Source: a virus
Lineage: Duplodnaviria > Caudoviricetes
Virus record (IMG/VR): IMGVR_UViG_3300023235_001725
Reading direction: 5' to 3' (one strand)
Length of the DNA stretch: 64,000 nucleotides
Notes under the pieces: model-generated
What the model saw: the letters and a program-made list of their open reading frames with translations, nothing else
Databases searched by the model: none
What the model was told of the DNA's origin: nothing
In this document: positions 1 to 64,000 of the stretch, piece by piece
How positions within the stretch are numbered: position 1 is the stretch's first letter
Layout: each line of letters opens with the position of its first letter
Made by a program: the position numbers and the translations under genes

Positions 1-177
1 TGGGGGACGAGCTGGAGGACGAGCTGGAGGACGAGCTGGAGGACGAGATGGCGGAGCTGGTGGAGCTGGTGGACGAGATGGCGGAGCTGGTGGAGCTGGT
101 GGACGAGCTGCCTGCTTTGTGTCAAGCTTAACGTTATGCATAGTTAAGCCTTCTTTTAATAGAATATGTTTGTTCAT
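1..177 (-). CDS. Proline-rich low-complexity protein, N-terminal part (runs off window)
   Basis: ATG at 177, open to base 1: MNKHILLKEGLTMHNVKLDTKQAARPPAPPAPPSRPPAPPAPPSRPPARPPARPPARPP; 12- and 27-nt tandem repeats; not in ORF track. Confidence 0.7.
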   Translation of the reverse strand, partial: MNKHILLKEGLTMHNVKLDTKQAARPPAPPAPPSRPPAPPAPPSRPPARPPARPPARPP

Positions 178-223
178 AATCGTTAACTTTGTGTTTTTAC
201 GTGATATTTCATCACTTTATGTA

Positions 224-298
224 GAACTTATTTTTAAATATACAAAAAAAAAGCTTACACCTCACCCACGCAAAAGTAATGAGTGAGTTTTGCGCTAA
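224..298 (-). mobile_element. IS200/IS605-family left-end fragment
   Basis: TGAT|TTAGCGCAAAACTCACTCATTACTTTTGCGTGGGTGAGGTGTAAGC subterminal hairpin; homologous to the end of the element at 47070-47324. Confidence 0.55.
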
Positions 299-355
299 AT
301 CATATAAATATGTACAAAAACCTATCTTAATCGTTTGCAACTCATAGGATTGTAA

Positions 356-1774
356 TCATACAATGCTCTTTGCTGCCTCTTCGATTTCTTTAGCCTCCTC
401 TAGGGAGTTAAATGTGGTTTTATCATCACGCTCCTTAACAATAGATGGATGCGCAAGAGACCACTCTCCTTTTGAGTTTTGACTCAAGCCTTTACAGTTC
501 ACTTCCCAAATAGCATCTTTAAGCTCCTCCTGGTTTTCAGTGACATATGTCATCATATCTTCATCCATGTTGGACGACGTTGTCTTTAAAAGCCCACACG
601 AGCTCGCGAGTTCAATTCTTGAGATGACATTCTCGTTTTTCGTTCCTTCATTACCGTATAGATATCGAACAGTTTTTAGGTCGATGTTCATGTCAAGCTT
701 CATTTTCACTTGCCAATTCGGCTTTCCGTCCTTCCAGGCTCCTTCCAGGTCTTTCACGATTGTTCCTTCCAAATCTAACGCCAGAGCTTCCTGAAAGTGT
801 TCCATCGCTTCTCTGAACGTCGTTACGATTCGAGACTCAATCAGGTCAATTCGTGTTGGCTGCTTTTCTTTAATAATCGCCTCTAATTGAGCAAGACGTT
901 CTTCGTATGGTCTAGTTGACTTTTTGTCGTAGTATTCATCTACAGTAATCATGTCCCAACACGTATACACAATTGCATCAAGCGCATTTTGAAAACTCAT
1001 ATCAGGAGTTCCAAAATCGGTTGCGTGCTTCTTCAAGAATGCTTGCTCTTTCTTTAAAGTTTCTGCGGGGCCACGGTCTTCTCGCTTTTTCTGAATGTCT
1101 ATTAGCGAGGCAACAATTCCATTGGCTATTGACCTAGCAGGGACACCTCTCACAGTCAACTCGCCGTTGAGGACATATTCATCTGTCAGGACTCGAAGTT
1201 CTTCCAGAAATGCTGCGCCAGTTAATACAGTTGGTTCTCCAGCACGAGACTCAAGTTCAATCTCACCACCACGAATGATAGCATTGGCGTAACGGCCATC
1301 CATTTTGATTTGACTGATTGCTCTGCCTGATTTCAAGATGGCTCTAACAAGGTTTTCAGCATATGACTTAGCTCCCATATAAGGAGTCTTCTCAATAAGG
1401 TCTTTGAACACTTTGTTAATTTGAGTTCGACCCATATCAATCTTTGGGCGCTTATCAATTATCCTTTCGATGACATACGCATCATCATCACTAAGCGAAG
1501 CCAATATATAAGCTAGGTGTGAAACTGCCACAGAGCCTCTTATACCGCCTTTCCTGGATAACTCTTTGAGCTGCTCTAACCCCCACGAGACTCCCATGTT
1601 TTTTCCATTGCTGGAATAACTTGGAATCTGTTTGATGTAAAACTTAACTCGCTTTGAAAGAGCGTTATAAAGAACCTCTTGAAGCAAGGTGTTTTCTTGG
1701 TGTGAAGTCAGGATGTCAACTTTGGCGTTGTCTCCTGGCTCTTGAGCAATCTGGTCAAGTATCTCTTTTATCAT
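356..1774 (-). CDS. ATP-dependent DNA ligase (T4 gp30-like)
   Basis: 472 aa; motif I QIKMDGRY, motif III VLNGEL, motif IV EGTIVK, motif V VKMKL, C-terminal OB fold. Confidence 0.92.
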   Translation of the reverse strand: MIKEILDQIAQEPGDNAKVDILTSHQENTLLQEVLYNALSKRVKFYIKQIPSYSSNGKNMGVSWGLEQLKELSRKGGIRGSVAVSHLAYILASLSDDDAYVIERIIDKRPKIDMGRTQINKVFKDLIEKTPYMGAKSYAENLVRAILKSGRAISQIKMDGRYANAIIRGGEIELESRAGEPTVLTGAAFLEELRVLTDEYVLNGELTVRGVPARSIANGIVASLIDIQKKREDRGPAETLKKEQAFLKKHATDFGTPDMSFQNALDAIVYTCWDMITVDEYYDKKSTRPYEERLAQLEAIIKEKQPTRIDLIESRIVTTFREAMEHFQEALALDLEGTIVKDLEGAWKDGKPNWQVKMKLDMNIDLKTVRYLYGNEGTKNENVISRIELASSCGLLKTTSSNMDEDMMTYVTENQEELKDAIWEVNCKGLSQNSKGEWSLAHPSIVKERDDKTTFNSLEEAKEIEEAAKSIV

Positions 1775-2399
1775 TTTGCAGTATTTTAAACCATCTGTAT
1801 CCGCCGTAAGTAGCTATGCACAAGAATATGCAATACTCAACCCCTACTAGCCAAACTCTTTTTTGGAAATAAATCCAGATGGAAATTATGTCAACTATAA
1901 TCCAGAGAATCCATGCTTCCAGTTTCTTATTCATTAACAAGAAAGTAGCTGCCACACTTAACACTGTTGTGAATGCGTCAGCTACAGGGAATGCAGCTGG
2001 CTCTGGAAACCAGCTACTATAATATACGTGAATAGTCTGAATTTGTTTCGCCAATATCACACTAGCGACCACAATAAGCATCATAAAAAATAATCGATGC
2101 TTTAAATTAACTGTGGTTATTGGGGTTTCATGCTTTTTATGCTTCCACATAAACCAGCCAAATATGCTGGTAATGGAGAAGAAGCCCTGCAGAAACATAT
2201 CTGAGTAAAGAGCTATCTGATAGAACAGATAAAAAAACGCACTAGCTGACACTATGCCAGTGGTCCAAGTGTGCCTATTTCCTTTTGCTGCGAGCCACAC
2301 GCAAACCAGTCCGAAGATGGTCCCGATGGTCTCTAGGTAGCTCAGTTGATAGAGTCCGAAGTCAATAAGCACATTTTCTATGTCAAATAATTCTTTCAA
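1755..2399 (-). CDS. pnuC: PnuC/PnuT-family nicotinamide riboside or thiamine transporter
   Basis: Multi-TM protein with LETIGTIFGLVCVWLAAK, YQIALYSDMFLQ, DAFTTVLSVAATFLL and EAWILWIIVDIISI motifs. Confidence 0.9.
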   Translation of the reverse strand: MKELFDIENVLIDFGLYQLSYLETIGTIFGLVCVWLAAKGNRHTWTTGIVSASAFFYLFYQIALYSDMFLQGFFSITSIFGWFMWKHKKHETPITTVNLKHRLFFMMLIVVASVILAKQIQTIHVYYSSWFPEPAAFPVADAFTTVLSVAATFLLMNKKLEAWILWIIVDIISIWIYFQKRVWLVGVEYCIFLCIATYGGYRWFKILQNDKRDT

Positions 2400-4597
2400 A
2401 TCTTGACTGATATGCTCACAAATGCGTTGAATCCTGCTTGCCTAAAATACCTCACTTCATCAGCGGATACACCACCGTCTCCATAATCAACCGTGTATCC
2501 ACTGGCGTTATAAACTTGATTGGTGACGTTGTTCAAAAATAAAGAAAAGTCTATTGTACTCTCCGCGTGGTAAGTCGCTCTTAAATTCAATAAACTAAAC
2601 CCATCAATCTGCTCTGTGTTGGCCAGGTCTAAATACGCTTCTCCTTGGTATTTTGTACTCATACCCAACGTGAAGTCTTTTATGTCGTACTCCACACTTG
2701 CGTTTGCTATGGTGTTCGGGGTCAATACGTGATTGAACTCCACATCGTCTTGAGTAATTCTGTTTTGAGACTGTGTCAGTTGTGCTGTAAATTTTAGTCT
2801 CTCTGTTGCTTTATAGCCTAGGTCTAGCTCCACCCCAGAACGGTAGGAGTTGTCTACGTTTCCGCTAAGCTGTAATCCGTTTGGACCAATAGCGCCTAGG
2901 AGGGTGATTTCGTTTTCGAAGCCCATAAAGTAGCCGTTGATTTGAAAGTCTAATTTACCTGAGTTAAATTTAATCCCCAACTCATGGTCCTGCACGGTTT
3001 CTGGTGTTATTTCTTGAAATATCCCACCGTTGTAAAGAGATAAATCTAAATTATCATTCCCCATAAACAAATCATTTCTAGTTGGTTCACGGGATGTTTT
3101 GCCGTAACTGTAGTAAACGCTGTATCTTTTGTTTATTTCGTAGTTTGCTCCACCACGATAGTTTAAGAAAGCCCAGTCTTGTGTAGGCATTTCTTGATTT
3201 CCTTCATAAGTGAAACTCGTTAGTCTTTGTTGAATGTCCCCATAAAGACGAAGCTTCCCTATTTCATAGCTTGCTTTCGCAAATCCACTAAACGTCTGTC
3301 TGTTTCCAGTATTCACATAATTTCTAAATGGAAGTGGCAGAATGTTAGAATCAATTTCTGTTTCTGGAGTACCAGAATCAATTTCCGATTCTGGAATGTT
3401 AGAATCAATTTCTGTTTCTGGAGTACCAGAATCAATTTCCGATTCTGGAATGTTAGAATCAATTTCTGTTTCTGGAGTACCAGAATCAATTTCCGATTCT
3501 GGAGTATCAGAATCAGTTTCCGCTTCTGCGTTTGGAATATCGGAAGAACCTGTGTGACGTCTGTCAAATTGGTTTCCATGCACACCATATGTTACTTGGA
3601 ACTTGTCTAGGTAGTGTGTGACATTAACAAGTCCTCCGTAATAATGATGAAGCAATGCAATGTTCTGAGAAGCTTCTATTCCAAAGTTACGTAGGTTGAT
3701 GTCATAGTTCCCGTTTAGGTAACTATAATAAGCTGTGGCATTCACTCTAGTGTTTCCAGTCAACTTTGTGTACTGAAGTGATGTTAGGCTGTTTGTGAAG
3801 TTGTCGTCTTCATCTATAGTGTTTCCGTTGGTTGTTGGGGATTCGTTAAGCATTTCTTGAGTCGCACCCAACCAGGCCATTCCATTCTCTTGATTTCCAA
3901 TAAATCCAACCAGCTTCAGCGTGTTGTCACCCCATTGTCTTCCGACGCCGTAAAATGCAGACTTCCCAAAGTGACTTGCGTTATCAACGAAGCCATCGGT
4001 TGCAATGCTGGAAACTCTAACATAGGCTCCGTAACCCTTTTCACTCTTTCCAGTGTTGTATTCCGCATATATCCGACCAGTTCCAAATGAGCCGTACCCA
4101 AATCCGCCTCCTAGGCTTTTTGGGGCGAAAATGTCAGCGGACGTCATGTTAATGCTTCCGCCAAATGCAGACACTCCGTTTGATGACGTTCCAACGCCTC
4201 TTTGAATTTGAATTGAACTCACAGAGTTAAAAAAGTCTGGATAATTGTTGAAATAGAGCCCTTGGTCTTCTGGCTCGTTTAAAGGGATGCCATCTAGCGT
4301 CACATTGACTCTGGTTTGGTCAATTCCTCTAATTCTAAAACTGGAGTACCCAAAGAAGTTTCCTCCGTCTGATGTAGCTGTAACAGACGGTGTGTAATTT
4401 AATATTGCCGTCGGCTCTTGACCCATATTCACCTTATCGATTTCTTGTTTATCGATGTTCTTAAATGTCACAGGTGCTCTGAGGTCTGCGCGATACGCAG
4501 TCACAGTCGCTATTTCGATTTTTTGAATAGTCGTGTCTGTTTGTGAAAACAAAGGAAAACTTGCTGTTAACAACAGAAACATTAGTACTCGTCTCAT
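2396..4597 (-). CDS. TonB-dependent outer-membrane receptor (vitamin-uptake type)
   Basis: Signal peptide, plug motif FRIRGIDQTRVNVTLDGIPLNEPED, IQIQRGVGTSSNG, beta-barrel C-terminus; stop overlaps pnuC start. Confidence 0.9.
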   Translation of the reverse strand: MRRVLMFLLLTASFPLFSQTDTTIQKIEIATVTAYRADLRAPVTFKNIDKQEIDKVNMGQEPTAILNYTPSVTATSDGGNFFGYSSFRIRGIDQTRVNVTLDGIPLNEPEDQGLYFNNYPDFFNSVSSIQIQRGVGTSSNGVSAFGGSINMTSADIFAPKSLGGGFGYGSFGTGRIYAEYNTGKSEKGYGAYVRVSSIATDGFVDNASHFGKSAFYGVGRQWGDNTLKLVGFIGNQENGMAWLGATQEMLNESPTTNGNTIDEDDNFTNSLTSLQYTKLTGNTRVNATAYYSYLNGNYDINLRNFGIEASQNIALLHHYYGGLVNVTHYLDKFQVTYGVHGNQFDRRHTGSSDIPNAEAETDSDTPESEIDSGTPETEIDSNIPESEIDSGTPETEIDSNIPESEIDSGTPETEIDSNILPLPFRNYVNTGNRQTFSGFAKASYEIGKLRLYGDIQQRLTSFTYEGNQEMPTQDWAFLNYRGGANYEINKRYSVYYSYGKTSREPTRNDLFMGNDNLDLSLYNGGIFQEITPETVQDHELGIKFNSGKLDFQINGYFMGFENEITLLGAIGPNGLQLSGNVDNSYRSGVELDLGYKATERLKFTAQLTQSQNRITQDDVEFNHVLTPNTIANASVEYDIKDFTLGMSTKYQGEAYLDLANTEQIDGFSLLNLRATYHAESTIDFSLFLNNVTNQVYNASGYTVDYGDGGVSADEVRYFRQAGFNAFVSISVKI
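3342..3503. repeat. 3 x 54-bp tandem repeat inside the TBDR gene
   Basis: Unit ATGTTAGAATCAATTTCTGTTTCTGGAGTACCAGAATCAATTTCCGATTCTGGA, encoding (PESEIDSGTPETEIDSNI)x3. Confidence 0.97.
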
Positions 4598-4711
4598 AAT
4601 TTATGTTTGAACTTGTTTTGGTGAAAAATACATCATTTTTGCGCTGTAAGATTTAGAGTTATCGAATCTTTGAATCCCAGTCTACGTTGAAATCGTTGTA
4701 AGCAATAACTG

Positions 4712-4906
4712 CTAATTACCCATATAATCAACTTTCTTATCCTTATCGTTGTTTAAAGCATTCTCAGCATATAAAGCTGCTAATTTCACTTGTCTATCAT
4801 AGCAAGTTTCTTCGCCATCTTTATTGTTTACATAAATGTTCTTTGTTAATCTCAACGCTTCTTTTATCTTTTCTAATTGATATTTGTAAATTGTTATTTC
4901 TTCCAT
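4712..4906 (-). CDS. Hypothetical protein
   Basis: 64-aa ORF with A-rich leader. Confidence 0.6.
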   Translation of the reverse strand: MEEITIYKYQLEKIKEALRLTKNIYVNNKDGEETCYDRQVKLAALYAENALNNDKDKKVDYMGN

Positions 4907-4955
4907 GTTAAGTTTTGTTTGTATTTATCCGTTAGCTACAATAATTTAAACTCTT

Positions 4956-5603
4956 TTACCACGGTTTCCGCCAACTTTGTGCGGCTTTGTAGATATCGAA
5001 AAAACTCAATGCTCTATTGTCGTGATTGAAGGCAAACTTATGCTTTTTGGACTTTACCTCTTCAAAAGGTGTCCATTCTGCGGATGCTACTTCTTCAAAA
5101 TCTGCCTTGTTTACATTTGCTCCGCTAATCAACGGTAAGCTTTCTTCGTCAGGAATTGAAAACACCACTCCGAAGCAAGCTGTGACATTCTGCTTGTTCG
5201 CAGATGGCTCCGAACTTAAATAGAATGGTTGCCCGTTTCGATATTTCTCATAAATCAGCCCCATCTTGACTCTTTTAGAATTATCATCATTAGAATCAAG
5301 TGGATACGTCTTGGATGACCAAGCGTCGATTGGGTTGAACGTGGTTTCTTCTTCTGTCTCTCTAACGGCTGCGTAATGAAGTGGCTCATCCCAATCTAAG
5401 TACCCGCATGGGCAACATCTATAACCTTGAAAGTCAGGTGTGTCTTTACCTCTTAGAGTGGTCAGTAGGAAATACTTCTTTCTCTGGTACCACTTGCCTA
5501 CTCGCATTATCACAATTGACGTTACTGCACAGCTTCTAGAGTTCCAGAATTTGCGTCCATCTTTTGCTTCTACGACTTCATTGTCTCTGTTGTTGAATTT
5601 CAT
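4956..5603 (-). CDS. Nudix hydrolase
   Basis: Nudix box GYLDWDEPLHYAAVRETEEET; FAFNH C-terminal motif. Confidence 0.88.
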   Translation of the reverse strand: MKFNNRDNEVVEAKDGRKFWNSRSCAVTSIVIMRVGKWYQRKKYFLLTTLRGKDTPDFQGYRCCPCGYLDWDEPLHYAAVRETEEETTFNPIDAWSSKTYPLDSNDDNSKRVKMGLIYEKYRNGQPFYLSSEPSANKQNVTACFGVVFSIPDEESLPLISGANVNKADFEEVASAEWTPFEEVKSKKHKFAFNHDNRALSFFDIYKAAQSWRKPW

Positions 5604-5666
5604 CGTTTTAATATACGATGAATTTTTATTTTGGTTTCAAAAACTAAAAAATAATTTGTGTAAAAC

Positions 5667-5689
5667 AAAAAAACCCTCCGAAGAGGGTT
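5667..5689 (-). terminator. Rho-independent terminator
   Basis: AACCCTC-loop-GAGGGTT hairpin followed by U-run on minus strand, after ORF 5714. Confidence 0.75.
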
Positions 5690-5713
5690 CTTAACCTTGT
5701 GTAGCCATTGTGT

Positions 5714-6547
5714 TTAACAGCCGTAATTCTCAAAGAATATTAGCAAATCTAGAAGCTCTACTACTCCATCATTGTCCAAATCCCATTCAAGACCTGAATC
5801 CAACAAGAATTCATAACTATCAAACACAGTAGGGCAGGGGCAATCCTGGTCAAACTGACCAGAATCTGTTATATCAGAAACTGTTAATTCAGTGCATAGC
5901 GGGGCTATAGATGCAGGAACGTTGTTTACTCCGCCAAAGCTAATATTGGACCTTTGGTAGGTCGCTCCTCCAATTGTAACAGTCACAACGACTTCATGTC
6001 CCCCATTGCATGGTGGCTGAAATGTCCCTGGACAGTTTGGGTTAAGAATTGTGTCACCCTCCGTTATAAGATAAGTGGCAAACTGTAAATCCCCATCTGT
6101 ATTAACTATGGCTCCTGAAACATTCCATTCAACATTATCTACCAATTCAGTAACTGCAGGAGGTGGAGCTGTGCCGTCCTGCTGTCTTTCGTACAGGAAA
6201 AATTCCCACTTTGCCACAAAACAGTTTACGTCTTGAAAATCGCCATTCCATACTGGAATGAAATCTGGAACTCTTGTTCTGTACTGAGAAATAAAACTAA
6301 GCAAATCTTCAGTATTATAACAAAGAGGTCTTCGACTTCTAGCGAATGCTTCTTCAAACATTTCGGCATCAAATCTTACCTCATCAAGTTTGTCATTGAA
6401 CCACACAGCCATTTCTTCAGGAGTCTCAAATGTGATTTGATATTCCTTATTTTCTGCTTGAGAAAAAGGTATTTCTTCAAACACTTCCTTCTGGCAACCT
6501 TGGGTCACAAGAAGGGCAAATGCTACAAATAATATGATTTTTTTCAT
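5714..6547 (-). CDS. Putative lipoprotein with C-terminal EF-hand/dockerin-like motif
   Basis: Likely start MKKIILFVAFALLVTQGC (lipobox-like); C-terminal DLDNDGVVELLDLLIF. Confidence 0.7.
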   Translation of the reverse strand: MKKIILFVAFALLVTQGCQKEVFEEIPFSQAENKEYQITFETPEEMAVWFNDKLDEVRFDAEMFEEAFARSRRPLCYNTEDLLSFISQYRTRVPDFIPVWNGDFQDVNCFVAKWEFFLYERQQDGTAPPPAVTELVDNVEWNVSGAIVNTDGDLQFATYLITEGDTILNPNCPGTFQPPCNGGHEVVVTVTIGGATYQRSNISFGGVNNVPASIAPLCTELTVSDITDSGQFDQDCPCPTVFDSYEFLLDSGLEWDLDNDGVVELLDLLIFFENYGC

Positions 6548-6741
6548 AAGATGATGTTTCTTATAAATAATCATTAATCATGAAAAGTTTTACCTTGTAG
6601 ACCGATTGTGAAATACTAACGATGAACCTTTACAGTTAAGGTATGGGTCGGTTAATTATAATTAACACTCTGATTACTCACAAGATTAGTAACGCAGTGA
6701 GTAATTTAGATATGCGCTGAATTAAAGAAAAGGTTTCAAAC

Positions 6742-6749
6742 TATTTATA
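6742..6749 (+). promoter_or_regulatory. Late-promoter-like TATTTATA motif
   Basis: 17 nt upstream of ATG 6767; the same or near-identical motif precedes structural-type ORFs at 29311, 48299, 50359, 57829 and 61381. Confidence 0.55.
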
Positions 6750-6766
6750 AAAAGAAGCTTACTTCC

Positions 6767-8119
6767 ATGAGAAAAGGATACATATATTATAAAGACCCAC
6801 GAGACAATAGCTTTGTTAAACCGAAGCAGGGTCAATACTATTTGACTTTGGACCAAAATGGGTTGATGGAGGTTCGTGGGGACCAGGGTCAAAGCGTTTC
6901 TCAGACTCAGTTTATTGGGACTGGCTCCACAACACCTGGTGAATATCTGCCGATTGCTGGCGGGATTGTAAATGGTGGTGTATTGTTTAAAGGAGATGTA
7001 GACTTTACAAGCCCAGTTGAGATGGGTTCAATAAACGCGACAACAAGAATATCTTCTGGAGGAACAGACCTTTCGGTGTTGTTTTCAAACGCCGCAGGCC
7101 CTTTGTCCACATACACCAATGGAGCTGATAATCGCATTATAACTTCGACTTCCGCAAACGGTATAAATGGAGAATCCAACCTAACTTTCAATGGGTCAGC
7201 TTTGGTTGTGACGGGCTCAATAAACGCGACAACAACAATATCTTCTGGAGGAACAGACCTTTCGGCGTTGTTTTCAAACGCCGCAGGCCCTTTGTCCACA
7301 TACACTAATGGAGCTGATAATCGGATTATAACTTCGACTGCCGCAAACGGTATAAATGGAGAATCCAACCTAACTTTCAATGGGTCAGCTTTGGTTGTGA
7401 CGGGCTCAATAAACGCGACAACAACAATATCTTCTGGAGGAACAGACCTTTCGGCGTTGTTTTCAAACGCCGCAGGCCCTTTGTCCACATACACTAATGG
7501 AGCTGATAATCGGATTATAACTTCGACTGCCGCAAACGGTATAAATGGAGAATCCAACCTAACTTTCAATGGGTCAGCTTTGGTTGTGACGGGCTCAATA
7601 AACGCGACAACAACAATATCTTCTGGAGGAACAGACCTTTCGGCGTTGTTTAGAGGAGCAGGAGATACTGCTGGTTGGGTAACAAATTTAGTTAATTACA
7701 CAACATTAAATGAGGCCACAGAGAATCCTATATTAATTAGGACGACTCGAACAACAGCTGTCTCAGCTGGAGGAGTTTATTACTTGTCTACAAACGGAAC
7801 TTGGAATCAAGCAGATGCTTCTGCGTCTGGAACCTCAATAGGTTTTCTTGGTATGGCGCAAACTACGTCTTCGGACAACCCAGGCATGCTAGCTAGTGGG
7901 ATTGTGTTAATTGATTCTTCAAGCTTTGATGGCACTGCTGTTACTGGGGGCACTATTTACCTAAGTGAATCAACGTCTAAATTCACATTTGCTCCACCAA
8001 CAACATCTGGGGCCGTTGTTAGGGCGGTTGGACATTTTATAGAGGACTTTTCTTCTGGCAGAAGCGCTTATTATAGTATCTATTTTAACCCAAGCCATGA
8101 TTATTTTGTTATTTCATGA
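6767..8119 (+). CDS. Tail-fibre-like virion protein with internal repeats
   Basis: 450 aa, G/S/T/N-rich; repeated ADNRIITST.ANGINGESNLTFNGSAL; C-terminal GTIYLSE..VVRAVG domain typical of fibre proteins. Confidence 0.7.
   Translation: MRKGYIYYKDPRDNSFVKPKQGQYYLTLDQNGLMEVRGDQGQSVSQTQFIGTGSTTPGEYLPIAGGIVNGGVLFKGDVDFTSPVEMGSINATTRISSGGTDLSVLFSNAAGPLSTYTNGADNRIITSTSANGINGESNLTFNGSALVVTGSINATTTISSGGTDLSALFSNAAGPLSTYTNGADNRIITSTAANGINGESNLTFNGSALVVTGSINATTTISSGGTDLSALFSNAAGPLSTYTNGADNRIITSTAANGINGESNLTFNGSALVVTGSINATTTISSGGTDLSALFRGAGDTAGWVTNLVNYTTLNEATENPILIRTTRTTAVSAGGVYYLSTNGTWNQADASASGTSIGFLGMAQTTSSDNPGMLASGIVLIDSSSFDGTAVTGGTIYLSESTSKFTFAPPTTSGAVVRAVGHFIEDFSSGRSAYYSIYFNPSHDYFVIS
7027..7650. 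repeat. About 3.3 x 189-bp near-perfect tandem repeat (63 aa)
   Basis: TCAATAAACGCGACAACA recurs at 189-bp spacing (about 7027, 7216, 7405, 7594). Confidence 0.95.
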
Positions 8120-8673
8120 TTTATAAAGACTCAAAAATATTATTTAACAAAGAGAGCATTCAAACTGAAGGAGGCAACATTGTTATGCATGAATGGGAGT
8201 CTCCTATCATGCAGCATGTGGCAAATTTTGTTTGTCAAGACGGAGGTGATATAATAGAAATGGGATTTGGCATGGGAATATCAGCTAATTTTATACAACA
8301 GCACCACATTAAATCGCATACTATATGTGAGATTCATTCAGAAGTAATTCCATTATTGGAAGAATGGGCAGATAATAGAGAAAATGTTAAAATCATTACT
8401 GGGTGTTGGTGGGAGAATAGAGAGCTTCTTGAGGCTTATGATGGAGTGTTTTTTGATACATACCTTGATGCAAAGGCAAGTAGTTTTAAAAAATTGATTC
8501 CTAAAATATGCAATGACCAAGCTAAAGTGACTTGGTGGAACAATCTTCCTAGAGACTGGAATGAGCATAAGTTTAAAAATGTAGAGTTTGAAACACTGCA
8601 TGTGAACCCTCCTCAGAATGATTACTTTAACCATAAGGAGTATCACATGCCTAAATATACCCATCATGGCTGA
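8116..8673 (+). CDS. Class I SAM-dependent methyltransferase (GAMT/Rmt2-like)
   Basis: Motif I IIEMGFGMGISA, TICEIH, GVFFDTY. Confidence 0.8.
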   Translation: MIYKDSKILFNKESIQTEGGNIVMHEWESPIMQHVANFVCQDGGDIIEMGFGMGISANFIQQHHIKSHTICEIHSEVIPLLEEWADNRENVKIITGCWWENRELLEAYDGVFFDTYLDAKASSFKKLIPKICNDQAKVTWWNNLPRDWNEHKFKNVEFETLHVNPPQNDYFNHKEYHMPKYTHHG

Positions 8674-9298
8674 GACATTAACTTTGGGACCTCTTTCAAA
8701 TTTTGTGCCTGGGAGGTCAAGTTCTTGGGGTCAAGCAATCCGTTTACACAGAAATCAAGCGGGTTCTTCTGTTGCCTTTACTGTATCAGCTAATAGACGG
8801 AATACTTGGTATAACTGTTTTGATTCCTCTCAGATTCCAGAAGGCGCCACCATAGACGGCGTAGAATTAGTTTTAACGGGAAGCACGTCATCTAATGCGA
8901 TTGGGACAGCTGGCTCCACTGGAGCCAATGAAGAGGCAACTTATAATATTCGCCTGTATAATGGAACAGCATACTCAAACATACTTTACACAAACACTTT
9001 TGTTGGTGGGAACGATTACTACGGCGGCACACTCGGAGGCCCCAACGACTTGTCTGGCTTATCTTGGGCAGATGGTGACCAGGCAGATTTTGGATTTGAC
9101 ATAGAAGTCTCTTCTGTTGTGGGAACACCAATTGCAATTGCAAGTCGTGGTTGTGCATTGAAAGTTTATTATACCGATAGTCAAGAAATAGCTCCAATAT
9201 CTGGTATTCAATCTAAAAGCCAAAGAACTCTGAGTCAAATTCAATCAATAAATGGTGTTTCTACAGCTCTTATTAGGTCAATAAATCAGAGGGGTTGA
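8666..9298 (+). CDS. Hypothetical virion-associated protein
   Basis: Likely start MAETLTLG; beta-rich; C-terminal IQSINGVSTALIRSIN tail motif. Confidence 0.65.
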   Translation: MAETLTLGPLSNFVPGRSSSWGQAIRLHRNQAGSSVAFTVSANRRNTWYNCFDSSQIPEGATIDGVELVLTGSTSSNAIGTAGSTGANEEATYNIRLYNGTAYSNILYTNTFVGGNDYYGGTLGGPNDLSGLSWADGDQADFGFDIEVSSVVGTPIAIASRGCALKVYYTDSQEIAPISGIQSKSQRTLSQIQSINGVSTALIRSINQRG

Positions 9299-9301
9299 TA
9301 C

Positions 9302-9469
9302 TTATAAAATCTTAACGAATTCTCTTTTGCCAACTTTGACAACCTGACCCGACTCTACTGGGCCGTTTTCAGTTACCGCACCTCCTTCCACCTGAACACC
9401 TCCTTCTGAAATCAATCTTCTTGCTGCTGAGTTGCTACAATCTCTGACTGCAACTACAGCTTGAATCAA
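9302..9469 (-). CDS. Small S4-like RNA-binding domain ORF (possibly frameshifted remnant)
   Basis: LIQAVVAVRDCSNSAARRLISEGGVQVEGG...VVKVGKREFVKIL resembles the TyrRS C-terminal S4 domain; only a TTG start; not in ORF track. Confidence 0.55.
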   Translation of the reverse strand: MIQAVVAVRDCSNSAARRLISEGGVQVEGGAVTENGPVESGQVVKVGKREFVKIL

Positions 9470-9659
9470 GTCTTTTGCTTCAATATTTTTAATAACAGCT
9501 GGGATTTCTTTCTTCTGAACCTGGTTCTATGACTTTAAAATCACTTACTGACTGTAGGTCAACCTTTCCTTTTCTACTCACAAGTTTTTAATTTACTATA
9601 AATAGACTACAAAAGTAACAAAGATTTCATAACTGTTACTTTTGTTTATGAAATCAAAG

Positions 9660-9750
9660 TGGAAGCGGAGGGGCTCGAACCCCCATTGTTTACCCAAAGG
9701 GACTAGATTTACAGTCTAGTGCGACACAACCGATAGTCGACCTCACTTCC
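9660..9750 (-). tRNA. tRNA-Tyr(GTA)
   Basis: Acceptor GGAAGTG/CGCTTCC, anticodon arm CTAGA-CTGTAAA-TCTAG, long variable arm, T-loop TTCGAGC. Confidence 0.9.
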
Positions 9751-9814
9751 ATAATAGTCATTTTTCACAACCCCTATTGAGGTTACTTCCGAAGAAAGTG
9801 GCATGACTGCCATG

Positions 9815-9904
9815 TGAGAGTGGAGGGACTCGAACCCCCAACGTTTACCCAGAGGGACCAGGGTTACAACCTGGCACAACACAACCGATAGTTGCCTCAC
9901 TCCC
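9815..9904 (-). tRNA. tRNA-Tyr(GTA)
   Basis: CCAGG-TTGTAAC-CCTGG anticodon arm, long variable arm, T-loop TTCGAGT. Confidence 0.88.
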
Positions 9905-10008
9905 ATTTAAAAATTGATTCCTCACCAACCAAGGACCAGCATGTCGCGAACAACTGGGCAGAGTAGAGGCCTTCTCTCTGCAACGGATTCGAACCGTTTT
10001 GGAATTTG

Positions 10009-10083
10009 TGGAGATGATGGGACTCGAACCCACATACGACGCTACGTGCAAGGCAGCCGCTCAGCCAATTGAGCTACATCCCC
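10009..10083 (-). tRNA. tRNA-Ala(TGC)
   Basis: GGGGATG acceptor with G3:U70, loop CTTGCAC. Confidence 0.9.
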
Positions 10084-10176
10084 ATTAGCAGGACATGTTC
10101 CCCAACGGCTTAACCTGATGAGGGGAATACCCACCAGACGCTCGTCGCATATCCTGTTTTCTTTAATCTTTTATTG

Positions 10177-10251
10177 TGGAGAAGATGGGAATTGAACCCA
10201 CGGTCTTCTGTCTGCCAGACAGATGCATTAGCCAGCACATGCTTCAACCCC
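10177..10251 (-). tRNA. tRNA-Ala(GGC)
   Basis: G3:U70, TCTGT-CTGGCAG-ACAGA; two acceptor-stem mismatches. Confidence 0.8.
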
Positions 10252-10260
10252 ATAAACAAT

Positions 10261-10372
10261 CAATCTCAGGGCGTCATCCCCAAGCCTTTAATGCGACGCT
10301 CAATGCGCCTACATCTCAGTGAGTCCTTTTTCGCTGACGAAGCGACTCGGCTACCTAAGGCACCTAAGATTG
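10261..10372 (-). ncRNA. Unassigned structured RNA between tRNAs
   Basis: 10-bp closing stem CAATCTTAGG/CCTGAGATTG around a GC-richer interior; no credible ORF. Confidence 0.4.
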
Positions 10373-10375
10373 AAT

Positions 10376-10451
10376 TGGCGGTGTGCATGGGAGTCGAACC
10401 CACAATCTCATCCGTGACAGGGACAAATGTTACCATCAACACCTCCACACC
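10376..10451 (-). tRNA. tRNA-Asp(GTC), CCA encoded
   Basis: GGTGTGG acceptor, G73, loop CTGTCAC. Confidence 0.88.
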
Positions 10452-10498
10452 GTGTCGTTTTTTTGTTTATTAAGGTCATAAGCGTAAATGACCAAGGG

Positions 10499-10572
10499 CG
10501 GTAGCGAAGGAATTCGAATCCTCAATCTCCTCCGTGACAGGGAGGCAACATGCGCCAATATGATGCGCCACC
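10499..10572 (-). tRNA. tRNA-Asp(GTC)
   Basis: GGTGGCG/CGCTACC, CTCC-CTGTCAC-GGAG; near-identical to 10808-10881. Confidence 0.88.
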
Positions 10573-10579
10573 ATTTTTT

Positions 10580-10642
10580 CAGGTAATTCTAAGAAGAGTG
10601 ATTTTATGTTCCTATAACGAAGTAACTCTTCTTTCAACACTG
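10580..10642 (-). ncRNA. Y-RNA-like small RNA
   Basis: CAG-TGTTGA-AAGAAGAGT-TACTTC...ACTCTTCTT-AGAATTAC-CTG; same architecture as 60697-60760 upstream of Ro60; degenerate half copies at 10669-10760. Confidence 0.6.
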
Positions 10643-10807
10643 AAAATTTTTAAATATGGTGGGGAGGGCAGGTCTTAATCTGCAATTATAGTTTATGATA
10701 CTAATTTTCGAAGTAACTCTTTCTATCAACACTGTTGCCAGGTAAAAAGCGAAAAAGTATTAATTATTCCTCCCCATAATAAATTGTGGTACTTTAATGC
10801 ACCAAAG

Positions 10808-10881
10808 CGGTGACGAAGGAATTCGAATCCTCAATCTCCTCCGTGACAGGGAGGCAACATGCGCCAATATGATGCGCCACC
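10808..10881 (-). tRNA. tRNA-Asp(GTC)
   Basis: GGTGGCG/CGTCACC, G73, loop CTGTCAC. Confidence 0.88.
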
Positions 10882-11034
10882 ATTTTCCCAAGATATTATG
10901 ACGATTACATCGGTGTAATATCTTGGGTTTTTTAATTAACTTTATTATCAATATGTCAAAGAACTCTTATTGTTTTCAAAAACTCCTACTCGTGTGGACA
11001 TTTACTAGAAACTCTTGTAAACTAACACTTTGTG

Positions 11035-11108
11035 TCGGGAGAGAGGGATTTGAACCCTCGACCTGAGCATCCCAAATGCCCCGTGCTACCTGACTGCACT
11101 TCCTCCCG
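11035..11108 (-). tRNA. tRNA-Pro(TGG)
   Basis: CGGGAGG acceptor, GGGCA-TTTGGGA-TGCTC, T-loop TTCAAAT. Confidence 0.9.
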
Positions 11109-11150
11109 ATATTAATATTTCAATTAATCTTCTGGCTCCGTTGAGTCCAG

Positions 11151-11200
11151 AAACAAAAAAAACCCCCAGGTCATTCGTTTGATTGAATGACCTGGGGGTT
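11151..11200 (-). terminator. Attenuator terminator upstream of Pro/Asp/Ala/Tyr tRNA cluster
   Basis: 16-bp perfect stem AACCCCCAGGTCATTC/GAATGACCTGGGGGTT plus U-tract; competing copy GAATGACCTGG at 11252-11262. Confidence 0.85.
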
Positions 11201-11225
11201 TTCCCTAATGGTTTATGTCTCTACA

Positions 11226-11351
11226 TCAACTGTTGTTCAGTTTAGACATAACCAGGTCATTCTGCTTGCTCCCGCTATAATCGGGCGCACAGCCAGTCGC
11301 TGCCATCGGCATCGGTTGGTTTGAAATCGCTATGTCTGTAAAGTTGAACAT
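11226..11351 (-). promoter_or_regulatory. Leader peptide (41 aa) of tRNA-cluster attenuator 1
   Basis: MFNFTDIAISNQPMPMAATGCAPDYSGSKQNDLVMSKLNNS*; GCG CCC GAT TAT (A-P-D-Y) about 13 nt before the antiterminator. Confidence 0.75.
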
Positions 11352-11573
11352 TGAATGTGTTTTGTTTTTTAAAAGTGCTTCTCAAAAGAGTTGCTCTTGG
11401 TAATAAATACGAGGCAAAAATAGAAAGGTTACTTAGAACTCACAAGTTTTTTCTCGTTTATTTTCAATTTATTATGTAATTCAATGATAGTTAGCATTTT
11501 AAAAGTAAAAGTTTTTTTCAAAAAAATATGTCTTTGGTAAAAAGTGCTTCATTTTAGGGGTAAAGTAAACTGT

Positions 11574-11987
11574 TTATTCGGAGATTTTCCTAAGCTGTCT
11601 CTTGAACCACGAGCGCTTTTTGTCTGGTATTGTCTCTGGATATGCAAGTTCTTCTAGTGATTTGTGTGGATTAAATAAGCGAACTCCTTTATATAAAAAG
11701 GACTCCATCATCTCATGCTTAACGATTTGCTCGAAAGCAAGCCACGCTGTCATCACTAAGCCTTTTTCGCTAGTATCTAGTGGAGCTGTGTAGTCTCGGC
11801 CAAAGCCAGTGCCCATTTCCCCAGTTAAAGTGTCTGGTCTCCAGAATCTACATCTCAGCAAGAATATGTCGTCTGTCTTCTGTATCTCGAACTGAGGTTT
11901 TCCTGTTTCGTGCATTTGGATTCCAGATGGTGCGAAACTAATCTGGTTCAGGATGTTTTGAGCTTCTTCTTGAGTGTAGTTTTCCAT
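11574..11987 (-). CDS. Hypothetical phage protein
   Basis: 137-aa ORF, CGTATAT motif upstream. Confidence 0.75.
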   Translation of the reverse strand: MENYTQEEAQNILNQISFAPSGIQMHETGKPQFEIQKTDDIFLLRCRFWRPDTLTGEMGTGFGRDYTAPLDTSEKGLVMTAWLAFEQIVKHEMMESFLYKGVRLFNPHKSLEELAYPETIPDKKRSWFKRQLRKISE

Positions 11988-12019
11988 GCTTAAATATACG
12001 TAGGATTATAAATAAGGTT

Positions 12020-12307
12020 TCATTCACCTTTAGGGGTGTGCTGCTCATCTTTGAACTCCCAGTAGTACACTGTTTCTCGCTTCCCGTCTAGATACTCCTG
12101 AAGATGCATCATTGCTATCTTCATTCTCTCAATAGTTTCTTCGACTTGAGGTTTTAATTCCTCTTTCGTCATCTCGCCAGTCCAGACCTTATTCTTTCGA
12201 GGTTGATATTGGTCAACAATTACTTGCTCTGAATCCTTCTCAGAGAAAATTTGAAGTATGTAGTTCATGCTGCCCGTGAAGGTAAGCTTGCTTTTATCGA
12301 TATCCAT
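12020..12307 (-). CDS. Hypothetical protein
   Basis: 95-aa ORF in operon order. Confidence 0.7.
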   Translation of the reverse strand: MDIDKSKLTFTGSMNYILQIFSEKDSEQVIVDQYQPRKNKVWTGEMTKEELKPQVEETIERMKIAMMHLQEYLDGKRETVYYWEFKDEQHTPKGE

Positions 12308-12319
12308 TGTTACAGTATA

Positions 12320-13171
12320 TTACTTTTGGTTCATGTGTGGCTCACTAATCAACCATGCCGAATCGCTCTGAAACTTTGCGTTATTTATGTCGTCACCCAT
12401 TCTGGAAAGAAACTCCGACAGCAGTTTCTTTCCTGCTTTGGCATCTGCTTTAGCATCCGTCTTGAGCTTTGTGCTAAGCTTGCCTAGGAACTCCGATAAG
12501 GCATCATACCTTAAATTTCCAATGTCCTCTGCTAATTGTTCAGCAGAACCTTGAAATCTATCGATGTACTCTGGGTGTTGCTTTTGAAGCATTGCAGATG
12601 CGTGAGTGGCCCAGAACTTTTCTGACTCCAAAATGTACTCCTGCACGATGTCTTCTCCATTGCCTCCGAGCTCTTTGCCCATTGCGTTTCGAATCATTGT
12701 GGCTGGAGTCATTAGCTCTACGTCTGGATACATGTTTGCCTGGATGGCAACCACTCCAAAGTCAGATGCGACAGTTTCTCCAGTCTCAAAATCAGACTCT
12801 TCTTTCTCTAATTGCTCACGACTGTAAACGATAACAACCAAATGAGTGGCTGTGGGCAGTTTGTAGTTGTGTGGCAACAAAAGATTTTTAGACAGGAACG
12901 GAAGCTCTCCTTCTCGTCTAGCCTTCCAGGCGCAACGGAGATACTTCTGATTGTCTTGAGTTATTTCAACCGTGCCAGGCTTCGCAGTTGTGAAATTAGG
13001 AACGATGATGTACTTGCAAAAAGGATACAGAGAAGGTTTTACTGTGGCCTTACCTGAATCCAAAAGAGAGTTCACCTGTGTGGCGAACTCTTCTTTTGAT
13101 GTATCTATCTGCGTTCCACCGCCACCTTTAAAGTGGGCGTTCCCTGCAAAGTCTGTTACGTAGATTCTCAT
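12320..13171 (-). CDS. DUF3228-like protein
   Basis: PFCKYIIVPNFT, ARREGELPFL and VIVYSREQLEKE motifs; start overlaps clpB stop. Confidence 0.65.
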   Translation of the reverse strand: MRIYVTDFAGNAHFKGGGGTQIDTSKEEFATQVNSLLDSGKATVKPSLYPFCKYIIVPNFTTAKPGTVEITQDNQKYLRCAWKARREGELPFLSKNLLLPHNYKLPTATHLVVIVYSREQLEKEESDFETGETVASDFGVVAIQANMYPDVELMTPATMIRNAMGKELGGNGEDIVQEYILESEKFWATHASAMLQKQHPEYIDRFQGSAEQLAEDIGNLRYDALSEFLGKLSTKLKTDAKADAKAGKKLLSEFLSRMGDDINNAKFQSDSAWLISEPHMNQK

Positions 13172-15849
13172 GCTTCTACTTCTGTTTTTATTTCTTTCAC
13201 CTCTTTCTTAGGCTTCAAAGTCTTCTCGTTTTTGAAAGACAACTCTTCTCCTTTTCTTCCGATAAGGATTGGTGTTTTCTTCCCAACGTTACCGCCTAGA
13301 ATCTCAAAACTCAATGGCTCACGGACAAGTTCCGTAATCGCTCTTTTAACTGGTCTCGCTCCAAACTGTGGGTCGTAGCCTTTTATTCCAAGCAACTCCA
13401 CTGCCTCTGCGGTCCAGTTCAACTCGTACTCTTCCTCTTCCATGTTCTTTCTGAAAGATTTGAGTTGCAATTCAACAATCTGGTTAATTGCGGTTTGGTC
13501 GAGCGGGTTGAAAATAACAACCTCGTCAAGTCGGTTAAGAAGCTCAGGGCGCATTGTTTGCTTGAGTTCTTCCATAACGTCCTCGTTGATTGCTTTGACA
13601 AGCTCTGGCGTTATTACGTTTCCTGAATCCTCGAATTCATCTTGGATAACTCTGGACCCAATGTTTGAAGTCATGATGATGATGGTGTTCTTAAAGTTCA
13701 CCAATCGTCCTTTGTTGTCTGTTAGACGTCCATCGTCTAGAACCTGCAGAAGCACGTTCAACACATCTGGGTGAGCCTTCTCAATCTCGTCCAACAACAC
13801 AACATTGTATGGGCGCTTTCGGACTGGCTCCGTCAATTGACCTCCTTCGTCATATCCAATATACCCTGGAGGCGAACCTACAAGTCGAGAAACAGTGTGC
13901 TTCTCTTGGTACTCAGACATGTCAATTCGAATCATGTGAGTTTCGTCATCAAATAGGTACTCAGCAAGCGCTTTTGCCAACTCTGTTTTTCCAACTCCCG
14001 TTGTTCCCAAGAATAGAAATGAACCAATAGGCTTCTTTGGGTCACCAATACCTGGGACACGATTCACTCGGATTGACTTCGCAACTTCTGATACAGCCTC
14101 TATTTGTCCGATAACTCGCTTTTGCAATTCATCTTCAATGTAAAGAAGTTTCTCATTATCACTCTTTGTCATTTTCGAGACTGGAATTCCAGTCCAAGCC
14201 GAAACAACTTCTGCAATCTCTAACTCAGTCACAACTTCTTTTAGAAGCTTGTGGTGAGATTGAATCTCAATCAGTTTCTCTCTAGCTACTGCTTGTTGCT
14301 TTTCGTTCTCTGGCAACTCACCGTGAAGGAGCTTTGCAGCTCCTTCAAGGTCTGAGTTCTTTGTGAACTGCTCCGCCTGGAAAGACAATTCTTCTTGGGC
14401 TCGCTTGAGTTCTTGAATCTCGTCAATGTACTTCTTTTCACGAAGCCACTTCGCATTCAAATCTTCTTGCGTCTCAATTAGCTCAGACAATTTGTCGAGC
14501 ATCTCTCGCTTGCGCTTCTCAGATGCATTTGAATCTGAGCCCATTGCTGCGAGCTCAATTCGAATTTGTGTGATTTCTCTGTCAACTTCATCCAGCACTT
14601 CTGGCTTGGAGTTAATCTCCAAACGAATTTTAGATGCAGCTTCATCAATCAGGTCGATTGCTTTGTCTGGAAGGTTTCTATCGGTAATGTATCTGTCCGA
14701 CATCTTCACTGCCGCAATCAAGGCATCATCTGAAAACTGAACCTTGTGAAAGTTTTCATACCTACTTTGAAGACCGCGTAATATTGCAACTGTTGTTCCA
14801 GGAGTTGGTTCTTCGACCATTACTTTTTGAAATCTACGCTCCAAAGCTGAATCTTTCTCGATGTGTTTCTGGTACTCGTTCAGAGTTGTTGCTCCAACCG
14901 TTGCCATTTCTCCACGAGCCAAAGCGGGCTTCAAAAGCTCTCCTGCACTCAAAGCTCCACCACCTGAACCTGCGTCCAAGATTGTGTGAATCTCGTCAAT
15001 GAACAAAATGAACTCTTTGTTAGAGTCCTCAACTTCTTTGATAACACCTTTAAGACGTTGTTCAAATTCTCCTTTAAATGAAGCCCCTGCAATTAGAGAA
15101 GCCATGTCAAGAGAGAACAAAGTGCACCCTTTCATATTGACTGGGACATCTCCGCTAAATATTCTTTGTGCCAATCCTTCAACAATAGCTGTTTTACCAA
15201 CTCCTGCCTCTCCAATCAAAATTGGATTGTTCTTGGTGCGTTTTGAAAGGATGTGAAGGGCACGACGCATTTCCGTGTCTCGCCCAATAACTGGGTCAAG
15301 CTTGTTTTGCTCCGCACGTTCGTTTAAGTTGACGGCGTATGCATCCAAGTTGGGAGTTTTGCTTTCTCCTCCTTCTGCGATGAATTCATTCTCACCTTGA
15401 ATATCTTCAAGCGCTGAATCGAGGTGCTTCTCTTCGATATCCATCGAGATAAGTACATTTGTGGCAGTGGAGTTCACACGGAAAAATGCTCGAAGCAAGT
15501 GTTTTGGTTGGCAGAGTTGTTCTCCACCTTGTTCGTTTTCTCCAAACCCAATTGCTATTACCAGAAGTTGATTCATCACCTCAGACATCTCTGGACGACC
15601 TTCGTACTGAACAACTTTGGTGTTCTCTAAGAAAGTCTTTGACAACGTGTTCATCTCTTCGATGGTATATGTCTTACCGCTGTCTTCGTTTACTTTATCT
15701 AGGATAATTGCAACCAAATTATCTTGTTCAACCAGTATAGCACGTAAAACGTGTATTGGCTCAACTTGTTTGTGAGAGAATGACATTGCTTGACGCTGTG
15801 CTCTTGCAAGCGTATCATGTGCCCCTGGGGAAAATTGTTCGTTATTCAA
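13168..15849 (-). CDS. clpB: Chaperone ClpB
   Basis: 893 aa; Clp-[16 protein letters not shown], coiled-coil middle domain, [19 protein letters not shown]. Confidence 0.96.
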
Positions 15850-15922
15850 GATTCTTTTGTTTTTAGGTTCTGCGTTTCTGAATGTTTTCTTTTAATATAC
15901 GAGCACTTTGTCAAAAGGTTAC

Positions 15923-15958
15923 AAAAAAAAAGGCAACTTTGAGGAAAGTTGCCTTTTT
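15923..15958. terminator. Bidirectional intrinsic terminator
   Basis: AAGGCAACTTT-GAGG-AAAGTTGCCTT flanked by A- and T-runs. Confidence 0.8.
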
Positions 15959-15971
15959 GTATTGAGCTGTT

Positions 15972-17399
15972 TTAGAAGCTTTCCTGCTTTCTTAACGGGT
16001 CAAAATCAAAGGATTGTTTTTCTTGTTCCTTTTTGTATTTTGGATGGAAAACTGGTTTCCCAGAACTTGACTTACCTAATCCTTCTTCCTCTGCTAGCTC
16101 ATAGACATTCTTAAGGTCTTCTGAGAGCTTTTCTTTTACCTCGCTTATAATTTTTACAGTGATTTTCTCAATTTGATTAGACACTGCGTAAGCTATTGTG
16201 GCTTCTGATAGTTGCTTAATCTCTGCGCCTGTCATTCCTTCACCTTTGTTGTGAACAACTGGTAGAAGCTCTTCTCGAAGGGTGTCTTTTTCTTTTTTAG
16301 ACATCTCTTTGAAAAAGATGATGTCTTCAAAGTATATGTCAGCACACAGCAATGCGTCCATTCCTTTTAAAGCTCCAAAGTGAATTATTTTATCCACTCT
16401 TCCTGGGCGCTTTAGAATTCTAGGCTCAATTCGGTCTGGGTGATTAGTTGTCATTACAATGTATGCTCCACTTTTGTTGATTGGCTGGTCTATTCCATCT
16501 AAGAAATTTAAGATAGAAGATGTAGCATCTCTTAAAGTTGATTCTGCGTCTTCCAAGATGACAAATGTTGACATTTTATACTTTGCGCATCTGTCTAAAT
16601 GATACGCAACTGCTGATAAGTCTGTGGAGAAAACAACACATTTTTCTTTACTTAGACTTGTGGCTAAGCGCATAGAAATGGACGACTTTCCTGTTCCAGG
16701 AGGCCCGACAAGCATTACTTTTCTGGTCCCTGGCTGATTGAACTTCGTAAACATGGTTACGTTGCTGTAAAAGAATTCCATGTCATCTTTTAAAATTGAG
16801 GTCGATGGGTGGACAACTGGTGTCTCTTTTAACTCCTTAACTCTTTCATATTCAAGCTCCCCTCCAGCTCCACCTCGAATACGGAAGACTCCTTTCTTAG
16901 GCCTGGTGATTCTCTTATTCTCCTCAGAGAGGATTTCGAAAAAGTTCAACCAAGTCTCTTTTGTGGCTACATAAACACCTTCTAAGCATTTAGTTTTTCC
17001 TTCTCCAATCATCCATTTTGAAAAACACATAAAGCTTCCGTCAGAAAAATCAACTCTATACGCACCCATTCTATCTCCTAAATAAAGCTCCTTCTGCTTT
17101 AGTTTTCGCCCGCCTTGGTCATGGTCTTTTGTGGCTAGAGAAAAACAGTAGTCCGTAATTGAACTCTGCTCAATCGGCGTGATGTTTGTTATTTTAAACT
17201 TATTGCCTCTTGTTTTTTCTGTTCTTTTTTTGAGTTCTATAAACATATTTAGCTCATATTCATTGGTTAGTGTCACCAATAAATCCTCTTCTCTAAACTC
17301 TGTATTAGTCTTAGTTGCGTGAGACGTAAAGTATTCCAAAGTTGCATCTCTTAACTCATCAGCTCTAGAGGCTGGTGGAGTTTGTTTTTTTTCGTCCAT
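15972..17399 (-). CDS. AAA+ ATPase
   Basis: Walker A GPPGTGKS, Walker B VILEDAE, LNFLDG, TTNHPDRIEPRILKRPGRVD. Confidence 0.9.
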   Translation of the reverse strand: MDEKKQTPPASRADELRDATLEYFTSHATKTNTEFREEDLLVTLTNEYELNMFIELKKRTEKTRGNKFKITNITPIEQSSITDYCFSLATKDHDQGGRKLKQKELYLGDRMGAYRVDFSDGSFMCFSKWMIGEGKTKCLEGVYVATKETWLNFFEILSEENKRITRPKKGVFRIRGGAGGELEYERVKELKETPVVHPSTSILKDDMEFFYSNVTMFTKFNQPGTRKVMLVGPPGTGKSSISMRLATSLSKEKCVVFSTDLSAVAYHLDRCAKYKMSTFVILEDAESTLRDATSSILNFLDGIDQPINKSGAYIVMTTNHPDRIEPRILKRPGRVDKIIHFGALKGMDALLCADIYFEDIIFFKEMSKKEKDTLREELLPVVHNKGEGMTGAEIKQLSEATIAYAVSNQIEKITVKIISEVKEKLSEDLKNVYELAEEEGLGKSSSGKPVFHPKYKKEQEKQSFDFDPLRKQESF

Positions 17400-17445
17400 T
17401 TTTTACTGTGTTGTGTTATGCTTTTGTTTGCCCTAAATTCCACCA

Positions 17446-18036
17446 TTAGAATCCATATTTTCCGCCACGTCCAATGAAAGATAATTTCCACCCCTCTTTA
17501 AAGGATTGCAGTTTGTGTAAAAACGCAAAATCTACTTCTAGTGGTACTGATTTATCTCTGGTCACTACATCTTCTACTCCGCTAGAGCTGATATAGCACT
17601 TTAATCCTTTGCTTATGTTTTCTCTAGCAATTAAACCTTGAGGAGTATCTAAAAGATGGATTCGTCCAACAACCCTCCTTCCCTCAGCGTCATACATCAT
17701 GTCCATAATTTGGAAAGCGATATCGTCTTCATTAAGTTCTTCTTCCTCCCAGTCTTGAGCAAGCTTTATTTCGAAGTCATTGACATTCAAAAGCTCTTGA
17801 GCGCTTATTTCGTCTTCCTTGTCTGCAATCATGCTTTTTTCCAAGACACCAAAAGCAAGGCCTCGGTCTATCATTGTTCTCTTGTATTCAAAAACAGTTT
17901 GCTTGACGCTGTTTTCGTCAAGTTTGGCGTCTTTATGTTCGCCAGTTAACTGGTCAATAACCACAAGTGTACCGTCAAGGATAAAGTTATCCTGGTCTAA
18001 CACTGTTAAATTGTTTGATGGTCTATGTTTACTCAT
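17446..18036 (-). CDS. T4 gp21-like prohead protease paralogue (degenerate)
   Basis: VVGRIHLLDTPQGLIA...KGLKCYISSSG resembles the gp21 GKAKILDTP.G...LGVSSRG segment; GELDHP His motif not seen. Confidence 0.55.
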   Translation of the reverse strand: MSKHRPSNNLTVLDQDNFILDGTLVVIDQLTGEHKDAKLDENSVKQTVFEYKRTMIDRGLAFGVLEKSMIADKEDEISAQELLNVNDFEIKLAQDWEEEELNEDDIAFQIMDMMYDAEGRRVVGRIHLLDTPQGLIARENISKGLKCYISSSGVEDVVTRDKSVPLEVDFAFLHKLQSFKEGWKLSFIGRGGKYGF

Positions 18037-18695
18037 TGTTTTATAGCTCGTTCTGAGACTGCTTCAAAATATCTTCTAACTTGTTTCTCACTCTCTGATG
18101 AGAATATCATTTCACATTCTTTTTCACACTGCTCGTAAATCCATCCTGCATCATCAGGAATCATTGTATAATCGTATTCGCCTTCTCCTTTAGGTTTTCT
18201 GTAAACATTATAAGATGGTTTCCAGATGCCTACTTCACGAAGAAAGTCAGAAAATTTACTCTTGGTCTCATTAGAGTATTTATATCTTTCTTGACCCTCT
18301 TCCAAAGAGACTTTTATGCTTCCTGATTTTGTTCTTCTTGTTGCTGCTTTCCAATCACAAAGCATTTCACACCAATCAAGTATTGACATTGTCATTATTC
18401 CTTTAGCGTAGTGCTGTGGATGATGAGAATTGTTCTTGTAATGATGTTCAAGAGCTGGTTGAATTGACTCTAAGTTCTTTTTATAATCTTCTGTGCCATA
18501 CTTGAGTTTCTTTAAAGAGCTCGCTTTAGCAAAGTAAGGTGCCTCGTGTTTTGAGTATTTAGAAAAATCATGTCTCCATGCTCTTTTCATTAGAGCCCGA
18601 CAAACCTTCCACATGTACCTGGCTACCCAAAGCTTATGAAGAGTCAACTTCCAGTTTTCTTTAATTATTGAGCCTAAACTTGCTTTTTCTCTCAT
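18033..18695 (-). CDS. DUF5662-like HD-fold phage protein
   Basis: RHDFSKYS, HHYKNNSHHPQHY, EMLCDWKAA. Confidence 0.75.
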   Translation of the reverse strand: MREKASLGSIIKENWKLTLHKLWVARYMWKVCRALMKRAWRHDFSKYSKHEAPYFAKASSLKKLKYGTEDYKKNLESIQPALEHHYKNNSHHPQHYAKGIMTMSILDWCEMLCDWKAATRRTKSGSIKVSLEEGQERYKYSNETKSKFSDFLREVGIWKPSYNVYRKPKGEGEYDYTMIPDDAGWIYEQCEKECEMIFSSESEKQVRRYFEAVSERAIKQ

Positions 18696-18734
18696 TTCTA
18701 TAACAAAACTAAGGATTATAATGATAAAAACAAC

Positions 18735-18765
18735 AAAAGCCTCGTAATTAATTACGAGGCTTTTT
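18735..18765. terminator. Intrinsic terminator
   Basis: AAAAGCCTCGTAAT-TA-ATTACGAGGCTTTT. Confidence 0.75.
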
Positions 18766-18851
18766 GGCTTGTGTTTTTTCAGTAGAAAATCATGGTCTTG
18801 TTTTTTTACTTTAAAAACACGAGCCTAAATCTTACAAGCTTTAAGGGTGGC

Positions 18852-19694
18852 TTACTCCATCGACATCATGATATCATAAACTAGGTTATAAACGTCGTAG
18901 AATTTCTTTGACTGTTTAATCTCTACTGGTCGTTCATATCCTATTTCAGCTGTGACATCAATTTTTTTCACAAACTTAGCAGGAGCGTTCCCCATGACAT
19001 AGATTTCATCCGCCAAATAAACAGCTTCGCGGATGTCGTGCGTAATAAAAAGGATTGTCGGTTTGTATTCATAAAATAGGTTTAACGTCAGTTGTTGCAT
19101 CTGGTTACGAGTCTTAACATCAAGGGCTCCAAACGGCTCATCCATTAACATGATGCTTGGGTTCGCCAAGATGCTTCGGGCAATTGCAACACGCTGAAGT
19201 TGACCACCACTCAAAAGCGGATACTGAGCAAATTTGTTTTCATGACCTTTAAGTCCAACCTTTTCAATAATCTCCAAAGCCTGCCTGTTTCGTTCAGCTT
19301 TGCTTAAATAGGTTTCGCTTGATTTGCCAAGCCTTTCTTTTACGAACCGCAACGGGCTCTCCATGAAAGCATTATTTCGATACTCCAATCCCAGTTGAAC
19401 ATTTCTCAACACAGAATACCAGTCGTATGAACTATACTTTTGAAAAACTTGTCCAACTTTATTTGACTTGTCTTGTGCTGGCTTTCCGTTCACCATTACA
19501 GTTCCAGAGGTAGGAATATCTAGTCCCGATATGAATCGTAGAAGTGTACTCTTTCCGCAACCAGATGGTCCCAGGATAACAATCAGGTTTCCTTTTTCTT
19601 TTTTAGGAACGACCAAATCCAGATTCTCAATGATTTTGACCTCGCCGCTGTCGTATGACTTGCACACGTTTCTTAGTTCTAAGATATTGCTCAT
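18852..19694 (-). CDS. ABC transporter ATP-binding subunit (NitT/TauT type)
   Basis: [32 protein letters not shown]. Confidence 0.95.
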
Positions 19695-20524
19695 TTGTTA
19701 GATTTGTTTTGATGCTTCCAAGGGAATATTTTTCTATCAATTAGAGTTAGAATTTTATCCTGAAGGAATCCAATTAAGAAAATAACAAACAACACCGCGA
19801 ATACACTTGCGTATTCGCTCTGTCGAGCCATTTGCCAACACAGCACTCCAACTCCGCCTTGCGCTGAATTAATGTTCTCAGCAATGATGATGTAGGTCCA
19901 TGAAATTGCTGTAAGATTGATGATATCCGTAAATACCAGCCCTAAGCCTTTTGGCAAATAGATTGTTTTAAATATTTCCCACTCAGAAGCATTAAGTGTT
20001 CTAGCTGTGTTCTCATACATTTTTTTGACTTCGTCTACTCTAGCAATCATCGCAGGAAGCAAGTAAACAATTATGCCACATGCAAGAAATTGAATCTTCA
20101 TTGTCTCTCCGATTCCAAACCAGATAATAAAGAGAGCAATCAATGCCGCAATTGGTAAGTAACGAGCAGACTGGATGTACTTTTCAAAAATTGCTCTTAT
20201 AGGTGATTTAAGAGCGATTAAGAAGCCTAATGGGATAGCGATGATTGCGGCCTCAAGAAACCCTAAAAAGTTCCTTACAAGACTTTTCTCGATGTGTTCC
20301 AATAAGCCTTTCTGTCTTGTTGCTTCAGGGTCAATAAGTCCGTCAAATGCGCCTAGCACATCTAGCGGCTTTGGAAGAATTTGTTCTGGTATTCCACCGA
20401 ACTCAGTTAGTAGGTACCATCCTGCTAATATTACAAGCAACCCTAAGAATCCTATGAAGGTTTTCTCTCGCTTTGTCAACTGAGCCTTTATCTTCCAGAT
20501 GTGTTTTGTAGTGAATATTTTCAT
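19691..20524 (-). CDS. ABC transporter permease (NitT/TauT type)
   Basis: Multi-TM; [11 protein letters not shown]-like [16 protein letters not shown]. Confidence 0.92.
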
Positions 20525-20611
20525 GGTGTGACTGGATATAAAAAGGGCGCAGTTCTGGTGTTTCTACTCAGCCTCTGCGCCCTTTGCAGTTTGTTTATGA
20601 ACTATTTTCCC

Positions 20612-22228
20612 TTACTGGGTAATCAATTCGAAGTCAACCGTTCTGTAAGCCTGGTTAGCTCCTTGAGCTCCTGCTTTAACAGCTTTCTTTGGACCATTGC
20701 CAACAGCTACTATTCTGTTTGGGTCGATGCTCCACGCTGTAACCATATAGTCTTTAACTGACTCGGCACGTTCCTTTGAAAGGCGCTCGTTAATCATTGA
20801 CGAGCCTTGTGCATCAGTGTTTCCTACAATTCGAATGGTCGCTCCCATGTTTGTTCGGGCAACTGTTCCAAATTCAGATTTAATGTAATTTTTTGCATTG
20901 AAATCTAGGTTTGAGCTTCCTGTTTTAAAGTACACTTGAAGTGCTTTAGAGGATATTGCTGCCACAGTCTCTGTGTTGGCAAAGGTTGGTGAAGGCGCAT
21001 TTTCAATCACTGTGTTTTCAGCAACATAACCTGGCTTATTCATTAATCCTTTTTCCTCCATACGTTTAGCAACTTCCTGGACGATGCTTCGGTCAGAAAC
21101 CTGCCCCCAATTCGGGAATGAAGCAATCACTCCTGATTTTACAAATCGTTTTCCAGTTTCATCGTACAGCTCTTGTGCGGTTACATTTTCATATGCTCGG
21201 TTAAGGCCAAAGAAGTTAACGTTGTCCGCTATTGATGTGTAGTATACATCGCTAAGTGAAGCGTAGGCATCTTCGTAAGTAACAAACCCTTCAAGATTGT
21301 CTACAAGAATTTGCGCTCCTTTTTGACGTGCTTCATCTGAGGTTTGAAGTTCAGCTGCTCCCATTGCCCATCCTTCGAAAAGGTTTACAAGGTTTTCGAA
21401 GTTTGCATCTTTAAAGCTTTTCTTCACAAGGAATCCATCGGCGATAATATGTGTTGCGGTTTTTGTATCCATCAACACTCTTGCTGCATTTGAGTCCTTC
21501 ATCTTAGCGTTGATTGTCTCAACACAGTTGAAGTTGTCTGGTGCCCATACAATTGCGGCATCCGCTTGTCCTGAATTAAATACTTGAGCTGCATCTAAAG
21601 CACTTGGGCATGGTGCTGGGACGATGTCATCCAATGTCAGTCCTCCTGCTTCTAATACATACATCAAAAATGCGTGTGATGGTGTTCTCTCTGAGTAGGC
21701 TATCGTTTTTCCTCGTAAGTCCTGGGCTGAATTAATTCCAGCATCCGTTCGAACCACACAGGCATCTCCACCACGTGAGAAATCTGATTGCCATACATAC
21801 TCTACTCCTGACTTAGCTAGTCCTGCCGCTTCCGCAGGAAAACTTTCCACTGTTGACCAGAGCAAGTCCACTTCATCCCCAATAAGAGCTGAACGAGATG
21901 CTAATTGGTCTTCAAGAAGAACAAACTGGACATCAAAGCCATAGTTTGAACGGAACCTTGAGCCAGAGTTAGGAGAAAATCCGTTGTTCCAGTATTGTGC
22001 TGCAAGGTAGCCAGGCCACGTTACAACTCCAATTCGGAACACTTGAGTTCCATCCTCAGACACTGGAGCCATTGGCTCTAAAATCTGTGTTTCGTCGTCT
22101 CCTGCGACGACAATATTGTCTCCTCCTTGTCCAATATAGCCATTGCTATATGCGAAGTAGAGACCCCCTATTAGTGCAATCACTAAGAGGATTGACGTGA
22201 TACGCCCTTTACTGACTTGTACTGCCAT
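20612..22228 (-). CDS. ABC substrate-binding protein fused to OmpA-like domain
   Basis: TWPGY, SDFSRGGD, LRGKTIA; C-terminal VYFKTGSS..GNTDAQG..LSKERAESV OmpA_C. Confidence 0.9.
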   Translation of the reverse strand: MAVQVSKGRITSILLVIALIGGLYFAYSNGYIGQGGDNIVVAGDDETQILEPMAPVSEDGTQVFRIGVVTWPGYLAAQYWNNGFSPNSGSRFRSNYGFDVQFVLLEDQLASRSALIGDEVDLLWSTVESFPAEAAGLAKSGVEYVWQSDFSRGGDACVVRTDAGINSAQDLRGKTIAYSERTPSHAFLMYVLEAGGLTLDDIVPAPCPSALDAAQVFNSGQADAAIVWAPDNFNCVETINAKMKDSNAARVLMDTKTATHIIADGFLVKKSFKDANFENLVNLFEGWAMGAAELQTSDEARQKGAQILVDNLEGFVTYEDAYASLSDVYYTSIADNVNFFGLNRAYENVTAQELYDETGKRFVKSGVIASFPNWGQVSDRSIVQEVAKRMEEKGLMNKPGYVAENTVIENAPSPTFANTETVAAISSKALQVYFKTGSSNLDFNAKNYIKSEFGTVARTNMGATIRIVGNTDAQGSSMINERLSKERAESVKDYMVTAWSIDPNRIVAVGNGPKKAVKAGAQGANQAYRTVDFELITQ

Positions 22229-22308
22229 GATTTTCGATTTTAAAATTGTGCACTTATGCGCGGTTTATGATTGTTTGAATATGCTTTAACGGTTTGTGTA
22301 TGGGTTGG

Positions 22309-23010
22309 TTATTTTAGTATTATTTTCGTAAAGTTCTCAAAATCTGTTTCAAAATATTTTTCTTCAAAATCATATCTTGAAGGGGATATGGGCAAATAAA
22401 ACCTAATTGCTCCTTCTTTTGATTTCATAACAGGAAAAGTGAATTCGGCTGAATATTCACTTTTCTCTCTTGCCAGTTCTGTTTGAATTAAATCAAGAAA
22501 TTTTGTTTCATCATATTTATCATATTTTGAACCGATACTTACCCAATATTGAGTTTTTAATTCTACAAGACTCTCAATATTCAATAATTTTTGATATTCT
22601 GCTTTGGTATAAATGTATCCAATTGTTTGTTTAAATTTATACCAATCTCGGTAGATATTAGGATATTCGAATCGTCCATTCCACTTGTCTACTATTAGAA
22701 CATAATATGTAGTTCCTTTATAAGTAGTTGTTCTTGTTTGCACTTTTTGAAAGTTTTGGCCTCTACTCGACATCATATGCGGACCTTGCAACGATTTGTA
22801 TTTAACCTTATAATCCTTGTTGTCTGAAATTACGTTTTCATAATCTATCCATTCACCAAGCGTAGAGTTGTTAGCCCATCCTGTTGCTTTTAAAAGAGTT
22901 CCCGATGTTGTTTCAAAACTTATTTTTTCTCTATTTGTTCGTTCTTGTCCAAATATTTGTACAGTGAAAACTGTCAATAAAAGTGCGATAAGTGTTAATT
23001 TAAATTTCAT
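22309..23010 (-). CDS. Secreted hypothetical protein
   Basis: Signal peptide MKFKLTLIALLLTVFTVQIFG; more AT-rich than neighbours. Confidence 0.75.
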   Translation of the reverse strand: MKFKLTLIALLLTVFTVQIFGQERTNREKISFETTSGTLLKATGWANNSTLGEWIDYENVISDNKDYKVKYKSLQGPHMMSSRGQNFQKVQTRTTTYKGTTYYVLIVDKWNGRFEYPNIYRDWYKFKQTIGYIYTKAEYQKLLNIESLVELKTQYWVSIGSKYDKYDETKFLDLIQTELAREKSEYSAEFTFPVMKSKEGAIRFYLPISPSRYDFEEKYFETDFENFTKIILK

Positions 23011-23212
23011 TTTTCTATTTTTTATTCTTACTCGTTTGGCTTTTCAGTTTTCGCCCCGTTTTTAAAATGGTTGCTGGTCTCCACTTTTTTATTTTTTATC
23101 AAAACTGTTCTTCAAGATTATTCAAAATATTTTTTCAATTCTCTTTTCAGTCTACGATGTCGTTTCTTAAACTTGCCCATAATATACGTGCATGAACGGT
23201 AAAGGTTTCGAT

Positions 23213-24286
23213 TTAGTTAAAATACTTACTCCCGCTTCCTCCTGATGAAGCTTCGCTAGATGCAGATTGTGTTTGCGCTTGCATTTTCACTTTTTCTCTA
23301 CCGCTCTCTTTGCTTTCTCGTTGCGCCTTAGCGAACTCGACAGGCTTGTCAGTGGCATTTAAAAAGTCGAATCCTTCATCAAATGAGTTGTTTAAACTCT
23401 TCTCCCACTCGTCAAGTTTAATTAAGCCTTTTTCCAAAGAGGCTTCGTTTTTAAGGTCTACATTATCCATGAAGTCTTGCATTCCGTGAAGCATGTTCTC
23501 CATATCCATAACTCGGAACTCAGTTTGTTCAGTGACATAATCCCAAGCTTCGTCATAAAGCTGCTTCTGTGATGTCCCGCCCTTAACAATGGCCCATGCA
23601 TCAGATATAACTCCGTGAGAAGTCTTCATCATTTCGTACTCCTCTTTCTTAAGTCCAACCTTGAATGAAATTTCTGAAATCATCGTGTCACTGGCTTTCT
23701 CCATTCTCTTAATGACTTTCAGCAAAAATGACATCTTGTCTACCATCGCCTGGTACTTCTGGATTATAGTCTCAAGTTGTATAGCTCTTCCAGCATTTCT
23801 ACCTTCTAGAGTTTTATCACCTCTTTTTCGAGCCGCTAGTGCTAAGCTTTTATACTCTTCGTACTCCTCTGAGCGCTTTTGCCGCTTTCCTTCAACATTG
23901 GAAATCTGACGCATCATAACCTTGCGCCCTTTAACCATTTTTATTCTCTTCTTTTTAAGGTCATCAACGTAGCCTTCAAGAATAGCTATCGGGTTGGTTT
24001 TCACACCAACTGCTCCCGCAAGGTTTTTCATCCAAGACTTCATAACGTATCGGATGGAAGTTTTTAATCTTTCATCTCTCCATGCGAAGATAATTAAAGC
24101 CGCAATGAATCCTAGAACCACAATTCCGACCACTGAGGCCAGAATGCTTGACACAAAAGCAATAATCGCTGAGGCTGAAAACGCCGCAGCAACGGCACCT
24201 ATTGCTAGTAAAATTATCGCTCCTATCCCTTCTGGTTTTTTCCAGAACGACTTTTTTCTTTCTTCGTAATTTTCTTCTCCTAACAT
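23213..24286 (-). CDS. PspA/IM30-like coiled-coil membrane protein
   Basis: Two N-terminal TM helices, NPIAILE motif, long coiled coil. Confidence 0.6.
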   Translation of the reverse strand: MLGEENYEERKKSFWKKPEGIGAIILLAIGAVAAAFSASAIIAFVSSILASVVGIVVLGFIAALIIFAWRDERLKTSIRYVMKSWMKNLAGAVGVKTNPIAILEGYVDDLKKKRIKMVKGRKVMMRQISNVEGKRQKRSEEYEEYKSLALAARKRGDKTLEGRNAGRAIQLETIIQKYQAMVDKMSFLLKVIKRMEKASDTMISEISFKVGLKKEEYEMMKTSHGVISDAWAIVKGGTSQKQLYDEAWDYVTEQTEFRVMDMENMLHGMQDFMDNVDLKNEASLEKGLIKLDEWEKSLNNSFDEGFDFLNATDKPVEFAKAQRESKESGREKVKMQAQTQSASSEASSGGSGSKYFN

Positions 24287-24305
24287 CTGTTTCGGGTTTT
24301 AGTGG

Positions 24306-25019
24306 TTAAACAGATGCAGCCGCATCTTGTAGTGATTCAACTGCTTCAACAGCTAGTTTGTGCTCGTTTACAAGGACGAGCAGAGTTGATTCAAAGTTTG
24401 CTGCTTTTTGGTCGATGTTACGACGTCCAGTGAAGATTTCACCTTTCAAAGTGTTTAATCGCTCAATGTTCTTATTTTTTTCAGTGTTGAGCGCGTCGAT
24501 TTGGCTGCTGATTGATTTGTTTTGTTCCTCAAGTTCACGAGCTTCGTTCTCTTGTTGTCCAACTGTTTCTCCAATCAAGTTTTTCACATGAGCTTCAAAG
24601 CCATCAGCTTCTCCTTCAATGATTTCTCGATACAATTTTGCAGTGCTCAACAAACGCTCTTTAGTGAGCAATCCACCTGAATACGCCTGAGCAGTTTTAA
24701 AAGCATTTGCAGCCCTTGATTCAGCTGTTGCGCCAGTAGCAATTTTTAGTCCCTCTTTGAATTCAAAAAAGTCGATTCCTTTAGTTCGAGGGTCGGTGTT
24801 GTTAAAGTTTAAAAGCTCTTCATCGAGTGTTTTTCTAATCTCAGAGTCAACTATCCCTTTTACTTCGCCATCTGCTGCAGGGAATGTTGACGCTGATGGA
24901 ATTGGCTCCACTATACCCGTCGGCGCTTTATCGCCGAGAACAGTTTGGTCGCTTAATTTTGCAAGACCCGTTTTTATTAGAGTGGATTCAAACCAGCTCA
25001 ATTTTCTCTTTTCTGCCAT
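24306..25019 (-). CDS. Hypothetical coiled-coil protein
   Basis: 237 aa, GIDFFEFK motif; co-oriented with the ABC/OmpA cluster. Confidence 0.7.
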   Translation of the reverse strand: MAEKRKLSWFESTLIKTGLAKLSDQTVLGDKAPTGIVEPIPSASTFPAADGEVKGIVDSEIRKTLDEELLNFNNTDPRTKGIDFFEFKEGLKIATGATAESRAANAFKTAQAYSGGLLTKERLLSTAKLYREIIEGEADGFEAHVKNLIGETVGQQENEARELEEQNKSISSQIDALNTEKNKNIERLNTLKGEIFTGRRNIDQKAANFESTLLVLVNEHKLAVEAVESLQDAAASV

Positions 25020-25173
25020 GATTTATTTATTTCGTTAAATGCGTTACGGTTTAAATATACGAATACAAAATTAAAAGGTTACAATGTTCGGCAAAAAGGT
25101 CTTAAACGCAAATTGCCTGTCACACCAGTATACGGTGGACAGGCAATTTGGTTACATAAATATTTATTTTTCC

Positions 25174-25488
25174 TTATTCTACGATAAATCCGTGTTGGTT
25201 TTTTTCGTTCGTTGTAAGATAGTACGGAATTCTATATAAACTCGGCCCGTACATATTAGTTGTTGAGCTGTAAATTGTCATAATTTTTTCGTTTGTTTTA
25301 ACTTTACAGAGCCACCCGCTTCCTGTTTTCCTGGCGTCGCTTAATGCTTCCAGTTTAACATTGACGCCTCTTTCACATTCGTAAAAGATATCGCCTTTTT
25401 TAATTTCGCGGATTCCCAAAAAAGGACTCTCGTCAAATGCCTCATATTGAAACATTTGTGGACTATACATTTTCTGCATTTTTTCCAT
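25174..25488 (-). CDS. Hypothetical phage protein
   Basis: 104-aa ORF flanked by hairpins. Confidence 0.7.
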   Translation of the reverse strand: MEKMQKMYSPQMFQYEAFDESPFLGIREIKKGDIFYECERGVNVKLEALSDARKTGSGWLCKVKTNEKIMTIYSSTTNMYGPSLYRIPYYLTTNEKNQHGFIVE

Positions 25489-25595
25489 AGCTATTAATAT
25501 TAATCAAAGAACGTTTCTTCAATTATAAATAAGCACAAAGCCCCAAAAAACGGGGCTTGTGAAATACTTTTTATAGCTATATTTGGAGCAATGTA

Positions 25596-26213
25596 CTACA
25601 CCACCAGCGGAGTAAAGCTATGTAGCTCGTCCATGTAGGTCCACATATTATCGCAGTGACCTTTCGTGTAAAGCTTGGCCCTGTACTCAGGATATTCTTT
25701 GTTGTAAAGGGACGCTTTTCCAGCGCGTTCTCGGTTGACAATACGGTCAGCGTTTTTTCCAACGATGTAATCTCGTTCGATAGCCATTTCATCATAAAGC
25801 TTATCTGGTTTTCTCTCTTTTCGGTTGCGACCTTTTTCATCAGTCAAAGCGTAGCATATGTCTGCAATCACTTTCGGGTCTCCCCATGAGCTTCCGATTG
25901 TTGAGTTGACAAACTCAACAATATCATTGTAGGTCCAACCACAATCCTCAATCATATCATGAAAGATTGCTGCGACTCTTCGTCTGTAGCCAGGTATGGT
26001 TTTGTCTCCGAATCCGAAATCACAGATTGCATCATCAACTCGGTCTAGATGAACTTGGTAGTTCCAGCCGCTCCAGTCTTGCATGAAGTGCGCTCTGAGT
26101 GAAATGCTTCTTGCGTCTCTTAATAGTCTCTCCCAAGGGATGATGTTTCTCGGCGTTAGTGGAGTTGCGTGTCCTGGGTTGTCTCGCTTGTGGTTTTGGA
26201 GTCTATCTTTCAT
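25596..26213 (-). CDS. HD-domain (p)ppGpp hydrolase-like protein (RelA/SpoT-HD, Mesh1 type)
   Basis: YQVHL..V, AAIFHDMIEDC, ALTDE, KNADRIVN. Confidence 0.75.
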   Translation of the reverse strand: MKDRLQNHKRDNPGHATPLTPRNIIPWERLLRDARSISLRAHFMQDWSGWNYQVHLDRVDDAICDFGFGDKTIPGYRRRVAAIFHDMIEDCGWTYNDIVEFVNSTIGSSWGDPKVIADICYALTDEKGRNRKERKPDKLYDEMAIERDYIVGKNADRIVNRERAGKASLYNKEYPEYRAKLYTKGHCDNMWTYMDELHSFTPLVV

Positions 26214-26407
26214 CTTCTTCTTCTTTAATGGGACACCAATCTGGCATCTCCGATTCCTTTGCTTGACATGAAGAAGTCGGGTCTGTTTTTTCTAAGCCGA
26301 CTGCTGCCATAATTCCGTATTGAATTTCCATTTTAATATGACGTTTATCAATGCTGTTCATAGTGTAATATACGGTGTTTACTATGAAAGGTTACGACTA
26401 TGAAAGG

Positions 26408-26662
26408 TTACGACTCTTTAAGCTCTGAAGAAATAATGTTTTGGACCAGCTCGAATACAGTAATAGTTTTTAATATTTCGAAATCTTTGTGGCGCACGTG
26501 TTTATTGTGCTGCGCGGCAAGACGAAAAAGCTTGTGGTCTTTGAACTTATTTAAAATAGAGGCGTTGTCTGTAACTTCGCCTGCTGCGAATTGAATGCAG
26601 TTCAGTAAAGTTTTATACTGTTCGCTTTTAGACCAGGTTTCAAACGTTCTTTTTCTTGCCAT
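26408..26662 (-). CDS. Hypothetical protein
   Basis: 84-aa ORF. Confidence 0.6.
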   Translation of the reverse strand: MARKRTFETWSKSEQYKTLLNCIQFAAGEVTDNASILNKFKDHKLFRLAAQHNKHVRHKDFEILKTITVFELVQNIISSELKES

Positions 26663-26757
26663 AATTAGCTCGTTTTGCCTCTAGACCAATAATTGCTTCG
26701 CGGTATTGCTCTTGGGTCATTCCCTTCTTATTAGCAAACGCTTCTAGCTCCCAACGT

Positions 26758-26964
26758 TTAAACGCTGGCCTCCAAAATAGTCTCTATGGGAGGTTGAGCC
26801 AATACATCCTTAAACAATTTTGTATCAGCATAATCCTCCTGCACAACACCATTTACGATGTTATCCCAAAACTTCCAGTTCTTTCTATCGGTGGAATCTG
26901 TTCCAGGAGAGAAAGTTACGTGGTAAGTTTTGCCGTTGCGGCCATATTTGCGTGACAGTGACAT
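26758..26964 (-). CDS. Hypothetical protein
   Basis: 68-aa ORF, CGTATA motif upstream. Confidence 0.6.
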   Translation of the reverse strand: MSLSRKYGRNGKTYHVTFSPGTDSTDRKNWKFWDNIVNGVVQEDYADTKLFKDVLAQPPIETILEASV

Positions 26965-26997
26965 TATAATTTAGTATACGAATATACTACTTTTTGG

Positions 26998-27549
26998 TTA
27001 CATGTCGTCAAACATGAACCAATGCTTCTTCTCTTTTAATAGATTATAAGAAGCATGTTCCTCTGTTTCCTCGTTATACTCACCAGAGTTTGCCCAAGTG
27101 TCTCCATTGACAGAAGTTTGATTCCAGCCCAATCCAAGCAGGTCTGGGTCATCTTTGAGAGCCTCCTCTATTAAATCTGCTTGTTCTTTGAGCGATGTTT
27201 CAAACTCAAACTCACGGAACGCCAAAACTAGCTTCTCTAGATTCTCTCGCTTCACAACGACATTGTCGAAAGTGGAGTTCATAGCTATCTTGTGGGTATC
27301 GGTGATGTATGGGTGTTTGATAATATCCCATACCTCTTTCATGTCCTCTTGTTTCATTGAGGATATTCTAGAGTAGTCTTTAGTTAGGTCTTCGCCTATA
27401 GATTTCGCCCATTCTGGAATAAACTTGGGGAGATATTTCTTTTCTAAATGGGTCCAGATGGCCATAGCTCCTCTGAAAGCATTTTTGACTTCGCCGATTT
27501 CCTCAGCGTCACCATCTTTCTTAAACTTGTAAATTTCTGTATAACTCAT
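26998..27549 (-). CDS. Hypothetical phage protein
   Basis: 183-aa ORF, CGTATAT motif upstream. Confidence 0.75.
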   Translation of the reverse strand: MSYTEIYKFKKDGDAEEIGEVKNAFRGAMAIWTHLEKKYLPKFIPEWAKSIGEDLTKDYSRISSMKQEDMKEVWDIIKHPYITDTHKIAMNSTFDNVVVKRENLEKLVLAFREFEFETSLKEQADLIEEALKDDPDLLGLGWNQTSVNGDTWANSGEYNEETEEHASYNLLKEKKHWFMFDDM

Positions 27550-27578
27550 GCCCTATATACGGGTATTGTAGGAGAAGG

Positions 27579-27821
27579 TTACTCTCGAAGTCCGCTGTTA
27601 CGGTATTCGACAAGCTCCTCTATTGCTCTTACTAGCTGAGCTGTGGTGAGAAGGTTAACCATCTCTTTGGGAGCATTGAAGGAGTCTACGTTTACCTTGA
27701 TGCCTGTGCAACATCCGTCACAGTTTATTTTTTGAAAACCTTCTCGGTCTTCTTGAGATAAAGTGAACCTTGCTGTCACCTCCTCATTGTCTTTTGAGTG
27801 GTCTAGTTTTCCGTCGTGCAT
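27579..27821 (-). CDS. Hypothetical protein
   Basis: 80-aa ORF abutting previous stop. Confidence 0.6.
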   Translation of the reverse strand: MHDGKLDHSKDNEEVTARFTLSQEDREGFQKINCDGCCTGIKVNVDSFNAPKEMVNLLTTAQLVRAIEELVEYRNSGLRE

Positions 27822-27823
27822 GA

Positions 27824-28945
27824 TTAAGTTAATTGTTTTACTGTTCCTATTACTGAAAAAGGACTTGCCAGGGGAATCCAGTTTTCAATACTATTAGATG
27901 CGCTTGGCACGTCTTTAAATCTAAGCGTTATATGTTGGATTTCATTTTTACTAAAGTACCCCTTTACCCCAAAAGCAATTGCGTCATCGCTAATCCCTAG
28001 TGTTTCAACGCTAAGCTCTATGTCCTTGTTTACATCGCCACGCATTTTAATGCCTAAAGGCAATTGACCAAGTTTAACAGTCATGTGATACCCTTGTGGA
28101 AACTTCCATTTGAACGGAACTTTGACACCCATGCCTCTCATGGCTTCTCTTGCGGCTTTTATTAGCTTGTTCACTTCTTTAGGGTCATGAACCTCTATCA
28201 TAGCGATAACCATGTGAGTTTTCTTAACTCGTCCATGAATTACACTGTGAATTGCTTTGTGAATAAAAGTTCTAAAATCCATTGAAGATTCATGTAAGTC
28301 AATACCTTTCTCTTTCTTTTTATTCGCAACTCTCCTTTTAAGAGAGTTATATCCTAGACTGGAAATGCCTTCATCAAAACCCATTTTGATAAAAAGCTGA
28401 TTAAGCTCTTCGAACTCCATGTTTTTCCATTTTTCTATTAAAAAAGAAACATCTTTATCAGATAAATCAACTTTTTCAATGACAGGGATTAATTTAGCCC
28501 CAAGCAACATGGCTGCTATAGCTCTATGTCGTCCTTCTTGATTGCTTTTTCCTTTTGTGTAAAATCCAATAGGAAACTTATCTCCTTGTTTCATTGCCTC
28601 AGCATACGTCTTTACTTTTTTTCTATCATCAAGCTCAGCTGGTCCCATAGCATCATCATAACTAAGGCCTCCAAAGCCGCTTGCAATTTTGTAAATGTAC
28701 TGTTTAGGGCTAATAAAAACAAGTTTAGCAGTTTTCCATTTTTCTAAAATTGAATATAGAGGATACTCAAATTCTACATATTTTAAAATAGAATCCATAT
28801 CAAAATAAGCACACCCATCGCACTCAGTCGAAGAGATTTCTAAAAGTGTCTTTCGTACTATTTTTCTTAGTCCTTCCATTCTTTTTTCGTCTAAACGATT
28901 GTAGTGTGGAAGATTGAATGAACGGTCTAATGATATCTCTTTCAT
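27824..28945 (-). CDS. ParB/Srx-like domain fused to 2H phosphoesterase domain
   Basis: NQEGRHRAIAA (ParB-like); two HxT motifs YHMTVKLG and QHITL (2H family). Confidence 0.65.
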   Translation of the reverse strand: MKEISLDRSFNLPHYNRLDEKRMEGLRKIVRKTLLEISSTECDGCAYFDMDSILKYVEFEYPLYSILEKWKTAKLVFISPKQYIYKIASGFGGLSYDDAMGPAELDDRKKVKTYAEAMKQGDKFPIGFYTKGKSNQEGRHRAIAAMLLGAKLIPVIEKVDLSDKDVSFLIEKWKNMEFEELNQLFIKMGFDEGISSLGYNSLKRRVANKKKEKGIDLHESSMDFRTFIHKAIHSVIHGRVKKTHMVIAMIEVHDPKEVNKLIKAAREAMRGMGVKVPFKWKFPQGYHMTVKLGQLPLGIKMRGDVNKDIELSVETLGISDDAIAFGVKGYFSKNEIQHITLRFKDVPSASNSIENWIPLASPFSVIGTVKQLT

Positions 28946-28948
28946 AAG

Positions 28949-29311
28949 CTATACGTTGTAGCTGTTGTGTGCAAAAGATATTATATCGCCAAAGTATTGT
29001 TGAAGATTATTCAACTCCAAATACAAGTTTAACATTTCCTCAACGGAAAGTGTTTCAACTTGTTTGTTGGATTGTTTAAATTTAATCTCTGATTCCAAAG
29101 CTGACTTAACCTCTGGAGTAGGCTGCTTCTCTAGTATGGATATAAGTTCTGACTCCATGCCAAAAATTCCTTCTTGGTCCAAGAACGCCTTAAGAGGTTC
29201 AGTCTCAATCATGACTGGCGTACCCATAGACTCATTCTCTTGAGAGTAATCCTGGCTAGGAAATTCAATTTCCAGTAGCGCCTTGCGTATTTGACTTCTA
29301 AGCTTATTCAT
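28949..29311 (-). CDS. Hypothetical late protein
   Basis: Start MNKLRSQIRKALLE just after TATTTATA. Confidence 0.7.
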   Translation of the reverse strand: MNKLRSQIRKALLEIEFPSQDYSQENESMGTPVMIETEPLKAFLDQEGIFGMESELISILEKQPTPEVKSALESEIKFKQSNKQVETLSVEEMLNLYLELNNLQQYFGDIISFAHNSYNV

Positions 29312-29418
29312 GCCTATAAATAGACGCAAATGTTACTCTTGCAGATGAATATCGTCATACGCTGCGCATCTTTCCTTCGACGCGCAGCCTGACATTGTTA
29401 TTAGGACAACTGCTACAA

Positions 29419-29676
29419 TCAGCAGTCGTATAATTCGTCCCATATCTCTTTTTGGGTTTTAGGCTTCGGTGGCCGCTTATAATTAGGTGAACACCCATCA
29501 CAACTGCATGATTTCCAAGTAGTGCGCAGAAAGGTCCAGTCTTCTCCCAAGCGAGCTTTCTCGATGTTCTCGTACTTCCAGGGAGTATCACCCCAGTGAG
29601 AGAACCAGTCGTTAAGCCGCTTTTCGAACTTCACTCGTTTCTTGTTGCGTCGATACGCCCTCTTCGTGTTTTTCAT
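29419..29676 (-). CDS. Hypothetical basic protein with CSCDGC motif
   Basis: 85-aa ORF. Confidence 0.65.
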   Translation of the reverse strand: MKNTKRAYRRNKKRVKFEKRLNDWFSHWGDTPWKYENIEKARLGEDWTFLRTTWKSCSCDGCSPNYKRPPKPKTQKEIWDELYDC

Positions 29677-29889
29677 GACTCATGTGGTTACAGCCGCAGT
29701 CGGTTTCTTCCGACCACAGCTCGTTACATGAGTTTTGTATTCCCCAAGGGAATGAACCATCTTAACTTTGGCATGGAGTTTTTATTTGTAATATACGTAT
29801 AAAACTTTAAAAAGTTTCACTCGTCGCAGCCAGGGTAATCCTCGCAATATGGGAAGTCTTCCAAATCGTTTTATTATAAGTAGCTCCGA

Positions 29890-30192
29890 TTATGGCCATG
29901 TCTCCAGATATATGTTTGTCATTATCATGTTTCCAACCTCTACTCTTGCTGTGCCTAGAAATTTATATTTGAAAGTGGTAAGTTTAAATCCTGAGCGCGT
30001 TATAGAACGAGTCTTAACTCCACCCATAAAAACTATAGGATGCAAACTATGAGGCCCAATAGATGACAACTGTGATTCTATCAAAAATACATCTCCAGGA
30101 GTCAGGTCGCTTAATTCAGGCGGATTTTTATATTCATGAATGAAGCTCCTGCTTTTGATGTGCACTATTTGAAAAGGTATTATGTATTCCAT
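29890..30192 (-). CDS. Hypothetical protein
   Basis: 100-aa ORF. Confidence 0.55.
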   Translation of the reverse strand: MEYIIPFQIVHIKSRSFIHEYKNPPELSDLTPGDVFLIESQLSSIGPHSLHPIVFMGGVKTRSITRSGFKLTTFKYKFLGTARVEVGNMIMTNIYLETWP

Positions 30193-30212
30193 TCAAAACG
30201 GTAAAATTTTTG

Positions 30213-30296
30213 TGACCAAGGAGGGATTCGAACCCACAAGTGCCTTTCGGACACCAACTTAGGAGGTTGGCGCAATATCCATTCTGCCACCTGGCC
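30213..30296 (-). tRNA. tRNA-Arg(CCT) with long variable arm
   Basis: CCAAC-CTCCTAA-GTTGG; variable arm TGTCCGAAAGGCACTT; A73; A at D-loop position 20. Confidence 0.8.
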
Positions 30297-30354
30297 AAAT
30301 CTCACCCAACAAATACAAGAACTTATGCTTCCACATTCCCGAAGGAGCCTTGCT

Positions 30355-30745
30355 TTTAAGATGTCCCCACAATAGGGTTAGAGCTACGCTTGTTGTCAGG
30401 GAATCGTTCCTGTCTGATTTCGTGATACGGCATCAACTACCCATCTCTGTGGCACTACCCACTTCTATTCATGCGACGACACACTAGCCTCCTGTGGGGA
30501 TATTTATTAGGGCCCGTTTCTTAAATGTCAGCGGCTGGAATCAGAGGCCTTCTGTCCAGCGGGACCGTCTTGCTGTTCCGAGGAACAGAGCAGAGGACGA
30601 CACAAGGTCTTTAACTGAGGCGCATAGCTATCGTGCCATTTCTTTACGGAGTCACTGTATCTCCACCCGCTACACCGCCATCTTTCGATGGAACTACCCT
30701 TGGAGTTGTCATCCGTTATGGGCTTTTCAGTGCCAGTTAAAATAA
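30355..30745 (-). ncRNA. Long structured non-coding RNA region (one or two RNAs)
   Basis: No credible ORF; hairpins CCATC-GAAA-GATGG and CTGTTCC-TCG-GAACAG; ATCCCCACAG/TTGTGGGGAC closing stem; RNase-P-like motif fragments. Confidence 0.5.
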
Positions 30746-30753
30746 TACCAAAA

Positions 30754-30857
30754 ATACTCGGTGTGCTATTACGCTAAAAGCTCTCAGATGGTCCCTTTAA
30801 CACCTCACGTCGCTACTCTTTAGATGATGGCTGCTTCCAAGCCTACATTCCAAGTAT
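30754..30857 (-). ncRNA. Stand-alone 23S rRNA uL11-binding (H43-H44) mimic
   Basis: ATACTTGG-AATGTAGGCTTGGAAGCAGCCATCATCTAAAGAGTAGCG-[39 nt]-TAATAGCACA-CCGAGTAT versus 23S consensus GGAUGUUGGCUUAGAAGCAGCCAUCAUUUAAAGAAAGCGUAAUAGCUCAC. Confidence 0.8.
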
Positions 30858-30859
30858 TT

Positions 30860-31270
30860 TTAAATTACACCTGAATAAACCACAACAGTCTGCCCTTTCT
30901 TCTTCTTAGGCTTACCTTGTGTTAACTCAAAAACTTCTGTAAGTATTTCGTTTTCCCCTGAAAGGCGTGTAACAACTAAACTATAAGTTTCAAGATGAGG
31001 CCCGTTGATAGGTACTCCTCCAACAATATCGATGTCAATAGAGCGTGTGTCACCATTGACAGTATTAGAAACAACGCCTCCTGTGGTGTTTTTTGGCAGC
31101 CAGACCTCAATCTTAACTTGATATTCATTTCCTCCTAGAGCAGTGATTGTAACGACGGGTTCATACACGGCAATGGATTCTTCGTCGTTATAGACGGGTT
31201 CTGCTGCAAAAGCAGAGGGCAGAAAAAACATTGAAATAAATACAATGATAATAGATGCGTAAGATTTCAT
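30860..31270 (-). CDS. Secreted hypothetical protein
   Basis: Signal peptide ending AFA; beta-rich body. Confidence 0.7.
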   Translation of the reverse strand: MKSYASIIIVFISMFFLPSAFAAEPVYNDEESIAVYEPVVTITALGGNEYQVKIEVWLPKNTTGGVVSNTVNGDTRSIDIDIVGGVPINGPHLETYSLVVTRLSGENEILTEVFELTQGKPKKKKGQTVVVYSGVI

Positions 31271-31446
31271 AAGCGTTATTTGTTTTTGTTTATATTACTA
31301 TTATACGGAGCTTTTCGAAAAAAGTTTCATTTGCTGTCTTTAAAAAACACAAGAAGCTTTACTAGCACCACATTGCCTGGGCTAGGAACCCAGGGTGTGT
31401 AAAGCATTAGGCGTCTCAGGAGATAAATCTCCATTCTTGCATTTAG

Positions 31447-31518
31447 TGACCCCGCCAGGATTCGAACCTGGGACCGATTCCTTAGAAGGGAATTGCTCTT
31501 CCACTGAGCTACGGGGCC
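31447..31518 (-). tRNA. tRNA-Arg(TCT)
   Basis: ATTCC-CTTCTAA-GGAAT, canonical cloverleaf. Confidence 0.92.
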
Positions 31519-31537
31519 AAATGTAAATATACGAAAA

Positions 31538-32539
31538 TCATTCCTCCAATAAAAAATGATTCGAAATAACTTTAAAAGAGACTCTATCTTGTCCATCGCC
31601 GCTTACCCAAACATCTCCTTCTTTCTGAGTCTCTGGATTTAACTGGCTTGGTCCATCAGCCATTTCTAGGATGGCATCTACAGATTCAGGCAATGCCATA
31701 GACGCTGAGACAAGTGGAACTAACTTTAGGCTCATTTGAGTGGCTAATTCTTGACAATCTTTTTTCGAGAGGTATGCGTATTCATCAATGTTGAATATGT
31801 TATAAACTCGGTATTCTTTTGTCACAAGCTCATATGGATTATCGCTGATTCCAGGCCCAACCAACTCGCCTTGAATAGCAATATTTTTACCGTAAGCTTT
31901 TAATTTCTCTTCTAGCCCTTCTTCTATCGCCGAAGACCACAAAGCATTGCTTTCAAGTTTTTTATATTGATAGTTTCTTCCACAAACGCCAAATTCGTTT
32001 GCGTTATGAAAAACTGTCATCGAGAGTCCATTAAGTTTTTCAGTTACGAAAAAAGTTCGCCCCTTTAAAAGCTCTATCTCCGAATCTAAGTTTTGAATTC
32101 TTTCCTCTTCTGTCTTTTTAATAAACGACGGAAAAACTCCAATTGCACTTTCCATCATTTCTTTTGGAATAGGTGGGTCGTACTTGATTATCTGTAACTG
32201 CTCAGTTACATCTTCTCCAATTTTAAAATCTCCTGAAGAAAGAACTGACAAAGGAAGTATGAGGCCTTGTGATATTTGACCTCGAAGTTTCATTGTTCTT
32301 AATCGGAACCCCGAAACTCCATATGGCAATTCTCTAAAACAAGATTTTCGAAGAAACTCAAATTCTTCTTTCACAGGCAATAAAGAATCTATCTCACAAT
32401 AAACTACCATGTCGCCAACATTGAATTCTCCTTTTTTGACCACTGACCTCCAACCACCAACTTTTGCAAGTTCGATACGGTCAGCTTTTTTAATAGGATG
32501 TAGTGATTCTATTCTCCGAATGGTTGCTAGTTTTCTCAT
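31538..32539 (-). CDS. RNA ligase (Rnl2-related, DRB0094 family)
   Basis: Start MRKLATIRRI; N-terminal OB domain ADRIELAKVGGW, motif I TEKLNG, QGELVGPGI, EGDV, FKVISN. Confidence 0.9.
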   Translation of the reverse strand: MRKLATIRRIESLHPIKKADRIELAKVGGWRSVVKKGEFNVGDMVVYCEIDSLLPVKEEFEFLRKSCFRELPYGVSGFRLRTMKLRGQISQGLILPLSVLSSGDFKIGEDVTEQLQIIKYDPPIPKEMMESAIGVFPSFIKKTEEERIQNLDSEIELLKGRTFFVTEKLNGLSMTVFHNANEFGVCGRNYQYKKLESNALWSSAIEEGLEEKLKAYGKNIAIQGELVGPGISDNPYELVTKEYRVYNIFNIDEYAYLSKKDCQELATQMSLKLVPLVSASMALPESVDAILEMADGPSQLNPETQKEGDVWVSGDGQDRVSFKVISNHFLLEE

Positions 32540-32582
32540 GTAAGCAAATATACGCATTCAATTGGGTTTTGTTTCAAATAAG

Positions 32583-32666
32583 CACGCCGAGCAGAAGTCG
32601 AATCTGCACATCCCTTACGGGCAAGGGTTTTGGAGACCCTCTGTCTCACCAATGAATAGCCGACGT
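32583..32666 (-). tRNA. tRNA-Trp(CCA) with long variable arm
   Basis: AGGGT-CTCCAAA-ACCCT, variable arm TGCCCGTAAGGGAT, G73. Confidence 0.8.
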
Positions 32667-32693
32667 GTATTAATTCTAACGTTGTAATTTTAG

Positions 32694-32776
32694 CGCTGGT
32701 CGTAGGAGTCGAACCCACAAATCCCGAAGGCGACAGGGTTGGAATCTGTCTCTCTCACCTATGAAGTAGGACCAGC
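32694..32776 (-). tRNA. tRNA-Trp(CCA) with long variable arm
   Basis: GCTGGTC/GACCAGC acceptor, loop TTCCAAC, variable arm GCCTTCGGGAT, G73. Confidence 0.75.
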
Positions 32777-32830
32777 GTATCGTATCTGTTTGGTCAGGTT
32801 AATCCTGACCTGGTCGATACAAACCATAAG

Positions 32831-32904
32831 TGACCCCGCCGAGATTCGAACTCGGAACCCTCAGTTTAGAAAACTGATATTCTGTCCAATTGAATTACGG
32901 AGCC
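32831..32904 (-). tRNA. tRNA-Arg(TCT)
   Basis: TCAGT-TTTCTAA-ACTGA. Confidence 0.88.
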
Positions 32905-32906
32905 AT

Positions 32907-33731
32907 TTAATTTCTTATATATGTGTTTACAAATCTTTTAACTCCCCCAGGCTTCATATTCAAAGCTTCGCAAGCTTGTTTCACCCAACCTCTTTTATTA
33001 AAATCAATATGAGACATGAGGTTTTTTCTTTTATTAACTTCTTCCTGTGAGAGCTTAAATTTGTTTTTAAACCCATCTTTCATCTTTCTACCTTTTACCC
33101 ACCCTTGACTAAAGAAATCTTCAATAGTCTGTTTGTTAACTTTTTTAGAATCAACTCCATTATTAATCCAGCAAGTATTAAATTGAGAATTAGATTTACC
33201 AATTCCTTTTCCTTTCTTTACTATTCTCAACTTTTTAATTGTCTCAGGTGTATGCTCTTTTCCTGACCAATCATAATGGTCTTGAATGTTTGGTATTCTT
33301 CCCTCTTTGTAGGCTTTTTTTAATCCTTTTAACCTAGCTTCCTCCCATTTCTTTTTAAACTTCGGGTTTTCATCTGCTTTTTTCTTAGCTGCTTTAGCAG
33401 CACAAATAGACCTATGCCTCTGATGCTCATCACTGATAAATCCCCCTCTGCCTCCTGGCATTAGATTCATACAGTCATTCTTAGCAATTTCCTCCAATGT
33501 CACGACCTCTTTTTCCTTATCAATCAACTCCTTTCGAGAATTGCAAAACTCAAGTATCTCTCTGGAGTGACATTCAGCTCCATGCTTATTGACAGAACGT
33601 CGAAGACGCTTACCTGAACCCAGGTATCCATCTTCAACTACATCGGTGGAATGCATCCCAATATAATATCTACCCGTTAGGGTATTAGTGGTTTTGTAGA
33701 TGTAATGAAACTTCTTTTCTTTTCTAGGCAT
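32907..33731 (-). CDS. GIY-YIG homing endonuclease (Seg-like, NUMOD3 repeat)
   Basis: HYIYKTTNTLTGRYYIGMH, YLGSG, HTPETIKKL; inserted inside the tRNA cluster. Confidence 0.88.
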   Translation of the reverse strand: MPRKEKKFHYIYKTTNTLTGRYYIGMHSTDVVEDGYLGSGKRLRRSVNKHGAECHSREILEFCNSRKELIDKEKEVVTLEEIAKNDCMNLMPGGRGGFISDEHQRHRSICAAKAAKKKADENPKFKKKWEEARLKGLKKAYKEGRIPNIQDHYDWSGKEHTPETIKKLRIVKKGKGIGKSNSQFNTCWINNGVDSKKVNKQTIEDFFSQGWVKGRKMKDGFKNKFKLSQEEVNKRKNLMSHIDFNKRGWVKQACEALNMKPGGVKRFVNTYIRN

Positions 33732-33782
33732 GGTGTATTATTTCTAATACATAGCTTCAAAAAGTACAAAACCGCCCAGGGG

Positions 33783-33867
33783 TGGACGAAGTGGGGTTCG
33801 AACTCTCGCACCCCGAAGGGCCTACTGCCTTTCCAAGACAGCCTCTTTACCATTTGAGTATCTATCC
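33783..33867 (-). tRNA. tRNA-Ser(GGA)
   Basis: CTGTC-TTGGAAA-GGCAG, long variable arm; weak T-stem. Confidence 0.75.
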
Positions 33868-33870
33868 ATA

Positions 33871-33960
33871 TGGAGGCGAAGATGGGGGTCGAACCCACGT
33901 AACATTTTACTGCCCTACCGCTTTAGCAAAGCGGCCTCTTTACCATTTGAGTACCTCGCC
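33871..33960 (-). tRNA. tRNA-Ser(GCT), CCA encoded
   Basis: CCGCT-TTGCTAA-AGCGG, long variable arm. Confidence 0.9.
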
Positions 33961-33996
33961 ATATGGCTCTAGTTTGAGTCGAGAGTCACGACTTTG

Positions 33997-34084
33997 AGGA
34001 AGCGAAGGGAATCCAACCCTCGTCACAATTAAGTGAGCCAGTTTTCAAGACTGGTGCGACAATGACAACATTCGCGTCACTTCC
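33997..34084 (-). tRNA. tRNA-Ser(TGA)
   Basis: CCAGT-CTTGAAA-ACTGG, long variable arm, atypical D- and T-loops. Confidence 0.8.
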
Positions 34085-34116
34085 ATAAAAACCCAACATG
34101 TCAAAGAACTGTATTG

Positions 34117-34202
34117 AGGAAGATAGAGGGTTCGAACCCCTGCCGAGCAAACGACACCCAGGGGTTCAAGCCCTGTTCCACACCACTTGCGAGGTACCTT
34201 CC
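34117..34202 (-). tRNA. tRNA-Ser(TGA)
   Basis: CAGGG-CTTGAAC-CCCTG, long variable arm. Confidence 0.88.
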
Positions 34203-34216
34203 TTATTTTTTGGACA

Positions 34217-34249
34217 CAAAAAAAGCCCTAAGATTTCTCCTAGGGCTTT
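34217..34249 (-). terminator. Attenuator terminator upstream of Ser/Arg/Trp tRNA cluster
   Basis: AAAGCCCTAGGA-GAAA-TCTTAGGGCTTT plus U-tract; competing CCTAGGGC at 34295-34302. Confidence 0.85.
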
Positions 34250-34274
34250 CCTTGATATCGTTTATGAATTCACA

Positions 34275-34358
34275 TTAACGCATAACTCGGTCAGGCCCTA
34301 GGTTTTTCCTAGAACTCCATCTTGATGACGACCAATTTATGTTTGGGAGTGTTTTCAT
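34275..34358 (-). promoter_or_regulatory. Leader peptide (27 aa) of tRNA-cluster attenuator 2
   Basis: MKTLPNINWSSSRWSSRKNLGPDRVMR*; TGG TCG TCA TCA AGA TGG AGT TCT AGG at 34308-34334. Confidence 0.82.
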
Positions 34359-34461
34359 TGTTTTTGTTCTTTACCTTCAAGTTTTATTTCTCAGGGACGA
34401 GAAGGAATTAGTTGTCAATATATAGTTGGGAAAAATATTTTCTCGTTCTATAATTGAGACG

Positions 34462-34469
34462 CAAAGATA
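34462..34469 (-). promoter_or_regulatory. Bacteroidota-type -7 promoter element TATCTTTG
   Basis: Matches TAnnTTTG; similar elements at 32545-32552 and 56057-56064. Confidence 0.65.
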
Positions 34470-34560
34470 TACAATAAGTTGCATCTATTCCAAGTTTTTA
34501 TGTAAATATTTAAAAATTATTTTACAATTTACTGATTTTTAGTGTATTGTGAAATAGTAG

Positions 34561-36704
34561 TAAATTATTCCTTTACAGGATGAGGTGATAAACAGGGGTA
34601 TGATGTCAAACCAAGAAGTGCAAAATGTTGTGATTCCCTTACAGGATGAGATGATAAACAGGGGAGGGAGCAACTTCAAATACCTACAAGCTGTTGTGAT
34701 TCCCTTGCAGAATGAGATGATAAACAGGTCTAACGATGGAATAACCACCTTAGGCGAAGTTGTGATTCCCTTGCAGAATGAGATGATAAACAGGTTTAAA
34801 AGTTGAATGCGCCCCGTGCATCCCGTTGTGATTCCCTTGCAGAATGAGATGATAAACAGGTGAGCATTATTCTCTAAACAAAATTTATCTCGAATAAATT
34901 TCAGCCTATTTCAGATTAAACAACAACAATGGAAAATGAAATCGACCGTCTAAATTATCTTTTAACAGCTGTAAACACAGAGAACACATTGAAAGGGCTT
35001 GCACTTGCTGAAATCACCAAAATCTGCTGTCAAAAGTCAAAGAATTTCAGAGATATAAAGCAAATCGAAGACATCCTTCTTAAACTAAAAAATAATCAGC
35101 AGAAATTCCGTTTTAAACAGGAGATAAAATATTTCAAACAGATGGCAGGTAGTTGTGATTCCCTTGCAGAATGAGATGATAAACAGGCGGATTACGATTA
35201 GCCACAGCACCCAACAGTTGTGATTCCCTTGCAGAATGAGATGATAAACAGGCACAGCCAAATAAAGAATTACCAAGATGGTGTTGTGATTCCCTTGCAG
35301 AATGAGATGATAAACAGGTACCAAAACAGAAACATATTTGCTTGCCATGTTGTGATTCCCTTGCAGAATGAGATGATAAACAGGAGGGAATTGATACATC
35401 AGAAAGCCTTTATGTTGTGATTCCCTTGCAGAATGAGATGATAAACAGGGGCAATCGCCTTGAATAATTTTGCTGTTCAGTTGTGATTCCCTTGCAGAAT
35501 GAGATGATAAACAGGAGACTATAATGAATACCGATTTGAGGAAGAGTTGTGATTCCCTTGCAGAATGAGATGATAAACAAGGCAAAGGTCGGGAGCTTGC
35601 AAGCAGATATAGTTGTGATTCCCTTGCAGAATGAGATGATAAACAGGACAAAGGATAAGAAGGGCGTGTAGCTATTAGTTGTGATTCCCTTGCAGAATGA
35701 GATGATAAACAGGCAAAGCAACATCGAATGGAAGCAAGAGAGTAGTTGTGATTCCCTTGCAGAATGAGATGATAAACAGGTTCACCTTCGTTTCGAGGTG
35801 GTTTTTGTCTGTTGTGATTCCCTTGCAGAATGAGATGATAAACAGGGAAGCTTTTGGAACTAATTCCGCTAATCGAGTTGTGATTCCCTTGCAGAATGAG
35901 ATGATAAACAGGGGAATCGAATTCCTTTAGTACGTTCCTTTTGTTGTGATTCCCTTGCAGAATGAGATGATAAACAGGTAGATTAAATCTTAGTCTTCAA
36001 GACCAATCGTTGTGATTCCCTTGCAGAATGAGATGATAAACAGGGACGGTATGCATTCAAAATATCATTGCGCTGTTGTGATTCCCTTGCAGAATGAGAT
36101 GATAAACAGGTAGATTAAATCTTAGTCTTCAAGACCAATCGTTGTGATTCCCTTGCAGAATGAGATGATAAACAGGGACGGTATGCATTCAAAATATCAT
36201 TACGCTGTTGTGATTCCCTTGCAGAATGAGATGATAAACAGGCTACTTCAACTTGACCCAAAAAGACATACAGTTGTGATTCCCTTGCAGAATGAGATGA
36301 TAAACAGGTGCAGTCCAATTCATGATAAACGCATTAAAGTTGTGATTCCCTTGCAGAATGAGATGATAAACAGGTCAATTTCATGTTGGGTGCTGTGACT
36401 AAAGGTTGTGATTCCCTTGCAGAATGAGATGATAAACAGGTTTATTTAAACAATGCAAAAAACAAACCAAGTTGTGATTCCCTTGCAGAATGAGATGATA
36501 AACAGGTGGACCACTCAACCCAAATAACCCGCGCATGTTGTGATTCCCTTGCAGAATGAGATGATAAACAGGTGCACAAAGCTTTAATTATCAAAGGTTC
36601 ACGTTGTGATTCCCTTGCAGAATGAGATGATAAACAGGTGTTTGAAGTTGGCGAACTTGATTCTAAGAGTTGTGATTCCCTTGCAGAATGAGATGATAAA
36701 CAGG
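34561..36704. CRISPR. CRISPR array, 29 repeats of 36 bp, spacers 29-31 bp
   Basis: Repeat GTTGTGATTCCCTTGCAGAATGAGATGATAAACAGG; two leftmost repeats degenerate; one 291-bp interruption (34861-35151); 27 normal spacers; probably transcribed on minus strand with the cas operon. Confidence 0.98.
34929..35174 (+). CDS. Small ORF inside the CRISPR-array insertion
   Basis: MENEIDRLNYLLTAV...; A-rich leader; stop lies inside the next repeat, so the native 3' end is probably lost. Confidence 0.45.
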   Translation: MENEIDRLNYLLTAVNTENTLKGLALAEITKICCQKSKNFRDIKQIEDILLKLKNNQQKFRFKQEIKYFKQMAGSCDSLAE

Positions 36705-36790
36705 GTACCTGTGGCTAATGCGCTAATAAACAAGCAACAACCACATGTACTGGATGGAAAAAAGACGTCAAAGAGCGCTTGCACAAGGAG

Positions 36791-37507
36791 TCAGATGTAG
36801 AGTTTTGAGTTTGTAATCTCCATAACCATTCCAAACCCTATTCCTGTAGATTGTCCCAAACCATAGTCGTGAATAGCTTGAGCAATCTTTTTGTTGCAAT
36901 GTACAACAACGCTGCATACATTTGCTTTGTTCACACTGGTTTTACTTGGGGCTCCAGAAGAACTCATCAAAATATCTCTAACCTTATTGTGGTTTGATTT
37001 CTGAACTTCAATTCTAAAGCCGTCAAATTTTAAAGTGTTGTCAATGTTTGACAAACGTCTTTTTGTTTGTTCAGACAACTCCTCTTCAAACCCATCATCA
37101 TTTAGGGTGTGAAATTCATAACGGCCTCCATTTTTTTTCTTTAGCAAAATGCCAGTTTCAGTGGTTTTAAAAACAGTAAAACCATCATACAAGTCTTCTT
37201 GGATGAACTCAATGCCCGTCAGTTTCATTCCAAATCCAAAATCTTTATTTGCTCCTGCTCCTGCGAGAAGTTTATTTAAAAAGCTCTCGTCTCCAGAGGA
37301 TATAAACAAACTGCCTCCATGAGCGTACTCAATGGATGTTCCGCCTTCTGTAATCGTTCCTCCAATCATCCTAGAGATAACATAGTTAGAAGGTTGATTG
37401 TGATAGAGATTATCTTTTCCTAAGCATTTATGAATGTAACTCACAACGTGCTTAAGGTTATTTGGAACCAACTCCTTTGCGGAGCTAAATTTTAACTGTA
37501 TTCTCAT
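36791..37507 (-). CDS. cas6: Cas6 endoribonuclease (I-B/III-like, not Cas6f)
   Basis: C-terminal G-rich loop YGLGQSTGIGFGMV; 238 aa; adjacent to array. Confidence 0.88.
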   Translation of the reverse strand: MRIQLKFSSAKELVPNNLKHVVSYIHKCLGKDNLYHNQPSNYVISRMIGGTITEGGTSIEYAHGGSLFISSGDESFLNKLLAGAGANKDFGFGMKLTGIEFIQEDLYDGFTVFKTTETGILLKKKNGGRYEFHTLNDDGFEEELSEQTKRRLSNIDNTLKFDGFRIEVQKSNHNKVRDILMSSSGAPSKTSVNKANVCSVVVHCNKKIAQAIHDYGLGQSTGIGFGMVMEITNSKLYI

Positions 37508-38385
37508 GACTCTATTGTAAGTTTAGTGGATATATCTCCTACTCTATCATAACCCTCAATGCTTAGCCTGTTTCCCGATACCACTCTTTCAATCCAAACC
37601 AAGCCTCCATCCAATATAGTTGCCACACCAGCTGAGTTTTCAAGGACTTCTTTGTCTTCTTCATCAAGCGGCACAATAAGGGTTCCGCTCAAGCGAATCG
37701 TTTTATCTATGCCATTGGGAACAACCAGCATAAGTCCTTTTGCGATAGAGTCCTTAGCCATCTCCATAGGGTCGTTTTTATCAGTAGGAGTCTTATTTCT
37801 CAGCCAGTTAACGACACCCGTTTTTCCAACTTTACGTTCTCTAAAATGAGAGAGCAAAGCTTGTTTAGAGGCTGAGTTTAAAGATTGCTTAAAAATATCA
37901 GGCACATCTTCTACTGGAACTTTTCTAATATTTGAGTGGCCCGTTGCCTCTATGAGCATTGTGATGAAATCACCATAATGCTCTTTTAGGTAGGCTTCAA
38001 TCAAATCCCAAGTGAGGTTTGTTATTTTGGCGTTTGAGTTCCAAAAAGCTTTCCTTGTGCGGCATATCTCTTTAATTTCTCGAACATCCCCTTTTTTAGT
38101 AACCCAAGTGGGCACTTCAATCTTTAGGAAGCTGTTTTTTGCCTTCTCAATCAATCTATCCTGCTTCTGATAGACACAGGCCCCAAAAAAAGGGACTGGT
38201 CTTTCATTAAAAAGCACGTGCAAGACATTTGAAATCTGATGATGTGTTAAGTAGGACTCAAATTGAGGGAGCCCCTTTCGAATCTCACCTGCGTCTTTAT
38301 TTCCAAGAAACAATTTATCTTTCGTGTCTTTATGGTTACGAAACAAAACTGCATCTTTAAACTTCAAAACCATAAATTCTTTCAT
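37504..38385 (-). CDS. cas5: Cas5fv-like subunit (type I-F2 variant)
   Basis: LTHHQISNVLHVLFNER and LSGTLIVPLD..EVLENSAGVATILDGGLVWI resemble Cas5fv motifs; enlarged at 293 aa. Confidence 0.65.
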   Translation of the reverse strand: MKEFMVLKFKDAVLFRNHKDTKDKLFLGNKDAGEIRKGLPQFESYLTHHQISNVLHVLFNERPVPFFGACVYQKQDRLIEKAKNSFLKIEVPTWVTKKGDVREIKEICRTRKAFWNSNAKITNLTWDLIEAYLKEHYGDFITMLIEATGHSNIRKVPVEDVPDIFKQSLNSASKQALLSHFRERKVGKTGVVNWLRNKTPTDKNDPMEMAKDSIAKGLMLVVPNGIDKTIRLSGTLIVPLDEEDKEVLENSAGVATILDGGLVWIERVVSGNRLSIEGYDRVGDISTKLTIES

Positions 38386-39464
38386 GCTGGGGTGGTTTCG
38401 GTTTTCTTTACTTTCTCTGCTTTTTGCTTTGCGGCTTTGGCTTTCTTTTCCACGCTATTCTTTTTTAAAGTTGCTCGTTCTTCTTCCGCGTACTTCTTTA
38501 ATTCTTCATGAAGTTTTTTTGCATCTCCAGTAACATCTTCCGTATATGCTTCAAACACTTCATACTGCAGAGCTTGAATATTTTCTATTGAATTGATTTC
38601 GACCCAACCCTCTTCGCTGTTAAACCTGTCAATCAAAGGATTGGAAACCAGTTTCACCATCAGCTTCTCTTTGCGTGCATAAGCACTGCTTCGACTGATG
38701 TCCAACGTAAGAAGCTTTTCTAAAAATACAGAAACTAATAAACGAACCTGGTCATCTGTGAATTTGAATCCACGCTCAGCAATGTTTACAGAACTTCCTC
38801 TCATTTGGAAAAATCCAAGCTCATTATCAAATGAGCCAAAGTGAATGTCGGCGTACTTTTTGAATAAATCAAAATGGTCGGGATTAAAACCATAACGTCC
38901 CATGATTTCGTCACAAGAGTAAAACTGAAGCTCTTTCAGGTTTATAGCACCTTGAGATGAATACTTAATCTTCCCAATTGTTTCTTTTTTGTAGATAGAA
39001 TTATCACTTTTTTCTTCGTCTGCTTCATAGCTGATTTTCTCACCAGACTTTGAATGGAATTCGAGACGCGAAAGAGCATCGCACGTTTGTTCGGCAGCTA
39101 CTAGTGTAATGGCTCCTTTTCTTTTTAACGTATCGTTTTTAATGGCATGCAAGTGCCCATTAAGAATGCTTTCTGGATGGGCAAGGTTTGCATAAAGTAA
39201 ATCTTTATTGTGTGTAAGCTTTGGTGTTTGAGACACTTTATCATACATCGCATGCTTCATGCAGGTAGGCGAAATAACTAATTTGTAACGAGGCTCTTTT
39301 CCATCGTTGTAAATGTTTCTCTTTGCATACATTACGTTGCTATGGTATGATTTTAAGAAAGGGAATTTTTCTCCAATATGGAACCGTTGCTCATTGCTAT
39401 CGTAATTAACAACGCCATTGCCTTCAATTTCAATTTTAAAAAGAATTGACTTTACTTTGCTCAT
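38382..39464 (-). CDS. cas7: Cas7fv-like backbone subunit (type I-F2 variant)
   Basis: KSILFKIEIEGNGVVNY, LVISPTCMKH, KETIGKIKYSSQGAINLKELQF and TDDQVRLLV parallel Shewanella Cas7fv motifs as recalled. Confidence 0.8.
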   Translation of the reverse strand: MSKVKSILFKIEIEGNGVVNYDSNEQRFHIGEKFPFLKSYHSNVMYAKRNIYNDGKEPRYKLVISPTCMKHAMYDKVSQTPKLTHNKDLLYANLAHPESILNGHLHAIKNDTLKRKGAITLVAAEQTCDALSRLEFHSKSGEKISYEADEEKSDNSIYKKETIGKIKYSSQGAINLKELQFYSCDEIMGRYGFNPDHFDLFKKYADIHFGSFDNELGFFQMRGSSVNIAERGFKFTDDQVRLLVSVFLEKLLTLDISRSSAYARKEKLMVKLVSNPLIDRFNSEEGWVEINSIENIQALQYEVFEAYTEDVTGDAKKLHEELKKYAEEERATLKKNSVEKKAKAAKQKAEKVKKTETTPA

Positions 39465-39506
39465 GGTAATCTGTTTAAAGGTTAATATGTAATTTCTATG
39501 AATTGT

Positions 39507-41834
39507 TTACTCGTAAATTGGCTGGTCAAACTCTTCCAGTAAAGTTTTTTTAATATATCCGTAAATGTCATGATATTCCATATCCATCCTCGGATACGGC
39601 ATTGATTTGTATTTCGCCATTATACGCAATAATTCAAGATTTGTGCTATGCTTTGGAACTTTTAAAAATCTAGTGTAATCAAAAGCGCAATCTGGCTCAT
39701 CGTTAAGATGTTTAATTATCTTAAATACTTTTGCTAGTGCGTTGGAGTCTTCATGGAAGTCTTCGGGTATAGAATCATAAATAGGAGTTGATTTAGGCTG
39801 TGTCCATTCTTTTTTTGCCCATTTTTTAGCAGTAAAAAAGATTTCATTTCCTTTGCTTCTATAGCTAGTTTCTTGTATTTTATGGACTTCCGAGTTTTCA
39901 CTTTTAATCGTTAACCTATTAGGATAAATTTTCTCATGTAAATCCATGCGGCTTTGTCGATATTTTGTGTTTAACCAGATTCTTCTTAAGGCTTCATTTT
40001 CTTTACAATGTTTATTATACAAAGAATATAGGTTATCTAAAGTTGTTTCCCCTTGACTTTGTGTTAGAAAATTAAACCATAAGTCAGACAGTTCTCGTGA
40101 GTACATTGTTTCGCGGGCTCTATTCTCACTTCGTCCAGAATTATCTGAAGGGATTCGATATGTTAGAATTTCAGACTGGTCATCATAATCTCCCCACCTG
40201 TCGACACGGCCTACTCTTTGAAGAGTAGCTTCTGGAGACAGGCAACTTTCAATCAAATGCCTAAAAGAAACATCTAAAGATGCCTGTGCTATTGGGCTCG
40301 CTATTACGTGTTCTTTTTCAATATTTCTGTCGGATTGCTTTCCATAGTTTTGAAGAATAACGCTTAATCGCGCTTGATTGTCGTCGTCCTCAAATTTTCC
40401 ATGAAACAAAATAGTATCTTCATTGTGTTTGTGCTTATTTCTTTGACACTCAACTATAGAATTAGAGATAAAAAGAACAGGGCTTTTTTTACTTTCAGAT
40501 ATTCTAGAACGCCCCTCTTTTGTAGTGAGTTTGTATGATTTATTGTGGACAGCAGGAGCATGTTCAAATTTTCCAGGCAAATGGGCTGTTGAGTTGTCAA
40601 ATGAATCCCAATAAACTGATAAATCAAGTGGGGTTGCGGACAGCAGTAAAGAGCGTCCGTTTGTCATCTGATGTCTTACCTTCATTAGATTTATAAAACC
40701 AGCCAGTAAAGCCCCGTCCGACACTAGCTCATGATACTCATCAAATACAACATCTGCATCGGATACCATTAATAAATCAATATCGTTACAATGCTCTTTT
40801 GTCGGACGTAAAAAGTTATCTACGTTGGTTACAATGATATCGCTTGAAAACTTTATTCCTAAATCTGAATTTGAGGCCTGTTGTTTTCCAGCGTAATATA
40901 ATTCTACTGAAGTTTCAATTCCTGCATTTTTAAGCTCTCTTAAGATGTTGTGGTACACTGATTGTGCCACAGCATTTCTTGGACACACCCAAATAAGCCG
41001 TTTATTGTTGACAGTGCTCCAAAGTAAACCTAGAAGTGTTTTTCCGTATCCAGCAGGGGCGTTGATTTGAACAGTCTTAAACGAGGTCGTCCTAGATGCT
41101 AAAGCAACTTGTTGTGTCCATCTTTTTTCATGTCCAGGATATGGGCATTTAGTAAAAGCGTAACGGTGTTGTTGAATCAGTCGTTCATTTATAGTTTTTT
41201 TAATTTCATCAACTGTAAAATCTCCTAATTCACTAACTAAGTGGTCAGCTCTTACCACGCACATGCGAATAATCGTGTTGTCAACGTTGAGGTCGCTCGT
41301 CTCGTTAAAATCTCTAATATAGTAATGAGGGCTTGATGTTTCAGCTATTCTTGGCCTATCAAGGACTTGGCCAGGAAATAATTCTTCGACGAATTCAATC
41401 ATTCTATCGATAGAATTATCTTTCTTCTTCCGAACCCACTCAAGAATAGACGCATCTGTGTGCTTGCCCATTACATTGTTAATGCCGTGATGCCAGTATA
41501 CTGCTTCAGCAACTTGTCTTAGCTCCTCTGAGTCAAAGCTGATGTACATTCTTACAAATGCCCATCCCACTTCATTGTGCGAAAAAATAATGTCTTTTTT
41601 CTTTGTTTTAGTGGATTTACCATTTAAAGAGTTTCGGAGTAAAGTTTGAAACTCGGTTTCGGCTTTTCCAATATCATGAAGAAGCGCCGCTTTGCGGATA
41701 ACTGATATAAAATGTTTTTTTTCTGTATCTGAGGTAACTATAACTGAGTCGGCAATATATTCCGCAACCTCAGCAACCTTTCGACTGTGCTCAATCAGGG
41801 TTTCGCCAGTACTTTTTGCTAATAACTCATCCAT
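39507..41834 (-). CDS. cas3: Cas3 HD nuclease-helicase (no Cas2 fusion)
   Basis: EHS...LLHDIGK HD domain, RADH, APAGYGKT, FDEYH, LSAT, QASLDV, QRVGRVDR; 775 aa. Confidence 0.95.
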   Translation of the reverse strand: MDELLAKSTGETLIEHSRKVAEVAEYIADSVIVTSDTEKKHFISVIRKAALLHDIGKAETEFQTLLRNSLNGKSTKTKKKDIIFSHNEVGWAFVRMYISFDSEELRQVAEAVYWHHGINNVMGKHTDASILEWVRKKKDNSIDRMIEFVEELFPGQVLDRPRIAETSSPHYYIRDFNETSDLNVDNTIIRMCVVRADHLVSELGDFTVDEIKKTINERLIQQHRYAFTKCPYPGHEKRWTQQVALASRTTSFKTVQINAPAGYGKTLLGLLWSTVNNKRLIWVCPRNAVAQSVYHNILRELKNAGIETSVELYYAGKQQASNSDLGIKFSSDIIVTNVDNFLRPTKEHCNDIDLLMVSDADVVFDEYHELVSDGALLAGFINLMKVRHQMTNGRSLLLSATPLDLSVYWDSFDNSTAHLPGKFEHAPAVHNKSYKLTTKEGRSRISESKKSPVLFISNSIVECQRNKHKHNEDTILFHGKFEDDDNQARLSVILQNYGKQSDRNIEKEHVIASPIAQASLDVSFRHLIESCLSPEATLQRVGRVDRWGDYDDQSEILTYRIPSDNSGRSENRARETMYSRELSDLWFNFLTQSQGETTLDNLYSLYNKHCKENEALRRIWLNTKYRQSRMDLHEKIYPNRLTIKSENSEVHKIQETSYRSKGNEIFFTAKKWAKKEWTQPKSTPIYDSIPEDFHEDSNALAKVFKIIKHLNDEPDCAFDYTRFLKVPKHSTNLELLRIMAKYKSMPYPRMDMEYHDIYGYIKKTLLEEFDQPIYE

Positions 41835-41907
41835 AAATAAAAAGACTTTTTCATTAGCCTTGGTTTAATATACGATGAATTAATAAAAAAGTTTCAACTA
41901 ACGTTGT

Positions 41908-42513
41908 TTACCACTCTACTATGGATAATTGTTTTGGGTCCCGACCTATCTCTTTAATCTCCGCCAAACATTCCTTCATGGTTATTCCCACTTGGTCCTT
42001 CGAAGATTGAATCACACCATCTGGGTTTACGCAGCACTCGACCGCATTCTTGAATCCAAACTGGGGCTCATCCCACCTTAAAGTGCGCTCCACTTTTGGG
42101 TTGTACTTCCCTGCTACTTTATAATGCATAATGCAATCTAATGAACAAAAGAAACCATGCGCAAATCCTTTGGGGATGTACAGCTGTTTCTTATTGTCTC
42201 CAGACAATTCGAACTCTGCGTGCTGAGTAAATGTTTTTGAGTATGGGCGCAAGTCTACGATAAAATCCGTGACGCTACCCTGTATTACACTAACAAGCTT
42301 TGCTTGGGCATGTGGTGGGAGCTGGTAATGAAGCCCTCTTAGAGTGCCTCTGGTGGAGTGAGATATGTTATCTTGGATAAACACTGGGGCTGCTCCAGTA
42401 GCTAATGCAAACTTCTCGTGATTGAATGATTCAAAAAATGAGCCTCGTATATCTTTAAAAACTTTAGGTGTTATAATGTATACTCCTTCAAACTTTGTAT
42501 TCTCTATCTCCAT
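41908..42513 (-). CDS. rfbC: dTDP-4-dehydrorhamnose 3,5-epimerase
   Basis: KDIRGSFFESF, QDNISHS, LRGLHYQ, DLRPYS, IPKGFAHGF. Confidence 0.93.
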   Translation of the reverse strand: MEIENTKFEGVYIITPKVFKDIRGSFFESFNHEKFALATGAAPVFIQDNISHSTRGTLRGLHYQLPPHAQAKLVSVIQGSVTDFIVDLRPYSKTFTQHAEFELSGDNKKQLYIPKGFAHGFFCSLDCIMHYKVAGKYNPKVERTLRWDEPQFGFKNAVECCVNPDGVIQSSKDQVGITMKECLAEIKEIGRDPKQLSIVEW

Positions 42514-42517
42514 GTGT

Positions 42518-42775
42518 TCATTCTATGAGTTGCCATCCAAAATCTAGATAATCTTTTCTAGATATAATTAAGCGTTTTCTTGGGTGCTTGTCAAAAAACT
42601 TCTTGAGGGCGCCACACTTTTCATACTCTTCACCGTTCTCAAAAAAGAAAATGGATTCATTTATTAGAAAAGTGGGAATCAGTTTTCCAAGTGTTCCTGG
42701 ATGTGCACTTACTGCTTCAAAAAGTAAGTTGTACATTTTAATATCTACGCTGGTTATGTTTGTTCGACCTTTCAT
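42518..42775 (-). CDS. Hypothetical protein
   Basis: 85-aa ORF in operon order. Confidence 0.55.
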   Translation of the reverse strand: MKGRTNITSVDIKMYNLLFEAVSAHPGTLGKLIPTFLINESIFFFENGEEYEKCGALKKFFDKHPRKRLIISRKDYLDFGWQLIE

Positions 42776-42871
42776 TGTATTAATAAATACAGGTCTAAAA
42801 TCAAAAACTAGCCATATTGAAACCAGCTGTTTTTTGCCGTATTACTGGCTATTTAATGCTTTCTGTTAAAG

Positions 42872-43306
42872 CTACATACTGATGCCTCCGCTAATTGTCT
42901 TAGCATCAATGTCTCCACTTTTAGTTGATACCAAACCAGCAATGTCTCCTTTTACATCAACATCTCCAGAAGCTGTTTTAACGCTGCCTTCAATGTTTCC
43001 TCCGACTTCGATATCACCAGAAGCGCTTTGAACGTCTCCGCGAATATCTCCTCCTACTTCAATGTCTCCGCTTGCTGAGGTTATTCGCCCTGAGTTACCT
43101 GTGACGTTTAAATTTCCAAAGGCTCCTTGGACCAGCTCTACATCGCCTTCAACAGTAATATTCACGACCCGCTTGCTATCTCCAACATGAACTTGTTCTC
43201 CATCGATGTAAATTTCTCCGTCTCCACTAATATTAACAACTTTACCTTCGTACTTATTTGAATCAATTCTAAAAATTGCCATAAATAATTTAATTAATTT
43301 GTTCAT
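42872..43306 (-). CDS. Beta-helix repeat protein (DUF4097/adhesin-like)
   Basis: Repeated SASGDIEVGG units. Confidence 0.75.
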   Translation of the reverse strand: MNKLIKLFMAIFRIDSNKYEGKVVNISGDGEIYIDGEQVHVGDSKRVVNITVEGDVELVQGAFGNLNVTGNSGRITSASGDIEVGGDIRGDVQSASGDIEVGGNIEGSVKTASGDVDVKGDIAGLVSTKSGDIDAKTISGGISM

Positions 43307-43360
43307 TTAAAAAAAGTATAGTGATTCTCTTTTTTTTTAGATATAAGCCTTATGTGGGTT

Positions 43361-43795
43361 TCAAGAAAACTCTGTTGAGGTTGAAAACCTCAACCCAAAC
43401 CACTTGTTATCAGTCTTTGTGCCATCCACCATATAATAAGGTTTTGAGATTTCTGGATGCATTTCTTCCCACTGGTCTGCATATTTATCACCAGTAAGGC
43501 CTCCTCGTTTCGCTTTAACCTGCTTCCAAAAATCATCTGCAGTAATGGGTGTATCGTACTCGTCTAAAATTTGATGATTCAACAGAAACTTTGTCAGAGA
43601 CTCTAATGAATCATAGTGCATCCAATTATTGTGGTTGAAACAAAACTCCCAACCATGAGAAGACTTTCCAATGTGGATTATCGTATCAAAAAAAGCTTTT
43701 TTTAGCTCTTTTAAGCGTTCTTGGTCCACAAGAGATTTGAGCACCTCTTTTTCATCATTGCTCACGATTCTGATTGCGTAGTAGTTTGTTCCCAT
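43361..43795 (-). CDS. Conserved hypothetical phage protein
   Basis: MGTNYY, IHIGKSSHGWEF, ILDEYD. Confidence 0.75.
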   Translation of the reverse strand: MGTNYYAIRIVSNDEKEVLKSLVDQERLKELKKAFFDTIIHIGKSSHGWEFCFNHNNWMHYDSLESLTKFLLNHQILDEYDTPITADDFWKQVKAKRGGLTGDKYADQWEEMHPEISKPYYMVDGTKTDNKWFGLRFSTSTEFS

Positions 43796-43830
43796 TTTTT
43801 GAATATACGAAGAAATTAAGAAAAAGTTTC

Positions 43831-44268
43831 TTATTGGTTGAATTGCTTTTTGAGCATCTCTCGGATTGCGGAGGTATCTCTTGTTCCCTCAACGACTCCT
43901 TTTCCTATGTTCTCCAGGTTAGCCTTGTTGTCAATTGCTTTAGACAACCACTCTAAAGGCTCTTCTTGAATTACCAGCTGCTGAAGCATTTTTTTCCAAG
44001 TTGGAAGTGGCAGGAAATCAAAATCAATTTCTGTTCCTGCTGTTTCTGCGTTCTGTGTTTCCACTTCCAATAATCTATCATAATGTTCTCCGTTACCAAA
44101 AATAGCTTCGGCGAACTCATGCTTAAAGATTAAGCTGTTATAGCCTCCGTTAGTAGTCATCTGACCCCAGTGTATTTTTGTTCTGTCTATTTTGTGTCCA
44201 CCTTTCTCAGCTTCATCAATGGCTTTGTTAATTATATCTGTCCAAGTCATGCTTTTTGTGTTTTGCAA
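43831..44268 (-). CDS. Hypothetical phage protein
   Basis: IFKHEFAEAIFG...WKKMLQQLVIQEEPLEWL. Confidence 0.7.
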   Translation of the reverse strand: MQNTKSMTWTDIINKAIDEAEKGGHKIDRTKIHWGQMTTNGGYNSLIFKHEFAEAIFGNGEHYDRLLEVETQNAETAGTEIDFDFLPLPTWKKMLQQLVIQEEPLEWLSKAIDNKANLENIGKGVVEGTRDTSAIREMLKKQFNQ

Positions 44269-44451
44269 AAAATACTTATTAAGCGTTAAATTTTAAAGTC
44301 TATGCTTTTCGTGATTCCCATGTTTAGCTACCAAAGATACAGAAAAAAGCATTTTACTTTGCGTTTGTTTTTTATTATGTTAAATTTGTGTTTCCAATGT
44401 TAAGTTAATGTTATGAACTATTTATTGGAGTAATCGCACAAAACATACATT

Positions 44452-44808
44452 ATGAAAAAGATATTAATTTTACTTATTATACTATGTACTCTCACCACTA
44501 CAGCTCAAGGGGAGTTGGAATGTGACTCACTTTTTAGCTGTTTCAGTTATTATGAAAGTGGTGAAGTCAAATTTAAAGGAACAGCTGATTGTCAAGAAAG
44601 AGCTCACGGAAAGTTTGTTGAGTTCCGAAAAAGCGGAGAAATACTTGGAGTTGGAGAATTCTCGCACGGAGTTCGAGTAGGAGTTTGGATTACATATTCA
44701 ACACTTGAGAAGTCTTCCTATGTTATATACTTCGATAAACACGGAAACAAGATAAGGGCTGAAAAGCTTGTTGGGGATTTAATTGTCGAAGCAAAGGAGT
44801 ACAAATAG
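44452..44808 (+). CDS. Secreted MORN-repeat-like protein
   Basis: Signal peptide; YYESGEVK, HGKFVEF, RVGVWITY. Confidence 0.65.
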   Translation: MKKILILLIILCTLTTTAQGELECDSLFSCFSYYESGEVKFKGTADCQERAHGKFVEFRKSGEILGVGEFSHGVRVGVWITYSTLEKSSYVIYFDKHGNKIRAEKLVGDLIVEAKEYK

Positions 44809-44820
44809 CAGGTGTATTCT

Positions 44821-45234
44821 CTATGCAAGGAAGCTTTGCAAAGGCTTCATCGCGTATATTCCATGTGTTCGTATTGTCACCATTGGACTTGAGCCAACCT
44901 CTTCACCTTCAATGATAAAACCTTTTTCTGAAAAAGAGTCGTAAACTAGAGGGTATAAGATTAAAACCTCTTCCTGAACGTGGCGCCCAATCTTTCCTCG
45001 TATAAAGGCGTGCACATTTTTAATTTTAGACGTTATAGCTTTTTTCTTTCCTGCTGGATTTACAATAAAGTTAACGTTTTTCATCTCTAGCTCAGTCGCA
45101 TGGGCCACAACCAGGCTTTTCTGTTTAATGCTAAAAACTGTGCCTTTTCTATTTAAACATCGATATACGTCGACTGACTGAGAGTAATTGAGTTCTCTCT
45201 CTTTAAAAGGTGTTATGCTACTATTTGACATCAT
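44821..45234 (-). CDS. Hypothetical phage protein
   Basis: VDVYRCLNRKGTVFSI, KNVHAFIRG. Confidence 0.7.
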   Translation of the reverse strand: MMSNSSITPFKERELNYSQSVDVYRCLNRKGTVFSIKQKSLVVAHATELEMKNVNFIVNPAGKKKAITSKIKNVHAFIRGKIGRHVQEEVLILYPLVYDSFSEKGFIIEGEEVGSSPMVTIRTHGIYAMKPLQSFLA

Positions 45235-45252
45235 GCTGTAAATACAATGTTT

Positions 45253-46869
45253 TTACTTAACTAAGAAACCAACTTCATAAGTCATCCATCTGAGTTTTTC
45301 TTCAAGGATTTTATAGGCTACCGTTAGTTTTTTAAATAAATCTGGCTTGTCTTTTTTCCAATGCTCCTTTAGTTGAGAATAACCCGCATCCCACCTGTCC
45401 AAATGGAGTTCTGGGTGAGCTTTGGCATAAACCATTCGTTCTGGGCCGCTCCAATATAGCATTTTATTAGCTATCTCCAACACATCTACTGCATCTTGAG
45501 ACATGTGTTTCACATTGCTCTGAATCATACTGTTCATTATCGTGGCTGACCTGTCTTGTTTATGTTCAATGTCTATTAGACATGGGTCGCCCCAGAAAAA
45601 GCTGTTTCTTACATCATATTCCTGCTTTTTAAAAACAATTCCGCCTATCGAACTTTGATGTGACGCTGAATGGAACAAAGAGTAAACTAAAGAGTCTGCA
45701 GCGTATTGATTCCATAGTTCAGCAGAGGTGTTTGGGGCCATGTATTCGTCTTTTTGGTTAATCCAGGTGGAATACGGTCCCACGTGAGTCTTTCGTGCCG
45801 CAAACAAGCTACAAACCTTCTTTAGATTATCTGGTATAATAGAGAACCCGTTTCCTTTTGACGCAGCCCAGCTATATAGCGCTACTTGTTGTGGGTTTTC
45901 ATAAATATTGTTTGATGCATTCAGAAAATATCCAATCGCTCCATCAACAAGGCTTCCTCGCATTGTTTTGCCTTCCACTTTCCATTTTAATGCACTTGTG
46001 AACTGAGGAATGTTTTTATTTGACCTTAATCCTTTTGTCTCTTCCCTTGCCCAGATAGATGCTGCTTCTCTTTGGTCTGTGTTGTATAATTCTTTACGTT
46101 TTGGAAGAACTCCTTTGATGCGAGGGTCTGCAATCACTTCATAACTCCAAGATGTTCGTTCATCTAATCCTGGGGTCATCAAAGTGAAGGTTATTCCCCA
46201 GTCTGACTTTACCTCCATGAATTCTGATGCTGGAAACAAAAAACCGTCTTGGACCCTAAAATTCTTAAACATCCTTTCTCTAAAAGTTTTAAAACTTGAC
46301 CCAGTTAAAAAAAGAGGTGGTGAAAACACGGCAATTACAACATTGGAAATACCATATGCTTCTTTTATCGCATTGATGCGATAAAGAAACTGAGCGTAGA
46401 GCTGTTGAGATGACTTTCCCCAACCGTTTTCTCGCATTTCATTATTAATCCAAGTCTTGGCTGTTCCTGATTTATGGCTTGAGGTTGCTCCTTTATTGTT
46501 AGCGGTTGCGTATGGAGGATTTATTAAAAAGACGATTGGTTTGTCATCTTTTATTGCTTGTTTTAAAGCTGGCGACTGAGTCGTTAGCTTTTCAGAGTCA
46601 TCATTAAGGAAGTCAAACTGAAAAGCTTGCTGATTTGAAACTGTTTCACACTTATCAATATCAGCTTTATGAAGAGTTGAACTATACAATTCTTTAAATT
46701 CATATCCTTGGGTAAGGTTCATAAAGCCCGAAGCACAGTCCCACACCACATACTCTTGTTTCCAGTTTTTTCCCAAGTTGTCCTGAATCAGCCTATGTGC
46801 TTCGTCCACCCATATTTGAGGTGTATAAAATTCGCCTTCTCTTTTCTTTTTATCCAATGTGATAGTCAT
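45253..46869 (-). CDS. N6-adenine DNA methyltransferase with C-terminal specificity-like region
   Basis: Likely start MTITLDK; GEFYTP, VWDCASGFMNL, catalytic NPPY. Confidence 0.85.
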   Translation of the reverse strand: MTITLDKKKREGEFYTPQIWVDEAHRLIQDNLGKNWKQEYVVWDCASGFMNLTQGYEFKELYSSTLHKADIDKCETVSNQQAFQFDFLNDDSEKLTTQSPALKQAIKDDKPIVFLINPPYATANNKGATSSHKSGTAKTWINNEMRENGWGKSSQQLYAQFLYRINAIKEAYGISNVVIAVFSPPLFLTGSSFKTFRERMFKNFRVQDGFLFPASEFMEVKSDWGITFTLMTPGLDERTSWSYEVIADPRIKGVLPKRKELYNTDQREAASIWAREETKGLRSNKNIPQFTSALKWKVEGKTMRGSLVDGAIGYFLNASNNIYENPQQVALYSWAASKGNGFSIIPDNLKKVCSLFAARKTHVGPYSTWINQKDEYMAPNTSAELWNQYAADSLVYSLFHSASHQSSIGGIVFKKQEYDVRNSFFWGDPCLIDIEHKQDRSATIMNSMIQSNVKHMSQDAVDVLEIANKMLYWSGPERMVYAKAHPELHLDRWDAGYSQLKEHWKKDKPDLFKKLTVAYKILEEKLRWMTYEVGFLVK

Positions 46870-47069
46870 GCTTTTAATATGAGCATGAGCGTAAAAAAAA
46901 GAAAGGAACAAATAATAAAACGGTGCATACGCACAATGCTGATAGCAAACTTTATTATACACCTTGTTAGTTATACACAGTACGGTTATTTAAGGTAGAA
47001 TTTTGATACGAAGAAAGAATAAACTTTTTAAAAATGTGCGGTGAAAATTTTAATTCTGAATATTTATAT

Positions 47070-47324
47070 GTGAACTACCCATCTACAGCAAGCTGATGGA
47101 AGGGCTTCTAAAAAAATATAAATGCAAAGAGCAGATACATATTCAGAATTTACAGCGTTTCGTAGACTTGCCCATTGGCAACGCCTCACCGCCTTTTTAT
47201 TTATCCTGCGAAGTTGGCCCCAACCCACAGCTTAATATTTTGTTTCGCTTATGATTTTATGCAAACAACGAAAAAGAACTTATTTGTAAATATATAAAAA
47301 ACGCTTACATCTCACCCACGCTAA
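47070..47324 (-). mobile_element. Internally deleted IS200/IS605 (tnpB-type) element
   Basis: Left end after TGAT, tnpB-like 3' tip (AKQNIK...), right-end hairpin GAAGCCCTTCCATCAGCTTGCTGTAGATGGGTAGTTCAC; 255 bp, no intact ORF. Confidence 0.65.
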
Positions 47325-47329
47325 ATCAT

Positions 47330-47647
47330 ATGGAACAAGAAAAAAAATTAAAGAACTTCATTAAAACTACAATCATAGAGTTTTTTAATGAACAATATGA
47401 AAATATTCAACATTATGATTTATTTGAATATTATGAAAAACAACCAAAAGAATTAAAGGTAATTGTAGATAAATATTTGAATTTATTAGATAAACGTAAA
47501 GGTTATGATGTGATTAAGAAATTTCACGATGCAGTTTATAAAATAGGTTATACGTTTGATAGTGGATTAGATGCTGAACCACACGGTTTAAGACCCATAG
47601 GGGTTAAATTAAATCAGTTGGTAGGTTGGGAAGATATAGATAATTAA
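47330..47647 (+). CDS. Hypothetical cassette protein
   Basis: N-terminus LKNFIKTTIIEFFNE. Confidence 0.75.
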   Translation: MEQEKKLKNFIKTTIIEFFNEQYENIQHYDLFEYYEKQPKELKVIVDKYLNLLDKRKGYDVIKKFHDAVYKIGYTFDSGLDAEPHGLRPIGVKLNQLVGWEDIDN

Positions 47648-47903
47648 AACACGAATGTAGTATTGTGTATAACGCCACTTTTCATTTGTGAAAATTTTAT
47701 CACCAATATTCTCATTTACAAACTGCTTAAAGTTCTTAACTTTATCAATCATTTCTCTCATATCTTTACTCACTGGTCTGTTCATTTTCTTGGTTGTTTG
47801 TTAGTGTATGCCGTACACTGTATTGAATTTATTCGCTTGTTATGTGTAAGTGTTACATTCATCGTTCTAATCAACATTTAGGTTAAAAAATTTAAAAGAC
47901 AAT

Positions 47904-48299
47904 TTACCCCAATATTTTTTGAACCCAATCAGGTAATTTACTAAATTTAATTAATTTACATTTTACTGTTGGTAAATTATTTCTAATTGATTTTTGAATC
48001 CTGTGATTTCCATCAAGAATATATTTAATAGATTTATCATCATTCATCAAAATCAATACTGGGTATTGTATGTCGGATTTTTCTATTTTATCAATTTCTT
48101 CTGTGTTTCCGTCCCAAGTTAATACAATATTTTTTAGTTTATTGGTATCCATTTCTTGAACTTTAATGTTTTTTGTAAGGTCTAATATCTGAACTAACGT
48201 AACTGTTTGGTTGTCATTATTTGTCCAAGATGTATCTTCTAAACCTTCATTCAAAAATTCTCTTATAGTTGTTTTAATAAATCCTCTCAAATCTTTCAT
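47904..48299 (-). CDS. ParB/Srx-like cassette protein
   Basis: MKDLRGFIKTTIREFLNE; YPVLI, ILDGNHRIQK; TATTTATA at 48314-48321. Confidence 0.75.
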   Translation of the reverse strand: MKDLRGFIKTTIREFLNEGLEDTSWTNNDNQTVTLVQILDLTKNIKVQEMDTNKLKNIVLTWDGNTEEIDKIEKSDIQYPVLILMNDDKSIKYILDGNHRIQKSIRNNLPTVKCKLIKFSKLPDWVQKILG

Positions 48300-48502
48300 T
48301 GTTTTCTTTTATATATAAATACTTAGAATTTAAATTTTTGTTTATTTCTTCGTATCAACATTTTACCTTAATTAACCACACCCACACATAACAACGTGTA
48401 TAATAAAGTTTGCTATCAAGTTCAGTGGTAATTTAAAAGTTCATCTAAGCAAACCTTCTCATACACCCATTCGTTACCCACAATGTAAAAAGCCGCCAAG
48501 CT

Positions 48503-49021
48503 TTACGGCTGTATGTTTAGCAACTCTTTTTCTCTTTTTCTAATACTTCTATAATCTATAAAGTTATGTGTTCCTTTATTCGCTTTTTCGCCAAATATTA
48601 TAATACTCATTCCCATCCATAAACCTCGTGGTTCATCATTAAAATTTACTTCACCGTTTATAAAACGTATTTCTGCATCAATCATAGTTTCTGCCCACCA
48701 TTTTGTATTACTTCTTACTGGTATTAAGCAAACTTTTGTGCCACCATTTATTAACGCTTCGTTATGTGCTTTTTTAACCCATTTACTTAAATTTCTATCA
48801 AATGGAGGGTTCATCCAACAATTACCAATCCAATCTTTATTTAAAGAATTATCTTCTTTAGTCCAGTATTTTGGTAATTTATGATTTAATGAACTTGCAC
48901 AAACATCAGTAGTTATTGCAAACTCTTTTATTAAAGGTTGTACAATCGTTTTAGGTGTACTATACTCAATGCTTTTACTCTCAAAAGAGTTGTTTTTATT
49001 TCCAATTTTATCTATTCCCAT
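48503..49021 (-). CDS. Phage-type DNA N6-adenine methyltransferase (Dam_phage family)
   Basis: EYSTP, DVCAS, CWMNPPF, LIPVRSNTKWW. Confidence 0.88.
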   Translation of the reverse strand: MGIDKIGNKNNSFESKSIEYSTPKTIVQPLIKEFAITTDVCASSLNHKLPKYWTKEDNSLNKDWIGNCWMNPPFDRNLSKWVKKAHNEALINGGTKVCLIPVRSNTKWWAETMIDAEIRFINGEVNFNDEPRGLWMGMSIIIFGEKANKGTHNFIDYRSIRKREKELLNIQP

Positions 49022-49207
49022 TCTGTATGTATTTGCCCTCGTACCTCACGCACGGCTTTTTAAAAAGTGGGTAACACCGTATAAAAAACATTGCTAAATT
49101 GTGCAATATCAAAGGTCTGTTAATATTAATTTACTTTATTTCTAATCGTTAATTCTGTGCTTTCTAAACGCAACATTTCTTATACATGTACGTTAGCAGA
49201 AATAAAA

Positions 49208-49414
49208 TTATCCAGCCACCACACCATCAATAACCTTTCGTAGTTCAACATTTATTTCATCTCGCAAGTCCAACAATTCATCCATTGTTAAGTAACTTAA
49301 ACTATCTTCATTCAGCCATAGTTCAAATGACCTTCTACCAGTTGAATGATAGATACGAATTGTTTCAATCTTCGTTTTCAGTGTTTCCGTTTGTCCCCCG
49401 TCTTTGATTTTCAT
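49208..49414 (-). CDS. Hypothetical cassette protein
   Basis: Single ORF between two attC-type sites. Confidence 0.65.
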   Translation of the reverse strand: MKIKDGGQTETLKTKIETIRIYHSTGRRSFELWLNEDSLSYLTMDELLDLRDEINVELRKVIDGVVAG

Positions 49415-49523
49415 TTTTGTTTCAATTTATATTTACGAGCATCCCACGCTCAAAAGGGATAATTTTACATCTGCTAATGCTAACAACGTATAAAGTGCAT
49501 TAAAACGCCACTTATACTAAGCA

Positions 49524-49724
49524 TTAGCAAACATTAAAATCCACCTCTCTACCTTCTCCGCAAATATGGTAAAAGTCTTCTTTGTGGGCTTGCTCTCCTT
49601 TTTTCCAAACCCTTATATAAACATTTCTCGTAATTTTATTTCTCCTTGCTTTTATACCGTTTAGCTCTCCGTACTCAAACGGTTTGCTAACAAAGTATAA
49701 ATAACATTGCTTAATTAGGTTCAT
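49524..49724 (-). CDS. Hypothetical cassette protein starting inside an attC-type site
   Basis: MNLIKQCYLYFVSKP; N-terminus encoded by the palindrome arm. Confidence 0.6.
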   Translation of the reverse strand: MNLIKQCYLYFVSKPFEYGELNGIKARRNKITRNVYIRVWKKGEQAHKEDFYHICGEGREVDFNVC

Positions 49725-49783
49725 AGTTTTAAATTTAGTGCTGCAAGTCGCAACGTTTCTTATACTAGTCATTAGCACCAATA

Positions 49784-50359
49784 CTACGAAAGTACTTCGA
49801 TTGAAAGTATTTTAATTTTAGTTTCATCGAATATCAATAAATTTAATTCTTTTGTTTCGATGATATATGTTCCGTCATAACCATTAAGTTTCAACCAATC
49901 ATATACCCAAGTTTGCTCAATTGATGAATAATCACCATCCAATAAATTATTATACTTTCTATCAATGTCATCATCAGGAAATTTATCCTCGATATATTCT
50001 AAAAGATTTTTACCAATTACATAATATTCTACGCCAATTTTATCATTTACTTTACTTTTTTCATAATACATTAATAAATCATAGGTTGATGGTAACTTTC
50101 TAAAATCTATAATATTATTAGTTAAAACTTGAATTTTGTAAATATGTGGTGAATAATTACCAGCATAGTATTTAGCAAATTCAATATTTGATGTTAAAAA
50201 TATTGGTGATTTGTAATTTATATCAAATAAAGTTCCGTTTTTTATCTTGAATTTATCGAATTTTTCTTTAGAACCGTGATACCAAGTATTATCATTTACT
50301 ATAAGTTGCTCATTAAGATATTCTCTAATCGTTGTCACTATAAACTTTCTCAATTCCAT
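49784..50359 (-). CDS. ADP-ribosyltransferase-fold-like cassette protein
   Basis: Start MELRKFIVTTIREYLNE; WYHGS..F..F, IFLTSNIEFAKYY, GYDG, LLIFD motifs. Confidence 0.6.
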   Translation of the reverse strand: MELRKFIVTTIREYLNEQLIVNDNTWYHGSKEKFDKFKIKNGTLFDINYKSPIFLTSNIEFAKYYAGNYSPHIYKIQVLTNNIIDFRKLPSTYDLLMYYEKSKVNDKIGVEYYVIGKNLLEYIEDKFPDDDIDRKYNNLLDGDYSSIEQTWVYDWLKLNGYDGTYIIETKELNLLIFDETKIKILSIEVLS

Positions 50360-50562
50360 TCTTTTATATATAGATATTCCAAAATTAAATTTCTGACAAA
50401 CAAACCGTACTGGTGCTAACGCTATGTATATTCCAGTTTTGTGAAAAACAAAACCGATAACATACATTTAACGTTATGCTCCATGCCTTAGTTCAGTTCT
50501 TCAATTTAACATTTGTGATAAAAAACAAAAAGAATTTTGCCAACGCACCTTATTTTTCAAGA

Positions 50563-51081
50563 CTATCTCTGTTTATTAATTTCTTTCATCACTTCACTAT
50601 AATTCATATTAGGTTCGACATCGTAATAATTAATTACATCCTTAAAAACATCTTCACCATCAAATCCATCTCCAAGTATAAAATTTGAACTTTTAAACAC
50701 TACAAGTTCTTGTTGTAGACTATCTTTATGATGCCAAGAAATATCTTCAATTTCTTCAATAGCCTTATTGAACGATTTTTCATCATCAAATCCATATCCT
50801 GATAAACCCCATTCGGGTTCACTATTCCACATACCATTTGTAACATCTTTTCTTGGTGGATATGGTACATATTTACCGTCCCCAACTCTCTCGTTGTAAT
50901 CATCCATAGCATCTTTCTCCGTTTCAAACCATGCTTGCATATTTCCACTAAAATTACGTCTAGTATCATCATCTGCATCGCTTGTCCATCTTAGAAAATA
51001 TTTGGAATTATTAAGATTTTCATTTACAAATTCCTTAAAGTTCTTAACTTTATCAATCATTTTTCTCACATCTTCGCTCAT
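50563..51081 (-). CDS. Hypothetical cassette protein
   Basis: Start MSEDVRKMIDKVKNFKEFVNE. Confidence 0.7.
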   Translation of the reverse strand: MSEDVRKMIDKVKNFKEFVNENLNNSKYFLRWTSDADDDTRRNFSGNMQAWFETEKDAMDDYNERVGDGKYVPYPPRKDVTNGMWNSEPEWGLSGYGFDDEKSFNKAIEEIEDISWHHKDSLQQELVVFKSSNFILGDGFDGEDVFKDVINYYDVEPNMNYSEVMKEINKQR

Positions 51082-51212
51082 AGTATCTTTATATAAAAAT
51101 AGTTTCAAATAAACATCATCCTTTAATAATTCAACACGTAGCATAACGCTATGTATATTCCAGTTTTGTGAAAAACAAAACCGATAACATACATTTAACG
51201 CTGTGTGTAATG

Positions 51213-51395
51213 CTACACTTTTGTACGTCTTGGCGGTGGCTTAGATTTTTTGGTTCTGATTTCTTGGAAGTCACACTCTTTGTCGTAAAATTTACTACAA
51301 CATCTTGCGCCTATTCCAAACAATGAGCGTTTAATATTTTCATTGGTACACCAAGCACCTTTGTTATTATATTTACAATTTATCTTTCTTTCCAT
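51213..51395 (-). CDS. Hypothetical Cys-rich cassette protein
   Basis: 60-aa ORF between attC-type sites. Confidence 0.6.
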   Translation of the reverse strand: MERKINCKYNNKGAWCTNENIKRSLFGIGARCCSKFYDKECDFQEIRTKKSKPPPRRTKV

Positions 51396-51460
51396 TTCAA
51401 TATTATTTAATTAATAATCCGCACTACACACAGCACTTTGTATAGTGCATAGTTCGTTCC

Positions 51461-51706
51461 TCACAACGCCACCATACAAGGGGCGTTGCCATTAGAGTTT
51501 AACCAAACATAAGCTGTCGGGTCATACTTTTTTGGCTTTCCTAAATATTGGCTTTTATCGCAAACCTTACACTCTCGTCTAAATCCTTGTTCGTATATCT
51601 GTTTACATTTTTTATCTTTAAATCTAGTCCATTTGCTTATCTCCCAAAAGTGTAAGGAAAAACGGCAACTAACATTGTATAAAAAACATTGCTTAATTCT
51701 ATTCAT
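51461..51706 (-). CDS. Hypothetical cassette protein starting inside an attC-type site
   Basis: MNRIKQCFLYNVSCRF, homologous N-terminus to 49524-49724. Confidence 0.6.
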   Translation of the reverse strand: MNRIKQCFLYNVSCRFSLHFWEISKWTRFKDKKCKQIYEQGFRRECKVCDKSQYLGKPKKYDPTAYVWLNSNGNAPCMVAL

Positions 51707-51761
51707 AATTTTAAATTTAGTGCTGCAAGAACAGGTCTTTGAACTTGGGTCAAATCGTCCA

Positions 51762-52451
51762 TTAAAAAACTCTCTGTGTTAGTCTCTCAAATCCGTCCTT
51801 CCATGTTTCGTGTTTATCAAATCTTTCACCACAACCAGTGGTTCCACCTTTCCAGCTTCCTCTTCTCTTTCCTACTTCTGAAGAGAATTCAACGTCAATT
51901 GTACGACTCACTTGGCTGAACATAGTTGTTCGTTTGAACCATCTCATTCTCCATTCTCTCTCCGAGATGGATATATCGGCATTAACCACGTTCAGTTCTC
52001 CATTTGGAGTGTGCTTATCAACATACGGCATATTAGTTCTCCACATTTTCTCTTTCCATTCGTCTTTATAAAAGTCTTGTTTGTCGCCTTTTATTGAATG
52101 AACCCATGTTCCATCCTTCAGTTTAATGCTGTGGCGAACGTGGTCGAGATTCCAGGGCATATTAATGTATTTAGATTTCTTTCCGTAACGAATAACAAAG
52201 CTCTGACTCTGCCAACCATCCTGATACCAATAACAGCCGTACTGTTCTGAGTCGCCGTAATCCTTTCTCTTGTGTGACCAGGGCATACTCCAAAACAGGC
52301 TCCAGAATAGGAATGCTATATGGATTTGGGGTCTCTCATCATCAGAATACCCGTGGCACTCGTAAGTTAAGTGAAAAGCAACTGGTTTTCCCCAGCTGTA
52401 TCTATAAAATGATATATTATCGTTTTCAAACTTCTTTGTGGGGTTTCGCAT
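51762..52451 (-). CDS. Hypothetical phage protein
   Basis: 229 aa; VEFSSEVGKRRGSWKGGTTGCG. Confidence 0.75.
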   Translation of the reverse strand: MRNPTKKFENDNISFYRYSWGKPVAFHLTYECHGYSDDERPQIHIAFLFWSLFWSMPWSHKRKDYGDSEQYGCYWYQDGWQSQSFVIRYGKKSKYINMPWNLDHVRHSIKLKDGTWVHSIKGDKQDFYKDEWKEKMWRTNMPYVDKHTPNGELNVVNADISISEREWRMRWFKRTTMFSQVSRTIDVEFSSEVGKRRGSWKGGTTGCGERFDKHETWKDGFERLTQRVF

Positions 52452-52523
52452 TCTACAAATGTAATCAATTTTACAAATATAAAAACTGTTCGAAGGGCGG
52501 CCTTTTTCTATCTGTAATTCAAG

Positions 52524-52595
52524 AGGGGCGTAGGGGGTTCGAACCCCTGACGTACAGGGTTAAAGCCTGATGTTCTACCTCTGAACTAACGCCCC
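52524..52595 (-). tRNA. Putative ochre suppressor tRNA (anticodon TTA)
   Basis: GGGGCGT/ACGCCCC acceptor, U73, CAGG-CTTTAAC-CCTG with canonical 7-nt loop, T-loop TTCGAAC. Confidence 0.8.
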
Positions 52596-52789
52596 TTGTG
52601 GTAATGTGCTATCCGATACAGCCAGTCTCCACAATACGGTGAAGATAGAATATCTTTCTTAGCCTGCATAACTCTTCGTAACGAGGAATATGGACCAGAG
52701 TATTTGGTCCAAGCCACCCTGGGGCGATGCTTAGCTGTATAGTTTGAAGTCCATTCTATATAATATCTCGTGTTATCTACAGTAGCCAT
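52586..52789 (-). CDS. Hypothetical protein
   Basis: 67-aa ORF; last codons overlap the tRNA 5' end. Confidence 0.5.
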   Translation of the reverse strand: MATVDNTRYYIEWTSNYTAKHRPRVAWTKYSGPYSSLRRVMQAKKDILSSPYCGDWLYRIAHYHKGR

Positions 52790-52808
52790 AGCATTAAAAT
52801 AGTGGTTA

Positions 52809-53540
52809 CTAACTAGGTTTTGAAGTTATCAACCATTCTTTTAATGTCATGAATTCTTTCACCTTACCTGGGACAGAATTTTCTAGTTTGGCTAACTTTA
52901 TGTTGATTTTATCTTTGTTTTTTCTATCATAGATGTAGTCTATTATGCCTGGATTCTCTTTAAAGTACCATATCGCATATTCTAGTGTTCTCTCTATTTC
53001 TTCATCAATGGTTTTTGATTCATCAATATGCGTCAATACAATGGTTGGAAAATAAGAGCAGCATGGAATGGCGTCATTGCAGTTTGTTGACATATGTATA
53101 CCATACTTTGATTTCTCTGGACTTTCTAACTCGAATATTTCCACGGACAAAGATTCTCCGATACTGTACAAGGATTTCATCCACGAAGGATTTCTTTCTG
53201 GATTAAACTCTGTGTCTTTTACAATGTAAGTCTGTTTTGATATTTTGCTTGCCATTTCTTGCGCTGATTCTTCTTTAGCATTTAATTGGTCTATTTTTTT
53301 AAACACATCTCCATACTCAGAGAAGATTAAATCTGTTTTTTCACAAAACTCATCTATTATATCAAAGAAGTTTGATGCCATTGGGCTCATGTAGTACATC
53401 AGTACAAAGTTGTAAGACATTCTGTCTCCATTCCAGTATTGGACTTCAAAACTAATTTCACCACCCAACTCGGTGCCAAAATTAATATCCACACACTCAA
53501 ACTTGTCATTATAATCCATTACTTTTTTAAACCAATCCAT
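52809..53540 (-). CDS. Hypothetical protein
   Basis: Likely start MDWFKK; long acidic ORF. Confidence 0.7.
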   Translation of the reverse strand: MDWFKKVMDYNDKFECVDINFGTELGGEISFEVQYWNGDRMSYNFVLMYYMSPMASNFFDIIDEFCEKTDLIFSEYGDVFKKIDQLNAKEESAQEMASKISKQTYIVKDTEFNPERNPSWMKSLYSIGESLSVEIFELESPEKSKYGIHMSTNCNDAIPCCSYFPTIVLTHIDESKTIDEEIERTLEYAIWYFKENPGIIDYIYDRKNKDKINIKLAKLENSVPGKVKEFMTLKEWLITSKPS

Positions 53541-53554
53541 TATTTTTTTTGTTT

Positions 53555-53971
53555 TTAATCCTCGCAAGGCAAGTGACCATATTTATGAAAATACTTTAAT
53601 GGACGTTTCAATTTTCCATTAATCCAAAAACCCCATTTTCGTCGTGGCTTAAACGCTAATACAAATGTCCAGCAAGACACATCTTTAGGAAGCACTACAT
53701 TATGTATATGTTCTGCTTTTCTAAAGCGAATGCTTCCTTGTCTTAACTTATCGATTCCATTTGGGCTTATGTCTAAATAGCCTCCTTTCAGTATGAAAGT
53801 GATAAAATCCCAAGCATGGTCATGCTGGTGCGCGATTGGTTCACTTCTTATGAAGTTGTGAACTCGGAACGAAAATAAGTAGAAATTGAACACCCATCTG
53901 TAAGCATACGGGCAACTTTTTTCACCTAAAGCTTCGTTCCATCTGAACTGAATTGGTCTGAACTTTTTCAT
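53555..53971 (-). CDS. Cupin-like phage protein
   Basis: HQHDHAWDFITFILKGGYL, HIHNV, KWGFW. Confidence 0.7.
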   Translation of the reverse strand: MKKFRPIQFRWNEALGEKSCPYAYRWVFNFYLFSFRVHNFIRSEPIAHQHDHAWDFITFILKGGYLDISPNGIDKLRQGSIRFRKAEHIHNVVLPKDVSCWTFVLAFKPRRKWGFWINGKLKRPLKYFHKYGHLPCED

Positions 53972-54090
53972 TTCTTGATTCGGATTATAGCTGAGGGTAC
54001 AGTTTTGTAATCCTCAACAAATGAATAATCTGGGACCATTGTCACGGAGTAGTTCTTATCTTGAAGCCACTCACGGAATTCTTTGTGCAG

Positions 54091-54480
54091 TTAAGTCTCT
54101 CCAACCATCCAAAAAGGAGATGTTAAGCTTGAGATTGTTCCGCCTGGTGCAAGTTGGTCATACATGTGCATGATGTGTTTGCAATCGACATTGTCTCGAA
54201 AGTTAGGACAGGCAATGACGTAATCATATGGTGTCTGGGCTTCGAATCGGAAGAAGTCTGAGCCAACCAACTCATATTCTTTTTCTTTCAGTGTGACTCG
54301 GCATTCTTGATTAAGTTCTACACAGTCAATTTTACACTGTTGGAATTTTTCTTGAACCCCGTCCGCCAATACTCCTGTGCCTGCAGATGGTTCTAGTATT
54401 CTCGCTCCAGGCTTCGGGTTTAATCTCTCACATAAAGCATCAATCACCACTTGGGGTGTAATTCTGTTTGTCTCTACCAT
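54091..54480 (-). CDS. Short class I SAM-dependent methyltransferase-like protein
   Basis: ILEPSAGTG, DCVELN, DF; CPNF in place of NPPF. Confidence 0.7.
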   Translation of the reverse strand: MVETNRITPQVVIDALCERLNPKPGARILEPSAGTGVLADGVQEKFQQCKIDCVELNQECRVTLKEKEYELVGSDFFRFEAQTPYDYVIACPNFRDNVDCKHIMHMYDQLAPGGTISSLTSPFWMVGET

Positions 54481-54502
54481 AGCTTTCGTTTTTTTTATTG
54501 TT

Positions 54503-54593
54503 TGGTGAACGGAATAGGAATCGAACCTACAACTTTTCTTATGGCCGCTAAGCCATCTAGTTTTGCGCCTTCCATCCTTTTAAGTACTCGTTC
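54503..54593 (-). ncRNA. Degenerate tRNA-like RNA, CCA encoded
   Basis: Acceptor GAACGAG/TCCGTTC-A-CCA and T-arm GTAGG-TTCGATT-CCTAT; no canonical anticodon arm. Confidence 0.55.
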
Positions 54594-54634
54594 GAACATT
54601 TCCTTAAAAATCTTGGTGCAATCCGCCCATGTTG

Positions 54635-54686
54635 TGGCGTGGGGAGAAACGAATCTCACGCGAATCTTCTTTCAGATTCTCACGCC
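54635..54686 (-). ncRNA. Mini-tRNA type A
   Basis: GGCGTG acceptor, one hairpin GAATCT..AGATTC, T-like arm GAGA-TTCGTT-TCTC. Confidence 0.65.
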
Positions 54687-54746
54687 ATGTGGGGGAAGTT
54701 GTTTATGAGAACAGCGCCTCCCCAAGCATCTCACTGCTCATTATAA

Positions 54747-54913
54747 TGGTCCCGCGAGAGGGTTCTGCCCCCCATCATTTCTTCAACATCAACTACTAAC
54801 TCACTCTTGTGGCCACGCAAGTGAGTTTTTGTGTTTGCATCCCGAACTGAGTCCTTTCGGTTCGTCTTCCACATTATCAGTGTGGTGCTTTAACATATCT
54901 AAGCTATCGCAGG
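54747..54913 (-). ncRNA. tRNA-Ile(GAT)-like RNA with about 90-nt insertion in variable region, CCA encoded
   Basis: CCTGCGA/TCGCGGG acceptor, CCACA-CTGATAA-TGTGG, insert with TTGCGTGGCCACAAG hairpin, degenerate T-loop. Confidence 0.65.
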
Positions 54914-54919
54914 AAATTG

Positions 54920-55062
54920 TCCTGGAGGAAGGGCTCGAACCCCCGACCCCCACCGTTCGATTCCAATTCTCTACTTCACAACCCTTGTGGCCACGCAGGT
55001 TGCGTTTCAATCCTTTTCCTCATTTATCAGGGTGGTGCTCTAACCAACTGAGCTACTCCAGG
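54920..55062 (-). ncRNA. tRNA-Ile(GAT) with about 70-nt insertion in the anticodon loop
   Basis: CCTGGAG/CTCCAGG, canonical D and T arms, CCACC-CTGATAA-[insert]-GGTGG; insert contains CTGCGTGGCCACAAG. Confidence 0.7.
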
Positions 55063-55065
55063 AAG

Positions 55066-55111
55066 TGCCGCTAACAGGAATCTCACCTATTCTAGTGCTA
55101 ATGCAAGCGGC
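55066..55111 (-). ncRNA. Mini-tRNA type B
   Basis: GCCGCT/AGCGGC stem, connector GCATTAGCACTAG, T-like arm TAGG-TGAGATT-CCTG. Confidence 0.6.
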
Positions 55112-55112
55112 G

Positions 55113-55192
55113 TGGTGGTGAGGGAAGGACTTGAACCTTCGACCTCCAGGGTTTTAAAGCCTGGTGCTCTGAACCAACTGAGCTACCTCACC
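55113..55192 (-). tRNA. Non-canonical tRNA with 9-nt anticodon loop (CTTTAAAAC), CCA encoded
   Basis: GGTGAGG/CCTCACC, canonical D/T arms, CCAGG-CTTTAAAAC-CCTGG. Confidence 0.7.
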
Positions 55193-55195
55193 AAG

Positions 55196-55241
55196 AGGCC
55201 CCAGGAAGACTTTCTCTTCCTCTAGTGCTAATGCAGGGGCC
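55196..55241 (-). ncRNA. Mini-tRNA type B
   Basis: GGCCCC/GGGGCC stem, connector GCATTAGCACTAGA, arm GGAAG-AGAAAGT-CTTCC. Confidence 0.6.
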
Positions 55242-55242
55242 G

Positions 55243-55296
55243 TGGTGGCGTGGGAAGAAACGAATCTCCCGCGAATCCCTAATGGACTCTCACGCC
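55243..55296 (-). ncRNA. Mini-tRNA type A, CCA encoded
   Basis: GGCGTG/CACGCC-A-CCA, hairpin GAGTCC-ATTA-GGGATTC, T-like arm GGAGA-TTCGTT-TCTTC. Confidence 0.68.
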
Positions 55297-55332
55297 TTTT
55301 TTAAATTCCAACACGTCAATGAACTTTTGTTG

Positions 55333-55406
55333 TGACAGGAGAAAGATTCGAACTCTCGTCCCCAGGTTTTTAAGGCCTGGTGCTCTAACCGCTGAGCTAT
55401 CCCGTC
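55333..55406 (-). tRNA. Non-canonical tRNA with 9-nt anticodon loop (CCTTAAAAA)
   Basis: GACGGGA/TCCTGTC, CCAGG-CCTTAAAAA-CCTGG, T-loop TTCGAAT. Confidence 0.7.
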
Positions 55407-55455
55407 TGGTGGCGGATTCAGGACTTTAACCTGAACTGGTGCTTATGCATCCGCC
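55407..55455 (-). ncRNA. Mini-tRNA type B, CCA encoded
   Basis: GGCGGAT/ATCCGCC-A-CCA, connector GCATAAGCACCAGT, arm TCAGG-TTAAAGT-CCTGA. Confidence 0.68.
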
Positions 55456-55459
55456 GTAG

Positions 55460-55506
55460 TGGTGCGGGGACAATCGAATGTCCCATGAGCCAAAAGCTCT
55501 CGCACC
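55460..55506 (-). ncRNA. Mini-tRNA type A
   Basis: GGTGCG/CGCACC-A, hairpin GAGC-TTTT-GGCTC, T-like arm GGACA-TTCGAT-TGTCC. Confidence 0.65.
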
Positions 55507-55527
55507 GTGATATGGAAACCTGCATCA

Positions 55528-55947
55528 TCATGCGGCTTCTTTACAATTACAACTCTTGAGAGTTGGTTGATTCGTAAATTCTTTGAAAGCAAGTGGTAGA
55601 CTAGATAACCAACGGGCAGATTCTTTCCCTGGTTCTACGGTAATAGACGTGAACTGGTTGTCGAGGTCAGGCTCCTGGAAGGAACTGAAATTAATACCTT
55701 TTTGCGTGAGTTTGTCTCGGAGCTCGATGAGTTCTTGCTCGTCTTTGACTGATAAGAATCCTAAATATGGATTCGATAACCATTTTTCATAAATGGCTGT
55801 GTATTCTTGATTGAATACGTGGAATGAATGCATTCCTTGAGTTGCCTGCGCTCCAGGAGCGAGGTCTCGTCTTACGACGATGTAAAGCTTTAAGTTTTTC
55901 TTCTCTGTAGAAGGGTGTACTTACTGGTTGTCTAATGCTTTTTTCAT
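55528..55947 (-). CDS. Pth2-like peptidyl-tRNA hydrolase with in-frame TAA at codon 9
   Basis: MKKALDNQ*VHPSTEKKNLKLYIVVRRDLAPGAQATQGMH...LSVKDEQEL...FQEPDL; no ATG/GTG/TTG between TAA (55921-55923) and the YIVVRRDL motif. Confidence 0.7.
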
Positions 55948-56306
55948 GACTCTTATTTTTTGTTTGTTTCTGAACCTACTTCTTCAACTTCCGTGCCATC
56001 TGATATTAGATGTCATTTTGTCAGGCTGTAGAGTTGGCTCTCAATACAATCTACGACAAAGATATAAAAAAGTTTCACTTATTTCAATCTTTTTTTGAAA
56101 ATAAATCATCCGACAGCCCTGAGAAGTCCATTCCCTTTGTGTTTTCAGAGATTTCATCATTACTCTCAAATTCTGTATTTATTGCAACTCCTCTTCTTTT
56201 TTTATACTCGGAACGGACTCTTTTCGTCAGTGTTGTCTGCTCCTAGTCCGCTAACAAGTACCTGACAAAGGAAGCTGCAATACTGGCAGCAATGCGTCTT
56301 TGTTTT

Positions 56307-56600
56307 TTACCAATCATAATTGCTTACCCCGTGAAGGAGTAGGAAGAATAACAACCATCCACCACCACTCTTATCTAGGGAGTATAGAGCGACTGCTCCT
56401 GCAATCAACCCCAAAGGAACTATGTTTTTCTTTAACACTTCCGCGAAAGATTTGTCGTTTTTCGCGCTTGCTTCTGCTTCATCTAGTGCCGCAGCGGTTT
56501 TTTTCCTCAAATCAACAACCGTAGTTGCCTCCGTTTTGAGATTTAATTCATTCAACGCTGATTCCAGCTCTTTGAATTTAGGTCTATTCTTTGCGCTCAT
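56307..56600 (-). CDS. Hypothetical membrane protein
   Basis: C-terminal hydrophobic segments. Confidence 0.65.
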   Translation of the reverse strand: MSAKNRPKFKELESALNELNLKTEATTVVDLRKKTAAALDEAEASAKNDKSFAEVLKKNIVPLGLIAGAVALYSLDKSGGGWLLFFLLLHGVSNYDW

Positions 56601-57054
56601 TTGCTTTTTGTAGTAGGTGTAATGTTATGTCACTCCAGTTTGTAAATCTTTCATCGTGGCCATAATGGATGTGTTCACCACCGTAATCTGGCTGACCGTG
56701 TTCGTTTCCATCATCAACAAGCGCTGCTCCAGAGAGTCTTCCTTTGTAGGATGTAATCGTAAGTTCTTTTAGAAATGATTCCCCAAAGTGTTTTTGGACC
56801 CACATTGCTTTTCCTGTCCAACAGGCATTGTTTCGAATTGAAGGAGCTGTCAGAAATTTAATGTCGTAGTGGTCTTTAAGTTTTTCGTAAGCCTCCATAA
56901 ATCCAAACATAGGGTCAAGATTAATCCAGAAATCCAAATGTGAATGTGGGAACTGTTCATCAGGATGTCTTTTTCGCCACTCTGATGTACCTTTCGCAAA
57001 ATCAACTGCACAATGGTCCATGTCTATGTCTATGATTGGTCTTAAGTTTTTCAT
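56584..57054 (-). CDS. 5'(3')-deoxyribonucleotidase (HAD, NT5C type)
   Basis: IDIDMD, FLTAPS, KAMWVQKHFG, LVDD. Confidence 0.85.
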   Translation of the reverse strand: MKNLRPIIDIDMDHCAVDFAKGTSEWRKRHPDEQFPHSHLDFWINLDPMFGFMEAYEKLKDHYDIKFLTAPSIRNNACWTGKAMWVQKHFGESFLKELTITSYKGRLSGAALVDDGNEHGQPDYGGEHIHYGHDERFTNWSDITLHLLQKANERKE

Positions 57055-57242
57055 ATAATTTTATTCACATTGCCAGGGTTTGAGCTCCTGGTAGATAGCG
57101 TTTGTTGGTAATTTTACTCTTCCTTCAAGGCTTCGTCTATTCTTTTTATTAATCTTTCAGCCTCATTGCCTCCATCATCCCAAGGCTGTATGAAGTTTGC
57201 ACAATCAATTAATAATTGTTTAATTTTATTGGTCATGCAGCG

Positions 57243-57452
57243 TTAGGTATCGATTCTCATTTTAGATAAAGACCTTGTTAAGTCTAAAGACGCTCTTTTT
57301 AAGGCTCCAGAAGTTTTGTCTCCTCTAATCCAGGAATGTTTGGGGTTTTTTTCAAAAAGGTGTTTATTTGAATCACTTTTTTTGAATTCTTTCAATCTTT
57401 TTAGAAATCTTTCTATTTCCGATTCAACTTCTTTTATATTTTCTATTCTCAT
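57243..57452 (-). CDS. Hypothetical phage protein
   Basis: 69 aa; SGALKRASLDLTRSLSKMR. Confidence 0.65.
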   Translation of the reverse strand: MRIENIKEVESEIERFLKRLKEFKKSDSNKHLFEKNPKHSWIRGDKTSGALKRASLDLTRSLSKMRIDT

Positions 57453-57506
57453 AATGAGGAAAAGTTTTTAGCTGATTGCAGCTTTAAAATAAATGCTAAG
57501 ATACAG

Positions 57507-57728
57507 TTAAGATTTTGTTTTTTCGTCACAGTCTGAGTGGTACTGTTGCTCGTCTTTCGGAGAAGTTTCTATTTGATATCTTAATAGTTTTTCCGCAACT
57601 GTTTTTAGATATTCAATTTCTTCTTCTCCCATTGCACAGCTTGCTTTCGTTTCTTGTAAGTGAGATTTAAGTCGTCTTGCAAATGTTTTGTCGTTTATTA
57701 TTCTGTTTTCTTTAATTGGATTTTCCAT
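57507..57728 (-). CDS. Hypothetical protein
   Basis: 73-aa ORF, CGTATAT upstream. Confidence 0.6.
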   Translation of the reverse strand: MENPIKENRIINDKTFARRLKSHLQETKASCAMGEEEIEYLKTVAEKLLRYQIETSPKDEQQYHSDCDEKTKS

Positions 57729-57828
57729 TTTGATTTTTATATATACGGTAATATATAAAAAAAGTTACATAAATCAATAGTTTGGAAACCACTATTTCTT
57801 TACAGGCTATTTATTAAAAACGAAATAC

Positions 57829-58098
57829 ATGAAAGCTTTTAAACAATTCTGGCGAGACCTTTTTACAAAAGATTTCTGGGACTTCACACTCTTGAGCAAG
57901 TCTAAAAAATGGAGACTTGTTCTTGTTACAGCACTTGTGACTTATGCCATTTTCTCATGCATTAAAGATTTTCCAAGTGTTGGTTGGAAAATAGGCGGCT
58001 CAGCAATAGCTGTTGGTTGGTGGTTTTTAAATGCTGCTCAGCTATACAGCACATATTACAAGGTTACATACAAGCTTAAAACGCAAGATAAAAAATGA
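57829..58098 (+). CDS. Small membrane protein
   Basis: Two TM segments; TATTTATT upstream. Confidence 0.65.
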   Translation: MKAFKQFWRDLFTKDFWDFTLLSKSKKWRLVLVTALVTYAIFSCIKDFPSVGWKIGGSAIAVGWWFLNAAQLYSTYYKVTYKLKTQDKK

Positions 58099-58547
58099 GC
58101 AGAATCCTAAAGGACATGCTTACTGAGACCAGTAAAGGGCGGACAAAGTACAGCCAGGGTCGTATCTACTTGTTCGTTTCCTTTGGTGTTTTTTTTCTCT
58201 TGAATGTCATTTTAGCATTTTGTGCTATTACGAATTATACTCTAGAGGATAAAGACACACTTCTTGTGGTGTCTGAGAACTTGAGATGGGCTTTAGGTAC
58301 GTTTGGACTCTATGTTCTTGGCGGTAAAGGCATTGGTGCTTTTAGGGATAAACAAACTGGAATATCAAATGACTACCAGCACGAAGCTCAATACCCTAGC
58401 GGAGGTTATTATCCGCCATATGGAGGCCACTCGCACCCTGGGGGAGGGAAGCCGACCTTTGATGATGCTGACACATATCACGATGATTATTCAGACTCTC
58501 CTAATGAGGACGAGTATTATGCGCAGGACGATGAAGAGGTGGATTAA
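58095..58547 (+). CDS. Membrane protein (holin-like topology possible)
   Basis: KYSQGRIYLF, two TM helices, acidic tail. Confidence 0.6.
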   Translation: MSRILKDMLTETSKGRTKYSQGRIYLFVSFGVFFLLNVILAFCAITNYTLEDKDTLLVVSENLRWALGTFGLYVLGGKGIGAFRDKQTGISNDYQHEAQYPSGGYYPPYGGHSHPGGGKPTFDDADTYHDDYSDSPNEDEYYAQDDEEVD

Positions 58548-58891
58548 ATTTTTCTACTAAGCGTTTTTTCCCAATCCGACTGGGCTTTTTTACGCTCCAC
58601 TAAGAAGTTGGCGCTAACTTCTTTTTCTTTACATTCAGTTAAAAAAGCATCCTCTATTGAAAGGTCAAACCTAAACCATTCTCTCCAATGATGATTGGCG
58701 GTTTTTGAAATATGCATCAACTGCTCAACCTCTTTGTAATTACAAGTGCTATAGTAGTTTATTAGATGAAGTTGGGTTGGGTTTCCAGTTTGAAGTTCTC
58801 CTAGCCTGGCTTTAGGGTGGTTAGATGTGTGTCCTATTTTATATAGGTCCGTATCTCCTTGTCGCACTAGATAAACATATCCTTTTCTCAT
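58544..58891 (-). CDS. GIY-YIG (T5orf172-like) domain protein
   Basis: Start MRKGYVYLV; YKIGHT, RLGELQTGNP, EWF. Confidence 0.85.
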   Translation of the reverse strand: MRKGYVYLVRQGDTDLYKIGHTSNHPKARLGELQTGNPTQLHLINYYSTCNYKEVEQLMHISKTANHHWREWFRFDLSIEDAFLTECKEKEVSANFLVERKKAQSDWEKTLSRKI

Positions 58892-59062
58892 AAAGAAGAA
58901 TACTCTACATCGATGTAAAAGTAAAGAAAACCCTGCCAAAATTAATCGACAGGGTTTTCTAAAAGCTTTTAATCCTTGTGTGACCTAAGTGATTGGCATC
59001 CACCCGTAGGTGAACCGATGTGTTTTTCGGGGATACACGTTTGCCACAAGTACTATTATCCC

Positions 59063-60583
59063 TTATTCCTTAGTTGCAAGCTCAGCAAAATCAACATAAT
59101 TGTTGATAGTGTTGATAAGCGCTCTTTTGTCGACTTCTAGATTGTCAATGACATCAAAAATCTTTTCAGAGAATCCTCTTAGCGCGAATACGTTCTTCTC
59201 TGGGAACTGCATGCTTCCGCTTGCAGCCAAGTTGAACTCGTAAACTTTACAGTCCTGAGCACCGTACTTCTTCTTGTACGCTGCAAACTGAGTTTTTGGA
59301 GTATTGTACTCCATCCACGCTTGCATGTCCGAGAAGATGAATACACGGTCGTATTTCGCCTTCATCTTAACGAAGATGTCTTGGAAGTTCGTTCCGTGAC
59401 CAACCCTGTACTTGCCAACGTTGCCGTAGCCTTGGTTTGTATCAACAATCCAGTTTGCCATACCCATTACTGAGTCATTCACGTTAACTGGAAGGTACAT
59501 TGCGTGTGTTCCAAACGACATTACATCAGCATCACTAGCCTTGGCCATCATGGCTCCAAATAGAGCTGCCACTTTATTCCTGTAAGTTTTACCTCCAGCA
59601 ATTGGGCAATCCATAGAACCTGACAGGTCAATTACGACTGCAGTGTTTCCATCAAACTTTGGAATGTTAGAACAAGCTAGGTCTACGGCGGTGTTAAGCG
59701 CTCTTTGAACTTTCTTAGACTTTGTTCCAGTCAACACTGTAATCTCGTCGAGTGCAGTGATGTATCTGAATGGAAGAATCAGTGACTTCTTAATTCTTGC
59801 CTCTGTAGTCAACAGCTCGCATGCCTTGTTAAGAACCTCGTCAGAAGCATCTTGGATGATGTTTCTAAGGTTTCTTAGAAGAGCAAACTGTCCAATCTTA
59901 CCTGACATAACCAAGTCAGACCAAGCCTCAGCTTTGTTTGCGGCTTTCTCCTCAGAGGTCTTCGCTCCCTGGCCAGCTGCGGACAGCTTAGACTCGAAAG
60001 TGTTTTCACTCTTTAGGGTTCCAGCAACAAGCTCGGCAAGTGCCTTCTCGTTTCTAGCCGTTCCTTTTGGACGAACCAAGTTTACAACGTCAACAAGCGA
60101 TACTTCATTCTTGTCTCCTCTGTACTTGGCAAGCTGGTATGCATCGAACTTTCCGAAAGCTTTCTTGAAACCTTTCTTTAGCGCGTTTGGCAAAGATGCT
60201 TTCTTACCCTCTCTACCGAAGTAGTAGGACATAATCTCAGTCATGTCGTCTGGACGACGTACAATAGCTGCGTAAAACTCTTTAGCCCAGGCCTTACCTG
60301 AGGCGTGCTTAGCGATTTCACCCGCAAGTACGTGGGTGATAGAACGCATTCCAAACTCGTTACGGGCATAGACAGCCGCCTTTGCTGCGAACTCTGGGTC
60401 CACTTTGCTAAGAACGGATGTCAACTCCTTTATTTGGTCTCCTGCCTTCGAATAGAAGTCATCAGACACAAACGAGTTCAACAGAATCGTCACAAGCTCT
60501 AACTCTGGAGTCGACTTATAAGCCTCTCCTCCCGCTTTGTTGGTAGTCATTTCTACCTTTGATTTTTCGTTAAATTTTGACAT
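59063..60583 (-). CDS. TROVE-domain Ro60-like RNA-binding protein
   Basis: Start MSKFNEK; NKAGGEAY, ARNEFGMRS, FDAYQLAKYR, ALLRNLRN, vWA DLSGSM, FSDMQ, GFSEKIF. Confidence 0.95.
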   Translation of the reverse strand: MSKFNEKSKVEMTTNKAGGEAYKSTPELELVTILLNSFVSDDFYSKAGDQIKELTSVLSKVDPEFAAKAAVYARNEFGMRSITHVLAGEIAKHASGKAWAKEFYAAIVRRPDDMTEIMSYYFGREGKKASLPNALKKGFKKAFGKFDAYQLAKYRGDKNEVSLVDVVNLVRPKGTARNEKALAELVAGTLKSENTFESKLSAAGQGAKTSEEKAANKAEAWSDLVMSGKIGQFALLRNLRNIIQDASDEVLNKACELLTTEARIKKSLILPFRYITALDEITVLTGTKSKKVQRALNTAVDLACSNIPKFDGNTAVVIDLSGSMDCPIAGGKTYRNKVAALFGAMMAKASDADVMSFGTHAMYLPVNVNDSVMGMANWIVDTNQGYGNVGKYRVGHGTNFQDIFVKMKAKYDRVFIFSDMQAWMEYNTPKTQFAAYKKKYGAQDCKVYEFNLAASGSMQFPEKNVFALRGFSEKIFDVIDNLEVDKRALINTINNYVDFAELATKE

Positions 60584-60635
60584 CTCGTCGTTGTTTATAA
60601 TTGTTGTTATTCTATTAATTCTTTGTTTTTGGCGC

Positions 60636-60675
60636 ATAAAAAAAAAGCACCACATCTTTGCAGAGGGTGCTTTTT
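60636..60675 (-). terminator. Terminator-like hairpin between Y-like RNAs and the TROVE start
   Basis: AAAAAGCACC...GGTGCTTTTT with U-run on minus strand. Confidence 0.55.
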
Positions 60676-60696
60676 CGAAAAATATAATGCCTTGGT

Positions 60697-60760
60697 CGGG
60701 TAATCCTGGAGAGAGTGGTTTTTCTATTTGTAGTTGAAGTAACTCATCTCCTTAACACCG
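60697..60760 (-). ncRNA. Y-RNA-like small RNA
   Basis: CGG-TGTTAA-GGAGATGAGT-TACTTC...ACTCTCTCC-AGGATTAC-CCG; covarying with 10580-10642. Confidence 0.65.
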
Positions 60761-60778
60761 TAAGGCAAATAACTGTTC

Positions 60779-61041
60779 GAGGTAAAATAGAGGGGGGTGA
60801 TAAGGTTGAAAGTTCTTTCTCTTTCGGTCATACGGTCTACCGTAATCGTGATTGTACTGTTCCAATCCGTCACCAGCTCATTAATGGCTGAAAATCCAAG
60901 TCTATCCTTGGTGTCTGGGTTTCTGTTTATGGTCTTTTCGAAACGGTCTTTCGACTATTCCAAAAAAGCCTGTTTGCTTGTTTGTTTATAGTTGAAGTAA
61001 CCCCTAGGAAACGTCAAAAACGTTCACACCTCTCAACACTC
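60779..61041 (-). ncRNA. Long Y-RNA-like RNA
   Basis: GAG-TGTTGA-GAGGTGTG...CACCCCCCTCT-ATTTTAC-CTC terminal bulged stem enclosing about 220 nt incl. GGTTACTTC. Confidence 0.5.
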
Positions 61042-61380
61042 TGAAAGTCGTAAACTCTTGGTATATTTTGGAAAAAAATTGTTAAATGTGGAAATGAAGT
61101 AACTCTCTTTACCATTCTTACCTTAAGTTGTATTTCAATATGGCAATCGGAACCGTTGTTCCTACCAGTGAAATTAAATAGGGACAAATTTTAGAAACTC
61201 GTCTCTCGTTCAATCGCTCTGCAAATATAATTATGTTTTTGGAAACCACAAGCATAATTGCAAAAAAAATATACTTTTCTTATAACTATCTGACTATTAG
61301 GGTTAAAAGATTACAGCGGTGGAATAATTTATGAGTCTTTAGATATTATCGTTATAGATTCATATTTATAGAAAAGAAAA

Positions 61381-61656
61381 GTGATGAGCGAGAAGCAAGA
61401 ACAACCAGATAGCGCACCTGATGCGCCACAAACTCCGCAGACTACGGAATTTCAAATAGAAGAATCGGGAGAAGTAAGCATGCTTGAAATGGCTTGCCTT
61501 ATCAACAGTATTTTAGATTATTATACAGACGAGTCTGAAATTGATGGCGATGATTGGAAAAAGAAGACAGGCGTTGTCAAGGGGTTTGTTCCAGAAAGCG
61601 TTGATAAAGAAGTTGAAAAAGCTTTTGTGGCTCAGTTGAGAAAGTTTCAAGACTGA
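61381..61656 (+). CDS. Hypothetical late protein
   Basis: TATTTATA upstream; acidic 91 aa. Confidence 0.65.
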   Translation: MMSEKQEQPDSAPDAPQTPQTTEFQIEESGEVSMLEMACLINSILDYYTDESEIDGDDWKKKTGVVKGFVPESVDKEVEKAFVAQLRKFQD

Positions 61657-61659
61657 TGT

Positions 61660-62520
61660 ATGTTCGAAGATACTAATCTACACTTGTTTTTAGCAGCAAC
61701 TGTCCCAGCGTTAAGTTATTTGGGTTTTATCTACTTTTTTGGTCGAAAACTAATCAACTGGAAATCATCTATCATATATCTCCTTTTCGGATTTGTGTCC
61801 ATTTTTTTTGTAGAAATGATTCAGTTTATTTTCCCACATATTCAAGACTTAATGTTCGTGAATAAAGATTTGGTGGAGATTGATTTTAATACAATGCAAG
61901 TAAACTACTCTCCTACCGTGTGGAGTTGGGTGTGTTTAGCTTTCATTCAAATTGCTTTGCTAGAAGAAATTATTAAGGGGGCAGCTTTTAAACTTACTTC
62001 ACTGCCTAGACGTCACAAGCTACGGAAAGAGAAGGACTCTTTGTTCGCAATCATGTTTTATAGTTGTTGCGTGGCTGTGGGGTTTGCAATTTTTGAAAAT
62101 GTTACCTATGCCATGAGATTCCTTCCTGCTCAAGGAGATGTTGCTACTCAATATTTAATGTCTCAACGTAGTATTTTTTCAGTCACCTCACACATGATAG
62201 CAGGATTAATTATGGGCTATGGTTTTGCTGTAGGTAGCATTAAGTCTGGGTTTAGGAAGATTCTCTATCCCTTAATTGGTTTTTTTGGAGGAATGATGTA
62301 TCACGGGACTTTTGACTACTTACTAATAACTGCCGATAGCCACGAGTCGTTTGAACTGTTTAAAGGATACTTTATCCATCTGCCAACAACAATGTTGATG
62401 GTTATGAGTCTGGTGTTTACATTTCTATTGGGGTCGCATCTTCGCTCTTACTCGTTGCGGTATAATAGAGTTCATCGAAAACGAAAACTATCAACTCTAA
62501 AAATGAAAAGCTCTGATTAA
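61660..62520 (+). CDS. PrsW-family intramembrane metalloprotease
   Basis: LLEEIIKG, GFAIFEN, SHMIAG, YHGTFD. Confidence 0.88.
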   Translation: MFEDTNLHLFLAATVPALSYLGFIYFFGRKLINWKSSIIYLLFGFVSIFFVEMIQFIFPHIQDLMFVNKDLVEIDFNTMQVNYSPTVWSWVCLAFIQIALLEEIIKGAAFKLTSLPRRHKLRKEKDSLFAIMFYSCCVAVGFAIFENVTYAMRFLPAQGDVATQYLMSQRSIFSVTSHMIAGLIMGYGFAVGSIKSGFRKILYPLIGFFGGMMYHGTFDYLLITADSHESFELFKGYFIHLPTTMLMVMSLVFTFLLGSHLRSYSLRYNRVHRKRKLSTLKMKSSD

Positions 62521-62956
62521 GGTCTGAAAGAATAATGACACCGTCGTGGTTCTTTATAGAAAAGCGCGTGTTTATATCTAAGGTTAAGTCTCGAAACATC
62601 TTTCTAGGCTCTTCTCCTTCTTTGAGGGTGAAGTCTGCAAAAAAAGGATTTATTACTTCATTTTCGTGAGATACAACTATTTCTCTCCTGACTGTGATAT
62701 TAGAAACATCTTGAAAAAAAGACATATCCATAGCGGAGTAAACGGTGTTCACCACATAGTAATCCTCGCAAGTATAATTTTCAATAAAGTCCTTTATGTG
62801 AAACATTAAGTTCATTATCTCCGCTACAGTCACTCCTGGGTCGATAAATGTTTTCTCTGATAGATTTGCCAGTAAAAAGCTGGGTAGCTCATCGCCACCC
62901 AGCTTTACTGTCTGCCCGTCAAACTCTAGTACGTTATTCGGCTTTATTTTTAGCAT
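62417..62956 (-). CDS. Hypothetical protein
   Basis: 179 aa directly after the Clp ATPase. Confidence 0.7.
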   Translation of the reverse strand: MLKIKPNNVLEFDGQTVKLGGDELPSFLLANLSEKTFIDPGVTVAEIMNLMFHIKDFIENYTCEDYYVVNTVYSAMDMSFFQDVSNITVRREIVVSHENEVINPFFADFTLKEGEEPRKMFRDLTLDINTRFSIKNHDGVIILSDLNQSFSFLELIVFVFDELYYTATSKSEDATPIEM

Positions 62957-64000
62957 TCGTATTTCTTTTTTGGATAAACACCTTTTTATCTTTCTCTCTA
63001 TAAGAGAAGGTTATTGAGGCTCCTTCTTTTATTTCGCCCTTGAGGACAGCTTGCGCAAAAGTGTTCTCCAAATGTGATGTTATAGCTCTTTTAAGGGGTC
63101 TTGCTCCAAACTTCTTATCATAACCTACGTCTGCTATGAAATCTTTCACACTGTCTGACACTTTAACCTTATAACCTCTTTGTTCAATTCTGCTTATAAC
63201 AACTTGTAGTTCCAAGCTAACAATGTCCATTATCTCGTCCTTTGTAAGTGGCATGAAGATTATTTTCTCGTCAATGCGGTTGATTAGCTCTGGTCTGAAA
63301 AAATTTCCAAGCTCTCCCATGATAAGTTTCTCAATATCTTCTTGCTCTGTTTCTTTTGCAGCAAATCCAAGTGATTTATTCTTAAACAGCTTATCAGTTC
63401 CAATATTTGATGTCATAATGATGACAGTGTTTTTAAAGTTAATCTCTTGCCCATGATTATCCGTCAGTTTGCCTTCGTCAAAAATTTGAAGCATAATATT
63501 GAATACGTCTGGATGCGCTTTCTCTATTTCATCAAACAATAGTATGGAGTAAGGTTGGTTCTTAATTTTTTCAGTCAACAAACCCTTGTCTTCATGGCCA
63601 ATGTAACCAGGGGGAGACCCAATCAACTTAGCGACCGATATCTTCTCCATGTATTCACTCATATCAAACCTAATGAAAGACTCTGGGAGGTCAAACATGT
63701 ACTCAGCTAGCATTTTGCTTAAGTATGTCTTACCTACTCCTGTTGAACCTAAAAACAATAAAGATGCAATTGGTTTGTTTGGGTCCTGTATGCCTACGCG
63801 AGACCTTTGGACTGCCTCACAAATTTTTTCAATAGCTACTTTCTGTCCGATGACTCTATCTGAAAGGTATGTTTGCATTTTCAAGAGCTTATTGCTTTCA
63901 TTATCTGTAAGCTTAGACACAGGTATACCTGTGTGGGATGCGATGATTGCTGCTACGTCTTTTTTTGTGATAGGTTGTTTGTCATCTTTTAAGGACTGCT
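62934..64000 (-). CDS. ClpA/B/C-family ATPase, C-terminal AAA+ module (5' partial)
   Basis: Frame open to window edge (...IASHTGIPVSKL); GSTGVGKT, RFDMSEY, FDEIEKAH, FRPELINRID, GARP. Confidence 0.93.
   Translation of the reverse strand, partial: QSLKDDKQPITKKDVAAIIASHTGIPVSKLTDNESNKLLKMQTYLSDRVIGQKVAIEKICEAVQRSRVGIQDPNKPIASLLFLGSTGVGKTYLSKMLAEYMFDLPESFIRFDMSEYMEKISVAKLIGSPPGYIGHEDKGLLTEKIKNQPYSILLFDEIEKAHPDVFNIMLQIFDEGKLTDNHGQEINFKNTVIIMTSNIGTDKLFKNKSLGFAAKETEQEDIEKLIMGELGNFFRPELINRIDEKIIFMPLTKDEIMDIVSLELQVVISRIEQRGYKVKVSDSVKDFIADVGYDKKFGARPLKRAITSHLENTFAQAVLKGEIKEGASITFSYREKDKKVFIQKRNTNAKNKAE

Follow-up and report, generated by a model that had tools for sequence, protein, structure and literature searches.

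A huge salt-lake phage was found to carry six mini-tRNA genes (minis) on the minus strand of the stretch of DNA analysed here (64,000 nucleotides; hereafter the window). Judged by comparison of sequences, they appear to encode working tRNA look-alikes that do not decode, because their shape has been maintained by evolution across seven related phages; as to their job, we infer it. The minis are very probably real, selected RNAs derived from tRNA. Phage tRNA genes are usually regarded as a codon supply or as spares against anticodon nucleases. In the present array it is precisely this arm that has been discarded repeatedly, with the remainder under strong selection, which suggests that the tRNA shape is used outside decoding, be it in an RNA-processing grammar of phage operons or in imitation of the acceptor end. 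Mimicry of the acceptor end is preferred over a processing signal of the t-element kind.

Organisation of the array

The array is flanked by a Pth2-like gene on one side and a small methyltransferase gene on the other, and in it the minis are interspersed with aberrant tRNAs. Two families of three members each were distinguished, type A (51–56 nt) and type B (49 nt). All six elements that had been proposed in a sequence-only reading of the window were recovered, on the minus strand. The features of the region are as follows, with R1 and R2 denoting the covariance models of type A and type B, respectively.

55528..55947, minus strand: Pth2-like gene, heads the array; TAA in frame at codon 9, kept in all relatives
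55456..55506, minus strand: A3, type A mini-tRNA; 6-bp acceptor-like stem, variable hairpin, 6-bp T-like arm with UUCGAU loop, tail ACUAC; fold z −5.2; R1 67.4 bits; orthologues in 6 relatives
55407..55455, minus strand: B3, type B mini-tRNA; 6-bp acceptor stem, 3-bp mini hairpin (AUAA loop), linker CCAG, 6-bp T-like arm with 7-nt loop; R2 72.2 bits
55332..55406, minus strand: tRNA tX1; 9-nt anticodon loop CCUUAAAAA
55242..55296, minus strand: A2, type A mini-tRNA; tail ACCAC; fold z −4.5; R1 69.3 bits
55193..55241, minus strand: B2, type B mini-tRNA; tail UCUU, adjoining tX2; R2 70.4 bits
55113..55192, minus strand: tRNA tX2; 9-nt anticodon loop CUUUAAAAC
55063..55111, minus strand: B1, type B mini-tRNA; tail ACUU, adjoining the first tRNA-Ile; R2 67.8 bits
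54920..55062, minus strand: first tRNA-Ile(GAU), array context; 70-nt insertion 3' of the anticodon; Rfam tRNA 49.9 bits
54750..54913, minus strand: second tRNA-Ile(GAU)-like gene, array context; longer insertion; read from the sequence, with a weak Rfam match to its 5' part, and kept in the array alignment
54631..54686, minus strand: A1, type A mini-tRNA; tail ACAAC; fold z −3.5; R1 65.2 bits
54503..54629, minus strand: tRNA-like RNA of about 125 nt; long-range acceptor stem of 7–8 bp, canonical T arm, ACCA tail
53968..54480, minus strand: small methyltransferase gene, closes the array; conserved in-frame TAA
52523-52595: ochre suppressor tRNA
51762-52451: Acb3 anti-CBASS gene, just downstream of the array

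Packing of the units is tRNA-like. B elements are always placed 3–5 nt ahead of a tRNA 5' end (the ACCA tail of B3 runs without a gap into tX1), and the tails of A elements measure 5–6 nt. The same spacing is found in the dimeric pre-tRNAs of phage T4, which are processed by RNase P (PMC11143913). The spacer GTTCATTGAC was considered as a promoter of the next unit and rejected, as in relative L051 the next element begins 4 nt past the hexamer.

The tRNA-like RNA of about 125 nt does not count among the six minis but shares their operon and their kind, and it is similar to B3 at its 5' end; in its consensus fold from four genomes, 13 of 38 pairs are compensated. A 'degenerate B' at 54594-54630 was rejected, being the 5' strand of this RNA. 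An ART-like gene is likewise located just downstream of the array; together with the Pth2-like gene, the ochre suppressor and Acb3 it makes the neighbourhood a setting of counter-defence and translation. Aberrant tRNAs are numerous in this phage. Besides the minis, the operon includes tRNAs of the suppressor type, tRNAs with introns and a peptidyl-tRNA hydrolase gene gated by a stop codon.

Fold of the mini-tRNAs

All six minis form a three-way junction with one side hairpin and no anticodon arm. Together, a 6-bp acceptor-like stem and the 6-bp T-like arm on which it stacks make up the 12 bp of the top half of a tRNA, and the side hairpin occupies the place of the D arm. When folded singly, five of the six adopted this shape, with z scores of −3.5 to −5.2 relative to shuffled sequences; B1 scored more weakly (z −2.1) and gave an alternative fold, its proposed shape being backed by the family alignment. 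The division into two families with an acceptor-like stem, a T-like arm and no anticodon arm, as previously described, thus agrees with both folds and alignments. One detail had to be revised: the side element of type B, previously described as a connector, is not a single strand. It forms a hairpin of 3 bp closed by an A-U-N-A loop, after which comes C-N-N-G, and two of the three hairpin pairs covary in more distant relatives.

The loops differ between the families. T-like loops of type A consist of 6 nt, UUCGUU or UUCGAU, and those of type B read N-N-A-R-A-K-U, accompanied by A-U-N-A in the side loop. The canonical T loop UUCRANY is absent from the minis, except roughly in A3, and the side loop of type B contains no equivalent of G18G19. 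Every tail opens with the discriminator followed by C. CCA is encoded past the discriminator in B3 (ACCA) and A2 (ACCAC) only, which bears out the claim of two CCA-encoding elements; the other four tails read A/U-C-N-N.

Conservation and covariation

Absence from relatives had been named, together with a lack of discrete RNAs, as what would undo the sequence-only reading, and this absence is not borne out. The same array was found in seven other related phage contigs, six of which contain both families. The set used for covariation comprised 35 copies (18 type A, 17 type B) from seven genomes, and the earlier remark that the stems vary yet remain paired holds across all of it. In type A, 98.1% of cells were paired and 11 of 18 pairs had changed on both sides; none of 500 shuffles equalled the observed covariation, and in slid controls only 35–62% were paired. 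In type B, 99.6% were paired and 11 of 15 pairs were compensated, among them pairs of the small hairpin in the connector GCATWAGCAC. Covariation supports all 6+6 pairs of the acceptor/T branch. The minus strand is set by G-U pairs; the opposite strand scored at most 12 bits.

Constraint on the minis, as read from their alignments, goes beyond shape. Mean identity was 96.7% for B3 (five genomes) and 97.3% for B2, compared to 75.4% for the flanking Pth2-like coding sequence. Paralogues whose stems are unrelated all have the same loop letters, A-U-N-A and N-N-A-R-A-K-U, and the same C following the discriminator. Microdiversity was uninformative: contigs from four other salt-lake runs (4 of the 24 listed DNA runs) were identical and contained no informative variants; no RNA run was among those listed for the sequence.

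The array is in flux, with blocks missing in some relatives. In L050, one of the relatives, no A or B element is present but the flanking genes and both tRNA-Ile genes are retained, and B1 has become a plain hairpin in two lineages (L011 and L050). The minis are therefore dispensable, and the value of B1 may be partly just local.

Covariance models built from the copies scored 62–79 bits on the array and matched nowhere else in the 64-kb window. Further searches gave the following results: (i) on about 225 kb of unrelated loci, nothing was found with R1 or R2, the top score being 27 bits in a coding sequence that had been selected by pattern; (ii) an exact-pattern scan of IMG/VR with the B core plus the following tRNA yielded five matches, which were rejected since all belong to one coding gene family without a tRNA; (iii) a degenerate B pattern in JGI metagenome contigs yielded 34 matches, likewise rejected, all with at most 27 bits in R2 and the best being a coding sequence; (iv) scans of IMG/VR with the Pth2-like and methyltransferase proteins returned no match; (v) distant Pth2 homologues (L014, L015) adjoin ordinary tRNAs and no minis; (vi) matches to the B core in the window with up to two mismatches, sought as antisense targets, occurred only at chance level; (vii) the CRISPR repeat of the phage showed no similarity to the minis.

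Probable origin from tRNA

Loss of the anticodon arm can be followed in genuine tRNAs of the array. Orthologues of tX1 in L010 and L011 have lost this arm and kept the acceptor and T arms, and the orthologue in L051 is a canonical UUA suppressor. In L051 and L052 the slot of tX2 is occupied by minis of the same make-up, without an anticodon arm and with acceptor and T arms. Between L010 and L011, covariation is seen in the D stem of the tX1-derived mini, and the core of type B aligns with the letters of the D stem, position 26 and the anticodon stem of tX. At the level of sequence, arm loss in the tX1 and tX2 slots shows a route by which minis probably arise, and it appears to be tolerated or favoured in tRNAs of this array.

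Proposed role and alternatives

Our best explanation as a whole, held tentatively, is that the minis are genes for tRNA top-half RNAs which are co-transcribed with their neighbours, released by RNase P and act as mimics in trans. The minis and adjacent tRNAs would be transcribed as a single precursor between the Pth2-like and methyltransferase genes, and RNase P would cleave at the 5' end of each unit. With units 3–6 nt apart, each cleavage would leave a tRNA-like 3' tail on the upstream unit, to be completed by exonucleases and the CCA-adding enzyme. The freed RNAs of 46–55 nt would be unable to decode. They would most likely mimic the acceptor end and so engage or titrate away a factor by which it is recognised. 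Candidates for this factor are a tRNA-handling enzyme and a host toxin directed at the CCA or aminoacyl end, in an infection that would rely on suppressor tRNAs encoded by the phage itself. Recognition by tRNA enzymes is assumed here for RNAs whose T-like loops are non-canonical and, in type B, without a G18G19 equivalent. Action in trans as acceptor-end mimics, taken by itself, is conceivable at somewhat short of an even chance. As the minis have no anticodon loop, two roles suggested earlier are unlikely on anatomy, namely that of a decoy for anticodon nucleases and that of an uncharged-tRNA signal in the A site. The suggested roles that involve the acceptor end, with toxins acting at CCA, Pth, the CCA enzyme or charging, are conceivable. 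A more specific and rather unlikely version is a counter-defence module, in which the operon would be dedicated to the tRNA acceptor end: B3 and its paralogues would be bait made in bulk for host toxins that attack the 3' end of tRNA by cleavage or modification (CCA pyrophosphorylation, nucleotidyl addition and aminoacyl acetylation being examples), damaged ends would be cleaned by the Pth2-like enzyme, and the suppressor tRNAs would stay working.

The folds might instead serve as punctuation in cis, in the manner of t-elements, a reading that is possible though on balance not probable. They would then only recruit RNase P or RNase Z, with the minis as by-products, and the cuts would part the Pth2 mRNA, the tRNAs and the methyltransferase mRNA, stable structures capping the pieces. 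Placement speaks in its favour: A3 starts 21 nt past the stop codon of the Pth2-like gene, the A1 end of L012 lies about 25 nt ahead of the methyltransferase start, a tRNA 5' end adjoins every B element, L008 and L011 have lost B2 jointly with tX2, and a plain hairpin can stand in for B1 at the same spot. There is a precedent in plant mitochondrial t-elements (PMC1920247), and reading of the 12-bp stack and elbow by RNase P could account for the conserved loops. For B elements, which strictly adjoin a tRNA, a role in cis fits at least as well as one in trans. However, the neighbouring real tRNAs already provide cleavage sites every 75 nt, and it is not obvious what A-B pairs would contribute. 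A signal of shape only should moreover drift as type A does, whereas B3 and B2 exceed the following tRNA and the coding genes in conservation, and three B paralogues with distinct acceptor stems are maintained side by side.

Partnership with Ro60, by which the minis would bind the Ro60/TROVE ring like Y RNAs, as bacterial YrlA does, or thread their 3' tails into it as substrates, is improbable. A gene for a Ro60 homologue with TROVE and vWA domains lies 3.5 kb upstream (59063-60655), and its synteny with the array extends to L008 and the contig of P0008; YrlA RNAs are tRNA mimics that RNase P can cut and to which CCA can be added, both of which occur in Mycobacterium smegmatis (PMC4201824). 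The best match to YrlA (RF02553) reached 22.3 bits, but the gathering score is 69, and the match covers two separate elements (B3 and half of tX1) with mispairs flagged. The Ro-binding motif GNCGAAN0-1G, located in the stem made by the two ends of YrlA (PMC4201824), is present in none of the six minis; a search returned only three unrelated places, one of them within the T arm of tX2. Loci with more distant Ro60 homologues (L001 and L002, 44–48% identity) have tRNAs nearby and neither A nor B, and a better Y-RNA candidate (58966-59052), conserved in L008, directly follows the Ro60 stop codon. Very unlikely, in turn, is a role as charged carriers, with one or more minis, above all B3 with its encoded ACCA, aminoacylated by a host synthetase that reads the acceptor stem alone and serving as off-ribosome aminoacyl donors or entering the ribosome without decoding. 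According to established minihelix biochemistry, several synthetases and EF-Tu need no more than a 12-bp acceptor/T helix ending in N73-CCA as substrate; the acceptor stem of B3 is nearly invariant, and a peptidyl-tRNA hydrolase gene heads the operon. Against this, neither the G3-U70 mark of alanine nor the G-1 mark of histidine occurs in any of the six, the discriminator A has changed to C in L051, and no transferase able to use such a donor was found in the window. That the minis are decaying, functionless tRNA pseudogenes is scarcely credible. The flux of the array, from which blocks are deleted in some relatives, and the many aberrant tRNAs of the phage would suit such decay, but 98–99.6% of pairs are retained with 22 compensated positions over both families, no shuffle matched the observed covariation score, and sequence identity exceeds that of the neighbouring coding genes. 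Covariation has already refuted this reading.

Comparison with known RNA classes

Neither type A nor type B matched any Rfam family, and no paper describing them was found; the two families are definable by covariance models. The model of canonical tRNA (RF00005) matched none of the six minis even at E values up to 10, and ARAGORN called none of them. With tRNA the minis share 12 stacked acceptor/T pairs, a discriminator and a CCA-type tail, and they lack its UUCRANY T loop, which A3 roughly approaches, and, in type B, the G18G19 partners from which the elbow is formed.

Plant mitochondrial t-elements and mascRNA-type signals are, like the minis, non-decoding acceptor/T folds in longer transcripts at mRNA boundaries. 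The minis are indeed located at an mRNA end or between cistrons, all units lying within one gene run. For t-elements, cleavage by RNase P or RNase Z is presumed (PMC1920247). In contrast, the minis number six, fall into two conserved families and lie within a phage tRNA array, tightly packed against tRNAs; they are conserved above coding genes, are unrelated in sequence, and their cleavage is only predicted.

Short phage-encoded RNAs with a helix are also known in M3 RNA of phi80 and C4 antisense RNA of P1/P7, in which RNase P reads the helix together with an RCCA-like 3' end (PMC11143913). As regards this minihelix class, which includes M3 RNA and pre-4.5S RNA, a helix of about 12 bp is present in all six minis and an encoded RCCA only in B3 and A2; in the other four the CCA enzyme would have to restore it. 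M3 and C4 each come from a single gene and have other architectures, and the antisense target of C4 is known, whereas the A and B RNAs are tRNA-derived three-way junctions in which no complementarity to a target was detected.

YrlA is a non-decoding tRNA mimic encoded near a Ro60 gene; the minis, tRNA-like as well, lie 3.5 kb from the Ro60 gene of the window. In YrlA, which measures about 110 nt, the tRNA-like portion is internal and the two ends pair into the Ro-binding stem, whereas the A and B RNAs are half the size, have ends that form the acceptor stem, and lack the motif.

Tag-less, TLD-only tmRNA and synthetic minihelices resemble the minis in that an acceptor stem and a T arm are combined, the D region is reduced and the anticodon arm is missing. 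The TLD of tmRNA is characterised by a reduced D region, the alanine mark G3-U70 with A73-CCA and a 7/5 split. Unlike it, the minis have C-G, U-A or U-G at position 3-70 in all 35 copies, drew no tmRNA call from ARAGORN and are split 6/6. Among tRNAs with 8/4 and 9/3 splits, 12 stacked pairs are kept in the acceptor/T branch while the split varies (PMC5389517). Compared with those tRNAs, which are complete and decoding, the minis have arrived at a 6/6 split with the anticodon arm gone.

Organization of the array

The six minus-strand mini-tRNA elements, A1 to A3 (type A) and B1 to B3 (type B), each with an acceptor-like stem and a T-like arm and without an anticodon arm, lie in an array at 54503-55506. 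Read in minus-strand order, the Pth2-like gene (stop 55528) is followed by A3, B3, tX1, a conserved spacer, A2, B2, tX2 and B1, then by a tRNA-Ile gene with a 70-nt insertion, a second interrupted tRNA-Ile gene, conserved hairpins, A1, a 125-nt tRNA-like RNA and the methyltransferase start (54480). Further components of the array are:

55332-55406, minus strand: tX1, aberrant tRNA with a 9-nt anticodon loop containing UUA
55298-55331, minus strand: spacer GTTCATTGACRTRTTGG after tX1, kept in seven genomes
55113-55192, minus strand: tX2, aberrant tRNA with a 9-nt anticodon loop containing UUA
54750-55062, minus strand: two tRNA-Ile(GAU) genes with insertions of ~70 and ~110 nt
54503-54629, minus strand: tRNA-like RNA of ~125 nt, uniting an odd tRNA half-seen by ARAGORN and Rfam (54506-54593) with the 'degenerate B' preceding it

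Units are spaced by 1-6 nt beyond the discriminator base. B3 ends in ACCA, and the very next base is +1 of tX1; B2 (UCUU) abuts tX2 and B1 (ACUU) abuts tRNA-Ile in the same manner. The type A tails are ACUAC, ACCAC and ACAAC. The spacer GTTCATTGACRTRTTGG resembles a -35 box, but this assignment was rejected because only 4 nt separate it from the next element in the related contig L051. Both tRNA-Ile(GAU) insertions share a GCGUGGCCACAAG hairpin and are kept in 8/8 genomes; a group I intron would have to be much longer. The tX1 and tX2 orthologues vary: L051 has a canonical 7-nt UUA suppressor, L010 carries UCA within a 9-nt loop, and the call in L052 is the 4-base 'gcaa'.

Related arrays

Scanning IMG/VR and JGI metagenomes directly with DNA patterns returned only chance matches in coding sequence. 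Homologues were found via the flanking proteins (Pth2-like, 65-82% identity; methyltransferase, 65-86%), and their contigs provided seven further distinct arrays with the same Pth2-like/array/methyltransferase synteny: L008 (identical to L009), L010, L011, L012 (identical to L013), L050, L051 and L052.

Occurrence of A and B elements among the genomes
A3 and B3: in 7/8 genomes
A1: in 6/7 genomes with contig coverage of the site
A2: in five genomes
B2 and B1: in five genomes
B2-tX2-B1: lost as a block in L008
B1: replaced by a plain hairpin in L011 (with a compensated stem change) and L050, still abutting tRNA-Ile

L050 has neither A nor B elements; its two tRNA-Ile genes and the flanking genes are retained.

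Folds and covariation

When folded alone, five of the six elements share one plan (z-scores -3.5 to -5.2), B1 alone being weaker. A 6-bp closing stem is followed by a side hairpin and by a second 6-bp hairpin that is joined to the closing stem without a spacer, so that the two can stack to 12 bp. Type A side hairpins are 5-6 bp long and end in a variable loop; the type B counterpart has 3 bp, carries A-U-N-A in its loop and leads into C-N-N-G. The sequence-only reading had taken this type B connector for a single strand. Among its pairs, C-G replaces U-A and A-U replaces G-C in L051 and L052, which identifies it as a helix rather than a sequence tag.

Pairing was counted in MAFFT alignments of all copies. 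In type A (18 copies) 98.1% of cells were paired, both sides had changed in 11 of 18 pairs, and slid registers gave 35-62%; the values for type B (17 copies) were 99.6%, 11 of 15 pairs and 40-47%. In 500 shuffles, neither pairing nor covariation scored as high as observed. The proposal of six mini-tRNAs in two families, with stems that vary yet remain paired, is thus confirmed by folds and by covariation across related arrays. The coding strand is fixed by about 15 G-U cells of type A, which would read as A-C on the opposite strand. Covariance models for type A (R1) and type B (R2), built from the first five genomes, scored 49-77 bits on the elements of the two genomes that are more distant; the rest of the window and 225 kb of unrelated loci gave no match.

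Mean nucleotide identity between genomes was 96.7% for B3, 97.3% for B2 and 86.9% for B1, as compared to 78-86% for type A elements and 75.4% and 80.6% for the flanking Pth2-like and methyltransferase coding sequences, respectively. Judged from these identities, type A behaves as a shape under selection, and B3 and B2 as molecules in which the letters are important as well.

Origin from tRNAs

In L010 and L011, precisely the anticodon arm, together with part of the D loop, has been lost from the tX1 orthologue; what remains is a 7-bp acceptor stem, the T arm and a D-like hairpin. A compensated pair in the D stem of this orthologue differs between the two genomes (GCU/AGC versus GUU/AAC). The tX2 slot in L052 and L051 is occupied by two other arm-less minis, one with a D-like hairpin and the other with a GNRA-capped hairpin, type A-like with a canonical T loop. 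The tX1 orthologue of L051 is an ordinary UUA suppressor. The array alignment and the new loci catch anticodon-arm loss in action. The core of type B (U, GC-AUUA-GC, A, CYAG) can be aligned in tX with U8, the outer pairs of the D stem, A26 and the 5' strand of the CCAGG anticodon stem. Together with the cases of arm loss, this alignment suggests that type B is most plausibly an old offshoot of the suppressor-type tRNA seen in tX.

The ~125-nt RNA resembles B3 at its 5' end. Its acceptor stem is long-range (GGGCGGA/UCCGUUC; G3-U70 in three of four genomes), its T arm is canonical, its middle is branched and its tail is ACCA. Across four genomes, 13 of its 38 pairs are compensated.

Genomic setting

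The window has a G+C content of 39%, with most genes on the minus strand. Its cargo is typical of large phages and comprises a Ro60/TROVE protein, ClpB-like ATPases, an RNA ligase, Acb3, Dam, NUDIX, Cas3 and Cas6 with a 29-repeat CRISPR array, and more than 20 tRNA or tRNA-like genes. The protein index places the Pth2-like protein of the window on a 446,956-bp contig; many salt-lake metagenome runs contain window DNA. Features outside the array are:

58966-59052, minus strand: candidate Y RNA of ~80 nt between the Ro60/TROVE stop codon and a terminator, conserved in L008 (4488-4575)
52523-52595: ochre suppressor tRNA
34560-36733, 36791-41834: CRISPR array (29 repeats of 36 nt, 30-nt spacers), beside Cas6, two unassigned genes and Cas3 (HD domain and helicase)
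32583-32667, 33998-34084, 34118-34202, minus strand: further long tRNA-like genes, visible only as sub-threshold tRNA-Sec-type matches (29-37 bits) and without an ARAGORN call
23021-23089, minus strand: DUF805 RNA motif, full length (78.5 bits), upstream of gene 22309-23010

Two minus-strand genes contain an in-frame TAA whose codon position is conserved in all readable relatives: codon 9 of the Pth2-like gene (CAG TAA GTA, 55921-55923) and a codon within the methyltransferase gene (GET-TAA-L, 54091-54093). Distant Pth2 homologues in unrelated phage contigs directly adjoin tRNA genes (L014, 4792-4983; L015, 1284-1439), and the association of Pth2 with tRNA genes is therefore recurrent.

Mode of action and relation to known RNAs

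Fold, selection, tRNA ancestry and tRNA-like packing of the A and B elements are established, and there is little doubt that the elements are real, selected and tRNA-derived. They are classed as 'tRNA-like mimic RNA' with a putative function.

The 12-bp acceptor/T stack is what bacterial RNase P measures, and minimal helices are also cut by this enzyme. The small phage RNAs M3 and C4 are RNase P substrates, and T4 tRNA dimers less than 5 nt apart are handled by RNase P (PMC11143913). If these habits hold here, A and B units would each be cut out in the manner of a tRNA and keep a 3-6-nt tail, discriminator and C first, ready for trimming and CCA repair.

As a tentative preference, the released RNAs may act in trans as mimics of the acceptor end. 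This is favored by the letter-level conservation of B3 and B2, by three paralogues with differing acceptor stems, by the repeated retention of arm-less tRNAs, by the ACCA encoded in B3 wherever the discriminator is A (CCCA in L051), and by the nearby Pth2-like hydrolase, suppressor tRNAs and anti-defence genes. Nearly as likely is a role in cis as t-element-like punctuation, to which the strict adjacency to tRNAs, the position of A elements at mRNA boundaries and the bare hairpin in place of B1 point. Charged RNAs are less likely; G3-U70 is absent from the A and B copies. Plain decay of tRNAs is likewise less likely, given the compensated stems. The same holds for partnership with Ro60. The motif GNCGAAN0-1G, which defines the Ro-binding stem of YrlA (PMC4201824), is absent from the A and B elements, and loci of Ro60 protein relatives (44-48% identity) contain tRNAs and no A/B-type elements. 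A better Y-RNA candidate than A or B directly follows the Ro60 stop codon; in the two sequences compared, its ends form a closing stem around two inner hairpins, and it also lacks GNCGAAN0-1G.

Rfam has no family for A or B: at E values up to 10 they overlap only RAGATH-4 (21.5 bits) and YrlA (22.3 bits), far below gathering scores. All six elements fail the Rfam tRNA model and ARAGORN. A full-text literature search yielded no description of phage-encoded anticodon-less or minihelix tRNA-mimic genes. The nearest documented kin are t-elements (PMC1920247), YrlA (PMC4201824), small phage RNase P substrates (PMC11143913) and tRNAs with altered acceptor/T splits (PMC5389517).

Follow-up and report, generated by a model that had tools for sequence, protein, structure and literature searches.

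Why would a giant salt-lake phage keep two neighbouring tRNA-Ile(GAU) genes that contain the same hairpin, inserted at a different position in each tRNA body, and is this hairpin removed from the RNA or retained in it? The question arises from a 64,000-nucleotide stretch of a Caudoviricetes genome (IMG/VR record IMGVR_UViG_3300023235_001725; hereafter the window), where both genes lie within a run of minus-strand RNA genes bordered by a Pth2-like gene (55528-55833) on one side and by a small methyltransferase gene (54091-54480) on the other. To our knowledge, self-splicing introns are the only kind of interruption in the tRNA genes of bacteria and phages, and our search of the literature found no description of tRNA genes of this type. 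A sequence-only reading of the window had proposed that two tRNA-Ile(GAU) genes share one hairpin module, and had offered either protein-dependent splicing or a tRNA scaffold displaying a protein-binding hairpin as the explanation. Our analysis using Rfam, ARAGORN and a manual parse, together with a 14-mer that occurs twice in the 64 kb, confirmed that both genes derive from tRNA-Ile(GAU), and that they contain the same module at different positions. The two genes, their inserts and the two copies of the module are located as follows:

54920-55062, minus strand: tRNA-Ile(GAU) gene 1, including its insert (Rfam tRNA, 49.9 bits; ARAGORN with introns allowed; cloverleaf covariation in eight homologues)
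54955-55023, minus strand: insert of gene 1, 69 nt, lying where the anticodon loop (CUGAUAA) meets the 3' strand of the anticodon stem
54747-54913, minus strand: tRNA-Ile(GAU)-derived gene 2, including its insert and an encoded CCA (manual parse; alignment and consensus fold; in-silico removal of the insert)
54773-54861, minus strand: insert of gene 2, 89 nt, which separates nt 50 from nt 51 in the 5' strand of the T-stem
54969-55011, minus strand: module copy 1, with a GAA/AGUA internal loop, an 8-9 bp helix, a GC/AA loop, a G-C pair and a UGGCCA hexaloop at 54988-54993 (model R1, 59.2 bits)
54791-54833, minus strand: module copy 2, with an AAA/AGUA internal loop, a 9-bp helix, a GC/AA loop, a G-C pair and a UGGCCA hexaloop at 54810-54815 (model R1, 55.8 bits)

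Relatives of this locus were located using homologues of two flanking proteins, on contigs from salt-lake and other metagenomes. In addition to two contigs near-identical to the window, the tandem pair is present in about eight diverged relatives (contigs L180/L181, L182, L183, L184, L209-L212, L217, L218 and L219), with L184 containing gene 1 only, at a contig end, and L217 containing gene 2 only, and in part. The neighbouring proteins of these diverged pairs are 65-86% identical. The order of the two genes is constant and the spacer between them is 5-10 nt; in the window, gene 2 begins six bases downstream of gene 1. In L219, which is the most diverged contig, the pair is on its own and immediately precedes the methyltransferase gene. 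Conservation of the motif elsewhere had been named beforehand as a test, and the module is present in every relative that we found.

Gene 1 passes the gathering threshold of the Rfam tRNA model RF00005 (29 bits) with a 70-nt gap after the anticodon loop, and ARAGORN, when introns are allowed, calls it a tRNA-Ile(GAU) with a 69-nt insert after CUGAUAA, in agreement with the approximately 70 nt after the anticodon that had been read from the sequence; the border can be written as 38/39 or as 37/38. The acceptor, D and T arms are canonical, as is the elbow (D-loop G18G19, T-loop UUCRANY), and CCA is not encoded. Alignment of the eight homologues showed 96% of the cells of the cloverleaf to be paired and 20 pairs to have double changes, with 0 of 500 shuffles as good, and with pairing falling to 41-50% when the partners were slid as a control. 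The anticodon stem, which closes around the insert, is paired in 100% of cells in these homologues and contains three covarying pairs. The insert itself folds as an irregular rod, in which UGAN at the start is paired with an NUCG close to the end. Insertion sites vary between lineages: in the L209 lineage, the 3' end of the gene 1 insert carries a second copy of the anticodon half-stem and loop, and via this duplicated half the module can be read as lying at position 26/27.

Gene 2 is not called by ARAGORN, and reaches only 21.4 bits with the Rfam tRNA model over a partial, alternative alignment, i.e., below the 29-bit threshold. Parsed by hand, it consists of a 7-bp acceptor stem, U8-A9, a D arm, an intact anticodon arm (CCACA-CUGAUAA-UGUGG) and a 5-nt variable loop, followed by GA, the 89 nt of the insert, GGG-GGCAGAA-CCCUC, the acceptor 3' strand, A73 and the encoded CCA; in the window, its D loop is without GG, its T loop is GGCAGAA and its T arm is degenerate. 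The length of this insert had been estimated well (approximately 90 nt), but its site had not, since it lies not in the variable region but two pairs past the variable loop, in the T-stem. We place it between nt 50 and 51 because the two nucleotides that precede it pair covaryingly with T-stem nt 64-65, the first pair being G-C throughout and the second (50-64) being A-U, G.U or U-A among relatives. The acceptor, D and anticodon stems of the gene 2 homologues also covary, and the segment from the variable loop to the T-stem end, which contains the insert, is 111 nt long in five lineages and 110 nt long in a sixth. When the insert is removed in silico, ARAGORN calls gene 2 a tRNA-Ile(GAU) in six of seven lineages, the exception being the window's own copy. 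The window-type (type A) insert contains an invariant CC-GAAA-GG mini-hairpin, a closing helix with two independent compensatory changes, and the module. The gene 2 insert of L180 and L183 (type B) differs in its lower part, which an 8-bp helix closes, and gene 2 of these two contigs also contains an extra hairpin of 19-22 nt in the anticodon loop.

The canonical elbow is absent from gene 2 of the window, L182, L209 and L217, which have no D-loop GG and a T loop of the form NGCARUA, and is retained in gene 2 of L218, L219, L180 and L183. CCA is encoded in exactly the four lineages with the altered elbow and in none of the four with a normal one, a correlation that reflects few independent events, as the lineages are related. 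CCA addition depends on the tRNA elbow; an encoded CCA in an elbow-less gene 2 fits this dependence, and suggests that the 3' end matters. The altered D and T loops, common to four lineages, represent a conserved change and not random decay: gene 2 is no canonical decoder, yet it is conserved. It could be argued that both genes are decaying tRNA pseudogenes that were struck by a small selfish insertion element, given that the D-loop GG and the T-loop UUC are gone from the window's gene 2, which standard tRNA finders miss. We consider this highly improbable, as the pair, its order, the insert lengths and the changed loops are conserved across lineages with neighbouring proteins only 65-86% identical, the helices covary, and no further copies of such an element were found beyond chance in the window, the relatives' loci, IMG/VR or GTDB.

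What the two inserts have in common is larger than had been seen. The 14-mer TGCGTGGCCACAAG (= UGCGUGGCCACAAG) has exactly two exact copies in the 64 kb, one in each insert, where the chance expectation for a repeated 14-mer is <0.001. The sequence-only reading had noted a capped stem in both inserts, which holds, but our alignment of 16 insert cores extends the homologous part to approximately 40 nt, including flanks on either side of the 14-mer. From its base, the module consists of a short lower helix, a 3x4 internal loop, a helix of 8-9 pairs, a GC/AA loop, a G-C pair and the hexaloop. The 16 copies, from nine lineages, align nearly gap-free. The 3-nt side of the internal loop is GAA in five gene 1 copies and in gene 2 of L217, AAA in mostly gene 2 copies, and CAA once; the 4-nt side is AGUA, with AUUA twice and ACUA once; the small internal loop is GC/AA, with AA/AA once; and the pair below the hexaloop is G-C, but A-U in gene 1 of L219 and G/A in L184. 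The UGGCCA hexaloop is invariant (16 of 16 copies), as are the unpaired A19, A50, U52 and A53. Double changes occur at 9 of the 11 pairs of the module helix, with a covariation score of 0.64 versus 0.27 in shuffles (0 of 500 reach it), although the 16 copies are kin by descent and duplication and these shuffle statistics therefore overstate their independence. The minimum free energy of both genes is not better than that of shuffles (z -0.7 to 0.1), so that thermodynamics by itself gives no support, and the support comes from covariation.

Comparison of identities showed that the module equals or exceeds the tRNA body in conservation, both in gene 1 (exons 83%, module 85.5%, remaining insert 69%) and in type A gene 2 (exons 74%, insert 77%, module 79%). 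Judged by the alignment of the 16 copies, with its invariant unpaired positions and compensatory helix changes, the module is under selection as an RNA. This pattern also has to be set against a role for the hairpins at the precursor or DNA level only, i.e., as processing or decay signals of the polycistronic tRNA transcript or as antisense terminators, with no role in the mature RNA. Both hairpins are terminator-like on the plus strand, a score that arises because the 5' flank on the RNA strand is A-rich, and the array is densely packed with processed RNAs. A terminator or nuclease entry site, however, needs no invariant loop, no invariant unpaired A, U and A, and no placement within covarying tRNA stems; there is no upstream plus-strand gene, and the U-tract of copy 1 is poor. 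We therefore give this explanation very little credence.

The module appears to be confined to these loci. In a search of the window and the relatives' loci to E = 10, covariance model R1 identified exactly two modules at each locus, both invariably within the tandem Ile pair. One weak antisense echo of a known copy was observed in this search besides the true copies. Exact scans of IMG/VR with the 14-mer, and with CUGAUAA plus the loop, gave chance or coding matches only, and the sole match to the conserved intron-tail pattern was an unrelated coding gene. A longer module pattern had 0 matches in IMG/VR and seven chance matches without stems in GTDB genomes, the pattern of the gene 1 5' exon had 0 matches in IMG/VR, and a BLAST search against INPHARED phages matched only the neighbouring tRNA-Leu.

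The internal loop of the module resembles a known RNA motif. In all 16 modules, the 3' strand reads A-(G/U/C)-U-A, with the A, U and A invariant, and the 5' strand reads (G/A/C)-A-A, with the last A invariant, and the flanking pairs are present. In size and in sequence, this 3x4 loop is consistent with the sarcin-ricin (bulged-G) motif, a docking site for proteins and RNAs that is present in rRNAs, RNase P and riboswitches, and in which a 4x3 loop with AGUA opposite GAA or AAA is likewise set between flanking helices (PMC8450098). Natural variants of this motif that are tolerated include a change of the upper sheared pair from A-G to A-A and, in mesophiles, a U or C in place of the bulged G (PMC8450098), and the internal-loop variants in our modules are those listed as tolerated. 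The context differs, in that the arm is located inside a tRNA gene, and the S-turn geometry of the module is a prediction from its letters. When four bacterial genomes, whose assemblies may or may not contain rRNA operons, were searched with model R1, no match was better than E ~0.6; in this small test there was no sign of a copied rRNA hairpin, and rRNA mimicry by the module was rejected. K-turn and T-box-like readings of the flanks were rejected by inspection, as the sequences do not fit.

The core of the hexaloop, UGGCCA, is self-complementary (prior 1/64). In gene 1 of L219, GUGGCCAC is changed to AUGGCCAU, which preserves an 8-nt palindrome; in L184, GUGGCCAA breaks the outer pair of this palindrome. 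The predicted loop-loop duplex has an energy of -9 kcal/mol for 6 bp and -14.5 kcal/mol for 8 bp. The loops of HIV-1 DIS and phi29 pRNA are kissing-loop dimerisation hairpins, with which the module shares a 6-nt self-complementary core and flanking unpaired purines and A's; here the loop is shared by two RNAs of one operon, dimerisation is a prediction, and a protein partner accounts for the invariance equally well. Two other readings of the hairpin were rejected: TGGCCA is neither avoided nor enriched in the manner of a restriction site (11 seen, 8.4 expected), and the CRISPR repeat of the phage, considered for a link with Cas6, is unrelated to the hairpin.

Are the inserts introns? Group I introns occur in the anticodon loops of bacterial and phage tRNAs, and gene 1, but not gene 2, resembles these in the site of its insertion. 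These introns are approximately 200 nt or more in length and contain a P1-P9 core, whereas the inserts are only 69 and 89 nt long, contain no P3-P9 core and have no Intron_gpI match, which bears out the earlier conclusion that they are too short. Neither gene matched any intron or ribozyme family in Rfam at E up to 10. Small ribozymes (a hammerhead-like CUGAUAA...GAAAC, twister, pistol and hatchet) were rejected on the same search, and the core G8 is absent.

Removal by proteins is a separate matter. The inserts would then be true introns, excised by an endonuclease together with phage RNA repair and ligation enzymes, with the module acting as a handle and tRNA-Ile(GAU) as the product. Without its insert, gene 1 regains a canonical anticodon loop and stem, and gene 2 regains the tRNA-Ile call in six of seven lineages. 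Covariation of the stems spans the inserts, and the phage encodes an RNA ligase, as the sequence-only reading had pointed out, which we identify as an ATP-dependent enzyme of the DRB0094 type. A precedent exists in archaea, where tRNA introns are found at canonical and non-canonical sites, and several can occur per tRNA (PMC4090602). Like the inserts described here, these introns do not splice themselves and are small (11-129 nt); they are found in the T arm as well as beside the anticodon loop, some genes contain two of them, and related sequences recur at different positions (PMC4090602). However, a bulge-helix-bulge (BHB) motif is the hallmark of protein-spliced tRNA introns, and the archaeal introns are defined by this motif at their junctions, as well as by EndA (PMC4090602). 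Our permissive script scan for BHB, hBH and HBh' motifs in 16 sequences (8 + 8 homologues of the two genes) returned scattered chance candidates, none of which was at the required borders and none of which was conserved, and pairing of nt 32-35 with the intron tail failed a manual check in the window and in L180. The host of the phage appears to be bacterial. Neither a splicing endonuclease (EndA/Sen) nor RtcB was found among the 45 ORFs of the window scanned using Pfam or PHROGs, a search within 64 kb; contigs encoding the neighbouring Pth2-like protein reach 447 kb. The ligase is a nick sealer located 23 kb away, beside other tRNA genes.

The inserts themselves also argue against their removal. 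The module is located at 38/39 in gene 1 and at 50/51 in gene 2, and its distance to the insert borders is approximately 16 nt on each side in gene 1, approximately 46 and 22 nt in type A gene 2, and different again in type B; since this distance is not fixed (approximately 16 to 46 nt), a ruler-type cut measured from the module is unlikely. If spliced, gene 2 of the window would become a tRNA that has no elbow and goes unrecognised by ARAGORN. In L180, the second insert is without the UGGCCA core, and the short hairpin in L183 has these six bases by chance, with the rest of the module absent. Unlike archaeal introns, the inserts have an elaborate conserved fold and are as conserved as the exons, the opposite of the usual intron pattern. 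Taken with the points in its favour, we regard protein-dependent removal of the inserts as unlikely. A phage-run, protein-dependent tRNA splicing of a kind new to bacteria and their viruses, using neither a BHB motif nor a ribozyme, and in which the sarcin-ricin/UGGCCA arm would serve as the handle at the anticodon loop, in the T-stem and, in one lineage, at 26/27, seems to us a little more doubtful still.

A candidate partner for the module is encoded nearby. A Ro60 homologue (59063-60655, minus strand; Pfam TROVE 1e-25, PHROG 1e-51) is located 4 kb upstream of gene 1 on the same strand, and this synteny also holds in L180. If the module were a Ro60 (TROVE) binding site, then the two RNAs would be phage tRNA-like Y RNAs, analogous to YrlA. 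The neighbourhood rule that was used to find YrlA, a location within approximately 4 kb of Ro60 on the same strand, describes our locus as well, and bacterial Y RNAs couple a Ro60 site with a tRNA-like domain; YrlA, which also occurs in phages, is a non-decoding RNA that joins such a domain to a partner-binding module, as our two RNAs would be (PMC4201824). YrlA, however, is a permuted tRNA mimic without an anticodon arm, the ends of which form the Ro60 site (PMC4201824), whereas both RNAs here have the topology, ends and anticodon loop of a normal tRNA. The Rfam YrlA model (RF02553) matches neither gene, its best match in the window being 22.3 bits at 55353-55457 against a threshold of 69, and the Y RNA motif GNCGAAN0-1G, expected near the 5' end, is present only as the near-matches GACGAACC and ACCGAAAG in the type A insert of gene 2, not conserved across lineages, and absent from type B and from gene 1. 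The sequence immediately following the Ro60 stop codon, which is also conserved in L180, encodes a better Y RNA candidate, and binding of Ro60 by the module is, in our view, improbable. Pairing of the hexaloop with this RNA downstream of Ro60 was also rejected, since the 8-nt complementarity is not kept in L180 and is inside that RNA's own helix.

The reading that we favour, with a probability of roughly one half, is that the inserts stay in the RNA, and that tRNA-Ile-shaped carriers display a partner-binding or dimerising arm. Of the two explanations originally offered for the locus, it is this one, a scaffold displaying a binding hairpin, that best fits the conservation of the module, its invariant unpaired bases, the varying distance to the borders, and a gene 2 that is non-canonical and yet conserved; splicing fits less well. 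Both genes would yield stable tRNA-Ile-shaped RNAs with their inserts retained. The tRNA body would be the carrier, providing processing signals, nuclease resistance and a 3' end (whose CCA is added, or comes from the gene itself in RNAs that have lost the elbow), while keeping the face of a tRNA-Ile, i.e., an anticodon loop with U33-GAU-R37, plus A73. Function would reside in the shared, rigid arm, composed of a sarcin-ricin-type S-turn, a helix of near-fixed length and the UGGCCA hexaloop. The near-fixed spacing of S-turn and loop suggests that the arm may dock a single partner that reads both; a kissing contact joining the two RNAs is also possible, because the loop is self-complementary and is carried by two co-transcribed RNAs, and the evidence fits either.

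Several observations count against retention of the arm. A textbook tRNA-Ile(GAU) would result if the gene 1 insert were cut out, and covarying stems enclose both inserts; a spliced intron predicts the same. Gene 1 with its insert retained cannot decode, and the strict conservation of its anticodon loop therefore needs another explanation. The broken outer pair of the palindrome in L184 also counts against retention with kissing. Few natural RNAs join a tRNA body to a second functional module, these being tmRNA, YrlA and viral tRNA-like ends. In the engineered tRNA scaffold of Ponchon and Dardel, a foreign structured RNA grafted into the anticodon arm of a tRNA is reportedly processed and stabilised by the cell. 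Gene 1 has this same layout; the scaffold is artificial, whereas the arrangement here would be a natural and conserved one, with a second graft site in the T-stem.

The surroundings of the two genes contain two tRNAs with 9-nt anticodon loops, cut-down tRNA-like genes, an Acb3 CBASS inhibitor and an ADP-ribosyltransferase domain. A setting of reshaped tRNAs, Pth2-like, methyltransferase and Ro60 genes, and anti-defence genes suggests a role in a contest between phage and host over tRNAs. With the arms retained, the two RNAs could act as a sponge, or as bait, for a factor directed against anticodon loops of the tRNA-Ile kind. Cas13b, for example, cuts the anticodon loops of GNN tRNAs around U33 (PMC13692257, a preprint), and it is conceivable, as a lead only, that tRNA-Ile(GAU) look-alikes serve as bait or sponge against such an enzyme.

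This phage lineage keeps two tRNA-Ile bodies that show one elaborate, invariant arm, grafted at a different point in each. Should the arm be excised, these genes would represent a new splicing system. If the arm is retained, as we favour, then they would be a natural counterpart of the laboratory tRNA scaffold, and would provide a handle for finding the dealings of a giant phage with those host factors that recognise tRNA-Ile, for example in tRNA-cleaving immunity.

The insert-bearing tRNA-Ile(GAU) pair, here #1 (the gene with the anticodon-loop insert) and #2 (the derived gene with the T-stem insert), takes further forms in diverged relatives. In L209:1283-1422, to which L210-L212 are identical in sequence, the anticodon half-stem and loop occur a second time, at the 3′ end of the #1 insert (CCCAC-UUGAUA-GUGGG), and a nearly intact anticodon hairpin is restored, with the shared ~40-nt module effectively placed between the D and anticodon arms. 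Two inserts are present in #2 of both L183 (1899-2070) and L180 (5749-5923): the T-stem holds the module arm, and the anticodon loop has a 19-22-nt hairpin after CUGAUAC, with UGGCCA also present in the latter hairpin in L183.

The surrounding array contains further unusual features, as follows:

55113-55192, minus strand: tRNA gene called Leu(UAA), 9-nt anticodon loop CUUUAAAAC
55332-55406, minus strand: tRNA gene called Leu(UAA), 9-nt anticodon loop CCUUAAAAA
54506-54593, minus strand: third tRNA-like gene, Rfam tRNA 23 bits, CCA encoded
54700-54746, minus strand: AUUAUAAU box followed by two hairpins, in the same place in relatives
54806-54821 and 54984-54999, plus strand: module hairpins in plus-strand reading, intrinsic-terminator-like scores

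A suppressor tRNA gene with a UUA anticodon (52523-52595) lies near both Leu(UAA) genes. In the third tRNA-like gene, a hairpin (AUGGC-UUAGCG-GCCAU-AAG; GUGAC...GUCAC-AAG in relatives) replaces the anticodon arm, and its stem is similar to GUGGCCAC-AAG at the module apex. The AUUAUAAU box, kept in relatives, is immediately 3′ of #2, and the hairpins after it (AGCA...UGCU, then GGGGAAG...CUUCCCC) may form with it a promoter-like or processing element within the array. Both module hairpins score as terminator-like on the plus strand because the 5′ flank on the RNA strand is A-rich, and the window contains no plus-strand gene upstream of them.

Across the 64 kb, CCGG and TGATCA do not occur, against 92 and 20 sites expected from base composition, and CGGCCG and TCCGGA are likewise missing from the whole window, a pattern that looks like strong restriction-site avoidance.

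The top match of the window to Rfam YrlA, the tRNA-like bacterial Y RNA, is at 55353-55457 on the minus strand (22 bits, far under the threshold of 69 bits), covering a mini-tRNA and the first two thirds (5′ side) of a tRNA-Leu whose anticodon loop is 9 nt long, where ACGGCGGAUGCAU and AAAAACCUG are similar to conserved YrlA strands. A different RNA directly follows the stop codon of the Ro60 (TROVE) gene:

58968-59063, minus strand: structured RNA of ~90 nt, conserved in a relative (L180:2577-2668)

This RNA, which Rfam YrlA does not detect, is ~90% identical between window and relative and carries GNCAAACG close to its 5′ end, with an intrinsic terminator downstream. It is probably a Y RNA of the phage Ro60.

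What the first reader, a model, noticed from the sequence alone, without database searches (positions are those of the whole stretch)
55528..56064. Pth2-like gene that needs UAA read-through, heading the aberrant-tRNA operon
A promoter element (56057-56064) and a 10-codon uORF (MTSNIRWHGS*) precede ATG 55947. Eight codons later a TAA interrupts the frame before the conserved YIVVRRDL motif, with no alternative start. Full-length hydrolase would be made only when termination at UAA fails or the suppressor is present, forming a sensor of release-factor failure analogous to the tRNA attenuators.
Basis: partly seen in the sequence, partly recalled or inferred. Interest (0 to 1): 0.8.

Follow-up and report, generated by a model that had tools for sequence, protein, structure and literature searches.

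The report
Ochre-gated phage Pth2-like gene
A huge salt-lake phage keeps a deliberate UAA stop at codon 9 of a peptidyl-tRNA-hydrolase-like gene (and a second one inside a neighbouring methyltransferase gene) in the same gene run as its own UAA-reading tRNA, so these proteins are most likely made only while that tRNA overrides the stop signal.

Summary
On the minus strand, ATG 55947 opens eight codons, then TAA (55921-55923). The same frame runs on into a Pth2-fold domain and ends at TGA TGA. No ATG, GTG or TTG lies between the TAA and the domain.

- **Not a private mutation.** All five distinct close relatives (65-82% identical) keep the same ATG, the same TAA and the same frame, with synonymous changes on both sides.
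- **Family-wide.** In about 80 more distant phage copies the gene likewise opens with ATG, 1-8 codons, then an in-frame stop.
- **Stop matches tRNA.** In those copies the stop is nearly always TAG, and a tRNA with anticodon CUA lies in the same locus. Here it is TAA, and the phage carries a canonical UUA-anticodon tRNA (52523-52595), co-oriented 3.3 kb downstream.
- **Second client.** A methyltransferase gene in the same run has a conserved TAA at codon 130 of 170. Relatives read straight through that position.
- **Not recoding.** TAA still ends 35 of 62 long ORFs in the window.

Best reading: a suppressor-tRNA-gated gene, with no experimental test yet. The "release-factor-failure sensor" idea is untested. 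This scan found the same module before on other DNA, including ochre versions. I found no published description.

The parts
56059..56087 (-). sigma-70-like promoter: -35 TTGAAA (56082-56087), 17-nt spacer, -10 TATCTT (56059-56064)
   Evidence: 9 of 12 matches. Kept as TTGAMA, 17-18 nt, TAYCTT in L001, L003, L004 and L006. Function is inferred.
55984..56016 (-). 10-codon uORF MTSNIRWHGS*; not conserved, so probably not part of the mechanism
   Evidence: Present in the window and L004/L005 only.
55921..55947 (-). leader of the Pth2-like ORF: ATG plus 7 codons (MKKALDNQ), then the in-frame TAA at 55921-55923
   Evidence: The ATG, the frame and the TAA are invariant in 5 distinct relatives. Pairwise codon differences are 19 synonymous and 12 non-synonymous. 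The A-rich upstream context is the same as at other starts in this window.
55528..55920 (-). post-stop part of the ORF: disordered linker VHPSTEKKN, then the Pth2-fold domain; ends TGA (55528-55530), followed by a second TGA (55525-55527)
   Evidence: Pfam PTH2, 29.4 bits against a cut-off of 23. Profile match to PDB Pth2 chains, E 1e-11. AlphaFold model pLDDT 90.3. Foldseek top 14 matches are all Pth2/Bit1 entries.
55891..55923 (-). possible small hairpin that pairs the stop codon (UAAGU) with ACUUA, around an inner CUUCU/AGAAG stem; unproven
   Evidence: predicted, with no covariation. It lies in the stretch with 93% third-position identity, against 72-75% in the domain.
53968..54480 (-). 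second client gene: small SAM-methyltransferase-like ORF with an in-frame TAA at 54091-54093 (codon 130 of 170); ends TGA
   Evidence: The TAA and the 40-codon tail are kept in L001, L002 and L006. Seven close protein clusters are cut at 129 aa. Five full-length relatives read through that column (T/D/P/P/E).
52523..52595 (-). ochre suppressor tRNA: 7-nt anticodon loop CU-UUA-AC, U73, no encoded CCA
   Evidence: ARAGORN and Rfam tRNA, 66.2 bits. It is 90% identical to the copy in L001, with compensatory changes in the acceptor stem.

Best explanation
The TAA at codon 9 is a programmed gate.

Ribosomes start at ATG 55947 and make MKKALDNQ. At the UAA they either terminate, which is the default outcome through the host release factors, or accept the phage's own ochre-suppressor tRNA (anticodon UUA, 52523-52595). 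In the second case they continue in frame through a disordered linker into the Pth2-fold domain.

Output of the hydrolase-like enzyme is therefore tied to how well the phage suppressor tRNA competes with release factors. The same holds for the methyltransferase 1.4 kb downstream, which has its own TAA.

Because TAA also ends most genes of this phage, suppression is probably weak or short-lived, so the gate also keeps expression low.

**Shown:**
- the conserved stop;
- the lack of another start;
- the cognate tRNA in the same co-oriented gene run;
- the family-wide match of stop and anticodon;
- a second gated gene;
- the Pth2 fold.

**Inferred:**
- that the tRNA is expressed, charged and decodes these two codons;
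- that the enzyme hydrolyses an (amino/peptidyl-)acyl-tRNA;
- the purpose of the coupling.
For: 1. **Stop kept in the clade.** The TAA, the ATG and the frame are invariant in 5 distinct relatives at 65-82% protein identity, with synonymous changes before and after the stop.
2. **No other start.** No ATG, GTG or TTG lies after the TAA. The internal Met that gene callers used is Val in L006. This phage's genes start at ATG behind A-rich, SD-less leaders, and ATG 55947 has that context.
3. **Family-wide layout.**
   - Metagenome loci plus five phage-database records: 66 have a TAG leader gate, 9 a TAA leader gate and 3 an internal TAG.
   - IMG/VR replicate set: 15 more TAG leader gates.
4. **Stop matches tRNA.** 48 of 69 TAG-gated loci hold a CUA-anticodon tRNA within the fetched few kb. 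The TAA-gated loci hold no CUA tRNA, and the two that are long enough (the window and L001) hold a UUA tRNA. No locus is mismatched.
5. **Gates where restarting cannot help.**
   - TAA at codon 130 of 170 of the methyltransferase, with full-length relatives reading through.
   - TAG inside the Pth2 domain in L076, L080, L086 and L100.
6. **The gated codon is avoided as terminator.** TAG-gated genes end in TAG in 1 of 62 cases, against 10% of neighbouring long ORFs (binomial p 0.009). Both TAA-gated genes here end in TGA, the one stop a UUA anticodon cannot read.
7. **Purine after the stop.** The base after the stop is a purine in all but one leader gate. From memory of Bossi 1983 and Miller & Albertini 1983, that is the classical favourable context for tRNA suppression.
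8. **Tolerant position.** The suppressed position lies in a segment modelled as disordered (residues 1-10, pLDDT about 57), so any inserted residue should be tolerated.
Against: - Nothing is experimental. No RNA run holds the locus, and there are no proteomics data.
- TAA ends 35 of 62 long ORFs here, and TAG ends 10 more. A UUA anticodon also reads TAG by wobble. An efficient suppressor would extend most phage proteins by a median of 21 codons, so suppression must be weak or tightly timed.
- The TAA/UUA match rests on one clade (the window and L001), that is, on one evolutionary event. Two other TAA-gated loci (L012, L033) show no tRNA in the DNA I hold, and their genes also end in TAA.
- In Bxz1 and Myrna a GTG follows the TAG directly. 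In most loci the next codon is AUU, GUU, AUA or GUA, so restarting after a mini-ORF is not excluded for leader gates.
- The methyltransferase TAA is followed by C, not a purine.
Confidence: 0.7

Rival explanations
1. Mini-ORF plus restart. MKKALDNQ* is a regulatory minigene. After terminating at UAA, the ribosome restarts at the next codon (GUA here; AUU, GUU, AUA or GUG in relatives) and makes the hydrolase without any read-through. The minigene would tune expression, perhaps through peptidyl-tRNA drop-off as with the lambda bar minigenes.
For: The codon after the stop is ATT, GTT, ATA, GTA or GTG in most loci. In Bxz1 and Myrna it is the annotated GTG start, right after ATG-TAG or GTG-TAG. 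Leaders are very short, mostly 2-4 codons. L007 has its own ATG nine codons after the TAG.
Against: - It does not explain why the stop matches the anticodon of the neighbouring tRNA.
- It does not explain the gates deep inside coding sequence: methyltransferase codon 130, and TAG inside the Pth2 domain in L076, L080, L086 and L100.
- The next codon is GGA, GGT, AAT, AAC, GCA, GAA, GGC or CTT in several loci.
- Ile and Val exchange like an amino-acid constraint, and VTN recurs in both AT-rich and GC-rich phages.
- GUA is not a known start codon, and this phage starts its genes at ATG.
Confidence: 0.12
2. Sensor of release-factor failure without a dedicated tRNA (the other half of the first reader's idea). 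The UAA is read through by near-cognate host tRNAs only when termination is impaired, which switches on the hydrolase as a rescue factor.
For: The logic resembles prfB, where an early in-frame stop reports termination capacity. Suppression by any tRNA is a competition with release factors, so output must rise if they fail (established kinetics). The window holds other translation-repair genes: a Ro60-like gene and tRNA-like RNAs.
Against: From general knowledge, UAA is the least leaky stop. The family-wide pairing with a cognate suppressor tRNA, and the switch to TAA exactly where the tRNA is UUA, would be coincidences. No attenuator structure was found.
Confidence: 0.1
3. Decay or artefact: a nonsense mutation in a dying gene, an assembly error, or genome-wide reassignment of TAA to a sense codon.
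For: Gene callers cut all these genes to 101 aa. One related contig was called with another genetic code.
Against: - The stop is invariant across five lineages under purifying selection.
- The sequence is identical in contigs of four runs.
- TAA is the commonest terminator of normal-length genes, 35 of 62.
- Only two in-frame TAA cases were found in 64 kb.
Confidence: 0.03

Closest known systems
Stop-codon-recoded phages with phage-encoded suppressor tRNAs (TAG to Gln 'code 15', TGA to Trp 'code 4'; bioRxiv 10.1101/2021.08.26.457843, PMC7886860, PMC9523058)
   Same: A phage-encoded suppressor tRNA decodes in-frame stops in phage genes. The arrangement has been proposed to time translation of a subset of genes.
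   Different: - This genome uses the standard code, and TAA is its main terminator.
- Only two genes, in the tRNA's own gene run, carry the stop.
- The stop sits at the very start of the ORF, like a switch.
- The codon is TAA. The preprint I read discusses reassignment only of TAG and TGA.
prfB (RF2) autoregulation through an early in-frame UGA
   Same: A translation-factor-like gene carries an early in-frame stop, so its output depends on competition with termination at that codon.
   Different: prfB needs a +1 frameshift at a slippery site with an SD-like stimulator, and it reports its own product. Here the frame is unchanged, the decoder is a separate tRNA gene, and feedback by the product is unknown.
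Programmed read-through in viruses (Q-beta A1 at UGA, MuLV gag-pol at UAG, tobamovirus replicase)
   Same: An in-frame stop is partly read through to give the functional downstream product.
   Different: Those systems use host near-cognate tRNAs and make two useful proteins. Here the virus brings its own cognate suppressor tRNA, and the product of termination is only an 8-residue peptide.
Lambda bar minigenes and Pth (2-3-codon ORFs whose peptidyl-tRNA drop-off is toxic when Pth is limiting; from memory)
   Same: A very short ORF in a phage is functionally linked to peptidyl-tRNA hydrolase biology.
   Different: The bar minigenes are free-standing and act on host Pth1. Here the mini-ORF is in frame with, and fused by read-through to, a phage Pth2-like gene.
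Archaeal/eukaryotic peptidyl-tRNA hydrolase 2 (PF01981; PDB 2zv3, 3erj, 1xty, 1wn2, human Bit1 1q7s)
   Same: The fold and the sequence family are shared. The motifs D-L, Q..H-A and the T in the last strand are kept.
   Different: The phage family has a two-residue deletion at the G-K motif (window: P-G-A-Q) and E-P-D in place of D-A-G. Substrate and activity are untested. The gene is always linked to suppressor tRNAs.
The same module noted earlier by this scan on other DNA (amber versions e1-933198, e1-5322690, e1-5351193; ochre versions in salt-lake phages e1-5318356, e1-5318540)
   Same: A Pth2-like gene with an early in-frame stop lies beside a cognate suppressor tRNA. An ochre tRNA with two client genes was also noted.
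   Different: Those are unpublished AI notes. Here the calls were re-derived independently on this window, with a stop-versus-anticodon table, a terminator-avoidance test and an IMG/VR replicate set.

Membership tests
Pth2 (PF01981) peptidyl-tRNA hydrolase family | Sequence match to the family model above the curated cut-off | tested here: met
   Pfam PTH2 scores 29.4 bits against a cut-off of 23; residues 10-101 match profile positions 1-103 of 115. The family profile A4 hits PDB Pth2 chains at E 1.4e-11 to 2e-5.
Pth2 (PF01981) peptidyl-tRNA hydrolase family | Pth2 alpha/beta fold | tested here: met
   The AlphaFold model has pLDDT 90.3. The Foldseek top 14 are all Pth2/Bit1 entries: probability 1.0, target-normalised TM 0.68-0.76 for the top 13 and 0.52 for the NMR entry 1rzw.
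Pth2 (PF01981) peptidyl-tRNA hydrolase family | Catalytic residues of archaeal Pth2 (the Lys of the G-K motif and the Asp of D-A-G, as I recall from work on the Sulfolobus enzyme) | tested here: inconclusive
   In the HMM alignment to 2zv3, the G-K motif falls at a two-residue deletion, and the window has Ala there. D-A-G aligns with the invariant E83-P-D85. Family invariants are R17, D19, H31, W47, F81, E83, D85 and T91. Which residues are catalytic is recalled from memory, not checked here.
Pth2 (PF01981) peptidyl-tRNA hydrolase family | Hydrolysis of peptidyl-tRNA | not testable with these tools
   This needs an enzyme assay.
Suppressor-tRNA-gated gene (programmed stop decoded by a virus-encoded cognate tRNA) | An in-frame stop conserved among relatives under coding selection on both sides | tested here: met
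Suppressor-tRNA-gated gene (programmed stop decoded by a virus-encoded cognate tRNA) | A cognate suppressor tRNA encoded by the same element, with its anticodon matching the stop | tested here: met
   The UUA tRNA lies at 52523-52595. Table of 47 TAG/CUA, 2 TAA/UUA and 0 mismatches. The TAA cases are one clade.
Suppressor-tRNA-gated gene (programmed stop decoded by a virus-encoded cognate tRNA) | The tRNA is expressed and charged, and it inserts a residue at the stop | not testable with these tools
   No RNA holder is listed, and there are no proteomics data.
Stop-codon-reassigned phage genome (alternative genetic code) | The reassigned codon is rare as a terminator and frequent inside genes; coding density is low under code 11 | tested here: not met
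   TAA ends 35 of 62 long ORFs. Under code 11 the window reads as a dense run of long ORFs. Only two in-frame TAA cases were found.
prfB-type frameshift autoregulation | The downstream part lies in the +1 frame, behind a slippery site and an SD-like stimulator | tested here: not met
   The upstream and downstream parts are in the same frame in every locus.
Leader-peptide transcription attenuator | Alternative terminator and antiterminator hairpins downstream of the leader ORF | tested here: not met
   No terminator-like site lies on the minus strand between the leader and the domain. There is only a weak hairpin without covariation.

The most novel reading that the evidence does not exclude
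The Pth2-like enzyme and the suppressor tRNA form a self-limiting read-through controller. The enzyme is made only through suppression, and in turn it strips the amino acid or peptide from the suppressor tRNA, or from the tRNA-like RNAs encoded next to it. That would cap stop-codon read-through at a low set point in a genome that ends most genes in TAA.

This would explain why the enzyme gene sits beside a suppressor tRNA even in relatives that lack the gate.
Probability: 0.15. Interest if true: 0.88.

Novelty: new variant of a known kind. Interest (0 to 1): 0.72.

Why it matters
- **Targets for orphan tRNAs.** Phage suppressor tRNAs in standard-code genomes have had no known targets. The authors of the XacN1 genome paper say they could not find any (PMC5852040). 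This locus gives an ochre suppressor tRNA two concrete client genes.
- **A natural test of the idea.** The ochre version is a compensatory-change test of the amber-gate idea: where the tRNA reads UAA, the gate is TAA.
- **What it would be, if confirmed.** It would be a natural gene-specific translational switch built from a stop codon and a private tRNA. It is of interest for translation control, for how genetic-code changes begin, and as a part for synthetic biology.
- **A tractable system exists.** About 200 cultured Mycobacterium phages of the Bxz1/Myrna group carry the amber version, so bench tests are feasible.

Tried and rejected
- **DNA similarity to known phages.** blastn of the locus against the phage collection gave no match.
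- **First viral-contig scan.** The scan with the single protein confirmed no relative.
- **Whole genome.** None is held for this window, and the contig behind L012 could not be searched. I therefore could not look for a UUA tRNA beside the independent TAA gates of L012 and L033, nor for more TAA-gated genes outside the 64-kb window.
- **Expression.** No RNA holder is listed for the locus. The laid runs are DNA contigs and show only that the sequence is reproduced.
- **tRNA ancestry.** An alignment of the UUA tRNA with 35 CUA tRNAs was too divergent to show common descent or amino-acid identity. Discriminator bases are mixed: A, U and G.
- **The two 9-nt-loop tRNAs after the gene (55332-55406, 55113-55192).** I considered them as the decoders. 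Their loops vary among relatives (NTTAAAAA, GTTAAAAC, GTCAAACA), so I left them out of the model.
- **Other TAA-ended ORFs with long open extensions.** In the case I read (12320), the open extension holds the next gene, with its own ATG, in the same frame.
- **Stop context.** The base after ordinary TAA terminators is A 17, G 7, T 6, C 5. That does not set them apart from the two gated TAAs, which have G and C.
- **RNA structure at the stop.** A hairpin is predicted, but with no covariation.
- **Literature.** Five full-text searches found no description of a stop-gated Pth2-like gene.
- **XacN1.** It did not appear among the tblastn hits, so its Pth gene is probably of another type.

Full report
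**What the window is.** The 64-kb window is a dense, mostly minus-strand stretch of a very large uncultured phage.
- The truncated product of the gene in question was seen on a 447-kb contig.
- The locus occurs letter for letter in about 20 salt-lake metagenome runs.
- It reads well under the standard bacterial code. TAA ends 35 of 62 non-overlapping long ORFs, TGA 17 and TAG 10.
- Only 2 of 39 genes have an SD-like motif, and leaders are 46% A. This points to SD-independent initiation at ATG.
- The window holds 15 tRNA genes, among them a canonical tRNA with anticodon UUA at 52523-52595.

**The observation.** On the minus strand ATG 55947 is followed by AAA AAA GCA TTA GAC AAC CAG and then TAA (55923-55921).
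- The same frame continues VHPSTEKKNLKLYIVVRRDL... for 130 codons and ends TGA TGA.
- The post-stop part is a Pth2-family domain:
  - Pfam PTH2 scores 29.4 bits against a cut-off of 23, starting at residue 10.
  - A family profile hits archaeal Pth2 structures at E 1e-11.
  - The AlphaFold model (pLDDT 90.3) finds only Pth2/Bit1 entries among its 14 best PDB matches.
- The first ten post-stop residues are modelled as disordered. The stop therefore lies in an N-terminal tail, not in the fold.
- No ATG, GTG or TTG lies between the TAA and the first strand.
- The promoter-like site is real and conserved. The 10-codon uORF is present in only two of the five lineages.

**It is not a private mutation.** Five distinct relatives (L001/L002, L003, L004/L005, L006; 65-82% protein identity) all read ATG AAA AAR RCN YTA GAY MAY CAG TAA GTA CAY CCT TCT.
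- The ATG, the frame and the TAA are invariant.
- The eight leader codons show more synonymous than non-synonymous pairwise differences (19 against 12).
- The Met that gene callers used as the start is Val in L006.
- The nine codons after the stop are unusually conserved even at third positions (93% against 72-75% in the domain). They can form a small hairpin that pairs the stop codon, but nothing covaries. I leave that as a lead.

**The family-wide pattern.** A metagenome scan gave 80 loci, an IMG/VR scan gave 26, and the phage database added huge-phage genomes of up to 735 kb, Tenacibaculum phage pT24 and about 200 Mycobacterium phages.
- In 66 of the metagenome and database loci the Pth2-like frame has no start of its own. 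Instead there is ATG, 1-7 codons, TAG, 7-14 codons, then the (K)LxxVTRRDL strand.
- Nine loci have TAA in that place. Three have a TAG inside the domain.
- IMG/VR added 15 more TAG leader gates and one more internal TAG.
- GC-rich, probably cellular, relatives start with an ordinary Met right before KLY.
- The base after the stop is a purine in all leader gates but one.

**The link to suppressor tRNAs.**
- ARAGORN finds a tRNA with anticodon CUA in the same few kb, on the same strand, in 48 of 69 TAG-gated loci. It often begins within 10-50 nt of the gene's end.
- In the IMG/VR set the figure is 12 of 15.
- The TAA-gated loci hold no CUA tRNA. The two that are long enough (the window and L001) hold a UUA tRNA. 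No locus is mismatched (Fisher p 0.0009).
- The two TAA cases are one clade, so this is one evolutionary switch, not two.
- The UUA tRNA is itself conserved: 90% identity between the window and L001, with compensatory acceptor-stem changes.
- Ungated copies of the gene also sit beside CUA tRNAs (L021, L072, L081, L087, L099, L110, L112, L113, L115-L118). The partnership between enzyme and suppressor tRNA is therefore wider than the gate.

**A second client gene.** In the same gene run, 1.4 kb downstream, a small SAM-methyltransferase-like ORF (54480 to 53968) has TAA at codon 130 (54091-54093). Forty in-frame codons follow and end in an ATGA overlap with the next gene.
- The TAA and the tail are kept in L001, L002 and L006.
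- Seven close protein clusters in the database are cut at exactly 129 residues.
- Five more distant relatives of 172-250 residues run straight through, with T, D, P, P or E at that column and a well-conserved tail.
- Restarting translation cannot rescue a stop three quarters of the way into a domain, so decoding is required here.
- I found no further convincing in-frame TAA in the window.

**Terminator choice.**
- TAG-gated Pth2-like genes end in TAG in only 1 of 62 distinct sequences. Yet 10% of neighbouring long ORFs end in TAG (p 0.009). This also shows that those phages still use TAG as a stop.
- Both gated genes of this window, and the Pth2-like genes of all four clade relatives, end in TGA, here doubled. 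By established wobble rules, TGA is the only stop a UUA anticodon cannot read.

**Mechanism.** The best-supported reading is a suppressor-tRNA gate. Initiation at ATG 55947 gives an 8-residue peptide unless the phage ochre tRNA wins against the release factors at UAA. The Pth2-like enzyme and the methyltransferase are then made in proportion to suppressor activity.
- TAA and TAG end 45 of 62 genes, and read-through would add a median of 21 codons. Suppression is therefore probably weak or brief, and the gate sets a low, tRNA-dependent level.
- Why this enzyme is coupled to the tRNA is inference. It may clear by-products of read-through, or it may act on the suppressor tRNA itself as a brake.
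- The main rival is a mini-ORF followed by a restart at the next codon. It is suggested by AUU, GUU, AUA or GUA after most stops and by GTG in Bxz1 and Myrna. It cannot explain the anticodon match, the internal gates or the several non-start codons after the stop.
- A pure release-factor-failure sensor, a pseudogene and genome-wide recoding are weaker still.

**Known or new.** Phage suppressor tRNAs that decode in-frame stops are known from recoded phages. The authors of the XacN1 genome state that they could not find targets for its CUA tRNAs. Five full-text searches found no description of a stop-gated Pth2-like gene.
- This scan has already noted the module on other DNA several times, including ochre versions in salt-lake phages. 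I re-derived the evidence here independently.
- I file it as a new variant of a known kind: a gene-specific gate, with the ochre codon, in a standard-code phage.

**Limits.**
- There is no expression, charging or protein evidence.
- The complete genome was not available.
- The TAA/UUA match rests on a single clade.
- Catalytic competence of the divergent Pth2-like domain is unknown. The G-K motif is lost, and E-P-D stands in place of D-A-G.

Noticed in passing
window 53968-54480 (-), TAA at 54091-54093: A small methyltransferase-like gene has a conserved in-frame TAA at codon 130 of 170. It carries a (C/A)P(N/P/T)(F/Y) motif of the amino-methyltransferase type. Its target is unknown: DNA, rRNA, tRNA or a release factor.
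   Followed up: yes
window 55332-55406 and 55113-55192 (-); L001 2536-2610; L004 934-1008 and 1152-1230; L003 1619-1697: Two tRNAs with 9-nt anticodon loops lie directly after the Pth2-like gene. That is the position where relatives have the CUA suppressor tRNA. The loop letters differ among relatives (NTTAAAAA; GTTAAAAC or GTCAAACA), so what they read is unclear.
   Followed up: partly
L027, L040, L048, L050-L052, L057, L061, L094, L103, L105-L107: A tRNA-Cys(GCA) gene very often sits a few bases 5' of the CUA suppressor tRNA. L105 has four Cys genes before it. The window's UUA tRNA has U73, the discriminator base of Cys and Gly tRNAs.
   Followed up: no
L018, L072, L083, L097, L114, L116 and other ungated relatives: Ungated Pth2-like genes end in TAG unusually often: 6 of 18 in the metagenome set. 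L072 has two TAGs six codons apart and a CUA tRNA right after them. This may be C-terminal extension by read-through.
   Followed up: no
window 55531-55536 (-) and relatives P0003-P0018: The window clade and the GC-rich relatives all end in Ala-Ala (KEAA, RAA, SAA, KAA). This recalls the end of the ssrA degradation tag and may mark the protein for ClpXP-type turnover.
   Followed up: no
window 55891-55920 (-): The nine codons after the TAA are 93% identical at third positions among five relatives, against 72-75% in the domain. A hairpin that pairs the stop codon is predicted, without covariation.
   Followed up: partly
L092 (Mycobacterium phage Bxz1, gp154) and L093 (Myrna, gp84): These cultured phages carry the amber version as ATG-TAG-GTG and GTG-TAG-GTG. 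A CUA tRNA lies 130-310 nt downstream; in Bxz1 it is annotated 'tRNA-OTHER'. About 200 cluster-C phages share the gene.
   Followed up: partly
window, upstream of 39 gene starts: Only 2 of 39 genes have an SD-like motif, and the 20 nt before starts are 46% A. This suggests a host with SD-independent initiation, such as Bacteroidota.
   Followed up: partly
window 59063-60655 (-) and 56584-57054 (-): A Ro60/TROVE-like RNA-binding gene and an NT5C-like nucleotidase gene lie just upstream of the operon. An NT5C-like gene also lies near the Pth2-like gene on the contig of P0009.
   Followed up: no
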